From: Kondoa subrosea
Lineage: Eukaryota
Assembly: GCA_039545335.1 (NCBI GenBank)
Contig: BCIN01000001.1
Span: 1,596,604-1,660,603, forward strand
Reading direction: 5' to 3'
Length of the DNA: 64,000 bases
The position numbers were made by a program, and so were the translations under genes. Below are positions 1 to 64,000 of the stretch, in pieces (positions within the stretch are counted from its first letter, which is position 1; the number at the start of each line of letters is the position of its first letter). The notes below the pieces were generated by a model. The model searched no databases. It had not been told where the DNA came from and saw nothing but the letters and a program-made list of their open reading frames with translations.

Positions 1-2606
<2,606 letters not shown>

Positions 2607-2887
2607 GATGCAGGCTTCAATGCAGGCACTGGAAACCAAGAGCAGAGCGGTCTGTCAGTGGTATGTAGTGATGACTCAGGTATCAAACGTCTTGGGGACG
2701 GGAAGAGAGGCAAATCTCTTGAAATCAAAACAAATCTCATGCGCGAGTGCTGCGCGAGTCGAAAACGACGAATTCTTGACAGAACCCTAGAGCGTAGCCT
2801 GTGAGCCTATAGAAGGCGGTAGAAGCGCGTGGAGGTATTACTGCAGGGACTGCAGACTCGAAGTTCGGCGTGTCAGCTTCTCGGTCA

Positions 2888-4538
2888 ATGGGCGAACGTT
2901 CAGCGGAAGTGCTTCTTACACTCAGCTCGTCTGTGTGTATTGCCACTCTGGGATATGTTCTGACTTCCAAATTGGCTCGGAAATTGGGTCCAACATTTTT
3001 GGACAAAGGTCTTGGAGGCATAGACAAGCTCAAACTAGCTCGGTCAGGTGTTGAACAGATCAAGCTGTAAGTCACCAGGGCCTATCGTTAGTCTTTGCAG
3101 CTGATTATCCGCATCAAGACCAGAACCTTGCGGCGTGATCGGAGCAGGCGTCTATGTCTGCCTGCTTTCCCTCTTTGCTCCAATACCTTTTTACGCCCAT
3201 ATACTAAGCTCAAGCAATCTTCTCCCCTTGGTCTTCGTTGATGTTGGCGTCCAATTTCCTCATCACTCGCTGACCACTTATTTGGCTGCTCTGCTGTCTC
3301 TACTTACCGCAACTTTCCTCGGCTTTCTGGATGATGTTTTCGATATCCGATGGCGATATAAACTGCCAATACCTAGTCCGCTTGAAATTTATTACTCTGA
3401 TCCACGTTGACTTCTTCCTCAGTTATTGCTTCCGTTCCACTTTTGGTCGTCTATCTTGCCGGACAAGGAGTCACTGATGTAATTCTGCCTGATGTATTCG
3501 GATTGAGGAAAGCTTTGAATATCGAGCATACCGGTGGAATACTCAAACTAGGTATACTCAGTCTACGCTTTACTTTGTTCTCGCTGATTGCCTTCAGGTC
3601 CACTGTATTACCTCTATATGTCCCTGTTATCGACCTTCTGCACAAATGCTATCAATATCTTAGCTGGAGTCAACGGTCTTGAGGTGGGCGCATGCAGGCT
3701 GATCTTACAAGGCTACCGCTGACTGTCACTCAGGTCGGACAAAGCTTAGTTATTGCTTGCTCTATCGCCTTCAACGATCTGCTCTTCATGAATATCAACC
3801 TCAAACATCTAGGCATACCTGGTCTCAATCGCTTGGGATTTGGCATGTCTCATGGCAGTCAAGAGTTGCTCGATCGACATCTTTTCAGCTTCTACTTCAC
3901 TCTGCCTCTCATCGGGGTCTGCTTAGGCCTACTTAAGCATAATTGGTCGGTTTCATCTTCTTTCAAATCACTTCCATACTGATGTCGATGGAAAATAGGT
4001 ATCCAGCTCGATGGTTTGTGGGAGACACGTTCTGCTATTTCGCAGGAATGGCTTTCGCTGTAGTTGGCATTCTGGGTCATTTCAGTAAAACCCTCCTACT
4101 CTTCTTCATCCCTCAAATCGTCAACTTCCTGTTATCTACACCTCAACTCTTTGGACTGGTGCCTAATCCCAGACATCGAATGCCTGTGTGAGCTTGAATC
4201 TATAATACTTGTGATCTGAGGTCTGATGATGGTACAGAATGAATCCCAAAACGGGTTTACTGGAAACATCCTATGCAACTTTAACCGCTCCTCCATCTTT
4301 ACCCACTCGTATGATTCTTCGCTTACTATCCCTTTTCGGCCTCACAAGACTTCGCTACTCTCACAATGGGGAAATCATAGGTTGCACAAACTTGACCATC
4401 ATCAATTCGGTTCTGGTCCTGTTTGGCCCAATGAGGGAAGATAAGCTTACTATGACTCTGATGGGCTTGCAAGTTGCTGGAAGTGGAATGGCTTTCGTTA
4501 TACGCTATTTCGGGGCCAGCTTGTTTTACGGTAGATAA
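2888..4538 (+). CDS. ALG7: UDP-GlcNAc:dolichyl-phosphate GlcNAc-1-phosphate transferase (GPT/DPAGT1)
   Basis: Multi-TM protein with [74 protein letters not shown] and NLTIIN across exons. Confidence 0.95.
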
Positions 4539-4876
4539 GAAGGGCAGGGTGATATAAGCAAAACAGTATTGTTCATCGTGGTACAAGGATGGAGAGCATT
4601 GTAGGGCATAAGCAGGTATGTTCTCTGCTCGTATATGCTTAAAAACGACAGCTGATCAGATCTAGAACTTTGAAACAGTCGACTTGCGGATGCTCTGTTC
4701 TAGCTTCAGTACCGGTTCCATACCTGTTATCGTCTGCTCTGCTTTTATCTGCTACTCTTTCTTTGCTTTGTGAATCAAACTTCTGGCTTACTAAGCATGA
4801 TCAACTTCTTCCGCTGTTTGGCCATTTTCGCAATGTCGTTTGCTTGTTTATTCTGAATCTTTGACCTTGATCAATC

Positions 4877-6079
4877 ATGCGTGCTATTTTGCTATCTGCA
4901 AGTCTGCTACTACCACTTTGTGCTGGACTTGGAGAACCATGTTCACCTTCCAACAATCGTTTGGATCCATCAACGCACAACTTTATGTCCGATTGCAGCA
5001 GTACAGAGTTCTGTTCCAATTCTACAACAGCTCTGCCAGTTCCAGGTGGAACTGTAATTGCACCTGATGCACCGGCAACTTCACCTGGGATTATGGATAT
5101 CTTTACTAAGAGAAGTGCATCGCCTCCACAACCTGGTTTCACCTGTCAACGGAGAGGATGTAGGAGAGATGAGTTTCCGTTTGGGTGTGTCAACCGTTTC
5201 TGCTTCTCATCATCGACTGAAGTTACGCAGGTATAAAGCGGGAGATACTATGCCTCCGATGTGTCCTATAGGACAAGCTTGTCCGGACGAAGGAGACATG
5301 TGTCGACCTTTGGTAGCTTTGCAAGGTTCTTGCCAATTTGGTCGAGATGGTAAGCGGTGCTCCAAAGTGTTAAAGTCTTGAACTAATTCAGGTTCTAGAC
5401 GAATGCGTCTCACCGTCAGCCGCTCTGACAGCTAATAATACTCGCAATGGTTTCGATCCATCCGACTATAACGGAGCGATTTGTCTCAACTATCAATGCA
5501 TGTGGACGAATGCTCAACTTGATCAGGTAACGTCAATTGTCGATCGTCGGTAAGAGCGATAAGAACTGAAATGGGCATTAAAAGCCATGCATTATGGAGA
5601 ACGTAGCCTATTCTGGATTCTTGCCCAACGGTTCCGAATTCAGCGACATCGTCACCCGATCCAACTGTCAAGCTCCAAATCTCTACTGCAACCCAATCAC
5701 TCTCCATTGCGCTTACACTTTCCCAAACAACGCAATCTGCAATATAAACAACGAATGTCAATCCCAAAATTGTGGAACAGCCAACAAATGTATCGCTCCA
5801 CCCGAAACGCCTAGAACTTTGGGAGCTGGGATTTACGTTCTTACGGTGCTTGGTATTTTGATGAGCATGAGTGCTTTGGTTTGGAGTTTGTGGAAATGTC
5901 ATGTCAAGACTAAAGCGGAACGAAGAGCTGCAAGAAAAGTGTATTGGGAACAGCAGTATGCGTATAGGAAGTCTTTGTCGGCCTTCAAGAAAGCGCAAGC
6001 TGGTTTGAATGCGGAACCGACTTTTGATGGATTGAGACATAGGGATCCAACTTTGACGCCATTAGTTAGGCAGTTGTAG
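4877..6079 (+). CDS. Type I membrane protein with cysteine-rich ectodomain, unknown function
   Basis: Signal peptide MRAILLSASLLLPLCAG; many Cys (CQRRGCRRDEFPFG, CPIGQACPDEGDMC, CQFGRDDEC, NECQSQNC); TM helix IYVLTVLGILMSMSALVWSLW; basic cytoplasmic tail. Confidence 0.8.
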
Positions 6080-6098
6080 ATAGAGGGTTTTGTTTTTT

Positions 6099-6898
6099 TT
6101 AACGTTCTGCAATGGGAGGCCTAGGTCTGCTGTTGTTTTCTGCTTCTAGAGTATCTGCTCCTATCGCTTGTCCTTCTTGCGCTACTTGCCCAACCACTCC
6201 GCTGATCAATTCCCTCAATTCAGCTTCTGGATCAGTCCCATCTCGCTCAGCTTTCATCATGATATCTTGTACTTGGTTCATCAAGGTAGAAGAAGATTGA
6301 TCAACGCTTCTGTCCAACTCCATATCCTGCTCATCTTCCGCTGAAGGCAAATCTATTTCTTCGCCTGTAACTGATGCTAGGTAGGCTGAAATAGAGGGAT
6401 TTTCTTCGAGAAGACGCTGTGCGGCCTGTACAAGTAGGTGTTTGAGTATTGAGAGACAACTTGCGGGACAAGTACATACAGTCTCGTCTTCTGAATTTCG
6501 ATGAGAAGCATTCGCTCCGAGTTCGATCAAAAGCTTTGCCATTTCCACATCTTCTACGACAAATAGAGCAGTCCTTTGTGTGGAAACTTGCATCAGCTCG
6601 CGTATATGAATGGCATACTTATATGGACTCACTCGCCATCTTCGTCTGTCACATTAATATCACCTCCGCGTTCAATGAGCAGCCTTAAAATAGCAGCATG
6701 ACCCCATGAAGCCGCAGCGTGAAAGGGAGTGTATGTATTTTCATCTTTTGCAGAAGGCGAAATCCCATGATCGAGCAATTCCTGTTTTGTCGCGAAACGA
6801 GCAAATTGGGCACTCTTCGACTTTGCAGCAGCATTTGATACACATACAGTCACGCGAGCTAGGTCCCCATTCGATGCGGCTGTCCAGATGTTGGCCAT
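6099..6898 (-). CDS. Small ankyrin-repeat protein
   Basis: MANIWTAASNGDLARV, DENTYTPFHAAASWGHAAILRLLIERGGDINVTDEDG, TALFVVEDVEMAKLLIELGA; acidic C-terminus. Confidence 0.9.
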
Positions 6899-7325
6899 TG
6901 GTCGCTATAATCCAATCTCGTATAATTCATTAAATCTTTTTGAAGCCTTCTCTCTCTCTTCGCTATAGTCGAGCTTTGGCATGACCAGGCTGGTCAAGAA
7001 TAGCTACGAGTAGGCGTTACTTCCCCTAGTCATTGGTCTCCTGCCGATTGGTGTGAAATGGCACTACACCAAAATTGCCTAATGCGACCAAATCTCTCAA
7101 GATCGCTTTTGGATATACGGAATTTATTTAGTCTGCCATCCCTAATTCAGTTGTCCCTGGTTCTGGACTTGACGATCCTTTCTTCTCTTTTCATTTATTC
7201 CTTTGTTCAGTAATCTCCCCCTTCTGAAAGTTTCTCCTCTTCGTTCTTTTCGCATACTTTCGTTAAGTAAAAACATACTGGTCCACCCACAATAGTCGCT
7301 CTCTACTGCGGTTCCATCTACCAAT

Positions 7326-10300
7326 ATGAAGGGTAGCTTATTTGCCAGCCTAGCGGTGCTGGTCACCATGGCTAAGGCTCATATGACCAGTCAGTCAAGC
7401 TTCACTAGAATGTTACCTCACTTGAATCATTGTGATTGCGCTGTCAGTCTACCATCCCTCTCAATACGGCTTCCCTAACTTCCCTGACGAGTAAGCTTTT
7501 TGTACTTGACAATTGCTTGACGTCAATCTCATGAAATTGCAACTAGCACTTTTGCACCTATGATTGTTCGTTACTTTGATGACACAAATGTCAACTACTT
7601 GTCTAAACAATAATACATACAGGATCGAGCATTCGATGATTGGTGGTTCAGAGGTTACCTAAAAACTGCACCTTGGACTGGAGGTGAAATTATGGAGCTT
7701 CCAGCCGGTCAGACTATTTCCACTGTTATCACTTGTCATATTGCTGTGAGTCTTTTTGCTTGACATTAACAGTTTGTGCCATGCTGATCACGTGACCGAT
7801 TAGTGGACACCTTGGGGTTGCTGCTACGAACCTACTGCATACGGAGCAATGGATGCTTGTCCTTCCGGTAGTGATTCAGGAGCCTGGCACAGTAACTTGG
7901 AACCACCTGCACCCGAACCAGTTTACGCTGGCACTTCTGGTTGCGCGCTCGGTATTGCTGATGTGGATGATCCCAACCTGGTCACTATGGATAATTTGGT
8001 CATCTTCTCTGTCAATTCACACTGTGTTTTCCAACGTGACACTAAATTCGATATTCCTGCGTGAGTTCGGCGTGCGGCGTCCCATCTTCATCTGGCTGAT
8101 CAGGTTGTTTTTAGTGCTATGCCTCCTTGTACTGGCAAGAAATGCGTTTGCGCTTGGTTCTGGCTTGCAAACTTCGGTCAAGCTGTGAGTATTAGTAATA
8201 TTGACTCTCACTTAGCTCTGACCTTTTGTCTTTGCAGAACTTTTATATGACTGGTTTCGATTGCACTGTTACTGGATTCCAAGCAATGACTAACAAGATC
8301 GGTGCTCCTCAGAAGCCAAAGTATGTTTCTTCAGCTGGATGATGATGTGGAGAGAAAGCTAAATTCCAATTTTTTTTTCTAGCATCGATGCGACTTGGCC
8401 TCAAGGTGCTAGTGGTCCGAGACAACCTTTCTATGCTTATAACGAGGGCGCAACGATCACCGTGATCGACAACGCAAATCGTATTGGTTATCACAAGGGC
8501 TTTGGGTGGACTGATGGTGCTCAAAACGATATGTATGTTCTACGCTTCATTTACTGCTGTCCGATCTCATGTCCTTTGACAGCTTCACCGGACCTCCTGT
8601 CGTCTCCAACATCACTGCTAAACCAGCCGGAGACAATGTTGCTCGACTTGCGACTGCCACCGCTTCATCTGCCGATTCCAGTCAACCCGCGAGCGCTGCT
8701 ATTGATGGAAACACCAACGGATGTAAGTTACTGCCTTTCGAGGCATTTCCGAGTACTCACAGCTTTTACAGGGCCCATCAACGGAACTGCTGAATGGTCT
8801 TCAGCTGGTCAACAAGCTGGTGCTTGGCTCAGATTGGACTGGACCGAGCCATATGTCATCAACTCTATTGTTCTATTCGATAGGCCCAACGGAAACGATT
8901 GGATTACTTCAGGAACAATTACCTTCTCCGACGGTTCTTCAGTCGCTGTTGGTTCACTCAGCAACTATGGCAGTCCTAGTCCTGTCGCGCTTTCGGCACC
9001 TGTCAATACTACCAGTCTTCTCTTACAAATCAACACCGTTGGCCCTAACACTTACAACGTTGGTTTGGCGGAAATTCAATGCTATGGTTCTTCAGCGAAA
9101 GCTCTTGCTGCGGCTGCTGCAGCTTCTAGTGCTCCAGCTTCATCTATGGCCATGTCCTCGGCAATGCCTTCAGCTTCAGCGGTATTCTCCAGCGTACAGT
9201 CGTCTTACGTCTCAGCCTCTATAGCTTCATCAGCAATGGTTTCTGCTCAATCATCCGCAGCTGCATCAATGTCCGCAATCGCAAGCAGCGCACCCGTTGT
9301 CTACACGCCCGCCAGCAATAATGTTGCAGGAATGGCTAGAATTGTTGCTTCTACTTGGTCACCGTACGGTACACCATTCGGTGCTATTGATACTGTTATC
9401 TCTGGTTGTACGTCTTCAAACCTACTCCTCGCCCAACTTTCGCTAACAGTCTCTTACTTCTGTAGACCCGAAGAACAGAACAGCTGAATGGACCTCCGCC
9501 CAGCAGAAAGCAGGAGCTTGGGTGCGCTTGAACTGGCCGGAACCGTACGTTGTCACCGGTCTAACATTGTTCGATCGACCAAATCTGGACGAGTAAGTTT
9601 TTCATGCTTTGCGAGCAACCCAACGTTTATATGACTCCTTCAGTCAAATATTGAGCGGCACTGCGACTTTCTCTGACGGCACTGTTGTTCAAGTCGGCAC
9701 TTTGGCAAACGATGGTTCAGCTAACCCAGTTTCTATGGATCCCGTTACGACTACAATGTTACGATTCACCGTCACTGCGGCTGGACCGAAAACCAACAAC
9801 ATCGGTCTTTCAGAAATTCAAGTTTGGGGTTACCCAGCAAGTGCATTGACTGCCTCCTCTACGATTGCATCCTCTACAGCTGCATCTTCTTCGGCTACAC
9901 CAAGCGCCAGCTCAGTGTCTAGCTCCTCACTCGTGTCCAGCTCCGCAATTATTTCTAGCTCCTCAGTCGTATCTAGCTCCGCAGTCGTCGCAAGTTCCTC
10001 TGTGGTGTCCAGTGTTGCTTCCAGTAGTACTGTCAGCTCTGTTGCTGCGCAGCAAACAGTATCATCAGACGCATCAATCCAATCCAACATCGCGTCTCTT
10101 GCGGTAGTCACTGCGTCATCGCAGACGACAAGAAGTCCAGCTGGCCGTGCTATTGACGGCGTTGTTGGCGGCTGTATGTTTCTCTCTCTTCAAAATTGAA
10201 ATTGCAGTACTCATCTTTCTGATAGATCCTCGAAACTCCTCGGCTGAATGGTCTTCCGCTTATCAAGGTGCTGGAGCTTGGATCAAATTATCCTTTGACA

Positions 10301-11827
10301 CTAGCTACACTATCAATTCGGTCAATCTCTATGACAGGCCAAATCTTGATGAGTGAGCAGCCTTCATGCTCTACCGTATATGTATTGAGACTCTCTGTCT
10401 CTTTTAGTTGGGTACTTGCCGGAACTTTAACTTTCTCTGATGGATCCACGACTTCTTTCGGCGCTCTCGATAATTCAGGCAATTGGACAACCGTCTCTTT
10501 CTCTCCAGTCACTACCACATCAGTACTCCTGACCATCACTCAAGTTGCGGGCTCAACGAAGAACATCGGTCTCTCAGAGATTCAGGTTATCGGTACTGTT
10601 GCAAGCGCAGCTTCTTCATCTTCATCAGCTTCGCAATCAGTAACTCCATCTAGTCTCGCTGCAGCTGCTGCCGTGACGCAATCCAGCTCCTCGTCAGTAT
10701 TGGCTCAGTCAAGCTCTTCTTCATCTGCCAGCTCAACTCAAGTCGCTTCCAAGTCTAGCAGCTCGGTTGCCGTTCCTTCGTCTTCATCATCATCTTCAAG
10801 CAAGAGTATCGCGCAGGCTACTTCAAGTTCATCTAGTTCAAGCTCGTCCAGTGTTACAGCTACCAGCTCATCCGCAAACGTTGCTGCTGCACCTGCAGCC
10901 ACGACTCTGTCGTTCGACTCAAGCTCTGGTCAATCTGACATTGCTTCATTGTCAACTGTTACTGCGTCGTCCTACGATCCTGCGTCACCTCCTGGAGCAG
11001 TCATTGATACTGTTGTCAGTGGATGTGAGTTATCGTTTACCTTATGGACAGGAGAATATACTAATGTTTCTGCTTCAGATCCTCGCAATGCATCTGCGGA
11101 ATGGTCATCCAGTGGCGAAGGAGCTGGTGCTTGGGTCAAACTTGTTTGGGATCAACCATACCTCATCAACTCAATCGCTCTATACGATCGACCCAATCCA
11201 AACGAGTGAGCTTCCTTCCGCATACCTAAGCGATGTTTGCTTATATTTTTGATCGTAGTCAAGTATTATCTGGCACCATTACCTTCTCCGATGGGTCAAG
11301 TGTTCAAGTTGGAACTCTAGACAACGGAGGAGCCATGACAAAAGTACCCATGTCTCAAGTCACCACAACCTCCCTCTTGTTCACTGTGGGATCAGTTTCT
11401 GGCAAGACACAGGCCATTGGTCTAGCAGGTAAGCACCGCGTTGCCTTTCATTGATAAAACCTTATATCTTCCCGCAGAAATGGTTGTTATGGGATCTCCT
11501 GCCAAGATAGTCAAATCTACAGCAACTCCACAAGCTACTTCAAATTCGAGCTCCTCTTCACCAGCAGTCGCCACAAAGACTTCTTCAGCTGACGCCAAAG
11601 CTGCTGCTTCCTCTACTAACGTCGGAGCTCCATCAAGCACAGTAGCAGCAACTTCGCAATCAAGGAACGCTCCACCCGGCAAACGATCTGAAAATGCTTC
11701 GGAAGCTGTCTTTGATGGGGAAGAAGCTCTTCAAGAACGTATGCTTCAAGGTCTAATGTGGCATGACAATGCCTTCGAAGAACGTCAAATTGAAGATGAT
11801 AGTGCTTTCATGAACTTCATCTCGTGA
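7326..11827 (+). CDS. Secreted AA14-like lytic polysaccharide monooxygenase domain plus four tandem discoidin/galactose-binding-like domains with Ser/Ala-rich linkers
   Basis: Signal peptide MKGSLFASLAVLVTMAKA, then mature His1 (HMTIYHPSQYGF after splicing). Motifs DDWWFRG, ELPAG, GAWH, GCALGIAD, VIFSVNSHCV, MPPCTGKKCVCAWFWLA, NFYMTGFDC, DGAQNDIF. Followed by four repeats of EWSS..GAW..L.W..DRPN..GT.TFSDG..GL.EI. Confidence 0.85.
8630..11495 (+). repeat. Four intragenic repeats of a ~130-aa beta-sandwich-like domain (about 8630-9090, 9315-9830, 10080-10595, 10930-11495)
   Basis: Each copy has N/D-I/V-A..A...ASS/T...A.ID...G, AEW-S/T-S, GAW, DRPN, TFSDG and IGL/VGL-A/S-E, separated by Ser/Ala low-complexity linkers. 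Confidence 0.9.
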
Positions 11828-12179
11828 GGGAAAAGCACGGAGAAGATTTAGAAACAGATCGGGAAAGCGAAGTGGTTGTACCATATGGACTATCTGTCGT
11901 GCCTTTTCGTTACCGTTAAATAGATTTTGAATTATTTATTGTTCTATTGCAAATGTACATGACTTACTACTGTTGACTTCGTGCTCTATCATGCTGTCGC
12001 GTACATGAATGCCTCCGAGCTTCAATGGAGTACGAATCAAGTCACATCACAATTCAATCAGAATAATCAGAATCCATTTCACAATGCATTGGTATAGACA
12101 AGACGAAAGACTGTAGCACATCTACCGCAATGGAAAGCAATAGAAGATCGACAAAAAGAGCTTGAAAGAAGTACAACTC

Positions 12180-13368
12180 TCAGCCGATCTTTCGCTTTTT
12201 CTTAGGACGTTCGAGAGCCTGCTTCTCGGCAGCTTCGATAGCTCTGATCTCCTCGCCTTCATCAGGAGGACCGTCAAAAAGATCTTCAAGAAGATCAGTA
12301 ACTTGCTCCTTGTCCATCTGATCAGTCATAGGGTCTGTCCAGCAGAATCTCTCAGGTTAGCTGCAAGTAGAGAAGACCTTGAAGAGTGATCAACGGACCT
12401 ATCAAGTTCTTGAAAGCTTTCCTCCTTTCCAACCACAATTTACGCGCCTGATCATAGCATTGGTTCTGGATAATCAAATCATTGGTAGAGATGAGCAATT
12501 CCGGATGTTCTTTCAGTTTAGCAACATGTTCGGCAGAAGAAGCGATCTAAGAATTGCATGTCAGGGTAAATTTGTACTAACTTTGGCAAAGTACAGGCTA
12601 ACCTCTTCGTTCAATTTTTCGATCATAGCTGGTAGTTCAGAAGATCCAGGCTGAGTAGCGAGCTTGTCTCGTTCTAAGATAATGAATCAGCCTAATCCTT
12701 CATAAATCATCCATGACGGAGCGACTTACTAGCATTAAGCGATTTAATGCCGTCTTTGAGTTCCGAAATCTTTCCAGTAGCAGCAGTGATCTCCTTCTTA
12801 AGATCTTCTACGTTATCTTCGCCATCTTCTTGAGCTGGAGCGTCCTTGTTTGATGTGGCATCAGCATAATTTACCAGGTCGTACTTACCAAAAAACATTT
12901 CGCCGAACCTGTTTGGATACGTAGATGATTTGTTTGCCATAGGTTTTGGCAATAATGAGGTTCTTTTCGGCTAATGCCGCGAGTCCCTGTCAAATTATCG
13001 CTTAAGACGAGTCCGAGTTGGAAGGGGAAGAACTGACTTTAGTAGCAACAGTCTTGGAGACGGTCTTCATATTGAGCGCAACATCAGTCTGTAATCCAAA
13101 CACAACACTGAGCAAAGGACAGATTGCCTAGTTATGCATTTGACTTACAGAATTGTAGGGTCGGTTTTGCTGTTTCAAATAAGCCAAGATCTATACAGCA
13201 TATCAGTACTTGGAGCAGATGTAATAGAGTCAATACGGACCCCATCTTCCGCTTCACTTCGAAGAGCAAAACAAATATCTGAGCGAAACCCTCGTCTAGC
13301 ACAGGCGAGATAACGCACTCTCCCTTCAATTGAGGTACTTTGGCCTCCTTCTCCTTCTTCGGAGGCAT
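12180..13368 (-). CDS. HOP2: Homologous-pairing protein Hop2/TBPIP (Meu13-like)
   Basis: MPPKKEKEAK..EAED..ILAYLKQQNRPYNS..TDVALN..LAALAEKNLIIAKTYGKQIIYV winged-helix region, followed by coiled coil and a basic C-terminal NLS (PKKKRKIG*). Confidence 0.85.
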
Positions 13369-14506
13369 GAGCGCGTAATGATAGAGTAAAGGCAAAGGTA
13401 GGCAATGCGACAAAACAAGGCTCAGACAACGAAGCAAGTCCACGAGCGAGGAGTACACTGTTCGCTGGACTCTGAGGATGATCAGGGTATGCTTACGAGA
13501 GAGCACGTCACGCTTCAGAGCAAGCGACATCTGAATTTCGAAAATTAGGTGTGTTGTCATACAACGGTCACAAGCGAGTCCTTAACTCTTCAGAGCAGGT
13601 CGCAATCGAGTACACAGACATAGTATAAGAGGTCATGTGCTACAAAAGTGAGTCCTCGGAGCCCGACGTACGATTTTATGCTGATTACGTTATTGCTTTA
13701 AAGCAACTTGCACTACCTGCCAGAAGCCTACATGGGCTGGTACGCTGCTGTAACACAAGATATACAATTCCGAGCTGATAAAGCTACAGGCTGCGGCAAG
13801 CACATTGAGACTGCTTTGAAAGATGTCCCAGTTGACCAGCGCTGTCAATGCCCTAGAGAAACAAGTAACAAGTGCTCAATTCAGAACAGGCGAAGCGAAG
13901 AAATGGGTTGCTGGGAGCTCTAGAACGACAATGATTTGATTATGTAAGGACAATATACTACTAGTTACAGTATCGAGATCTTTCCGCTAAATGGTCTTCC
14001 AATCCTTCCGTATCTTATAGAGGCAGGTAATGCCTTGATCTTCTCGTTTTCTCGCTAACTTTCCTTCATACTTCATCCTAGACTGCTTGCTCTGCCGTGT
14101 GCTAAATAGCCTACCTAATAGGACTTTGCTGCGTCATTCTTTTCTTGTTGTCTCTTCCTTCCTTCTGCGCATTTTCTCTGTGCCTCCGAATCTATCCATC
14201 TAGGAATTCACCTCTCAGCCCAAACATGGTGGATCGGTCAGGCTTCAGCGCTTTCTTCAATCTGTGCATCAAACGCTCTGATTCTCTGCCGCGACGAACA
14301 ATAACATACGCAAGCCTTTGCGGATCTCAACACCCTTCAACCAAAATATCATGTAAGAGAAAGTCAGCCTCTTTAAGAGATTTTTGGCTGCTTGGAGCCT
14401 CCTATCATTAAGAGACCGATGACGTCGGGGAATGAGTAAGTAATGATAATGGAACGAGTATATAATCAAGTATGAAGAAACAACAAATGTAAATTCTCGC
14501 TAAAAA

Positions 14507-17208
14507 TCAGCGTCCGTTGACTGTATCTCCCGTCTTGACCTCCTCCAACAATCTAGTAAGCAAAGCTTGTATCGAATCACAAGTCTTTTGTACATTCTCT
14601 ACCCTATTCGCTAAATCACTGTTGCTAGCTGAAGTATTAGTCACCACTGTTTTAAGTTCCGCCGCTTCAGTTTCATTGAACGCTAAAGAAGGTAAGAAAT
14701 GTTGAAGAGCGTTGACGAAACCTGATCTGGTTACTGATTTGACCGGTGTGAGGGGTGATTTGGCAGAAGGAGTGGGAGGTGAGCGACCAGTTTCATTGAC
14801 GTGCAGTTCAAAGAATCTTTCAGCCAGCGATTCGGTGCGAGAGGAAGTCATTCGAGAGATCTGATCCGGTAGTCGGATCGCGTCGGCATAGTGATTTGAA
14901 GATTGCATCCGTGCATGAGCTGCTAGTAGAAGGAGGATTGGGAAGCTTGTAAGTTTGACAAAGAAGACGTGTACTTTGTGCAGGCTCCGGAATGCTCAGA
15001 GCTGTAACAAAGGCAATAAGAAATGAACTTACTATCGCGGCGTAAGAATAAATCTTAGAGGGAAGACACTATGCAGATACATCAGTTGCTACTCATCTGA
15101 ATGTTGCTTCGGAACCTACAAGATCAGCGCCAGCACGTTTGCAGGAGGTATATATTCTGTTCGAACGTTCAGCTTTTTTACAGCACGGCAAGACCAGACT
15201 ACTCACCTAATAAGGCATCAGCTTTGAGCCGCTCGAAGGTCTTGACGGCTTTCTCGAAAAGATACTCCTGAGTAGCGCCCCTCTGAACCTTAGCGAAAGT
15301 GTCACTCAAAATCGCAATCAAGATGGTGATTAGCAGGATATTGGTGTAGCTTGCAAAGAGAGTCATAATAACCGCTAGCCAGACTAGTGAACCTTGGTGT
15401 GAAGCAGTAACGACAGTTGACTTACGTCCGAAAACTGGGTGATACTCTTCGGCGACCTCGAAACCTAAGAACGAAGAACCAAACCAGATTCTAAGCAGCA
15501 GCCAAGATATATGGCCAATGGTGTGTTTCTTGTCGCTGAGAATCCACAAGGCGAAGAGAAAGCCCTGCGAAATACAGCTCATTTCCCATTTTTTGATATG
15601 AAGAAGACAGACGTACAGAGCAGCTGACGCCCGCAACGAACATGAAATAAACAAACTGAGTCATCAAGCTTTGCAATCCCATAAATACGATATTGCTACT
15701 GATCAACGATCCGGCCAGACGCTACAGCTCGATATCAGCAAGTTATACGTATCCCAAAAAGAGACCACAGAAGACCTACAGGTAACAGAATCGTAGCAGA
15801 GGCTGCGAGAAGCTTGAAAGCCAAAAGGGACAGGTCATCTCGATGATGTACGATTCCGATCAGACGCAAAACGCTGGCCAGTGCGTCAGCAACAGTAATT
15901 ACTGTTGCAGACACAGCTTACAGGTAGCCCATGAAGATCAACAAATACATAACGTCCACATCTACACGAAGGTCAGTCCAATCCTTGGTAATCTCGGGTT
16001 TCGGCTAACAGTTCCATGCTGAATTAAAGTATGTATCACTGAATAGCAGAAACATCAGCGCAGACTGATGTGAGTAGCCGAAATAGCGCACTTGAAGAAT
16101 TGGCAAGCTTCGTCGATGATAAAGCCTAAAGTCCAACAAGAGAAGGCGATTTCCCATCCAGTCACGGCCAGCGTATTTTGGGCTGGACAATCGATATCAG
16201 CTGATGTCACACCAATATAGAGCACACCTACTGGAAAGGAAAGTCATAAACAGTACGAGCATAATGCAGCTGCCCAAATAGTTTCAGCAAGAGTCGAGCT
16301 GCTGGAACAATGACTAACAAATTGATTGATTCCAGTGCTACACGAATTCTTGGTACTCTCAATCGATAGTGGTCGAAGATGGGACTTGCATGGGCATCGT
16401 AGCGTTGAGCAGTTCTGAGCTTGTAATTATCTTCAATAAAGCTGATACGTGCCGCTGGCAGGTAGGTGATGTCACCCTGTATGATCAGATGCGTCAGTTC
16501 ATATGCTCTTAAGCTACCACACTAGTATTCACCTCATAGATAAGATTTATCAAGGCCTGGATGATAGGAGCAGCAATAAACGCTTTCGCTTCGCATTGGA
16601 TAGCCAGTTCTAAAGCATTGCTTGCAGCTTTCCAGCCGTCTTCTTGTAGCCTGGAACCACCATGTATTAGCTTGAGAAAGATGAAACATTAAGCAAAGAC
16701 ACACTCATGCCATGAGTAGTCTGATACATTGTCCTGCAGCATATCTCGCTCTGATCCAGTCATAGCATTGTACTGAGTAGTCAAGACGTTGGCTAGATCC
16801 ATTGAGAAGCTCGGGAGTTGGTACTCTGCTTGACAATCAATATGCGAGTTGCACCAAGTAGACAAAGGACGAACGAGAGGCAAGCCGTATACATAGTAGC
16901 TCGCATACATCCGCTCTCGTGACTTGCAACAGCGAAGTAGCGACGTCGCCCTCTGCGTCGCGAAGGAAAGCAACTCGATTGAAAAGAAGGCAGAAGAAAA
17001 GAGCTGGAGAGCTTTGACGGAAGATATTGTCTTTCAGCGGTCTGAGGACAGTCAGGTCGAAGCTGACTCCTCTGAGCTCGTTGATTTCATAGACTTCGGT
17101 GACATAATGTGAGACAGAGCTGCGGATGTGATGAATCAACTGGAAGCACGGCTCTTGTGTAGTTGAGAGAGCTGAGGACGCGGCAGCTGAAGTTTTGGAG
17201 TTGGCCAT
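14507..17208 (-). CDS. Fungal TRP-like (Yvc1-related) non-selective cation channel
   Basis: N-terminal LRPL..FCLLFNRVAFLRDA..TRADVCELL; ALELAIQCEAKAFI; RLRVPRIR; pore/S6 region IWFGSSFLGFEVAEEYHPVFG..YTNILLITILIAILSDTFAKV..QEYLF; coiled-coil tail. Confidence 0.85.
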
Positions 17209-17402
17209 TGATATGATATGATATGATATGGTAACGGAGCAAACCAGTAAAACACCGGCACCGTATAACAATCTATTGCAAGCAAAAAAGATACGCGAAC
17301 AAAGCGGGGGTCTTCCAGCAGCGACGAGAGGCAGGAGCTTGTGAGTCCCAGGATTGCTGTATGACACCTATTGAATTCAAATGGATCATCAGGAAAGCCT
17401 CA

Positions 17403-19457
17403 ATGTCAAGGCTGCAAGCTACACAGCAACATGCACATAAACGAAGTTGGAGCAATTCAACGCGCATCTATATACCTGGCACTGCTACGAACGAGACTCT
17501 GACTGCACCTGGTCTGCGGCGGAATTATGGCAAGCCTTATCCAGGCAAAGCTTCCATCTCGAACATACCAAGTTTCTTGAGAAGTCGAATAAGGCAGCTT
17601 CTTGTGCCTCTTCTGCTCTTGCTTCTCTTCATTGTGTATCGGAGTGTTGGATCAAGCGATTCAAGTACAAGTATATGGCCAGCAGGCTCGCAAGAAGATC
17701 CGACAACTCGAGGTGTATACAAGGTGGACAGAGACGCTTTGGCGAAGCTGAAGAAGCTAGAAAAGTATTGGGCAAATCAAGATGAAGCGGCTGCAAGTTC
17801 GAGGCGGATAGCAGCAGGAGAAGAGCATATACCATTACCCAGGGAAGAAGTTGTTGATCCAGATGAAGAGCGATACCTCAATCTACAAGAAGTTGGCACG
17901 CCTGGACGCGTACCTCTCGTAGATCATATACCAGAACCAGTCAAAACTACCAAAGCTGCAGCTTCAATTTCAGGACCTGCAAATCCAACACTTCCCGTTT
18001 CAGCAGCGGAGCTGGACGAGCAGTTCTGTCCTGGTCAAGAAGGTGGATGCAAATTCATCATGCCAGCATTCATTGGCGAGCAAGAAACTAAAGCGCAACA
18101 ACATCTATATCAACTTGGTCTTTTAGCAGCATCACTCAACAGAACGATAGTCTTGCCGAACGTCATCAGATCTCGATTAGGCTCATGCTACGCCAATCCT
18201 TTCTCCTTCTACTACTCACCGACTTCGCTTGATGAACTCGGAATGCCTTCCATAACGCAAACGCAGCTCCTTAGCTGGGCAGCACAGCGAGATCCACCAC
18301 CGACGGCTCAAATCATAGCCATGGGTCAACCTAAGCCAGATTATCCCACAGGAGCAATCGAAATAGATTCAACTTCAGATCCTTCGCTAGTTCCAGGTCG
18401 AATTGAGCGGAAGTTATGCCTTACACCCCCAAAATCCTGGCTCAACTTTACAAATTTTTCTCCCCTGGCCGTCTTTCCTGGTGCTGGATGGCACAAAACC
18501 GAAGCTTCTCGCATGACTTTCGGCGAAGGCGTTATTAACACCCTACGAAGTCCTGAAGTCGCTCTCAAATCCTCACGACTCCTTACCAAGAAGGAGCAAA
18601 CAGACTCTTCTCTTTCTGTCGTACCTCCAGACGTCTTGGTCGTCAACTTCGAGCTTCGATTTCCTATATTAAGCCTCGAAACCTTACATCAAATGAGTTT
18701 GGAAGAGAATAACGCTTACCTCTCCTCTACATCTCAAATTCAACCTTTCGCCCATTTCCCTTATTCACCTACTTGGACTCAACTTGCTGCTTCCCTCGTT
18801 TCCGATCTCCAACCTTTTATTGCAATTCATTGGCGACAAGAAACTCTACCTACAGAAAACTTGGCTCCTTGCACTGATGCTTTGCTAGAAGTATTGAAAA
18901 ATCTAGCAGCTGAATACCCACGGCTGAAGACCGTTTATCTCGCGACCGATTACCCGATAGAAGATCTTGAAGCTGGTCATGAAGGCTTAGTAGCTCATTC
19001 TGGTACTTTTGCCAGGCTGATCACGGAAGATCACCATCGAGCTATGAGATCTTTGCTGGGAGCATTCAGAACAGATCAAGTCGGTGGATTGAAATTAACT
19101 ACTTATGAGCGAGAACAAAAGAGTGGGAAGTTGGTTTTACCTGAAGGAGCAGAAGAAGGGACTCACGTGGATTTGGCTCAATTGGATTCTGGTTTACTAG
19201 GAATTCTGGACAAGAGCGTTGCTATGCAAGCAGAAGTCTTCGTCACTGGCTCAAGTGGGATTTGTGGAAAAGAAAGCAGTTTCACAAGACAAATTATTGC
19301 GGAAAGGCAAGCGAGGATGGAGCTGGCTTTAGCTGAAGGGGGAATCGATCAACAAGGTGAATCGAAGGAAGGCATGATATGGAAAGATGTACAGCACTTC
19401 ACATTACCGGAACAGGAGGCTCTTTTGGATCCTGACGATGTAGTGGTAGAGCGATAG
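17403..19457 (+). CDS. Type II membrane glycosyltransferase, O-fucosyltransferase-like (GT-B fold); intronless
   Basis: Single open frame. TM LLVPLLLLLLFIVY; motifs GEQETKAQQHL, LNRTIVLPNV, FIAIHWRQE, YLATDYP, GILDKSVAMQAEVFVTG..SSF. An in-frame ATG also exists at 17361. Confidence 0.75.
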   Translation: MSRLQATQQHAHKRSWSNSTRIYIPGTATNETLTAPGLRRNYGKPYPGKASISNIPSFLRSRIRQLLVPLLLLLLFIVYRSVGSSDSSTSIWPAGSQEDPTTRGVYKVDRDALAKLKKLEKYWANQDEAAASSRRIAAGEEHIPLPREEVVDPDEERYLNLQEVGTPGRVPLVDHIPEPVKTTKAAASISGPANPTLPVSAAELDEQFCPGQEGGCKFIMPAFIGEQETKAQQHLYQLGLLAASLNRTIVLPNVIRSRLGSCYANPFSFYYSPTSLDELGMPSITQTQLLSWAAQRDPPPTAQIIAMGQPKPDYPTGAIEIDSTSDPSLVPGRIERKLCLTPPKSWLNFTNFSPLAVFPGAGWHKTEASRMTFGEGVINTLRSPEVALKSSRLLTKKEQTDSSLSVVPPDVLVVNFELRFPILSLETLHQMSLEENNAYLSSTSQIQPFAHFPYSPTWTQLAASLVSDLQPFIAIHWRQETLPTENLAPCTDALLEVLKNLAAEYPRLKTVYLATDYPIEDLEAGHEGLVAHSGTFARLITEDHHRAMRSLLGAFRTDQVGGLKLTTYEREQKSGKLVLPEGAEEGTHVDLAQLDSGLLGILDKSVAMQAEVFVTGSSGICGKESSFTRQIIAERQARMELALAEGGIDQQGESKEGMIWKDVQHFTLPEQEALLDPDDVVVER

Positions 19458-19721
19458 TGCGAGGAGATGTATATATTATGAAGCACCGATGACTTCGCGA
19501 GTTACCACTCCCATTACTTTGATCTCGGTCAACGACGTTCATGGACACAGCGAGTTCGCGCCCTGCAATCTGTACACGAGCAAGACATCTGCTTCATGAG
19601 CAACATGGTCTGACCTTCACGCAATTGAGAGAGTGTCTTCCCAAGTCTTCTGCTGAATGATGTGTCTACTGTTTTGCTTGTTAATCTTTCTGCTCTTTTT
19701 CATCATCTGTGTCGTCCAATA

Positions 19722-21865
19722 ATGCCTTCGTATCAGGCTGCTGAGCGGCTTCGGTGCTCGTACACGCCATTTGGAAGGCTTATTCCTACGTTCGCAACAA
19801 GTTCGAGAAAACAAAAGCGCTGTGCACGGTCTGGGATAGTTTGTCATGCAATATGTGCGACTCTGCTGCTGCTTTGTTTGCTCCCGCTCTGTCAAGCACG
19901 GCCTCGAGCTGTCATGGATCCGTTTGAGCCTCCAGGCACAAGGTTTGACATTGCTATCGAAGCAAATCAATCGCAGGCCTCATGTCAGTACTAGGTTACC
20001 GGAAGAGTTGGAACTCGATCGTAGATGGATAGGCTGGGCAACACGCACATTAAGTCGAAGCTTACCTACCTTGTTGGCAAGACAGGCTGATTTAGGCTAT
20101 CAGACTACGACCACGTAAGATCTTCGCCCAGCATCGGGAGTAGCTGCTCATTATTTCCGATAGACTATACATCACAGGACCAGGACCAGGGTATGTCTTG
20201 ATTTAGCTGCATCTGCCTTATACTAAACAAACTTGCAGAACAACTACAGTAGGAGTCACGGAACCGCCGCCTCCGGTGGTCACAGTCACCGAAACGTATC
20301 AAACATCGCCAGGAGAATTGACGCAAACGGTCACCGTCTATCCACCTACCTACACGCCGCCAGCTCAAACTCAGACAACTGTAACGGTAACGCTGTTTCC
20401 TTCTGGAGTAAATCCTTCCACTATCACGACAAGTACACGTCCGAGAAGTAGTACGACTACTCGACAACCTGCTCAGACACCTGGTCCCGAAGGATTGGTT
20501 GTGCATAATGTTTGCGAAGAGGGAGATGCTGGCTATAAGGTTCCTGGTCGAGGGCAATTGAAGCCGACAGAGCCTGCACAAGTGACGCTCTATGTTATCG
20601 GTGAGTTATTGGTATTGTACTACCAGGAACAAAGCTGATGTTTTATCAGCCATTTACTTTGTCGCTGGCTTTATCGCCTGGAATCTAGTGCTCGTTCGAC
20701 AGCTCATCTATCCAGTGAAGCTTTGCGTCGTCGCGTGGCATGAGTGAGTCTCTCTTATTGAACTATTTGCATACTATTGAGCTGCTTCAGATTTGGTCAT
20801 TTAGCAGCAATTGTATTGGCCGGAAGACATGTAGAAGCTGTATCTATTGATCCAAACGAGGGCGGATTGGGTGAGTTCCCTTCGATACCTTTGGACCACT
20901 ATTTCACTTAATCTCTTGAATAGTTACGCCAACGGGAGGAGTTACTGCATACCCCTTAGCGGCATTGCCTTGGGGCTATCTTGGCAGCATAATGATCGGA
21001 GGAGCTCTCAGTAAGGTCTTGCTCCACGTAATGCGGAACAATGCTGATTGTTTGGACAGCTTTCACCGCATTTAATACAACTGCTAGCAAAGTGTCTGGC
21101 TTCTTCATTGGTATCTCGTTAGCATGCGTCTGGGTCTTCTCCTCCGGCTTCATAACGAAATTGCTGGTAACGCTCGCGATTGGTCTTCTGATAGGTCTCT
21201 ACTTTATAGAGTGAGTTCCTCTGGCTTCATTTGCGCAGCCATACCTCTGAATAGGTCTCTGTAGCCATGCGAGCGCTTTGAGGTTCTACATCCTGTTCTA
21301 TGGCGTGCTGTCGAGCTTCTATGTAATTTATGATACCAGTAAGTTACTCCCCTCCGCTGCCGCGTCAGTACTGATGATCGATTACAGCTGATGGTGAGTG
21401 CTATATGATGTGAACTGATGCTTGGATATAACTCATGTGATACAGATTATCTCTTCAAGAAGCCGAACCCTTCTTGCTCGGCTCTCTTTCATCGAATTTC
21501 GCCTCGAGTGTCTGCTTCGAGTAGGTTTGCCGCCTTTCTTCAACTGAATCTGATATTCTTGATTGTAGCATTCGCTCTGATATGGTTGTTGGCATCGTGA
21601 GCTTCTGCGTATTGAACAATTTTACTCACCGCTCATCTCGAGAAACAGGGTAATAATCTTCATAGGCTGGGTCTTGGCCGCAATAGCAACATGGAGGCAA
21701 TCTGGTCATGCGTATGTCTTACTGGCGTATCTTACTGCAATATGGCTGAACTTATTCATTGGTCAGCATGTATTGTCAATCGTAAGTCGCCTCTGAGTGC
21801 TGCGGTAGTATCACCAACGTCTTTTCACTAATGCTTCTCACAGTCAAAACTTCCTGGGAACCTGA
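19722..21865 (+). CDS. Peptidase M50B-like membrane zinc metalloprotease with Thr/Pro-rich N-terminal extension
   Basis: Spliced LIYPVKLCVVAW-HEFGH (HExxH), SIDPNEGG, several hydrophobic helices, LRFYILFYGVLSSFYVIYD; many small exons. Start codon uncertain. Confidence 0.8.
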
Positions 21866-22293
21866 TTGAAGCATGAGCAATGTTTCAGCTTCATTACGTA
21901 ATTTTCTTGGGCAATAATTATAGGACACACAGATAGCCTTGTATAGCTACGTTAGATCACGAATATTGTCACTATTGGCTTGCCACGCCTGTTGTACCAG
22001 ACTTTGCTCAACACGGAGGTCCGCTGTATTGTACATTTTGGACTTTTGCTGAAATGCCTGCGCTTGACCTGCAACGACCTTGATTGGCTATACAACTAAC
22101 AGACCTATTACTTCCCCTGCCTGGACTTCTCTCTTGTCTCTTTCAGCCCCTGACTCTTTGGCCTTTAGTGAGAACCGAGCGTCTTCACACTACTAGCTGT
22201 CGCTATGAGGCCTCTTGTCTCCTTTTTTTCCTGTCCCTCTCTTCTGCTTACTACCATATAATACTGCTGTTGATCAGCCAATAATATACCCTC

Positions 22294-23596
22294 ATGTCGG
22301 ACTCCCTTCGTTGTCGTTTGTTTCCAGACCTGCCTGGTTGCAGTGAAAGTACTGTAAGTCTGCCCTCCTCGCGATAGGACTGTGCTGAAATCATCTTATA
22401 GACTGGCGCTGGTCGTCCTGGTGACCCGGACCCAACAGAAGCTGAAGAAACCACTCGCGCACCTAGACCTACACCGACTGATATTGGAGACGAACCAACC
22501 GCTCGCCCTACTTTCGGTGGCATCGCAACTACTTTATCGGATACCAGTATTCCTACTCGAATGATCACATCTCGAAGATCTTCTTCTGCAACACCTTCTC
22601 GATCCGGTCAAGTCATTTCTTCAGCCTCGCCTGGTGTCAAAGACGAAAGTGGCAATACTGGTCTAATTGCTGGCGTCAGTGTGGCGATTATCATGCTCTT
22701 GCTTCTAGCTGGTTTCATGTTCTTCCTGTGGAAGAAGAAGAAAGCAGCCAAAAGACACGATGCCTTGAACAAGGATTACGGATCTAGAGAAGATATCCTT
22801 CGATGTGGTCGCTTAGAACCTTATGAAGTGGATCAGGCAGCCGAAATGAAAGAAAACTTCGCTTTCCCCGCTCCTGCTCCTTTAGGTGCAAACCCTCATC
22901 GTCGTACTTTTTCCGGTGCTGAAATCCCACTTCCTATCCCTGTTCCTGCTTCTCTTCAACCAGGTAAACCAAAAGACAAGAGTTTACCTCGAACTCCATC
23001 TTTCAGAAAAGTCGTTGGTGTCGTTCGTCAACATTTACCTCAACGAAAGGAATCTTCCAGACATCCCACTCGCCCTGAAATGCCAAGACAGTCAACTGAT
23101 GTCACTTATGGTTTCGTCAATGGTATGCTCGATGCTGATGGGAAAGGGCTCCAAGAAGAAGGACCTCTTACTGCTAAAAATATGAAAGCTCAGGAGAAGA
23201 GGGATCAAGCAGCTGCTAAAGCGAAAGCGAAAGAAGATGAAATGATAGCTAAAGAAGCAGCTAAGACCAAAGCTAGAGAGGATGAATTGATTGCTAAAGA
23301 GGCAGCAAAGGCTAAAGCGAAGCAGGAAGAATCGGAGAAGCGCAAGTCTAAATTAGCAGCAAAGGAAGCAGGTCCTCCTCCTCCAGAGAAAGCAGAAGGT
23401 TCAACAGCGAAGTTGGATAAGGGTAAAGGCAAGGAGGTGGAACCGATCGATGTGCCGCAACCTATAGACATTACGCCTAAGAAAGCGCCGAATCAATTAG
23501 TCGGTAAGTCTTTTCCTTTTGCTTGACGAGTAAAGAAGGATCTGATCGCCTTTCGTGCCCTTTATAGGCTGGAATCTGGGTTGGAAGGGAAAGTAA
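22294..23596 (+). CDS. Single-pass membrane protein with Ser/Thr/Pro-rich N-terminus and Lys/Glu/Ala-rich tail
   Basis: MSDSLRCRLFPDLPGCSEST|TGAGRPG..., TM GLIAGVSVAIIMLLLLAGFMFFLW followed by KKKK; 15-aa repeats AKAKAKEDEMIAKEA / AKTKAREDELIAKEA. Confidence 0.7.
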
Positions 23597-23895
23597 AGCT
23601 TGATGCTTGTTTGCAATTTGTGTGCTGGACGTTGAACTCTCATATACACACTCGTTTGATCACTGTAGTACTGTTGTAATAGTACTGATATTGTTACACA
23701 TTCCTCGGCGGGATATTTTGCCTCCGTTTCCGCGCGTCATTGAATTTATTTGATCAGCTCCTTCGAATGCAACGAGCTTTATTGCCTAGCTACGGTCTGT
23801 TGCGCACACAGTTCACTAGATCTATTTACACTAGTCCTGTTAGCCCTTTCCTGAGCTTCTTCGATCCACAGCTGATCTCGGAATTGCAGATCAGA

Positions 23896-25401
23896 ATGTC
23901 CTCACAAGATTTGCAACAGAAAGTGAAGCCAGAACAGCAGAAGGACCTACACCTGCTGACCATGAAGTAAGCGCTGTGTATGTGCTATGTGGAATCAAGC
24001 TGATCTCTTCACAGCACTCCAAATGGGTTCGCTTACCAATTCTCCGCTTTATCAGGCCAAGTCTGACGCAATCTGCACGATGACAGTAAGAAGGCTCAGA
24101 TCGGTCTAGAAGAGTGCAAAGCTCTCTATGGAACCGATTTCTCTTACGAAGGTCCGCCAATGATTCGGGCTTCCCATGATGGAATGTAACTCAATCATTG
24201 TGCGGACAGTCATTGACATTCGCAAGAACGCTCAAAAGGAAGATTGGTTCCTCAAATCCAACCCCAACGGAAGAGTAAGCTATTCGCTCACATATAAAAC
24301 TTGCGCTAGCTGACAGTAAGATGCTAGATTCCAGTCTTAATCGACAACAAGGTTGACAATGGTTCTACTGAACCTTTTGCTGTCATGGAAACTGCCGCTA
24401 TCTTGCTTTACCTCGCTAAAAGAGTTGACAAGAATGACACTTTCGGTTTTAAGGTGCTTTTTCTTTTCTTTCGACACCATATCTGCAGGCTGAGACAGAT
24501 ACATAGGACGATCTTGAGAGAAACAGCTGCATTCAGTGGATGATGTGTGAGTGATGGTCAGCTTATTTTGCTACGGTCCGCTGAAACAGACGATTCAGGG
24601 CAAATGGGTGGTCAAGGTATGCTTTTCATCGCTTCGGATTGACCTTACTGAACCGTGACGTACATAGGTCCAATGCAAGTACGTTTTAAAGCTGAACTTT
24701 AGCCTTTCTTAAGCTGAGCGGAGCGGACTTACAGGGTCAACTCAAGTTTGTTTCAGGTTTTCGCATCTTGCAGCATTGCGCTGATGCGATTCTGACAGTC
24801 ACTTCGGCAAGTTTGCGCCAGAAAAGATCGTAAGCGAATCCTTGTTCACCTCCGTCGTCTGCCATGTCTCATCTTCTTCGTGACAATAGCCCTACGCTAT
24901 CAGTGAGACGGCCTTGTTGGTCCTTATTCGAACCACGGCTGATTTAAAGCAGAGCGCTACCACGACGAGACTTTGCGTCTGATTGATGTCCTCGAAAGTG
25001 CGTGTGATCGTATTGCTGCGACTTCGGTCGCTTAGCAATGTGTTACACTGCACAGTCCAACTATCTGGAAAATACACTGGTGTCAAGCGTGAATACCTCG
25101 TTGGCAGTGACAACGGCGGCAAGGGCAAATAGTCAGTTTGATTTCCGCTCGAGGTGTATCTCGGCTGACAAAGATGCTCAGTTCTTGGGCCGACATCTGC
25201 TGCTTTCCCTGGGCACTAGCCTCGGAAGGCAGCGGTATTGAAAAGGAAGAATTGGACAAACGTCCAAACTTCCAAGCTTGGCTCAAGCGAATTAACGAAA
25301 GACGTGAGTGCTTTCTCATCGATGCAACTGAAGCTGATGAAGTGAATATAGCTGCTGTTCAAACTGGCTGCGGTGATAAGTATGCTTTGCCCGACAACTA
25401 A
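23896..25401 (+). CDS. Glutathione S-transferase, Ure2p/Nu-like class (about 15 exons)
   Basis: Spliced NTPNGKKAQIGLEE, QKEDWFLKSNPNGRIPVLID, METAAILLYLA, QWMMWQMGGQGPMQGQLNHF, PYAIKRY..ETLRL, YSWADICCFPW. Confidence 0.93.
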
Positions 25402-25550
25402 AAGAGCAAGACTAGAAGAGCAGGAGAACAGTAAATGTCAAAATTATGCTAAAAAATTGAAATGAATGCTAAATGCAAATGATGCGCTGTGATATGCTTA
25501 TGCGTCCCTTCCTATGTGTATATATCTGTCCCTATTCTCTTCTGTTTTCT

Positions 25551-26621
25551 CTATTTCTTGTGAGATTCCGCTAATGTCTCTGCGCATTTCCTAGCAGCGT
25601 TCTCTATCTGCAAGTCAATCAGACTAGTATCAGATCGAGCTGTAGGATATACTCACATGCATAAAGCGCAAAAAGTTGATTCCTTCTGCTTTCAAGGCTT
25701 CTAGCAGCATTGCTTGATATCTCTCGTTGCCAATAACAGATCCACCAGCTACCAGCACCATATCCTTCACTTGTATCATCTTATACGAACAGAGTAGATC
25801 TTCAATCGTTTCAGCCAGAGCAACGGCAGAGTCTTGTAAAATGGTTCTAGCTACTGAGTCGGAATTTGAGTATTGGAAGACTAGAGGGCAAACGGCTGCG
25901 ATTCTCGAGTATACAGAGCCATCAGAGGATTGTTGAAGAACGTTACTGATGAGGGAGGAAGGGTTTTGAGAAGCGTTGAAGTGTTGAAGGATAGCAGAAT
26001 GAAAAGCTGAAAGTCCATCGACAGATTTGTTGAGCAGTCGATCCAACGCTTTCAATACTGATCTTATAGCTAGTCTTCCTATGGCATAGCCTCCACCGTC
26101 ATCGCCTAGTAGGGAACCGTATCCGCCTGCAGATGAAACTCGTTCGGGTAGATTTCCTTCATTTCGGACAAAGAGAGAGACTGCAATTCCAGTACCGCAA
26201 ATGAGACAGACTGCAGCTTGGGCATCTTGGTGCTGAAGAAGAGCGAAGGAGAGCAGATCGCCGTCTCGGCAAAGATGAAGCGAAGTGGAAGGAAAAGAAG
26301 AAGAAAAGCGCTGCTGCAGGTCTTGTAGATTCCCAGCGGAAGCTCCTTCGAGACCAGAGATTCCTATCACGACTTGAGTCCATTCGATTTCACCGAGTTC
26401 AGCTTGAGCGACGGTTTGCAAGATGTTCTCGTTCAATTTAGTAGCACCGACAGCTACGCTTGAAGACTATCAGTATTGAGCAAGAGCCAAAGCAAAGCAA
26501 GCACTGACAAATTGCATGGCGCGGAGTTTTGATGATAGCCTATTATTCCCTTTTCATTGGCTATTGCTGCTCTACAGCTTGATCCACCTGCATCCACGCA
26601 TAAGGACAGTTTCCTGCTCAT
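25551..26621 (-). CDS. BadF/BadG/BcrA/BcrD-type sugar kinase (N-acetylglucosamine kinase-like)
   Basis: LCVDAGGSSCRAAI phosphate loop, GISG, LICGTG, GGYGSLLGDDGGGYAIGRLAI, SRIAAVCPLVF, VLVAGGSV. Confidence 0.85.
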
Positions 26622-26825
26622 TCTTGCTACACAAATGGTCGTGAATCGAGTTCGAAAGTTCTGTCAACAAATCACGAGGATTGTGCCAATACCCGTTCTG
26701 TTCTTACCTATGATGAAACGCTTCGATTGATGTGATTGCTCTATGCAATTTATCGCCGATGCTTTTCGTCATCTTATCATCCTCTTGAGCTGCGCTCGTT
26801 CAATCCCTCTTTTCCCGATTCAATC

Positions 26826-28267
26826 ATGTTCTCACTCTTTTCTCTCGTCCTCTTGACAGCTTCTCAGATCTATGCCCAAAGTGGTAGCGCTGGCGTGACT
26901 ACTAGGTGAATATTGCCTTCTTCTATTACATTACGTGACTCCGTCTCATCATCTTTGCAAGATACTGGGATTGTTGCGTATGGCTCCTTTTCGTCCAAGA
27001 GACCCTCATTCAGATCTTCTGCACTTAGAAACCTTCTTGTGCTTGGTGAGGGCTTCCTTCTCGCCGTCAGTACCACAAGATCGTCTGACGCTGTTGACAG
27101 GCCAGGCAAAGCTACTCTGAAATCACCTCTGCAAATCTGCAACAAGAATGATCAGGTCCTCTCCGATCAGAATACCAGCAGTGGCTGCGACTCAGGTGGA
27201 AGTTCATACATGTGCACTAAAGTTGGTCTTTTTCGCTACATTGTCACATTTTCCTGACGTTGCTTTCAGGATGCTGTATGTCAGTATTCGGGTCCTCGCT
27301 TCTTGTGCTGATCGGTTTCTACTGCCCAGCCTTTTGTCGTCAATGACAATTTGGCTTACGGGACTGCAGCATCTGCTCTTTCCGGCATGTCGGAAGCTGA
27401 TAGCTGCTGTGCTTGCTTCGAGCTTACCTTCACATCTGGACCTGTCGCTGGAAAGAAAATGGTAGTTCAATCCATCAATACTGGGTAAGTTTCTTTTCGT
27501 TTTCTCTCCCGCTCTTCAACACTCAATCAATTCTCAGCGGCGATGTTGAATCCAATCAATTCGACTTGGCCCTCCCTGGTGGTGGTTTCGGAATCTTTGA
27601 TGCTTGCACTACCGAATTTGGTTACCCTGAAAGTGCTTTCGGAGCTCGCTACGGTGGAGTCTCAAGTCTGTCAGGTATGTCGGTCTTCCCAGTGATGAGG
27701 ACGTAATGTAATATAATATTTCACAGCTTGTGCTGGTCTACCCTCTGCGCTCCAAGGTATGCCAGTTAATTCATGGATCGCGTAAGCTGATCCTATGCAT
27801 CTTTAGCTGGTTGTCAATTCCGCTTCAATTGGTTTAAAGGCGCAGAGTAAGTCAAGAGCCTCCTCAATAGCAACTTCTGTTCGCTCATGTTTACGCTTCT
27901 TGACTGCCATAGTAACCCTTCCGTCACCTTCAAGAAAGTTTCATGTCCTGCCGCGCTCACAGCAAGGACTGGTTGTGTAAGAAGCGACGATAACCTATCT
28001 TATGTTCCGTCGGGCGGAAACTCAAGCCCAACTACCACTAACGTCAACACTGCAACTCGAATGACTACCTCAACTAAACCAGCCTCAACTGGTGGTGCTA
28101 CTGCTGCCGTTTACGCTCAATGCGGCGGAAAAGGTTACACTGGTCCAACGAAATGTGCTTCGTGCGTTTGCGATGCTACTCCTCGACTTTACCTTCGCTG
28201 AATACTTGATAGCGGCTCGACCTGCAAATACAATGGCGAGTACTACTCTCAATGCCTACCCAATTGA
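26826..28267 (+). CDS. Secreted GH45 (subfamily A-type) endo-beta-1,4-glucanase with C-terminal CBM1
   Basis: Signal peptide; [85 protein letters not shown]; Thr-rich linker; [32 protein letters not shown]. Confidence 0.95.
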
Positions 28268-29241
28268 AGAGTTGTCTCAGTTAGGTTTTCACTTTCGGTC
28301 AAGCGGTGGATCTGCTTGCGCAAGAATATCAGTATCCAGAGCTGTGCTCTTTTAGTACTATTGTATAGTCCGTCGCGTTGAACTTCGAGGTCACCGATTT
28401 TTGACTCTAGTCTGGTGTGACTTTTGAAGTGCAAGTCTAAGTTTGTCTCGTCACGATGCTGCCTTCCAGATGTGCCGTCATATTCTCTACAGCATGAAAG
28501 CTCATCGCAGCTTGTGCATCTCCAGGTGTTTGATTGTGTCAATGACTCAGCCACGCGTTTTTTGAACGTTCTCTTGCACGATAAGAGTTCACCGTTCCTG
28601 CTCGTCGCTAGTGACCAGCCTGATCCGCATTAACAAGCTTTGCAAGCTACTACTCAGTCTCAAATCTTTGTTTACCCATTCGAACAAATCATGCACTGCT
28701 TTTCCCAAAACGATAGCTTTGCTCTCTCGAGATCGTTCATTCGCGCGCACAACTACTTCAGTCTATGATCTGGTTAAGAGCGATACAGCTCTTGCGAGAC
28801 GTCTCCCGCGCGCAGCTGTGCTATTTCGATGCAATTAAAAATTGCCCGCCTGAACACTGCGCTTTGCTTTCGCGCAAGTTTATGTTTATCATATGCTTGA
28901 TTACTTCCCTTATGCGCAGTATGCTCCACTTGTGAAGTTGTGCACAGATGTGATTTGTTTGTGATTCTCGAAAAAGTGTTCTCCCACCACTACTTGGTGT
29001 CGGAGGTCATCGGATTTGGGCATTAATGCTATATCGGTCTGGATCGTCAGTTTTTCCCAAAGACAGATATCCGCTTAAGCTCTTTTCTTCCGCTGTGAAT
29101 GTCTTTGAGTCTTTCCCGGAAAGGGAACTCCAAATTTACGCGTGTGTTGATCCGACCTTTCTTGATAGCTTTTGAGTTTTTATCAATCTTTGTGAATTGT
29201 GCACAGTGGACATGTATCCGGACAGACCTTCCGACATGGAG

Positions 29242-29248
29242 TATAAAA
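29242..29248 (+). promoter_or_regulatory. Putative TATA box of the expansin-like gene
   Basis: TATAAAA about 110 nt upstream of the ATG at 29352, followed by a C/T/A-rich leader. Confidence 0.5.
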
Positions 29249-29351
29249 ACCTCCTTGCTAATTGAATTATCTCTCTTCACCAAAGAACTCTTCAACTTCT
29301 TCAGCACACTTCATTACTTTAACTTCTCCAACAAACCTCACTACTTTCACT

Positions 29352-29971
29352 ATGGTTTCCATCAAATCCCTCATTGCTTCAGCCGTCGTGCTCGTCGCTA
29401 CAGTCTCTGCTGCTCCTGCCACTGTCAAGCGTGACATCGCTTCTGGACCTGGAACATGTAAGCTCACTTCGCTCTCTTCCGTCGCAGCTTGATCCTAATT
29501 TCGTTTTGCCAGACTGTGAGCTCACTTCGCTTTCTGTTTTCGAGCTTTTCTGAGGAGAGAGGGGGAAAAAAAAAGACTACCAAAATGGCAATCCAGGAGC
29601 TTGCGGAAACTACAACCCAGACAGCGCATACATGTCAGTCGTTTTCCGCTTTTCCAACATCCACTTGTTATATGTACTAACTTCTGGTTTCTAGTGTCGC
29701 TCTTAACTCTGGAGAATACGACAACGGTGCTCACTGCGGACAAAAGATCACCTTGAAGAACAACGACAACGGAGCTCAAGTTGATGCTATCGTTGCAGAC
29801 CTTTGCCCTTCGTGCGGTGGCGATGTTAGTTTTCTCTTCTGCTGCTCTTTCACTTGCACATAGCTGATCTCATTGAATCAGGGTTACTCCGGAATTGATT
29901 TGAGCGAGGCTGCTTTCATGGCTCTCGGCAACAAGGACCAGGGTGTTCTTCCTCTCACTTGGTGGTACTAG
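29352..29971 (+). CDS. Secreted expansin-like/loosenin-type DPBB (RlpA-like) protein
   Basis: Signal peptide plus KR pro-site; GTYYYQNGNPGACG..VALNSGEYDNGAHCGQKITL..VADLCPSC..IDLSEAAFMALG..GVLPLTWWY*. Confidence 0.92.
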
Positions 29972-30388
29972 GTTAGTCCTCTCACAACTGTTGATGTCTC
30001 CTCAAGCTAATCGATGTGTTCTCTCTGTCCCAATAGATTCATTCACTCTTACCCCCATTCTTCACTTTTGGGTCGTTTTTTCGTCAATCTCGTCAATCTG
30101 GCATTGTAGAAGGGGGGTTCTCTTAGCAGCGAAAGCTCGGTCTTTGCGCTTGTATTTGGGTTTGGGGTTTTCTCGTCAAAAAAGGCTGTTAAAGCCAAAT
30201 GTATCAAATAGTCGCTCGCTTGCATTGTAGTCAATCATTTTTGCCTTGTCTCTTGTGCTCTCTTGCGAGTCTCTTACCTCTCTGTGAGTTTTGCCTTTCT
30301 TCCTCTTTTGCAGTTATCTTCACTTTCAGCTTAATTTCGCTTAGTCATTTCTTGATCTTAACCTCAAGATGTTTCATTCAATACCTAT

Positions 30389-32088
30389 ATGACGATGATA
30401 TCCATCTTAGAATCTATATACCGCGCGTCTGGACGCTTCAGAAGCTCGCGCGGCTTGAGCCTTCGTCATAAAGCAACGAAAACAGCCGGTCAGTTAGACT
30501 TACAAGATTTGCCTTTAAGATTGGCTGTTATTGGCAGTGGACCAGCTGGATTCTATGCTGCATCCAGAATATTGGGTCTCAAAGGCAGCCAGAATGTACA
30601 AATCGACATGTACGAAGAGCTGCCAGTACCATTCGGTCTTGTACGCTTTGGTGTAGCTCCAGATCATCCAGAAGTCAAAGCAAGCTACTCTTCCATCTGT
30701 TCTGCGATATCTTAGTTTATACATGTGCCCGTCAGAACTGCATACACAAGTTTGAGGAAACCGCTCAAGATGCTCGTTTCCGGTTCTTTGGCAATGTTCA
30801 GATAGGTGGTCCAGTTCATAGCAAATCAGGAGTCGCTTTCGATCCACCTACGATCAATGATGCGGCCGCACCAGCTTCAGCTTCAATACCTTTAGCTTTC
30901 CTCAAATCACACTACCATTCCATTCTGCTCACTTATGGAGCTTCTTATGATCGAATGCTCAATATTTCAGGCGAAGAAACTCTTTCCAATGTCTTCTCAG
31001 CTCGTTCTTTTGTTCATTTCTACAACGGTCATCCATATGCACAACATTACGCTGCTATAGCCTCTTTGGATCTATCCAAAATCTCACACGTCACTATCGT
31101 CGGTCAAGGGAATGTAGCGTTCGATTGCGCTAGAACTCTGTTATCGCCTATAGATCATTTGAGAGCGACGGATATGCCTGAACCTGTTTTAGCTGAATTA
31201 GCAAGATCAAGAGTTAAGAGAGTGGACGTGGTTGGTAGAAGAGGACCTTTGCAATTAGCTGGAACGACTAAAGAATTGAGAGAGATGTTGCAATTACCTG
31301 GAGTGGGTTTCGATGTTGATTTGGAGCAAGTCAAGGAAGCGGAAGTTGTTCTAGCTCAGACTCCGGATATGGTCAGTGGGAGGATGAAGAAGAGAATCTT
31401 GGGGTTGATGAAAGGTGGAGCTTTACAAGCTGGTTCCAACCCGGAGAAAGAATGGTCATTACAATACTTCAAATCACCTACCGCTTTACATTCAGACAAC
31501 GGAGGATCGGAAGGACCTGTCAAAATGATTGATTGGGATTTGAATAGCTTGATATCGGATACTGAGCAAGATCCTGGTAATTGGAGAACTCGCTCAAGTG
31601 GTCAAACTACATCTACTCGAACTGATTTGGTACTCAAAAGCGTTGGCTATCGGTCAATCGGAATTTCTGGTATTCCCTTCGATGATAGAGCAGGCATAGT
31701 ACCAAACGAAAGTGGTCGAGTGACTTCTCAAGATGGGTCTCAGGTGAGATCAGAGTCCTGCTAGGTAGAATACCGCTCAAATCTTGTTTAGGTCGAGGGC
31801 CTTTACGTATCGGGCTGGCTTGCTCGAGGTCCGACGGGAGTGATAGCCACTACAATGATGGACGCTTACTTGACGGCCGAAACCCTTGTCTCTGACTTCC
31901 TGGAATCCGAAAGTCGAAACAAGGCACCGTCAGAAGCAGACCTAACAAGTCAAGCACAAGGCAAGAAGATCGTCGGTTGGCAAGATTGGCAGAAGATTGA
32001 TCGAGCAGAAAGAGAAAATGGTCGACCTTTAGGCAAAGAGCGAGAAAAGTTTACAAGTATTTCATCTATGCTCAACGTACTCAAATAG
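30389..32088 (+). CDS. ARH1: Mitochondrial NADPH:adrenodoxin (ferredoxin) reductase
   Basis: [90 protein letters not shown]. Confidence 0.95.
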
Positions 32089-32100
32089 AAGATCTATATA

Positions 32101-33240
32101 TCATTCTACTTGTTCTGTTGCCTCAGCTTCTTCTTCTTCGGCTTGATTCTCCCTGCAATACTTGTACAACTTCCTTCGATTGCTTTCCCTCGTTTCTGGT
32201 TTCGAAGCTTCATCAAACAAAGCTTTCAGTACCGCTGCATCTAGATCAGCCAATGCCAAGGTCTGTCCATCTTTCGTGCAGAAAGTAGCTTGTTCTAATA
32301 TCGTTTCAATAGCTGTTTGTTCGCTTGGGGAATCCCTCTTCCTTCTTTTGGCTGGAGGATCTGAGGAAGAAGCGGAAAAATGTTTAGCTGCTGCTTCATG
32401 TAATGGTTCAAAGACGTTTTCAAGAATCGTATCGCAGACTGCTTTTTGAGGTGCTCGAGCTAAACAATGGTAGAAAGGTTGAAGGAGTAGTGTGATTGGA
32501 ATAGGCGAAGTAGAGGTAGATTGAGATAGACAGTCTTGTAATGAGGAGAAGAAAACTTGAGAATAATGTACAGGTATCGAGATTGGGATTTTTGCGTTTG
32601 TAGGACTAGTAACGAGTTTAACGAGATCAAGTTGATGAGAGCTTTGAACATACCACAGTGGACCGTTCTCGCTCGATATTAGAGCATTGTACTCTGCTAT
32701 CGCTTGAGGATCCCAATTGTCTCTCGCCAATAGTCTCAATGATGCAGTAACGTATCGCCGAAGAAGTAGATAGTACTTGTCCATCCTGTCAGAGAAATTC
32801 GATCAGATACATTGCGAGCCATTGCAAGAGTAGTCCTCTCACCTGTGTCTGTCTATACCAGGCCATTCTCGTAGAACCGTTGTCCAAAAAGCACGCAAGA
32901 AAGCCAAAGCAGACCGAAATCTTGCTACTTTGCTATTCGACTCTTGCGGCCTAACGATAAGAAGCAGATCTGCCAGAGTATTGGCCAATTGTTGTTGTAC
33001 CAGAGGTTTGTCCGACATCCACATGCAGTAGTAGAGTGCTTTCCATAACTTTTGCAGCTCCAGATCCGAATACCGTTTCTCCAGCTTCGACTCTGCTTCC
33101 CAGTCCAAGTCCGCTTCCAGCTCAACCTCTGCATTTTTGCCAGCCAAAAATGATTGAAGCGCTTTCACTGCTTTATCTCGTACTTTCTTCTCATTGGCTG
33201 CCAGCTGCTTGCCTAGAGGTGGTATATCTGCAGAGCTCAT
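32101..33240 (-). CDS. RRP1: Nucleolar rRNA-processing protein Rrp1/Nop52
   Basis: KQLAANEKKVRDKA, KLWKALYYCMWMSDKPLVQQQLA, FWTTVLREWPGIDRHRMDKYYLLLRR, TRESNRRKLY. Confidence 0.95.
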
Positions 33241-34047
33241 CGGTATTTGTGTGGCAGTCATTGACTGGAGAAGAAAATATTCCTTCAAGCTTGTCGAGTG
33301 AACACCATCAAACCCAAATCACAGCCTTGCTGGATGGCAGCTGAATTTGCTACTAATTATACTGTTGAAGACTGTAGTCTACTGAATCTGTTGATTGATT
33401 GAATTAGTACTTGGGCCAAGTTCGCGCTCGACATGCCCAAGCCCGTTGTGCTGGCTCATCTGTCTGATTCCGTTGTGTCTGTCTCTCCCTCTGTCATTGA
33501 TTCTCTGCTGTATGGTGTCCCGTCTGCCAGTGATTGTTGAATTAGCCAGCAACACTGCTTTGTATACAACTCTACACTACGCTCTGCTGTTCTTACAGAG
33601 CAACTCATCTACTTCCTCTTGATCCTGATAAGATAAGGGAACAGAGAAAGCCATGCAAAGAGGAGTTCGAATAGCCAGAGTCAGAAGCTTGAAGCCGAAA
33701 TGAAAAGGTCGATTCTTGACCAAATTTCGCCCGTGACTCAGGCGCTGTGGCTTGTCACAGGCTCCAAGGAGTGCCCTGTCCAAGTCATCCCGTCTATTAG
33801 CTCTTCTCGGTATGTTGAGAAGACCCTTTAGAAGTATCCCCTGATCAAACACGGCTTAAAGGCACATGGATTGAGCAAAAGGAGCGAAAGATGTGCGACC
33901 CAGAGGTGACTGCTGATCTTGATACATGAACAGAAGCAAAAGGCAAGAAGAGAAAAGCTAAATGTAGTAGCATGAAAATAGACATATTGCTAATTGAACC
34001 AGTAGACCGAAAGGCAAAATCTAAGGCAAGGCTGAAGTACATTTCAG

Positions 34048-35626
34048 CTAACCCAGGGTGTATTGAAATCTGCTGGCTGATTGCCATTCTCCGAACTTGT
34101 ATAAGCGGCGGGAAAGACTATCGAGTGTTAATGCTTGTGTGTCGCTAGAGAAGTCGGCTTACATACCCCTTTGCACAAAGCCTATTTTGAGCACACTGCT
34201 CCAGCCAGGTGTATTCTGTTGTGCTGAATCAGTCCGATCGCGAGTGTAAAAAGAAAAGTGAAGACAGGCTCACCCAAGCTAGAACTTCGGCGATAATATG
34301 TCGTATGTCGCGCTCTTTTATAGCAGGATGATCGATGCACGCCTTCCAGAAAAGAAGCCCTATACCTTGCTTGCTGTATTCTGGGCGAAGATATGCGCTG
34401 ACACCCAAACAGCTGGGAAAATCTAGTCAACTCATCTCGACGCCTGGAAGAGACTTACTGATGCATGCATTCTCCGATATCCCATTCATACATGCACATA
34501 TATCCAATGACTCGATTTTCGTATTCGGCGACCACAAACTGCAAATAAGAAATCAGCATTGCAGGCTACTAAACCAAGTGTGAGACTGTACAGGTAAAGA
34601 CTCTTCCAGCAGATGCAACGGCCAACCGACACGGTCATTGACGGCGAATGGTACGGTATATGAATTGGCCTGAGATATACTCAGACGTTTTCAAGCATCA
34701 TCTCATCCACACTCGACGTACATTCGAATAGCAGACTGAAATGTTGTACATTTCAGTCACTGTTCAGAAGTCAGCAAAGCCAGGAGATCAATCGACTAGA
34801 CTTACTAGCTTCTAAATCTTTCCAAGCTGCCTGACGGATGATAATATTCGTGATATCAATAGGTATTTGAGTTTTCTGTTGCGGATATCTGTCTAAAGCC
34901 TCTTGAGTGGGGAAGCCTTGGCCGACGACCGATGGCTCAGGACCAATACTCCGGCAGAACATGACTTGATCATAGCTTTGGCCATGTCTGACGGCGACGT
35001 CCTTCAGACTGGAAGACTAATTAGTGAACCCTTGAACGAGTATAAAGCATAGCTCACCTGCCACAATTATGGAATTCTAATTTTCCAAGCCAAGAGGAAG
35101 CGACCTCGTTGACTGATAAGACAGATCCTGCATCGGAGAGTCAGCTTGAAAGACTCTTCCAGCCAATTACCTACTTAGGCTCACGTACAGCTTCTTTGCC
35201 CTTGACTTATCATGCGTTTGCAATGCTTCGAAGAGCCGACTTCCAATACCTTGCCGTCTATTATTCTCCGCGACCAGACATTCCAGGATAACCATATATT
35301 CATTGCCATTACCAGCTACGGCAGTCAAAAAATACAGATATGAGATATGAGCTCACAGGGAATTTCTCACTTGAGAAAGCTTACAACATACCAACTGTAT
35401 CCCAAAATGGCTCGAAAGCTGCATATGCCAGGACTTCTGTTCCATGTGTAGCTACAAGGCAAGGATGTTCTGCTTGCGTGATATGATCGAACATCTTTTG
35501 AGTCTGCTCTAGACTTTGCGGAGAATCGAGTTGCAAGAGTCCTTCCTCAATAACAGAATTGTAGCGACTATTAATCGCTGCAATGTCCCCGAGAGTAGCA
35601 TCTCGAAGCAAAGGTTCAGCAGGCAT
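34048..35626 (-). CDS. Tandem two-domain GNAT acetyltransferase; both domains phosphinothricin/methionine-sulfoximine N-acetyltransferase-like
   Basis: Domain 1: LRDATLGDIAAINSRYN..PCLVATHGTEVLAYA..VAENNRRQGIGSRLFEAL..GSLKDVAVRHGQSYD. Domain 2 by manual splicing: IRQAAWKDLEAMTEMYN..PFVVAEYENRVIGY..SAYLRPEYSKQGIGLL..KIGFVQRG..YKFGEWQ..FQYTLG*. Confidence 0.8.
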
Positions 35627-35745
35627 TGTAGTAAAGCGGATGCAAGAGAGAGACATAGGAGAAATGCAGCAGCAGTCGTTCGGAATAGCAGCATAGCAAA
35701 TTCAGACAAAAGGCAGTGCCCAAAGGCGTTAATGAACGCCCAGAT

Positions 35746-36306
35746 CTATTTCCAGTAGTACACTACGCTGATACGGCAGCCCCTGTTCAGTTAGGCAATT
35801 AAGTTTAGCACCAAAGCGACATCGCTGCACTTACGCATGAGCTTCGGTGACGCATTGGTTGCCTTGAGTGATGGCGATTGCATCCGACGAGGCTGCGCAT
35901 CCTTCAATAGTACTAGTGAAAGTAGTGTAGATGGTGCCTTGAGACCCTTCAGAGCGCTCGCATTAGTAAAGAGATCATCAGCGAGAAGTATTGAGAGTAG
36001 CTTACAATCGTCGCTTTCAATCCAATAACTGTGGATATCAGACCCATATTTGCCCTCAACCCATTCATTACTATGAGCCATGCCTGGATAAAGTCTTTCG
36101 AACGCTCTCATAAGAATCTACTTGAAATGTAAAGACAGAACTCACGCATCAAGCCCATTTCCGGAGGTCCCGTACCAGGCGATAGAATCATCTGATCCAG
36201 TATATGCTGGTGCACCGGGGCAGTCGCCTTTATTGAAGATCTTCATTCGGACGTCGGCATAGGTTAAAGCGAAGAAAGTAGAGAGAAGGATGCTAGCTGT
36301 CTTCAT
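35746..36306 (-). CDS. Small secreted cysteine-containing protein (~130 aa), orphan
   Basis: Signal peptide MKTASILLSTFFALTYA; three canonical GT-AG introns keep the frame to ...AGCRISVVYYWK*; four Cys. Confidence 0.7.
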
Positions 36307-37050
36307 TATTGCGGTTTTTGGGGAGAGATATACGTTTGTGACAAGAGGTAGAAAGAAATACTAGTTGACGTTGGAGAAGCTTCATTCAGACTGTACCTTC
36401 TGGGCGCACTGACTCAGCCTTCTGGTTGATGAGTAGAGCATGAAAAACAGAATTACTGTTCCAGAAGCCTGACACAACAACGAAACGAACACGCATGGCA
36501 GAGGAAGAGGGAAAGAGAAGAAATAGGAGGAGACATATAGGTCTGCAAAGCCAGATCATCAAGAGTCCTGCGCTTGCAACTGTATAGATTGTATAGCAGA
36601 GGCGCAGCACCAACGCTATGCTCTGAAAGCTTTCTGTCTCGGAGCTGTCTACTTGTGTATTCCCTCTGTTCCAACGAATTTCTGCCTTCTTGGCCTCAAA
36701 CTTTGACTGCATATTCCGAGGTCTCTTGTTTTCTGCATCACCATCTGCGTAGGGTATCTGTGGTCTCTCTTATGATTTTCTCCCGTTGTCCGAGATTGAC
36801 CATACATTATTGTTACTATAGATTGGTTTGATGCAGTCGCCTCATTTATGCTGCGAAAGCTACAGGCTCACTGACAGCTTTCAGCCTGTCATCGCTGTCC
36901 AAGCTCCGTTTCTGTTGATCGAGTTAAGGCCTTCAATTTAACAGGGCGTTAAAGTTTGAGGGCGTCTGCTTACGTTTTGAAGTGTTACTCTAAGCAGTTC
37001 GTGGGCCTTCTCTCCATGTTTTTATCTCCTGTCTCTCTTTTCCCCTCTCG

Positions 37051-38755
37051 ATGACTGCTGAGATTGTGAATGTGCAAGCGGCGACGAATCTGGCGCTCGA
37101 AGCGATCACTTTGCAAGGGGATGTGAATCCTTACATTTGGCTGCTCGATACCATTCAGGAGCGGCTGCTTCCTCAGCTGAATTCGAAGCATTTCACGTCG
37201 CTTCTGTGGTTCTGCGTCGCGGCTCATTGTATTTCGCTTGTTGCGAATCTACTGACTTTGGCAGTCAGAGCGAAGAGTAGGCGGTTTTGGCTATTTAGGT
37301 TCACTTCTATCAGAGGCGGCCGCTATATAACGTGAGTCTACGACTATAGTTCCCAATATGAAGACTAAGTCTTTCTAGACCGAATGCGGCTGTTCTGTAT
37401 GCTCTCGTTGGATCGTTCTACTGCGTGTTCGCTATCATCGCTACATCTTTACTGGCAAGATACAGCTTGCCAAACCTGAAGACACATCTAATTTTATGGC
37501 CTCTATTATCTTTACAAATGCTCGCGATCTGCTGCTATGTGGAGCTGTGGTCTTGCCTGGCGTCAGTATTGGCCTGTAATGAAATGCCTACTCCGTAGGC
37601 TGATTCTCGGAATGCATTTGTTCACTCGCTGAGTTATTGCTGTCTCTAGTCTTATTGGATCTAAAACCCCGCTTTCGCCGTTACTTTACAATTGTCTCAC
37701 AGTCGGGGTCTTGGTATTCTACTGCCTTGTCACTATAGCAATGATCACTCCTCTGGACTATTACTGGACAAGCGCAACTCAAGCAGCTCTATCTTTGCAA
37801 GACCTTCTGATGACGGGAGCGAAAACTTGGATTCCTGGTAAGAATGATCTAGCAGTGGTGGTTGCAAGAGAAGGCGTGCCCATATTGCGTAAAATCAATT
37901 CCGATTTTGGGAACATTTACCGCTGGATAAAGATTGCTACGGCTTATCAAACTGCAAGCATCTGTCTTCTGTTGGCTGTGCGTCCCTTCCGTATATTCTG
38001 TTTGTATAGCGCTGACACGACTTGATAGATCTGGATTCCTCTTGTGGTTGTTCACGTCAAGCTGCTCGGTAATCAGATCTCTACTTTACAGCGCATGTCT
38101 ACCTCAGAACAGCACACTCGCTTACCCGGATCAATGAATACGCTTGACATGAAGAGAAGTCATCAAAAGGAGATTCAGAATTTGGTCAGCCTGTGTCGAC
38201 AAAGAGTAGTGAATGCTATCGCAGTAGTCGTCTTGGGACTCGCATATATCGCAGTAATCCTCATCCCTGCTACTCAGTAAGCATCTGCTCAATTGCACCA
38301 GAAGTTTGCTAATGAGGAGCAGAGGAAGTCAAGCTCTCCTCCGACCAGCGGCATATCAAGCATTTTTGGGCGGAACATTCCTTATTTACTCGATCTTCGG
38401 AACGTGAGTCAGCTCTTCTAGCAGTACTGTCTCCTGCTGAAGTCTTTTTGACTACAGACCAATCAGTATCATGTTGTTGCGACTTTCTTACAGTCTGCAT
38501 ACCGGTCGTATCAGTAGTCCAAGAGGGACACAAAGGAGTCGGAACATATCTGGAACAAGAGATTTTGTCGTGCACAGTACTAGAACAGGTGAGTTGGTTC
38601 TTTTTGGCTAGAGCGACATCTCATCCTTTTCGATAGTTGATCAAAATCATGTCCCGTTACAAACAATTTCTGGCACAGCAAAGAACGACGAGCGAGATAA
38701 TGAATGGGACGACAACAAGTTGAATGTTCAATATGCTTCTAAATCGGCTGTTTAG
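37051..38755 (+). CDS. Multi-pass (about 7 TM) membrane protein of unknown function
   Basis: NPYIWL..TM1..FWLFRF..GRYITPN and about seven hydrophobic segments over several exons; 3' end approximate. Confidence 0.65.
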
Positions 38756-39095
38756 GGATTCAAGATAGTCGTTATTTTAGCATCGGTGAATTGAGGTAAG
38801 CGCTATTCAACAGAATCTGCTGTGCAGCTGACTTTTAGGCAGTATTGAATTATCATGATCAAAATTGAAGCAGTGCTGCTGTGTTCACACCAGCCTCGCT
38901 GTCCTCCTCGCGTGATACAGCTTCTGTCCGGCCTGTGCTGAATCGCTTGATGGGAAAATACTCGAAGCCTGCCCGCTTTTATGTGTACTCATCGTATCAG
39001 TTCCTTGGCAAGGAAATCCCTTTGTCGAGATTCATTCTGTTCTGGTAATCTGTGCGTTGTCCTGCCAATTTCTTACTCCAATTCCATCACCAACC

Positions 39096-40414
39096 ATGGA
39101 AGTTACCTCTGCTATGTCTTCTTCTTCTTGTCCTCCGGAGATCGCAACTCTCTTCTCTCATCTGATAGCCATTGATAAATCCTACTCGGAAGCTACCTTC
39201 GAGAAGATTTGGCACCGGAATACAGCGACTACATGGCGAATGACTGCTCATGGCGACATCTACTATATAAGGCGTATCAATAAGCACAAACCGGAAAGAT
39301 CTGTTGGTCGCATGCTGAGCATTACCAAATATGTTCAAGGTTTGCATTTCACTTACCATCCCAAGATAGCAACTGAATATCGTCGCTGCTAGACCACTCA
39401 TTTATACCAGTCCCAGAAGCTTTGGATTTGCCCGAAAAGCTCGCTTCTACCTTCAGCGTCACTAAAGCCCTTCCAGGTAAGCATATGGGAGAGCTGTGGT
39501 CCGGCTTTTCTTACCAGCAACGCAAGAACTTTCTCTACGATTGGGCAGACACCTTCGTTAGCCTAGCCGATTGCGGTTTGCCTGAATCGCTGCGCGACGA
39601 AATGGGAGCTTATTTGGATGACAAAGGGAATCTGACCGCAGAAAGCTATCTCCTCTTTGAAGCACGTTTTCAGCTCTCTACTCACCCTGATCTATTGGAG
39701 AAGATGATTCGCTTGATCGATATTCTCATCTCGCAATATGCTGATCAAGAATCTTTGAACCGAATGATTCTTGATCACAATGATTTCCAATCTCATGTGA
39801 GTGATACGTCATTTCTGCTTGATTGTTTCTCACATGGCGATAGTCGCACGGTAACATCTTGGTTGATCCTCAAAGTGGTCGTCTTACCGGCCTGATAGGT
39901 ATGTCTTCTCATAGTCGAAAGCATTCTCTCTAATAAACAAATCTAAAGACTGGGAACTAGCTATGGTACGACCCATCTGGTGGCACATCCCTTTCGCATT
40001 CGCAGATTTCCCTAAACCAGAAGATAACAACCTACCTCGATTTGGCGAACCCAGTTGGTTATGGAAGCCCGAAGGACGCACGTACATTGATGAAGAATTG
40101 GGACGACTGTTCCTCAACCGCGTCAAGGAGAGAGATCCTGTTTTAGCGAAAGCCTGGCAAGACGGTAGAGCATTGAGAGAATGCGTGAAAGCGCTCTGGG
40201 ACGGAAAGTATGATCTAGATAAGCTAGAGAGGTGGCTGGGAGATATGTTCCTTTGGTCTCAAGAGCAGAAGAGGAATGAATGGTCAAATTTGACAGCAGG
40301 ATGCGAGAATATTGAAGAACAGGTCAGTCACCGCTTGAACTTGCCTTCTTCCTTTGTGAGCTCATGATACTGCAAAACTAGAGCGTCAGACCTATGTCGA
40401 GTGAGCGACAGTAA
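39096..40414 (+). CDS. Aminoglycoside-phosphotransferase/choline-kinase-like (APH-family) protein
   Basis: VTKALPGKHMGELW..QRK, catalytic-loop-like LDHNDFQSHSHGNILVD and GLIDWE after splicing, followed by RPIWW. Confidence 0.75.
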
Positions 40415-40600
40415 GCGCGAGTTGGCCATCCTGTCTGTAACTTCCAGGTCATTTGCGAAAGTGAAGGATTTCGGAAGAAGCAGCTTTGGTATGCACTGTC
40501 AATCTATAGGCCGTCTAGTAGCGAGATTTAGGCGCGTTTGTTATTTCATTGCCCACAAATCCAACTTGCCCTTACACCATCATCACGAACAGCTAAGAAC

Positions 40601-42692
40601 ATGGAGGATAATCAGACCAATCCACAGACGACAGATACAGCAATACCAGCAGTTGCAGACGTGGAAAGCGGTGAGTACGAACACCCTCACTTGGAAAAAG
40701 AACAGCTTCGAACGCAGCTGTGTTCGACAGGAGCTCGCAAGAGAGCCAGAGAACCTTTGCATTCAGAGCCAACGACTCCTTCTGTACGTCGGGCTAGCAC
40801 GCAGGAGTCCTGCTGCCAGTGCTAGCGAACAACGTACTCAAGTCTTTGTGCTTGTCAACAGGCTGACGATGATCAGGCTACCCTATCAGTCCCTACCAAG
40901 CGCAAGTAAGCATATGGAAGTATGTATGCTGTTTCGGCAAGCTGATTGTCTGTACCAGTCGTCTACAAACCCAGCCAACACCACCTGAACTATTGAAACG
41001 AGAAGGTTCTGTAACGCCGCCTGAAGAGTCAGAACTGCCACCTACGCCTCAGTTAGCTCATCGAGAACTCTCAGAAACCAATAAAGTCAAAGCAATTCGC
41101 GAACAAGTGCAAGATCTATCTACAGCAGAACGCGAAGCTCAGCTCGCTGCCTCCGCTGTCGACAACGCATCCATCGCCTCTGAAGCTGGTAGTCCAGTAG
41201 ATCAAGCTATGACCCCAACAGCTGGCGCCCAATACTTGGAAGAAGAAGCTGGAAATAAATCGCTAGCTGATATTGGAGATGGGGATGATATGCATCTTGG
41301 CGAATCCGCTGCAACAACAGCCGTTCGTATAGAAGATCCCATGGTCGCTTTACAGACACCAGCGAAACCTGCTTCCGTTTGTTTGCATCTTATACTTCAG
41401 AACGACGAGTCTAATCTTCTGTCAGGGCTTTGCGAACTATTCTGCCGCTGTTTCACCTTTCGCTACAGTCAATTCCTCTTCTGCACCCTCATCAGATGAA
41501 CCAGTACCTATGTCACTCAGCGATTCTACACTGCCAGCTCTATCGAGACCAAACCTAGCTGCCCTTCAAAGATCAGCTGGCAATCCTCTCCGACCACCGT
41601 CTCCAGCGAGTTCCATACGAGCCGAGACTGGATCCATTGCGCCAAACTCAAGGTTGCCAAGTTTTGAAGGTCAACCGGTCAACGCGAAAGAAGGCACATC
41701 TGTAAAGCTCAGCAGCGAGTCTATCTCACCTCCTCTGCCCGGTACTATTCCACCTCAACCAACTCCAGCCAGCGGGGCCACACCTTTGCCGGAAAGTGAG
41801 GCAGCTGCCTCGAAATCGGATATTGCATCAAGTTCAAGTACAGCATCAACGAGACAAACAGTTCCCGCTTCACCCTTTGCTTCAGCAGGCTCCTCTACTC
41901 CGTCTGCATTTGGCAAGAAACCCGCAACGTCTTTCAATGGCTTTTCATCCTTTTCTTCGGCTTCACCTTTTGCTAAAGCAAGTGCACCGTCTACTTCTGC
42001 TTCTCCTTTCGCCAAAGCCCAGAGTTCTGCTACGCCTGCATCTCCCTTTGCACAAGTGAACAAGAGCAGCACTGCGTCAACAGCTAGTCCATTCGCTTCC
42101 ACCAAACCTGCAACTTCTCAAGCACCAACATCAGCAGCATCCACACAGGCAGAAGATGGTCCCGTTTTCGTTGAACAAGATTCAGTGACTGGTGAAGAGG
42201 GCGAAGAAAGCGTTTTCTCTTCTCGAGCGAAATTGTTTGTAGTTGAGGGAGAAGGGTATAAAGAGAATGGGATTGGGATTCTTAGATTGAACAAGGATGT
42301 GGAGAGCAGCAAAGGAACGACTCGATTATGTGCGTTTCTCCTGTCTCGTTGCACAGTGCATGTGTTGATGCCACAGGGAATACCACAGTAATGCGAGCTG
42401 TTGCTACTCATCGAGTGATTCTCAATGCTGTCATTTTCTCTGGTATGCATTGTGAACTGGTGGAGCATAAATATGTACGCTTCACTGCCGTGCTGGACAC
42501 TGGCTTGAAGACTTATCTCGCAAAGGTAAGCTTCTCTTCCTCTTGTTCCTTTTACCTCTTATTAATGCAATGGCGGAATAGTTTGGACAAGCTCAAATGG
42601 CGCAAGAGTTCTTCAAGGCGATGAAAGATGCTATTGCTGCTACCGAGTCAAGAGGTTCAGCAACACCTCCAGCAAGTGGTAGCATGGTTTGA
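40601..42692 (+). CDS. RanBD1-domain protein (Yrb2/RanBP3/Nup2-like)
   Basis: C-terminal VTGEEGEESVFSSRAKLFV..YKENGIGILRLN..RL|VMRAVATHRVILNA; upstream SPFA/AFG repeats and a KREGS NLS-like motif. Confidence 0.85.
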
Positions 42693-43033
42693 GTTTTCGA
42701 GTCTCTAAACCGAATTACGAGTGCTTGCAATGTATATATACTATGATCTTCATTCAGCTAGAAGATACTGGGTCGGAATCACGGAGCTCGAATTACGGTG
42801 TCCTCGCGTTCTGTTTGGTGACACTTTGTCTTTTGTTCGACCAACTTCGCTGAATGTAGCTTACCAGCAAGCACTAGCCTCGTCATATTACCAACTCCTT
42901 TCGATACCCGTCATTGCTTTGGCTCACACATACCTGTATCTCGCTTCCGAATCGCAAAGGAGGCCGAAGCGTTCTCATTTGCTTCCAGCTTTCTGGGCTA
43001 GCTTTCTTTCACTTCTGAACGAGCACGGTCATC

Positions 43034-45930
43034 ATGGATTCGCCCTTGCGACGTTCACAAGCGGAAATGCAAGAGCTCCTAGCCAGCATCTTCGATTCTC
43101 TACCCAAGAGCAAGCGACGCACTTCTTACACAGGCGAAAGGGCTTGTAATATGGACATGCTACCTGAACTCATTGAAGCTTTCGAGAAGAAGAAAGGAAT
43201 GTCTTTGCTCGCAGCTGAAGAAATGGAAGCCCTCAAGACCATGGCTTCGCAAACTAAAGATATGATTGTTTCTGCTCAGGATCTCTTCACTATTCTCTCT
43301 CAGCTGACTCAGCACAAATCTGGTCCCCCTTCCCCTTCTCCTATGCGATCTAACGAAGAGAATAAACCTTTACCTTCTCCACCTTCTTCTCCTATTTCTG
43401 TTGGTAGCGGTATTTCAAGTAACGAAGGGAAGCAATGGCATGGTCGCAAACCTTCTGAACAAGAATTGAGTGGTGAAGGCTCATACATGCAATCATCCTC
43501 TTTACCTTCTGCACATCCCTCTGCTTCTTCTTTTCCAAGATCTATGTCACACAACGATGCATTGGATACTAGTCTCTTCCGAACTCCTCGAAGACCAGGT
43601 GCACATAATCGAGCCAAAACGGTAACAATTGGTATGGCAGAGGATTCGGAAACTCCTCATAATCCTTTTGCTACTCGTCAACGATCTAGTCCACTCGATT
43701 CAGCTCCTACAGAACACTCACGTAGACCTGCAATTAGGAGATCTGCAGGTCACAAGACTAGGAAAACAAGTATGGATGCCACGTCGTATGAAAGTAGTCG
43801 AAGTAGGGAAACGAGTTGGGATCCTTCCACTCCTCCTGGTTCAACAGAAAGAGATGCAAGTCCTGGCAGCAACAATTCGGAAGTGGATTGGCCGAAAGAT
43901 GAAGGAGAAGAAAAGTCTAACTTCCCACATTCTGCTTCAATGCCTGAATTCAGAGAGATAATTCATCCAGAATCTCTTGCTGTCGATGACACTTCTTTCC
44001 ATTCTCATCCTCTTTCGCCGCCAACCGAACATCGTGAACAAGAAGAAGGGTTATCAGGTTTAGCTGCTTTATCATCTCGACCTTTGTTCAGAGAAGGATC
44101 AACAGAAAGTGAAGGATCAGTCGGATCAAGCTCTCGTCCTGCTTCTCAACTCTTGCGAGCTTTCGGTGACAATGCAAGCGGTGCAGGTGGATTATCTTAT
44201 CGACCTGACTCTTTTTCTTCTATCAACTCTTTAGCTCAAGGAATGGCTGCATCTATGACTACTGAAGATATTGGCAACATGTTGAAAGCTATCTCCGATT
44301 CTAGTAGGAAGATTAAAGAGTTGGAAAGAGCTAACGAGGCTTATTCTTTGGATCAAGAGAATACTTTGTTTGAATTGCAGAGCAAATTGGATGAAGCTAT
44401 GACTGATTTGATTGCGAGAAAGAAAGAGGAGAAGGAGTTGCGAGGGAAAGAGAAGAGCTATTTGGCTCAGATTGCTACCTTTGAGACGGAGACTAGCAGA
44501 GTTCAGAAGAGTTTGGATAAGCAACGAGAACTTTATGGGAACATGCGAGTCAGCAATATTAGCTGCCGGGCTTTTGATCTGAATCTTCTTCCAGTAAAGC
44601 GCAGCTAGATGAGCAAAGGCGTGGGTCTAGCTTTGATGTTTCGCTAGCTGAAGTCTAATGTCTTGGCAGATGAGACCGAAAAGCTAAGAGATAGCGTTCG
44701 AGGGAAAGAGCAGGATTTACGTTTTGCGGAAGAGGCTTCCCAGATGGCTAATAGTGAAGTTGCGCGAGTACGTGCAATCTGATACTTGTGGCATATTCCG
44801 CTAATCTTAATACTAGATGGTCCACGAACAAGGTCTACTTGATATCAAGATCAAGAAACTCGAGGAAGAGTTGGCAGAAGCTCGGCAGGTCCGACATTTG
44901 CTTGACTTGCAGAAATTAGAGAACGGCAAACTCAAGGTGAACATTTTTACTACATCTGGGAATATTCATCTGATGATGTTCGTACGCAGAACACTATTGA
45001 TTCACTCAAGCTAGAAGTAGAAGCTTTGACTGCTCGGATAAGACTACACTCCTCAAGCTCAGCAAGCCTCAATGCGGACAGCCCAGGTCGTCAGACATCT
45101 GCTCACCCTCATCGTCGTACCCTTGGCAGCGAAATGCATACCGATTTGACCGATTCAGATATTGCATCGACCGATTCTTCTGAAGATGACGGCGACGTAA
45201 CAGAAGACGAAGACACACTTCGACAGCAACGTCAGCCATCTGTCAAAGTCTCCAAAGGAAAGAACGCAGAAGGTATTTACGAGAAACATATTATCTACCG
45301 AACTCGTAACATCATGTCTGGTCGAACACTTCAAGGCGAAACAGGTCAAGGTTCCTCGACGGCCAATTCTACTCAAAAAGAAGAAGCAGTCGAATTCGCA
45401 GAAGAGTTGAGCGATCTAGTGAACGATTCAACTCAGACAGATCAGCCTGAAACAGAATCCCAAAGCATACAAACTGAGCCCTTGGATGAACCTCCAAGTT
45501 ATGCGGAAACACACCAGAAAGACATTGCACTCCGAAGGTCGCATGCTTTCGGCCAACACATTCAGCTTTGGACTCAACGAATTCCGTATGCCAAAGCTGT
45601 CATCCCCCGGCTTTCGCCTTTCTGTCAAGCCGCGATGGAAGCTGCTTCGGAAAACAGCTCGTGCTTCGTCTTGTACTCCACCGTCTGCTTACTTCTGGGC
45701 ATCGTTGGTGGCTTTTCGATTTCTTCTCGCCTACATCCTTCAATTGCAAATGATCGTCAATTATGGCTTGCTTACAACAGTTTGCAAGATCCTTTCACAG
45801 CGTATAGCACATCACGTTGGAGCTATTGGTTCCAAGAGTGAGCAGCTTGCCTTTTGTTCCAATCCGTCGCTGACCATGGTGTAGGTTTTTGTACGGATCT
45901 TTGGACGTCGCGAGGCGGGTCCCTACGTAA
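43034..45930 (+). CDS. Coiled-coil, tail-anchored protein with KASH-like C-terminus (Kms-like)
   Basis: Helical N-terminal domain, long Ser/Pro-rich region, coiled coil, single TM near the C-terminus (FVLYSTVCLLLGIVGGFSI); last exon gives ...WFQEFLYGSLDVARRVPT*. Confidence 0.7.
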
Positions 45931-46305
45931 CGATCGTTTTTCATTACTATATCCTCCATAATAGTCTGCATGCGACATGTGTATACCTTTGATGACAGTC
46001 CCCACTCAATTGAAATGAATTCAATTTTACGATAACATGTGCTTGAACGGCCACATTACAACCCAAACAAGTTTCTCTGCATTCCATACCCTTCTCGTGT
46101 TGCGTGGATCTTTCAATGCCAAACTTTGCTCTTTACGAGAGCGAGCCTTCGGCGTGTGGCCATCTTCCTTATGCCGCTCCTTAATGAGGATAGAGTTTTA
46201 TTGCGAATGGTTTTATGTATAGTTCATTTACAAGCTTCTTGGCCTGCTTGTGTCCTCTTCTTCTGACGGTAAAAGATGCTATCATCCCCTTAAGTGATTG
46301 CTCAT

Positions 46306-47552
46306 ATGTTCTTTGATCCATCGACCGGTCGAGGGCCTTCTAGTCGCAGTGCGTCCGTGCCTCCTGCGACTAGATTATCTGCTGCAATTGCACTCCCTCC
46401 TCTTTCCTCCATACTAGGGAACTCTTTCGACGACGAGAGTCCTCGCATTTTTTATCATCCCTCACCTCCCTTACCTTCCTCGTTCCTCATGAATCCTCCT
46501 TACGATTTGAATGATCCACGACGAAGGCCTTCTTCTGCCTACGGTTCACAGACCTCGCCGACTTACAGCGATACAAATTATGCGGCTTCCTTCTCCTCTC
46601 TTGGCTCACCTTACGCTTCTGCTTTCCCTAATTACCCAAGCTCTTTGAATCATACAACCTCTACCCTTGGGGCGCCCTTATATCCGTCCTACAACTCTAC
46701 TTTCTCAAACGTAGAGGAATCTGACAACAACAACGATCAGGTAAGCACGCTCTCGCTCGCGCGACTGAACATTCTGACCGTTTTTAGAAATTACGAAGAA
46801 GTCGCTCAAAGAGACGAAGCGATGAGCCGCCGGTTTGCGTAATTCTGCTTTACATAGTTTATGATCGAAGCTGAACAATGTACAGACCTGCTGCGGTGCT
46901 ACGCAAAGCCCGTCCTGGAGAAGAGGACCATACGGTAAAGCCACATTGTGAGCGATACAAATTTTGTCTGCGAGCTCATTTGACATGTTATGTTGATTCA
47001 GATGCAAGTAAGTTGATAAATCCAATGTCTTGTGCCACTTCAAGCTAATCTGACGTTAGCGCTTGTGGCCTTCAATATCTCAAGGCTTCGCCCTCCTACT
47101 CAGACAATATGGATCCAGTAGAAGCTCAACGCCAGATGCAAGCGTTGAAGGAGAGTAGGGCCAACTCAAATCGTCTACGACTGCCAACTCGGGCAGGAAG
47201 CCAAGTGTTTAATTCCATCGAAAGCCCTTCTTCCTCCCCTTCTTTCAGTAATTCAGCATCAGCGACCGATTTGTATAGATCGTATTCGTCCAGTATGTAT
47301 CCTGGTGAAGCTAATTATGGAATGCCAACTGCTTCTGCTCCTTCTCCAGCAAGCTTAAGCAACCCTTTCGCCAGTCGATCCATTCCGAACCTACAAGAAT
47401 ACTCTTCTAGAAGTCAATCAGCCGGTCGTCTCTACCCTTCTCCTTCCTACTCCACGCTTCCTAGTATAGCAGATTTCGCGGACCCAGCAGCAAGCGGAAG
47501 TGGATATTTACCTCCACCAACTGGAAGCGCATCTAGGTATGTTGTTGCTTGA
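46306..47552 (+). CDS. GATA-type zinc-finger transcription factor (C-x2-C-x18-C-x2-C)
   Basis: Spliced [33 protein letters not shown], flanked by Ser/Pro-rich regions. Confidence 0.9.
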
Positions 47553-47976
47553 TAACCCAAGCCGCTCGGCTCTGAACTTTCGTAGGACTCGCAAATTCGA
47601 GTTCTGAATTCGAAGAAGACATGGGGGTCATCACAAACAGTGGGGCAATGCACGATAGACCTGTTCAGACTTTCAAATCCATGAAAAAGTATACACATAG
47701 AATAGCATTCTTTAGATCAAGATCGCATGAAAAACGAGGGCATCCAAAATAGTCACTTATATTAAAGAAATCATATGCAAACATTTTGACTGAATTGGGA
47801 AAAGCTAAGTAGTTAAAATATTACAAATGTATCTTGCGTTCCCGCTTGCTATATTGATGGTACTAGTAATTGGGTAATTCAGAATGAAAGAGAGAAGAAG
47901 AAAAGATAATACAAAGGTGTTTTTGTTCGCCTTGAAAGTCCTTTTTTTACCCAAAATTCCCCGCCCATGGTCTTGA

Positions 47977-49814
47977 TCATCGATTGATATAAGCTGGAGG
48001 AACTTCCGTTTGTAAATCTTCAGGTAAAATAGCACCAGCATCTTCATGTTGCATCACAGTCCTACTAGGTCCCGCGCCAGCGCTTGAACCAGCTAAAACA
48101 CCTTTACTTGATTGACCTAATTCCGTCATTGGAACTTGACTTGATCCATCAGGGTTAAGTGGAAGACCTCCTCTTCCAGTAGCTGAACCAAAAGAGCTGG
48201 AAGAAATGTTTCGATTATGAGCTGCGAAAGGTGGTAAAGGAGGAGCGTTGTTGTCTGGATTGGATACGTGCAAAGCAGAGAAATTAGATTCTGACATTGC
48301 TGTTCCGTTACCAAATTGAGTTCTTGATCGATTATCATCAGAAGATTGACGAGCTTCTGATCCTGCTACACTTGCGCCGGCTAAAGCAAAAGGAGTTACA
48401 GGCGCCGTAGGATTTGTGTGATCCGCTTGTGCATCTAATGTAGGCGAAGGAGGACCGTAATAGGCTGCATCTCTTGGCGCTGCTGCGTAGCTAATGTTTT
48501 GGCGTTTTCGACGACGTAAGAAACAGAAGGCGAGAAGAGCCAGAAGTGCAAGACCCAAAACTCCACCTACGACACCTCCGGCTTAAAAAACAAAGTTGAG
48601 CGGAGTCTCTTCTGGCAAAAGGGAGAGCAAACATACCTATTGCACCAACGTTGGTGCCCGAACCGCCTTTGTTGGATGTCCCATTCGTTGATCCAGCAGC
48701 ACTAGTAGTAGTAACTTTGTTACCAGCTTGATTGTTTGCAGGTGCGCCATCGGAAGAAGTAGAATCCTGAGTGCAAGTTTGCTGTTGACCAAAAGTAGTA
48801 ATCACATTCGTTGTTGGAGCCCATTGACCTCTTGAGTCTCTGACAGCAAAAACAAATTTTGATCCTGGTGTTATACCATTGACAAAGGATAGATGATCAT
48901 CAGATGGTGGAAGTGTGATATTGTAGCTGTTGACGACTGAATCAAGCTGTACGGCTATTGGGAGTCAATTCGCATGTATCTCTTGTGTTTGATTCGTGTA
49001 CTCACTAGTAACAGTGTAAGGAGGGTTTCCACCACTTATTCCCAAACCAACAACACCGCAAGCATCGACCGAAGTGGTGTTCAAAGTAGTTGAAAGCTGT
49101 CCAGTACCGACTTGTGACAGACAACCACTCGAACTGCTGCTCTGCACAGTATATACGCTCGACCAACCAGCAAAATTGGCGAAAGCATCAACGAATCCTA
49201 ATCTGATTGGCCCGTTACATCAGCCGGAATCACATAGCGAATCAGACGATGACCTTACACCAGCTGAGTTCCTGCAGGATAATTGATACTGAAGGATCCT
49301 CGCAGATTGTTATCCAGACTTGAAACAGCTTGTATACTGGGAGTTCCGTTCTTGATGAAGGAAAGATAAGCAATCCATAAATACGACTTATTAGAGGGAC
49401 CTGAGCTCACTACCGGCACACTGAAGCCATAGAAAGGCGGTGTGATTGTTGTACCTTCCTTGTTGAAGAGAACTACAGAAATCAACATAAGCCGATATAT
49501 AGAACAGTTCCTCTACGCGGGGACGGGCACGCACTGGAGAGATCTTGACATTGGGATAATCCATTAGTGTTCGTATCCGTGTCCCAGCCATACGAGAAGA
49601 CTCTGATCAAGGCCGAAATAGAAGAGTCAGCATGTGTTTCGATACACCCAAGACTTTCGAACGGGCAGTGCGAGTTCTCGTCCAGTATAGAAGCACGACT
49701 GTGGGCGGAGCAGAGAGATGCTCAGACAGCCTGTAGAGAGACTTACCGTTGAAGTTGACCTGAAGCGAGCTTGGCGTATAGCAGAGCAGCTCCCAAAGCA
49801 ATGAATGCTTTCAT
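47977..49814 (-). CDS. Type I membrane protein with Ser/Thr-rich stalk (Mid2-like cell-surface architecture)
   Basis: Signal MKAFIALGAALLYAKLASG; ectodomain with GGNPPYTV; TNVGAI|AGGVVGGVLGLALLALLAFCFL followed by RRRKR; tail with QHEDAG..EVPPAY. Confidence 0.75.
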
Positions 49815-50074
49815 GTGAGCCTAAGTGTTTACGTGTAGAGGGTATCCAGGATGTCTGGTATGGCCCGTGTTCGGTGTTTGCCTTTGGGATGCTTGCTTCA
49901 AGACAAGCAGCGAATTTCCACTTTCAGCAGCAGACGGCCAAACGCTTTGAAGCCTCGTTGATACCAGAGACTGCAGGTTTTATATCCTTGCGATTGTGGT
50001 GATATCAGACCTACTGCAAACTTGGTGCCGGCCGTGTCTTGAGCTATTGACGTCTCAGCAGCACACATTTCGAT

Positions 50075-53000
50075 ATGTCACTGTCTTCCAGATCGAATCC
50101 TCAGTACTATCCTGCAGATCAAGGCTCTTCTTCCACCACTAGAGCATCCGCTTTTCAGAATCAACAGCATCAGAGAGTAGCAAGTGGTGGAAACCGTTCT
50201 GTCCATTCACAGCATACAGATGCAAGTGGTAGACCTGTAACGCACGGCTTGCAATCCAGTCAAGCGAGTCAAGCTTCTGTTAATTCAAGATCATCTGCTC
50301 CTAAAGCTCCTCAGCTGCATGATCTGAATAGAGGTAAGGGATTGATTCCTAAAGTGCATTGCTATTCTTAAGCAAACATGTCTTTGATATTACAGTCATT
50401 TCTCTCTTCAAAGCAAAGGTAAGCTCCAAACTTACATCTCAGACCTTGCTGATCTTGAGACATGAATGCAGAAATTTTACGCAGAAGGTTATCTTTGGCG
50501 AAAAACCGATCTAGGATCTGATGGCAAGCAAGATACTTCACCTCATTCTCACTGGGACAGGTGGTTCGTTCAACTCACAGCTTTCGAACTATCACTATGG
50601 AATGCAAGGGAAATGGAAGCTGCTGCAGCTAGAGGGGAATCCATCGGTCCGTATGTCCAAGATTCTCTCTTCAGAAACAAATTTCTCTGTTTAGCTCATA
50701 TGAATGCTCGTCAGAGAATGGTTGAATATGAATGATTCTTTCGTTTCCGTCGTCGACCCAAAGAACTTGGGTCCGGATGATAGACCTCCTGCAGAAAATT
50801 TCAATCGCTACGTGTTCGCGCTCAACAATGCTGGTGCCAATCGGATTCTGTTTGCAGCGGAAACGGAGACTGAGTTGAGAAAATGGGTCAATTGCTTGAG
50901 ATTGGCAGAATGGGAAGCAGGAAGATTGAATGAGTACGTTCTTTCGTTAAACTGCTATGTAAATTCGCAAATTGATCGTCTGCCTAGAATTTACACTGCT
51001 ACTCTGCTCGGCTTGACTAATCAAGCGACAGCGAGGACACCTTTGATCAAGGGGAAGTATGAAGGGTGAGTACGACTTTAATTCTGGATATCAGATCAGA
51101 TGAGCTGACTCTTTCGAACAGAAATGTGCAAGTTCGGATACCAGGCGATACGACGTTCCGTTCAGCATGGCTAGTGTTGACAGATACAGCTATAGCAGCT
51201 CGCCAAAAACGTCGTGGCTCCATTCTATCCATGTCTTTCTCCTCTCATTCAATCTCCAACATCTCTTCAGGTGGTCCAGAAGAACCTATTGCTCGAGCTT
51301 CTTTTTACGCAACCAAGAAATCCAAGAAACCTTTTTTCACTTTCAATTCCGTCGTTTCTTGCGCTGCAGTGTACCCAGATAACGAAACAGTAATCAACAA
51401 CTCGTCCATTTTTAGAGTGGAGGGTCTTTGCGAATGGGATGGTCAAGGTCATGCTGATTTACCTAAAGGATTGGATTTACAAGCAAAGAGGATTAGTGTA
51501 CAGAAGAGTGTGCAAAAGGGAGAACCCCACGCTAGTGTGATTGTACTGCCTGAGGATACGATGAAATCTCCGCAAATGTCAATGTTGACTTGGGTTCTGG
51601 GTTTTGCGGATGCTTTCAGGGTGAGCATCTCATTCCTTCGTAAAGACAGGGATCCAGACTGATGGTAATTTAATAGCTGTTTGGCAGATCACCGACAAGT
51701 CAACAGATCCTATATGATGTGAGTCGAACTGCTGTTGACACTAAAGCCTGAGCTCATTGTCGAGTAGCCTCGAGCTGCCGAGTCTCCTTATCACGCATAT
51801 CCAAGTAGGATTATTGATCAAATCGGAGATTCATACTGATGTTCCTCGCCAGTTGGACAGAGTCGCGATCGTCTTTTCTTCCATACTGCTCTTATTGAGC
51901 AACTCGAGCCATGGGACAATAGACCTACACACATCAAGTCGAAGTTCCGCGGTATGCTAGTGGAAAGAATGTCAAGGCCTTACACACCGCCTGCAGATCA
52001 CCCTCGCCAACTTGCTTCTAATCCGCATGGACCAATTACAAATGGTCCAAACCCAGAGCAACAGCTTGTACTGAATCCTCATTCGCCTGTACCTTCTGAA
52101 CAGTCAATTCCAAATCAGCAGCAACAACAGATTCTGGCGCAAGAGCAGCAGAAGAACTTAGAAAGGCGAGCTTCTTCTCGGATATCGAAAGCTCCTCCTA
52201 CTCTTCCACCGATCGGTGAATCTCAGATGCATCAAAGACCTTCTTTCAATTCAGCCAATCAAACCAATTCTCAATCCTCTTTGTCTGTTCCAATGTCTGC
52301 TTCCACCTCAAGTTCAAGCTATAGTTCCATGGGTGTTAACAAACTGGCCGGTTTACCTAAATTGGTGACCGACACATCTGCCTATCAGCAGCAGCAACAG
52401 CAGCAGCAGGAAGCCTACCGAAATGAAGTGTCTGAGTTCAGCGCAAGTACAGATGCGCCCTCTCGGATGCAGTCAGCCAACGATGAAGTTCCTTCGTGGC
52501 AGCCTACACCTCAGTCTCGCTCTAGTCTCGCTCAATCTCGCTCAAGCCTAGCATACGAGCAGGAAGAAGTAGTGAACTCGCCTGTTTCAGCTAGTCAGCA
52601 GGAACAGGTTGAAGAGTATCGATCACCAAGTCTAGGTCTTACCGGTCTGAGTCAACCATCTTTCAATCCAACGCAGCATGAAATACCTGTTGCTTCAACC
52701 AGTCGAGCACCAATCGCAAGGAGAGACACAGTAGATGAATCGCCAGACGGACCTCCCAGCCGAGATTCTCTCACCTCACCCATCTTCCATGCGCCTCACC
52801 TAGTACAGCATTTCGCTCGACCTAAACCTGGGAATGAAGATTCTTTCGTTACTGCTCGAATGCCTCCGAATGAAATGGTAATACCAGAATCCGAACGTCC
52901 TCAGCAGCAAGAAGAAGAAGTTGCTCGTCCGTCGCTGAAAACAATGCCAACCGCGATTGAATATGCGCCTATCTCACCTTCTTCTCCAAAGTCCGCTGCA

Positions 53001-54704
53001 AGTGGAGATCGGCGGAATGGAAGTATGCGAGGAAGCGATCTTGGTCATTCTGAAGATATGCTGGCTGCTTTGAGCTTTATTGAAAGAACACCTTCACCCT
53101 CAAATATTCCTTCATCAGCGCAAAGTATTACAACGCATCATTCGGCAGAACCTTCCGTTCATCGCTCTGCGTCTTTGTCCTTACCTCAATCTATTCCGCC
53201 AAGTCGACAACTAAGTTCGTCGACCAGCAGATCTCCTCCTCCTGCTCAGAATAGATTATCTCCCACAGTTCAAAGTTCTTCGCCTGATCGCTATGCTTCT
53301 CCGCGTCAAGCGCAGTCTCAACTGCCAGGACCCATTCCGAACCAAAACTACCCTTCGATCTCCGTCAGTACAGACGGGCCTTTGCCATCTACGTTTGAAA
53401 AATCCAAGCAGGTTGAGCGTGAAAGGGAGCTTGCTCAACAGAAACAGAAAGAAGCGCAGAAACAGGCTTTGCAAAGACCTGGGCGCAAAGCCAACGGCGT
53501 GGCTGCGGGCAAGAAGAAGAAGCTAGGCGATTGGAGCAGTGAAGAGGAAAGCGAAGGTGATGAAGAGGAAACTCCGCATCAATCAACGCGATCACAGCAG
53601 CCTTTAGCCGAATCCCCTACTTCTCCTACTTCCTCGACGGAAGAAGGTCAGCCTCTAGGTCATAAGATAATGGAACATCAACGCTCTGTATCTGGTTCCA
53701 TGCCCTCTTTACCTTCTGGTGTTCCTTATGGAGGTCCGGTTCGACAACTTTCGCGAACACTACCAGTACCTCCTGGTCAGACTTCACCCTTGCCAAGACC
53801 TGAGCGCTCACCTTATCGGGAATCGCCGCCTGGTCACGCGAGATCACTAAGTGGTGCTTCAGCCAGTCATTCTTCCAACTCCAATCCAGGCTATTCACAG
53901 CAGTACTTCCCGCCTGCAGGCAACTCGCAAATGGCTCCACCTTTCATTTCAGCTGCTGATCTGGCACCTACTGGTTTGTTGGAATCCGGCATGCAGAGTC
54001 GTTTTGAGAGATCAGCTAAAGCGCAGGAAGCACAAGCAAGGGAAAGCGGAGCACCATTGATCGATTTGGGAGGTCACACGACTCGTCCGCAAGGTGGACT
54101 TGTCGGTGGTATCGACAACATGCAAAAGGCCCGCAGTCAAGCTATTCGATCAGGTCTTGGAGCAGACAAAGATCGAGATCAGATACGACAATTCGAAGAC
54201 GATAGGCATAGGCAATCTGTTGCACCAGGTCAATTTGGTGCAATGAATCCAATGATGATGATGAATCCCTTCATGTATAATCCGTACATGATGCAGCAGG
54301 GTCCGATGTCAGGAATGGGTATGCCAGCTGGAATGCCTGGATCACCTCAACTTGGTCAACAAGGGAACATGACCCAAGGGATGGATCAGAACCAGCAAGC
54401 TCAGATGCAACAGATGCAACAACAAGCTTTCATGGCAGCACAAATGGCAGCAACTCAAGCTTATCAGATGCAGATGCAAATGTTCCAGAATCAAAATCAA
54501 TCCTTTGCTGGATCCTCCCTCGGCGTCCCATCATTCAATCCAGGATCTTTCATGCATTCGCCTCAACCTTCGATGATAGGATCGGCACCATCAATGATGG
54601 GCTTACCATACATGCAGCCCAATCACTTCGCTGGCGCATCTACTATGGGCAGCCAAATGCCGGAGCAGAATTCAAGAGAAAGTTCGCAGGATAGACAGCA
54701 GTAG
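50075..54704 (+). CDS. PH-domain protein, Skg3/Caf120-like, with long low-complexity C-terminus
   Basis: KFYAEGYLWRKTD..WDRWFVQL..LSLWNA, LNNAGANRILFAA..WVNCLRLAEWE..LNE|IYTATL, GKYEG|..VRIPGDTTFRSAW, WVLGFADAF, AYP; Gln/Met-rich tail. Confidence 0.8.
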
Positions 54705-54781
54705 ACGTGTACATGTATAAATATGATAGATCAGACACGGACAATCAGATAAGAAGCCCTCGCATTTCGGATGTAGACCAT

Positions 54782-55857
54782 ATGCACCCACTTCTGGCTG
54801 TTGCTGAACAAGATCTTACTCTGGTCACCGATGTAGAGGAAGAAGCATGCCGCCTTCTTCCCCTCTCTGCATTGATACTCATTCATTTGGCACCAGATCT
54901 TCGAATTGTTTGTGAATCTCACAGCACAATCTCCTAGCGATGCTACTTCTGGTCTGGGACTAGTAGATCCGTCACAATCACTTCTTTCTATCGACTTCGA
55001 AGTCTCTCCCTTTGCTTCGCCGTCTTCTGTTCGCCTACCGAAAAGTAAGGGCAAATCCACTGCAATCAAATCAAAGCAAGTGACTGCAGAAATACATCAA
55101 GATGTTGCTGCTCTTGCGAAAAGGTCCGGAGAGACTTCTATGGCTTCGCTTTGGCGTGCCTCGTTAGGTTCTTGCAGCTTCGAGTTCATCTCAACTTGGC
55201 TCATCTCGATCTTACCAGTCTGTATCTAGCCCAGTACCTTCTCAGAAACTCTTTCTTCCCTTCAGCTGCTCATCCAGGCTTACTCAATCTCGACAAGTTG
55301 AAAGAAGCAAACGTACTAGAGCTAGGCACTGGAACGGGTCTCCTGCCTAAACTACTACTTGAAGAAGTACCAGACTTCGCTCAGACGTATACAGCTTCAG
55401 ATCAAGCTGCAGCGTTACCTTTGATAAGGAAGAACTCAGGCAAGACTTCAACGAGATTGAAAGTTGAAGAAGTGGATTGGCTTGAGATATCACGGTTACG
55501 AACGAGTGATGTGGATCAGGAGTATAATTTGATCTTATCTGGTCCGTTCCTCCTACTCTCTGCCGTCTCGTTTGTTTCACTTACCTGTTCTGACGAAAAG
55601 TCGATTGCCTTTACCATGAGAGTCTCGCCAAAGCTCTTGCAGACACCATCAAGCACTACACGACTCTCAAAACACTCTGTTTACTGGTCGTCGAGTTGAG
55701 AAGCGATGAACCTGTTCGAGCGTTTCTTGAAGCGCTGTTGGATTCCACGTTGAAGCTATACAGGGTGAACGGATCTGTGTTTGGTGACAATCCATTATCG
55801 TTGTCAAAGTTTGTAGTGTGGACTATTGTAGCTTCCACACACGATCAATCGAGTTGA
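54782..55857 (+). CDS. Seven-beta-strand protein-lysine methyltransferase (Rkm5-like, Methyltransf_16-type)
   Basis: IHQD..RSGETSMASLWRAS, VLELGTGTGLL, YTASDQ, VEEVDW, DCLYHESL, VVELRSDE. Confidence 0.82.
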
Positions 55858-55927
55858 AATTGAGTATATTTCTGAACATTTCTTCTGGTATCAACCACTT
55901 TCTCCTACTCCCAATACAGAGACACGC

Positions 55928-56736
55928 ATGGATGTCACATTGGATTCGATAGAAGATGCTCTGGAAGCATTCAAAGCTGGAGAGTTTCTGGTTGTAGTGG
56001 ATGACATGGACAGAGAAAATGAAGGGGACCTGATTATTGCTGCTTCGCATATAACGACAGAGAAGATGGCATGGCTTATACGGCATTCAAGGTCAGCTCT
56101 TATGCTACCTACTGCTGATGCTGTAGCTGCTGATCCGCTTGATCTTTAAATTCGATCAGTGGTTACATTTGTATATGTTTGCCTGGGAAACGACTGGACG
56201 AGTTGGAAATACCGATGATGGTGGAACAGAATAACGAGAAGCATAGGACAGCTTATACGCATACGGTAGATTACATGGAAGGTTGGTCTTCAGCCATATC
56301 TCATTCTTGGGCCTCAAGGCTAATTAGCTCGATATCTGTACAGGCACAAGTACAGGGATATCAGCGCATGACAGAGCGCTAACGGCGAGGAAATTAGCGG
56401 ATCCTTCTTCTGAAGGGAATCAATTCAATCGACCCGGTCATATGGTTCCGCTTAGGGCTCGCGAAGGAGGTGTATTGACACGGAGAGGACACACGGAATC
56501 TTCTGTCGGTTAGTCTATCCGTGATTACTGCATGATCTAACCTGAAGTATTGTGAAGATCTATGTAAACTCGCAGGTCTACCAGAAGCTGGAATCATTTG
56601 CGAACTGGTGAAGCCAGATGATCCACTAGGTTCGATGGCAAGAAGAGATGACTGTTATGCTTTCGCAAAGCAATGGAAACTCAAGATGATCAGTATAGAA
56701 CAACTAGTAGAGTATAGGCAACGGAATAATGCATAA
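55928..56736 (+). CDS. RIB3: 3,4-dihydroxy-2-butanone-4-phosphate synthase
   Basis: [76 protein letters not shown]. Confidence 0.97.
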
Positions 56737-56760
56737 TTTATTACTACAAACTCTATGGCG

Positions 56761-58595
56761 CTACTGCTTGCCTGTGGCTTCTTTTATTACTTCTGCTAAT
56801 CTCCTGAAAGCTTCATCTGCGTCTTCATCGCTGGTCAAACTGAAACTTGTCCGAACGCAAGCGGTTTTTGTTCCAGACGGCATGAAACCCTGCCAAGAGA
56901 TCAGCGTTCAGTCTGTAGACGTAACTGGATAGCTTACTACACCCGGTACAGCTAAGACACCCTTCTCAACTGCTTTAGTCTTGATGAGTTCAGCACTGTC
57001 GCCCTCTTGTCCCTCAGGGGCGAGATTGAGCTATATACACACGCTCAGCTCAGAGTCGGATTAGCAGCGAACAGTGCATTTACGTGAAGGTAAAGGAACA
57101 TTCCTGCGTTTGGTGTTTGCCAGGTAGCTAATCCAGTCAGGTGTTTTCGTGCAGCAGTTTCAAAGACATCTCTTCTTTGTTTGTAGAAATCCGCGACCCT
57201 GTCCAGACACAAAAGCCGAAATTTAGCATACGCAATGCAGATTCAGCTGTGTGACGGACCTTTTGCAATGCTCTAGTAACCCTTGTTCACCCCATTGCTC
57301 CAATAAAGCCAGAGCAATAGCTTGAGTGAGACTAGCAGTTTGCAAGTTGGTATTAGCAGTGATAATATCCACAGCATCGCATATCGCTTTAGGAGCAGTA
57401 ATGAAACCCAATCGCATTCCGCTTGAAAGGATTTTGGAGAAGGAGTCGAATCGGATTACTCGACCCGTTTGACCATTTACTTCTGGTTCGAGTGTGAAGT
57501 AAGACCGAGCTTGTTTTTCTGTGCCGTAATATAGGAAGTAATAGGCGTCATCTTCAAACAGAAGCAGATCGTGCTTTTTGACTAGCTTGAGTCTGTTGAC
57601 TTAAATAAGTACAAGGAGGACGAACGAGAAGTGAACTCACATTTCTATCTTGCGCTCTTCCGAGGCTGAAAGACCGGTAGGGTTTGATCCTGTCGGAATC
57701 GTCTGTGCAAAAATGCACGAGTTAGCAAAGTCTCGCAAACCGTCCACTTTACGCACATATAGCACTAGAGGCTTTGGCTTATCCGCTGGCCATTCATCTA
57801 GTATCTTTTCAACAGCTTTGGCTGAAATACCATGCTCATCGCAGGGCACCTCTGTATGCTCGCGACATCAACCAATGTACCTTGATGATTCGTGAAATAG
57901 GTGTACGTACCGACCAGCCTGCAATCTATCCCATGTGTCAGACCAATAGTACCAGGGTAAGCAGGAGTTTCCATCAGAACATAATCGCCTGGGTTGACTA
58001 GAGCTTCGAAAGCCTACGAGAGAATAAGATAAGCAATCAAAGCATGAGGATTCACTCACTTTGTTGATCGCATCTTGAGAACCACTGCTCATCGAGATGC
58101 GCCAGCCTTCTTCATTTGGAGAAGGTCGCTTGTGGACATTGCACTGGAATTGTTCTATCCACTACACTGTCACACTTAGCCAGAATACATAGCAATCAGG
58201 AAGAAAGAAGATCACTTTGACCAGCCTAGGTAAACCGGCAGTCGCGCTGTATTGCAGCCCGATATCTAGGTCTTTGCCTTCGACAGAAACAGATGAAAGA
58301 GAAGATGAAGAACCAGGAACAGGCTTCAAGTTGACCTGAACCGAGCTGAAAGGAAACATTATAGGATTGGGTTTCCCAGCAAGAAGAGATATCATATTCG
58401 GCCTTAACTCCAAAGGAAACAAGCCTCGGACTGAGAGACATCGCTGAGCAGGAGTTACAGATCAGAAAAGAATATCAACGAACTCGCAGCAGCTGCGAGA
58501 GCATTTCAGCGTGGACAAGATGATCGGCGCAGATGCGACGCACGCTTGTAAAGCTTGGCTTTGTGCGACAGAAAGCTATCATAGTCAATGTCCAT
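56761..58595 (-). CDS. PLP-dependent aromatic/2-aminoadipate aminotransferase (Aro8-like)
   Basis: RGLFPLELRPNMISLLAGKPNP, LQYSATAGLP, GSQDAI, IPTGSNPTG, FEDDAYYFL, RFDSFSKILSSGMRLGF, VLAVPG, VRTSFS. Confidence 0.93.
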
Positions 58596-59087
58596 GGCTG
58601 ATCCTGTGGAAGGCGGATTGGCGGAAATGAGTCAAGGTTGGTTTAGAACGAATAACGACATATATCCACCCTGGCTGCTTTGCGACTGCTCAAAGATGTA
58701 GCTTACACAGCGTCGGCTTGTGCTATGCATGGATCGTCCAGTAGGCAGATGCCGATCGGTGAATCAGGAATTGTTGGGTTTGGAGGGAGCTGGTTCAATT
58801 TCGCTGCTGCTGGTCACGACATATGCTGCTCCTGCATCTCGATTTGATGATGCGATGCACAAGGCCGAAGAGCTGGGCGAGAAATTATCTGATTGCAGAC
58901 GAGAAAGTCAAAGCATCGAATGACTGCTTGCAGCTCTCTTTGGCCCTGCCTGCACAAGTTTCAAAACAACAAGTATGATGCATCTGTTTCGGCTGCTTCC
59001 AGGCCAATTTAGTGCAATTTCTCAAGTCTGTAAAGAATGCTGCGCCATTCTAGATTATCCAGCTTTATTGTTCCCTTTCGTCCCTTG

Positions 59088-59109
59088 CTCTCTCTCTCTC
59101 TCTCTCTCT
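59088..59109. repeat. (CT)n microsatellite / pyrimidine tract
   Basis: About 11 CT units upstream of the F-box gene. Confidence 0.85.
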
Positions 59110-59192
59110 TTCCTATTGAAGGCTCTAGGTATACTCGGAATAGGGCTCGTTATGGTCGAATGGGTGTTGCCAGGCCTATGTAAGGTGTTTGC

Positions 59193-60415
59193 ATGTATGC
59201 TGGATATACAAAAACGCTTACCATTCTTCCCATTCCTCAAGCTGCCGATGATCAGGACTTGCAACATCACCCACAAGAATATCTCGATAACCTTGCTATC
59301 AATGTGGCTCTGATGCGCATGCGAGAGCACTTTGAAGCGGTCCAAGCTCTTCAAGCCTTGGATCTGAGCGATTTGGAGCGACAAAGCAACGATAGGCTTC
59401 CCCTCAAAGTCAAATTTGCAATCATTGAGCAGGTCTCGAAAAGGGAAATCCAAAGCATCGCTCGTCTTTCCGCAACTTCCCGTTCGTGGGCTTTGGCGAT
59501 CAAAAACGATGTCGCTGGATGGGAAAGAAGAGCAAGACGGCTACATGGATCCAAAAGAGGCGAATTGGTACCGGTCATAATGCCCAGTACGGACGATGGA
59601 ATCACGCCCAGCTCCAAAATAGATTGGTTCAAGACGTTTCTTGCATTGTATAAGGAGCATTGTCTTGGATGCAAAGTATACTTAGGAAATCTAGTCGTTC
59701 AACCAGTCTGGATGCCAAATGAACCAACAAATAGCAAACTATGCAAGCGTTGCGCTGGGAAGCCGGAATTCACCATCATCTGTTTGTCTCGATTCCCTCA
59801 GCACAATTTACACGTCGAAGAAGTGGAACATCTCAGCTTTGCTCCCTATTGGGCCTTTGCTTCAGACAGATACTGTTTCCTGTCTGACATTCTTGGTCTT
59901 AAGATGGAAAAATTAGAGCCTCGAAACATGGAGATTCTTAAGCTGATCAGTCATCTCTCACTCGAAAGAAAAGCCGAAGCTGCAAGACTCTTCCATATGC
60001 TAGAAGAGAGAAAGCAAGGTTTCGCTGGTCAGTTATTGAAAACCTATCAACCATATATTCTTCCGTTTCTCCACCTACTACGCAAGTCTTGGAACGATTT
60101 ATCGGTCTCTACTATAGCTCGTCTTCTATCTTCTCAGCTATCAAAGGATCAGTGAGCAGAAAGTCTTTTCGAGATAATGGATGGTTAGCAAGAGATGGAG
60201 AGAATCAGAAGAGCCGTAGAAGGCCCCGTCGTAGTAGGACGAGAGGAAGCGGTGCTCAGGACGTCGGTACTTCTGCAAATCAGCCTGATCCGCAAGCAAG
60301 ACAAGCTCCGAGACAAAGTGCAGTTCAGGCTGAATCTTGGGATTGTGTTTGCTCAAAAGGAGAAGAAGGAAAGCTATGCTCTAGATGCAAAAGGTTCCGA
60401 AGCAGCGGGAGCTAG
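59193..60415 (+). CDS. F-box-like protein with Cys pairs; ends at 60155 if unspliced, 60415 if a GC-AG intron is used
   Basis: DRLPLKVKFAIIEQV..IARLSATSRSW..WERRA F-box-like pattern; HCLGCK..LCKRC. Start codon uncertain. Confidence 0.6.
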
Positions 60416-60611
60416 AGTTGAAGAAAGGGGAGAGAAAGCGCTTCGAGCAGCAATCATGATAGTCATTTGTAGAACAGAGCATGCCCTTGTTCTGACCAAA
60501 ACATTGCTCAACAAGAGTCTTTAATGCGTTATGTGCCACTGCGCCGCACTAGACGCAACGCTCGAGTTTTACCCAACTTTCCCTACTCTTGACCACGACC
60601 GCATTTATTGT

Positions 60612-61640
60612 ATGCGCTTGTCTGTCCTTCGAGCCTCTAGACGCAGCCTGAAGATTCCTCTACCTCGTACAATGACCTCAGACGCTCGAAAAGCAGAACT
60701 CAGGGCGAACATCGAATCTATTCGTGATGACATAAAAAAGGCAGCAAATGGCAAGACAGAGGTGCGAGGGATTGCAGAGGCCTAGCATAACGTTGCTTAA
60801 GACTACAATTGGTTCGCACAGCCCAGATTGGTCCTTGTATCGAAGCTGAAACCACCTTCCGATATTCTTGCTGCTCACGAAGCTACTGGACACGCTCACT
60901 TTGGCGAGAACTATATTCAGGAGCTTGTAGATAAGGCCGACCAGGTAGGTGCGCTTAGCTTGAGGGGCATCCTAGACTGAGCAAGATTGAATCAGTTACC
61001 GCAATCGATACAATGGCATTTCATAGGCGCGCTTCAGAGCAATAAGTGCAAGACTCTAGCAGGTGAGTCACGTCTACTATGATGTAGCTCTGACTGAATT
61101 AGGGCTCTTGCAGCTATCCCAAATCTATCAACACTTGAGACGTTGGATACGATCAAGAAGGCAGATTTGCTAGAAAAAGCCTTATCTTCGGGTGACAGAA
61201 AGCTCAATGTCTTCTTACAAGTCAACACCTCATCAGAAGAAAGCAAAGCCGGTCTTTCACCAATCAAAGTCGAAGCTTCTTCCTCATCAGTCGACTCAGA
61301 AAGCGAACTCGTTGAACTCGCTAAACACGTTGTCGAATCCTGTCCTCATCTTATATTGAAAGGAGTAATGACTATTGGTTCTTATGAAGCTTCTACCAAC
61401 CCAGATGAAGCGAATCCGGATTTCGAGAACTTGATCGAGACGAGAAATCATTTAGCCAAAATCTTGGGAAAGAAGCAAGAGGAATTGGAATTGTCTATGG
61501 GTATGAGCGCGGATTATGAAGCTGCTATCAAGGCAGGAAGCACCAATGTTAGGGTTGGAAGTAAAGCTTTCGGTCAGAGACCAAGCAAGGAAGAAGCAAA
61601 GGAGCAAAGGGAGAAGGAGAAGCAGGAGTCATCGACGTAG
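60612..61640 (+). CDS. Pyridoxal-phosphate homeostasis protein (YggS/PLPBP/PROSC family)
   Basis: [81 protein letters not shown]. Confidence 0.95.
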
Positions 61641-62576
61641 AAGTGATCGATCTAGCTCAGTAAGTTCTACATTGATCTCAGATTTGGCTTCGCTGATCCA
61701 AATTAGTAGACGCGACTTGCAAGTTCTTAGCGCGTCATATGGACCGCTTAAGCCGAAAAGTGGTGCGTACAGCAGCTGAAGTGCGAAGACAGCCCTTCTG
61801 CAGTTTCATAAAGCATTTAGAAGGGATCTTCTTCAGATCTGCTTCATTAAAGATGTCAGGTCGAAACACAGTAGCTTGCAAAGAAGGAACTGTAAAATAC
61901 AATGCTATGCTGTACAAGTTTGATAGGACGAGACTGAATGCCACGCCCTTGCTGCTTGGAAACGCACATGGCCTTCTCTTGCGCGAGCCGGAAACTACGT
62001 ATGAGTGCACAGACGGTGTTCTTTGCTCCTCAACCACAACCCTTGAAGTTCAATCTGTCTCTTTGTGCCTCTTTTCTGTCTTCTTTAGTCAGTGTCGTAG
62101 TGGATCTGTGAACGTCGTCGCGCTGTTGCAGTGAAATCTACCAAACTTCAAGAATCCGTGCTTTCAGGTCTTCTGCAGGCAAGAGCAGGCGGACAGTCAG
62201 CTGATCAAGTAGGTGTCCAGCATCTCTATTGTACTCTACATAGGCAACTGTAGCGGGAGCTTCACTGGCTCGCGCACCTCACTTAGCGCATCTTTGGAAC
62301 TCCCATGTTTCAGTCTTAGTACCGCTTTGTCAGGCGTCTGTGCTTCTGCCAACTGCCTCAGAAGTTCAGGTCAGAGTTCCTGATCTGTGTTTGCTTCTTA
62401 CACAGGTATTCTAGCGGTCCTGGTCTATTGCATCCAAGATACTGCTGTCGGAATCGCTTCAGTCTTCTCATTTTCCTTTCTAATAGCTTGTGAGTTCGTA
62501 GCTTTCTGTTCGTATATTCGTATGCTAATGTTGCTTGAGTTCATAGCAGTATCAAATCTGTGATCTATACTCAAAC

Positions 62577-63958
62577 ATGGCAAACCCTTATCCTGGATCC
62601 GGTTCTAATTCTCCTGCTCAATTCAACCCCACCAGTAACAATGAAGGGCCTCCTTCGCATGGCCACAGTCCATCCATGAGCATGAACAGCAATAACATGA
62701 ACGCTATGAACAATATGAATATGAATATGAATAGTATGAATAACGGTGACTATTCTATTCTCCACCAGCAAGCTTACCATGCTGATAAGCGGGTTTATTT
62801 CGCAGATCAACAACCTCCTATGTCTTCTTCGGGTGGTCAAATACGTCGAGGCGTTTGCAAGTTCTTCAATTCGCAGAAAGGGTTTGGTTTCGTTCTAGAC
62901 AACAAGGCTGAAGAGTTAGGCGGGCAAGAAGGTGCGCTATCTGATGTGACGCTATCGTCATTAGCCTACCACTCAGCCGATACACAGTCTTTGTGCATTT
63001 CACTTCTATTCAAAGCAAAAATGGGTTCCGAAGTTTGGCAGAAGTAAGTCTTTCTCGCGTCGAAGAGGATATTCTTACTTAGTGCATGCTTAGGGCGAGG
63101 AAGTAGAGTATGAAGTCACGACCGGACCTAAAGGCTTTCAAGCGGCGAATTTGACCGGTCCTGGAGGTCGAGCAGTAATGGGCGATCCGAAAGTAAATTC
63201 ATCCTTAGTAGACGATGACTGTGACTGATTTGAATGACTGCAGGGCTATATGAATGATAGACAGGGCCCGCATGGAGGCAAAGGACCATTCATGCAATTC
63301 GCTCAAATGATGCGTACGTTTAAGATGCATGGTTTGCTTTGCAGAAGCTGACCTGCGAGCCTTACGAACAGCTGGTCCTTACGGCATGGATCCCTATATT
63401 CAACAACATCCTGGAGCAATGTATGGCAATTCACCTTACACTTCTCATGTGCTCTATGTTCCAACCGGTATGCATCCTCAACAAGCTCAGCAATACGGCA
63501 TGATGACTTCACCACAAATGGGACAATTCTCGCCGCCAATGGGAGCAGGCAATGGCTATCAGAATGCTGGAGGCCGACCAGGTCAAGGAGGTCAAGGAAT
63601 GATGTCGCCTCAAACTGGCTTTGGAGTACCGCCGAATGGTTCATTTGGGCCTGTCGGGGGTATGGCTAGTACGAATGCTTTTGGACAACCTCAACAACAA
63701 CAAAACGCTTTCGGTAATGCTATGGGAAGTCCTTTGCAAAATAACGGTCAACGTGGATTTGGTGCATTCTCAGCTGCAGGAGCAGGAACTGGCTTAGGCT
63801 TAGGACAACAAGAGGATGGAGGAGCTCAGCAAACGAATTTCGGTTTCAATGGTTCAGCACCTCAATCTTCTTCTGCCATTCCGCAAGACGGAAACCCCTC
63901 AAGCAATAACAACAACGCATTCTTTGGTAGCAACTTACTTTATTCATCAGGCAATTAG
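62577..63958 (+). CDS. Cold-shock-domain RNA-binding protein with low-complexity N/M- and G/Q/N-rich regions
   Basis: GVCKFFNSQKGFGFV (RNP1), VFVHFTSI (RNP2), GFRSLAEGEEVEYEVTTGPKGFQAANLTGPGG. Confidence 0.93.
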
Positions 63959-64000
63959 AAAACGGTTCTAACAGGGACGAAGGGCGGAAGATATATACCT

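Follow-up and report, generated by a model that had tools for sequence, protein, structure and literature searches.

A gene predicted to encode an AA14 LPMO followed by four tandem DUF7402 modules in Kondoa subrosea

Gene model and features of the locus

The window (the whole 64-kb stretch of Kondoa subrosea DNA that was analysed) carries one predicted fungal gene at 7326–11827 on the forward strand, stop codon included. A splice-site search combined with an open frame gave 17 exons encoding approximately 1,210 amino acids. All 16 predicted introns are of the GT-AG type and 49–62 nt long, and the joined exons form one open frame of 1,210 residues. The acceptor of intron 9 was set by hand to 8771, because the junction then reads NG/WP (compare SG/YP in the other repeats). 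The exons, all predicted by splice-site search, are as follows.

Exons 1–6 (+): 7326–7389, 7448–7490, 7547–7565, 7623–7745, 7804–8060, 8115–8184
Exons 7–12 (+): 8238–8320, 8383–8532, 8583–8722, 8772–9407, 9466–9592, 9644–10173
Exons 13–17 (+): 10226–10352, 10408–11024, 11079–11205, 11259–11428, 11478–11827

The encoded features are listed below with the evidence for each.

7326–7379 (+): predicted signal peptide, 18 aa, ending A-K-A; read from the sequence
7380–8589 (+): AA14 LPMO catalytic domain, precursor residues 19–272, eight introns inside; PF22810, profile against 5NO7 and column conservation
8614–9082 (+): DUF7402 module 1, residues 281–420, one intron (8723–8771); PF24135, E = 6.9e-38 on 8774–9409
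9083–9298 (+): linker 1, 72 aa, 25 Ser and 24 Ala; from the sequence
9299–9827 (+): DUF7402 module 2, residues 493–632, two introns; PF24135, E = 1.8e-13 and 7.5e-22 on two exon pieces, and repeat alignment
9828–10064 (+): linker 2, 79 aa, 36 Ser; from the sequence
10065–10591 (+): DUF7402 module 3, residues 712–851, two introns; PF24135, E = 1.3e-12 and 5.6e-18, and repeat alignment
10592–10915 (+): linker 3, 108 aa, 51 Ser; from the sequence
10916–11491 (+): DUF7402 module 4, residues 960–1099, three introns; PF24135, E = 2.7e-14 and 2.3e-16, and repeat alignment
11492–11824 (+): C-terminal tail, 111 aa; from the sequence

The gene model is colinear with the annotated homologs P0007, P0152, P0154 and P0163 from the AA14 domain through the first DUF7402 module (blastp; 42–47% identity over 438–511 residues). 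Pfam was given 13 exon pieces rather than the spliced protein, and the other outside comparisons used exon pieces or homologs; the E-values of the pieces, together with the colinear identity to annotated homologs, rule out chance. Only approximately ten residues and one 50-nt intron separate the DGAQNDIF end of the AA14 domain from module 1, and the same fusion is present in independently annotated genomes, so that a single gene for the AA14 part and the DUF7402 repeats is the only reasonable reading of the predicted structure. The first-pass annotation had placed both parts in one gene, which the colinear homologs and the recurring fusion bear out, and every feature and motif that it reported was found in the sequence where it had placed them.

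A tblastn search of the window with seven query proteins found no further AA14, DUF7402 or PIG-L copies (0 of 187 matches outside 7300–11850), and a tandem gene cluster was ruled out on this basis. The neighbouring genes in the window, a DEAD-box helicase and fragments of a YVC1/TRPY1 channel, provide no functional context.

Catalytic domain and putative copper site

The start codon (ATG, 7326) opens a hydrophobic 18-residue leader that ends in AKA and is directly followed by a His codon (CAT, 7380–7382); cleavage after A-K-A would thus expose His19 as His1 of the mature chain. When 31 homologs were aligned with the gene model, 16 of them showed a hydrophobic N terminus followed by (A/G)–H, and the same arrangement was seen in 11 of 12 further proteins (9 of the 10 that bear DUF7402). 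The second His (GAWH; CAC, 7888–7890) is precursor residue 112 and the Tyr (NFYMTGF; TAT, 8244–8246) is residue 195. His19, His112 and Tyr195 fall in the ligand columns of the alignment, which the profile equates with His1, His99 and Tyr176 of 5NO7. The second His is invariant among the 27 homologs aligned at its position, and of the 26 homologs that align cleanly at the Tyr, 24 have Tyr there and two have Phe. For this protein, secretion, cleavage exactly before His19, binding of copper and catalytic activity are predicted from the sequence.

Four exon pieces matched PF22810 (LPMO_AA14): with 34.4 and 33.1 bits, two of them pass the 27-bit cut-off, and the other two (24.3 and 14.3 bits) fall short of it. 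The exon piece with the Tyr had no relevant Pfam match; homologs colinear with the spliced protein scored 142–211 bits against the same family. A profile of 13 relatives matched 5NO7, the only solved AA14 structure, at E = 9.2e-49, and in the AF2 model of the homolog P0007 (not the window protein itself; approximately 30% identical to 5NO7) the AA14 part matched 5NO7 at E = 2e-16 with a TM-score of 0.71–0.73 on the target (Foldseek). The AA14 assignment made in the first pass is thus supported by Pfam, by the profile match to 5NO7 and by the conservation of the three putative ligands. PcAA14B/PcoAA14A of Pycnoporus coccineus (CAZy AA14; PDB 5NO7) belong to the same catalytic family and have the layout of signal peptide, His1 and His/His/Tyr copper site that is predicted for the window protein.

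DUF7402 modules and their distribution

Seven exon pieces matched PF24135 (DUF7402; E = 6.9e-38 to 1.3e-12, all above the 27-bit cut-off), corresponding to four domain copies. The repeats of approximately 140 residues share 46–59% pairwise identity over 139–140 aligned residues and are joined by Ser/Ala-rich linkers of 72–108 residues, in line with the earlier description of four tandem DUF7402-like repeats on such linkers; its remark that the repeats also occur in actinobacterial proteins agrees with the actinobacterial DUF7402 proteins among those listed. In the C-terminal tail, a Ser/Ala/Thr-rich stretch is followed by a KR site and then by acidic residues at the end; inspection of its sequence showed no hydrophobic GPI-type end, and it matched no Pfam family and had no significant match among the homolog proteins compared.

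The AF2 model of module 1 (8774–9100, a partial domain; mean pLDDT 87.6) resembled discoidin, CBM32 and F-type lectin domains in Foldseek with TMq 0.6–0.73, all at E-values of 1e-3 or weaker (5Y4M, 0.73; 3CQO, 0.67; 2V72, 0.65; 1K12, 0.63). DUF7402 domains in the P0007 model gave TM-scores of 0.76 with the F-type lectin domain of lectinolysin (3LEI), 0.74 with CBM32 (2V72) and 0.74 with a chitosan-binding CBM32 (4ZZ5). As judged from these models, DUF7402 is a β-sandwich of the discoidin/CBM32/F-type lectin kind in the galactose-binding-domain-like fold class, the fold suggested for the repeats at first reading. By sequence the relationship is distant. Module 1 reached at best 28.0 bits against F5/8 type C (PF00754; cut-off 28.2), which is a resemblance at the level of fold or superfamily only; some homologs pass the PF00754 cut-off as whole proteins. 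The best matches of module 1 in a PDB sequence search were weak (E = 0.13–0.69; FBP32, the discoidin domain of CASPR2 and retinoschisin), and a bacterial PIG-L–DUF7402 protein matched no solved structure at E = 0.001 or better.

The fold matches also include protein and lipid binders (coagulation factor C domains, neuropilin and APC10/DOC), so that the fold alone is no proof of glycan binding. The fucose motif of F-type lectins consists of His, Arg and Arg; it was not evident in module 1, where one Arg alone aligned in a weak sequence alignment. CBM32 and F-type lectin (CBM47-like) modules (2V72, 4ZZ5, 3LEI and 1K12) share the fold class of the window modules at 12–20% sequence identity, and both kinds are accessory modules of carbohydrate-active enzymes; by this analogy, DUF7402 may bind carbohydrate. 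In the literature, a K+ site has been predicted for DUF7402.

AA14 with one to four DUF7402 repeats was found in 26 database proteins (23 by Pfam for both domains and three by our own HMMs), all of them annotated as hypothetical or merely by domain name. One homolog search spanned proteins of 1,139–3,250 aa, and the range of 580–1,139 aa was partly made up by a representative search. The holders that are named are all Microbotryomycetes—mostly yeasts and a few anther smuts, not wood decayers. The design is not peculiar to the window gene but recurs in related red yeasts and smut fungi, and we did not find it described in the literature searched. P0010 (Rhodotorula paludigena, 1,147 aa, four repeats), P0149 (R. 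kratochvilovae, four repeats) and P0163 (Meredithblackwellia eburnea, one repeat) share both the architecture and the AA14 subclade of the window protein. The Microbotryomycetes proteins are 42–50% identical to it over the best local blastp alignment and carry one to four repeats, as against its four; 18 of them have, near the C terminus, an (R/H)(H/P)xRDF motif that is absent from the window protein. In the catalytic-domain tree, DUF7402-bearing AA14s form nine separate pure groups interspersed with 29 module-less AA14s, some of these labelled partial by the source, a pattern compatible with one or several gains of DUF7402 on AA14, between which we could not decide.

DUF7402 is attached in tandem arrays to carbohydrate-active catalytic domains. 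Its usual partner is a PIG-L (CE14-type) deacetylase (93 of the 120 proteins listed), both in bacterial proteins and in those of the same fungi; others listed are a GDSL/SGNH esterase, an amidase_2, a GH29 fucosidase and CotH. Among these listed proteins, 105 of the 107 not labelled fungal carry two to five DUF7402 copies and the fungal PIG-L proteins three to eight. The fungal PIG-L proteins start with a signal peptide, followed by the catalytic domain and the DUF7402 repeats, and in P0033 (Microbacterium) and P0036 (Meredithblackwellia) the order of N-terminal enzyme and tandem array is that of the window protein. Repeats of the PIG-L proteins are approximately 50% identical to those of the window, whereas the catalytic domains differ, PIG-L (LmbE/CE14-type) being a metal-dependent deacetylase and the window protein a predicted copper oxidase. 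In a midpoint-rooted DUF7402 domain tree with several weak supports, the domains from fungi make up 14 clades free of bacterial members; with this rooting and these supports, we do not take the tree to prove which way a transfer went.

Proposed function and alternative readings

The gene, judged to be that of a Microbotryomycetes-like basidiomycete, probably encodes a secreted modular AA14 LPMO in which the DUF7402 array provides multivalent glycan attachment for a copper enzyme. Removal of the 18-residue signal peptide would leave a mature chain starting with His, and His1, His112 and Tyr195 would form a copper histidine brace for oxidative chemistry dependent on O2 or H2O2. The four predicted β-sandwich modules after the catalytic domain, of the fold class of discoidin, CBM32 and F-type lectins and spaced out by long Ser/Ala-rich linkers that are probably O-glycosylated, would act as a multivalent glycan-binding arm that anchors the catalytic domain to the surface of a polysaccharide. 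AA9 with CBM1, AA10 with CBM, and AA15 with WSC or GH modules follow the same principle of copper domain, flexible linker and binding modules; the window protein differs from these in its LPMO family, its unclassified module type and its four copies. Within AA14 itself, recent papers describe the C-terminal extension as absent or disordered, in contrast to the four folded modules predicted here, and call AA14 the only LPMO family without a CBM. The first-pass annotation named CBM1 among the possible tails of AA14s; these papers state instead that AA14 has neither CBM1 nor any other CBM.

What AA14 enzymes act on is itself disputed. According to recent papers, the original xylan activity has not been reproduced, the family is called enigmatic, and the substrate and even LPMO activity on plant polysaccharides are contested. 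In a possible though less probable reading, the array would fasten the enzyme to the wall or extracellular matrix of the fungus that makes it, where AA14 would remodel the fungus's own wall polymers or act in copper handling at the surface. This reading fits the holders, none of the named ones being a wood decayer, and the presence of the same array on secreted PIG-L-type deacetylases of the same genomes, as expected of a shared N-acetylated wall polymer; in the literature, GPI anchors and possible wall attachment are reported for AA14 tails, and a plant substrate was not found. However, what DUF7402 binds is itself argued by analogy, a GPI-type end is missing from the window protein, and DUF7402 arrays are common in bacteria, so that the ligand would not be specific to fungal walls.

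It is distinctly unlikely that the AA14-like domain merely binds copper without catalysis, as in the X325 LPMO-like proteins, with the repeats serving another role. Two papers could not detect cleavage of polysaccharides by AA14 enzymes, but all three His-brace residues of 5NO7 are conserved, AA14 enzymes are described in one of these papers as generating and consuming H2O2 in an LPMO-like manner, and glycan-active enzymes are typically the ones found fused to lectin-like modules. Wrong joining of an adjacent AA14 gene and a DUF7402 repeat gene is highly improbable: although the splice model derives from sequence alone and intron 8533–8582 lies exactly at the domain junction, the gap between the domains is approximately ten residues, exon 9 (8583–8722) has no in-frame start codon and too little space for a promoter, an open frame runs through 16 consistent GT-AG introns, and both domains occur together in the 23 Pfam-defined proteins of independently annotated genomes and the three found with our own HMMs.

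Beyond the preferred reading of a secreted, glycan-attached AA14 LPMO, we offer one speculative extension that, taken as a whole, is unlikely to be correct. DUF7402 would be an unclassified CBM family, and its ligand, in this lineage at least, would be the long-sought substrate on which AA14 enzymes naturally act. Given that secreted PIG-L N-deacetylases of the same fungi carry the same array, the oxidase and the deacetylase would jointly act on one N-acetylated polymer (chitin/chitosan or another amino-sugar glycan of the fungal wall), and the subclade would be wall-active rather than xylan-active. The array would have come from bacteria on a PIG-L gene into an ancestor of the Microbotryomycetes and then have been shuffled onto AA14.

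The fusion would put DUF7402 forward as a candidate for a new family of CBMs. That secreted PIG-L deacetylases carry the module too suggests two enzymes working on one polymer, and the module may have passed from bacteria to fungi and then been shuffled between genes. For the search for the natural substrate of AA14, the DUF7402-fused subclade offers a direct experimental handle—the ligand of DUF7402, if found, would name a candidate substrate of the catalytic domain, and the AA14–DUF7402 fusion could point to the target of a poorly understood enzyme family.

Gene model and catalytic domain

Positions 7326–11827 (+) hold an intron-rich eukaryotic gene, the model of which was based on splice signals, open frame and homology. 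A splice search covering 16 donor sites, with introns of 40–110 nt permitted, gave open-frame models; the shortest-intron model splits the coding region into 17 exons, with 16 GT-AG introns of 49–62 nt, and encodes a 1210-aa protein (start at 7326, the first in-frame ATG downstream of an upstream stop; stop codon, 11825–11827). The acceptor of intron 9 was set manually at 8771, where the junction reads NG then WP, because the other three repeats have SG or GG followed by YP at the same place. The LPMO gene does not sit in a cluster of carbohydrate-active genes; its neighbours within the window are:

714–2003, 15199–15660 and 16837–17367 (−): DEAD-box helicase and fragments of a calcium channel of the YVC1/TRPY1 type

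The frame directly upstream of the gene (6629–6904 (−)) is ankyrin-repeat-like by eye, and the adjacent frame (6099–6653) matched no Pfam family.

The first-pass annotation had described an AA14-type LPMO followed by four repeats, an observation that is confirmed here. When 13 exon pieces of the gene were scanned with Pfam, LPMO_AA14 (PF22810) matched four of them (34.4, 33.1, 24.3 and 14.3 bits; cut-off, 27 bits), and a profile of 13 relatives matched 5NO7, the only solved AA14, at E = 9.2e-49. The three residues picked out earlier all lie at exactly the positions given for them: a His after AKA (7380–7382), a second His in GAWH (7888–7890) and a Tyr in NFYMTGF (8244–8246). A His/His/Tyr triad is described as the conserved copper site of AA14; His1, His99 and Tyr176 of 5NO7 pair with the conserved H, H and Y of the relatives' profile, and when the spliced protein is aligned with 31 homologs, the triad falls at residues 19, 112 and 195. 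The second His is invariant (27 of 27 homologs covering that column); at the third position 26 homologs align cleanly, 24 with Tyr and 2 with Phe. In 16 homologs of the same alignment, a hydrophobic leader ends in Ala or Gly directly before His; a leader then His was also found in 11 of 12 further proteins, including 9 of the 10 DUF7402-bearing ones among them. Six homologs (P0003, P0010, P0018, P0020, P0025 and P0149) have an annotated start at a Met right after His1 (MSIW..., MTIW... or MSPF...) and look truncated, with the leader exon missing; public gene models in this subclade thus often omit the signal peptide and catalytic His1.

For P0007, the nearest of the long homologs (47% identity across 459 residues), the AF2 model averages a pLDDT of only 61.5, pulled down by the linkers; taken in 10-residue blocks, its two DUF7402 domains mostly score 80–97, and many AA14-core blocks score 70–93. 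Its AA14 part matches 5NO7 in Foldseek (E = 2e-16; TM 0.71–0.73).

The DUF7402 array

Seven exon pieces matched DUF7402 (PF24135; E = 6.9e-38 to 1.3e-12), the family to which the first reading had likened the repeats, and resolve into four domain copies with 46–59% pairwise identity, separated by linkers of 72, 79 and 108 aa that are mostly Ser and Ala:

Precursor residues 281–420: DUF7402 module 1
Precursor residues 493–632: DUF7402 module 2
Precursor residues 712–851: DUF7402 module 3
Precursor residues 960–1099: DUF7402 module 4
9408–9465, 9593–9643, 10174–10225, 10353–10407, 11025–11078 and 11206–11258 (+): introns at the two shared positions in modules 2–4

Modules 2–4 have two intron positions and phases in common, between SG and YP and between NLD and D, and module 1 has only the first of these (8723–8771). 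The shared introns fit a history in which introns were gained first and the DNA was then duplicated in tandem. Modules 2–4 also group together (support 0.67) when 383 DUF7402 domains are placed in a tree, which likewise suggests internal duplication. Beyond the modules lies a C-terminal tail (11492–11824) in which a KR site precedes an acidic end; it has no detectable relative among the stored proteins and lacks the (R/H)(H/P)xRDF motif. This motif lies 9–70 residues from the C terminus of 18 proteins, all DUF7402-bearing (for example, P0007, P0011, P0149 and P0153).

The discoidin-like fold proposed for the repeats is borne out by the models. The DUF7402 domains of P0007 match the F-lectin domain of lectinolysin (3LEI; TM 0.76, rmsd 2.9), the NanJ CBM32 (2V72; TM 0.74) and a chitosan-binding CBM32 (4ZZ5; TM 0.74), with further matches to coagulation factor C domains and neuropilin b domains. 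A partial model of module 1, built from 8774–9100 and so without roughly the first 35 domain residues (pLDDT 87.6), matches the CASPR2 discoidin domain (TMq 0.73), CBM32s (0.65–0.68) and F-lectins (0.63–0.67), all at Foldseek E values of 1e-3 or weaker. By sequence, module 1 matches the PDB only at E = 0.13–0.69 and F5/8 type C in Pfam at 28.0 bits, slightly under the 28.2 cut-off. Taken together, these matches support the fold class well but do not support placing the modules in CBM32, CBM47 or PF00754.

Distribution and history of the modules

An AA14 exon query recovered 28 relatives, 12 of which carry DUF7402, and another search added one more; a Pfam scan confirmed 1–4 copies in these 13 AA14 proteins (four in P0010 and P0149). 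When 1.84 billion representatives were searched with a profile, 679 AA14 proteins scored E ≤ 0.001. Among 30 longer proteins scanned from the 150 matches listed, 10 had DUF7402, 17 had AA14 only, and one each had three WSC domains, PAN domains and UBX/UBA, the last probably a fused gene model. The folded extra domains of P0273 (Kwoniella dejecticola) and P0269 are three WSC domains and PAN domains; exceptions to the statement that AA14 tails are always disordered thus extend beyond DUF7402. Of 9 DUF7402-bearing AA14 proteins looked up, 8 could be named (Rhodotorula, Sporobolomyces, Rhodosporidiobolus and Meredithblackwellia), all 8 from Microbotryomycetes; the lineage was checked for Meredithblackwellia, Pseudohyphozyma and Rhodosporidiobolus, and the remaining holder genera (such as Rhodotorula and Sporobolomyces) we take to belong there.

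Outside AA14, a search with module 1 returned 196 proteins with E ≤ 0.001. PIG-L (PF02585), a CE14-type N-deacetylase domain, is present in 93 of the 120 matches listed; the other 27 include GDSL/SGNH esterase, amidase_2, GH29 fucosidase, CotH and module-only proteins. Among these listed matches, holders are bacterial (Microbacterium, Streptomyces, Actinoplanes, Modestobacter and others) and, within Microbotryomycetes, fungal (Pseudohyphozyma, Meredithblackwellia, Rhodotorula and Rhodosporidiobolus). The module typically occurs as a tandem array, with 2–5 copies in 105 of the 107 listed proteins not labelled fungal and 3–8 in the 13 fungal PIG-L-type proteins. An N-terminal PIG-L domain precedes the array in all four proteins checked (two fungal, two bacterial), and 9 of 12 fungal PIG-L proteins inspected by eye start with a signal-like leader. 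P0036, a secreted Meredithblackwellia protein with PIG-L and five DUF7402 copies, is colinear end to end with Microbacterium P0033 (38% identity over 1137 columns), a candidate case of inter-kingdom gene transfer into Microbotryomycetes.

Custom HMMs found both AA14 and DUF7402 in 26 stored proteins besides the one described here. Among 113 catalytic domains placed in a tree, the 24 that come with DUF7402 share a 53-tip clade with 29 that do not, the two kinds being intermingled. The DUF7402 domain tree has a 50-tip clade (support 0.83) of all 28 AA14-linked domains, 19 fungal PIG-L-linked domains and 3 others, which fits shuffling of the module between AA14 and PIG-L enzymes within the fungal lineage, although for so short a domain, with weak inner supports, the tree does not prove it.

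Published record and proposed function

In the published text retrieved, AA14 is described as the only LPMO family without CBMs, with disordered C-terminal regions instead (bioRxiv 10.1101/2025.11.04.686606); CBM1 is reported in no AA14 (PMC10885436), 72% of AA14 C-terminal regions are classed 'UNK' (PMC8615602) and the AA14 substrate is said to remain unknown (PMC11822852). DUF7402 comes up in a single paper there, as a predicted K+ site. Of the 20 papers listed for AA14 and Microbotryomycetes, one covers both, and it places AA14 among the xylan enzymes of a Phenoliferia genome; 'discoidin' is absent from the 20 listed for AA14, LPMO and CBM. Published supplements may contain these sequences uncommented. 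The AA14+DUF7402 architecture is in public databases but unremarked.

The interpretation offered at first pass is supported: the protein would be a secreted copper LPMO in which four lectin-like modules may provide multivalent attachment to a glycan surface, a reading most strongly supported by the module fold and the carbohydrate-active catalytic partners. The main rival departs from this in its target alone: the modules would anchor the enzyme to the wall of the fungus itself. In the most far-reaching reading, which is less likely, the DUF7402 ligand would name the AA14 substrate, and AA14 and the PIG-L deacetylase would act on one N-acetylated polymer. The protein stands for an AA14 subclade with an unclassified module array that is probably carbohydrate-binding.
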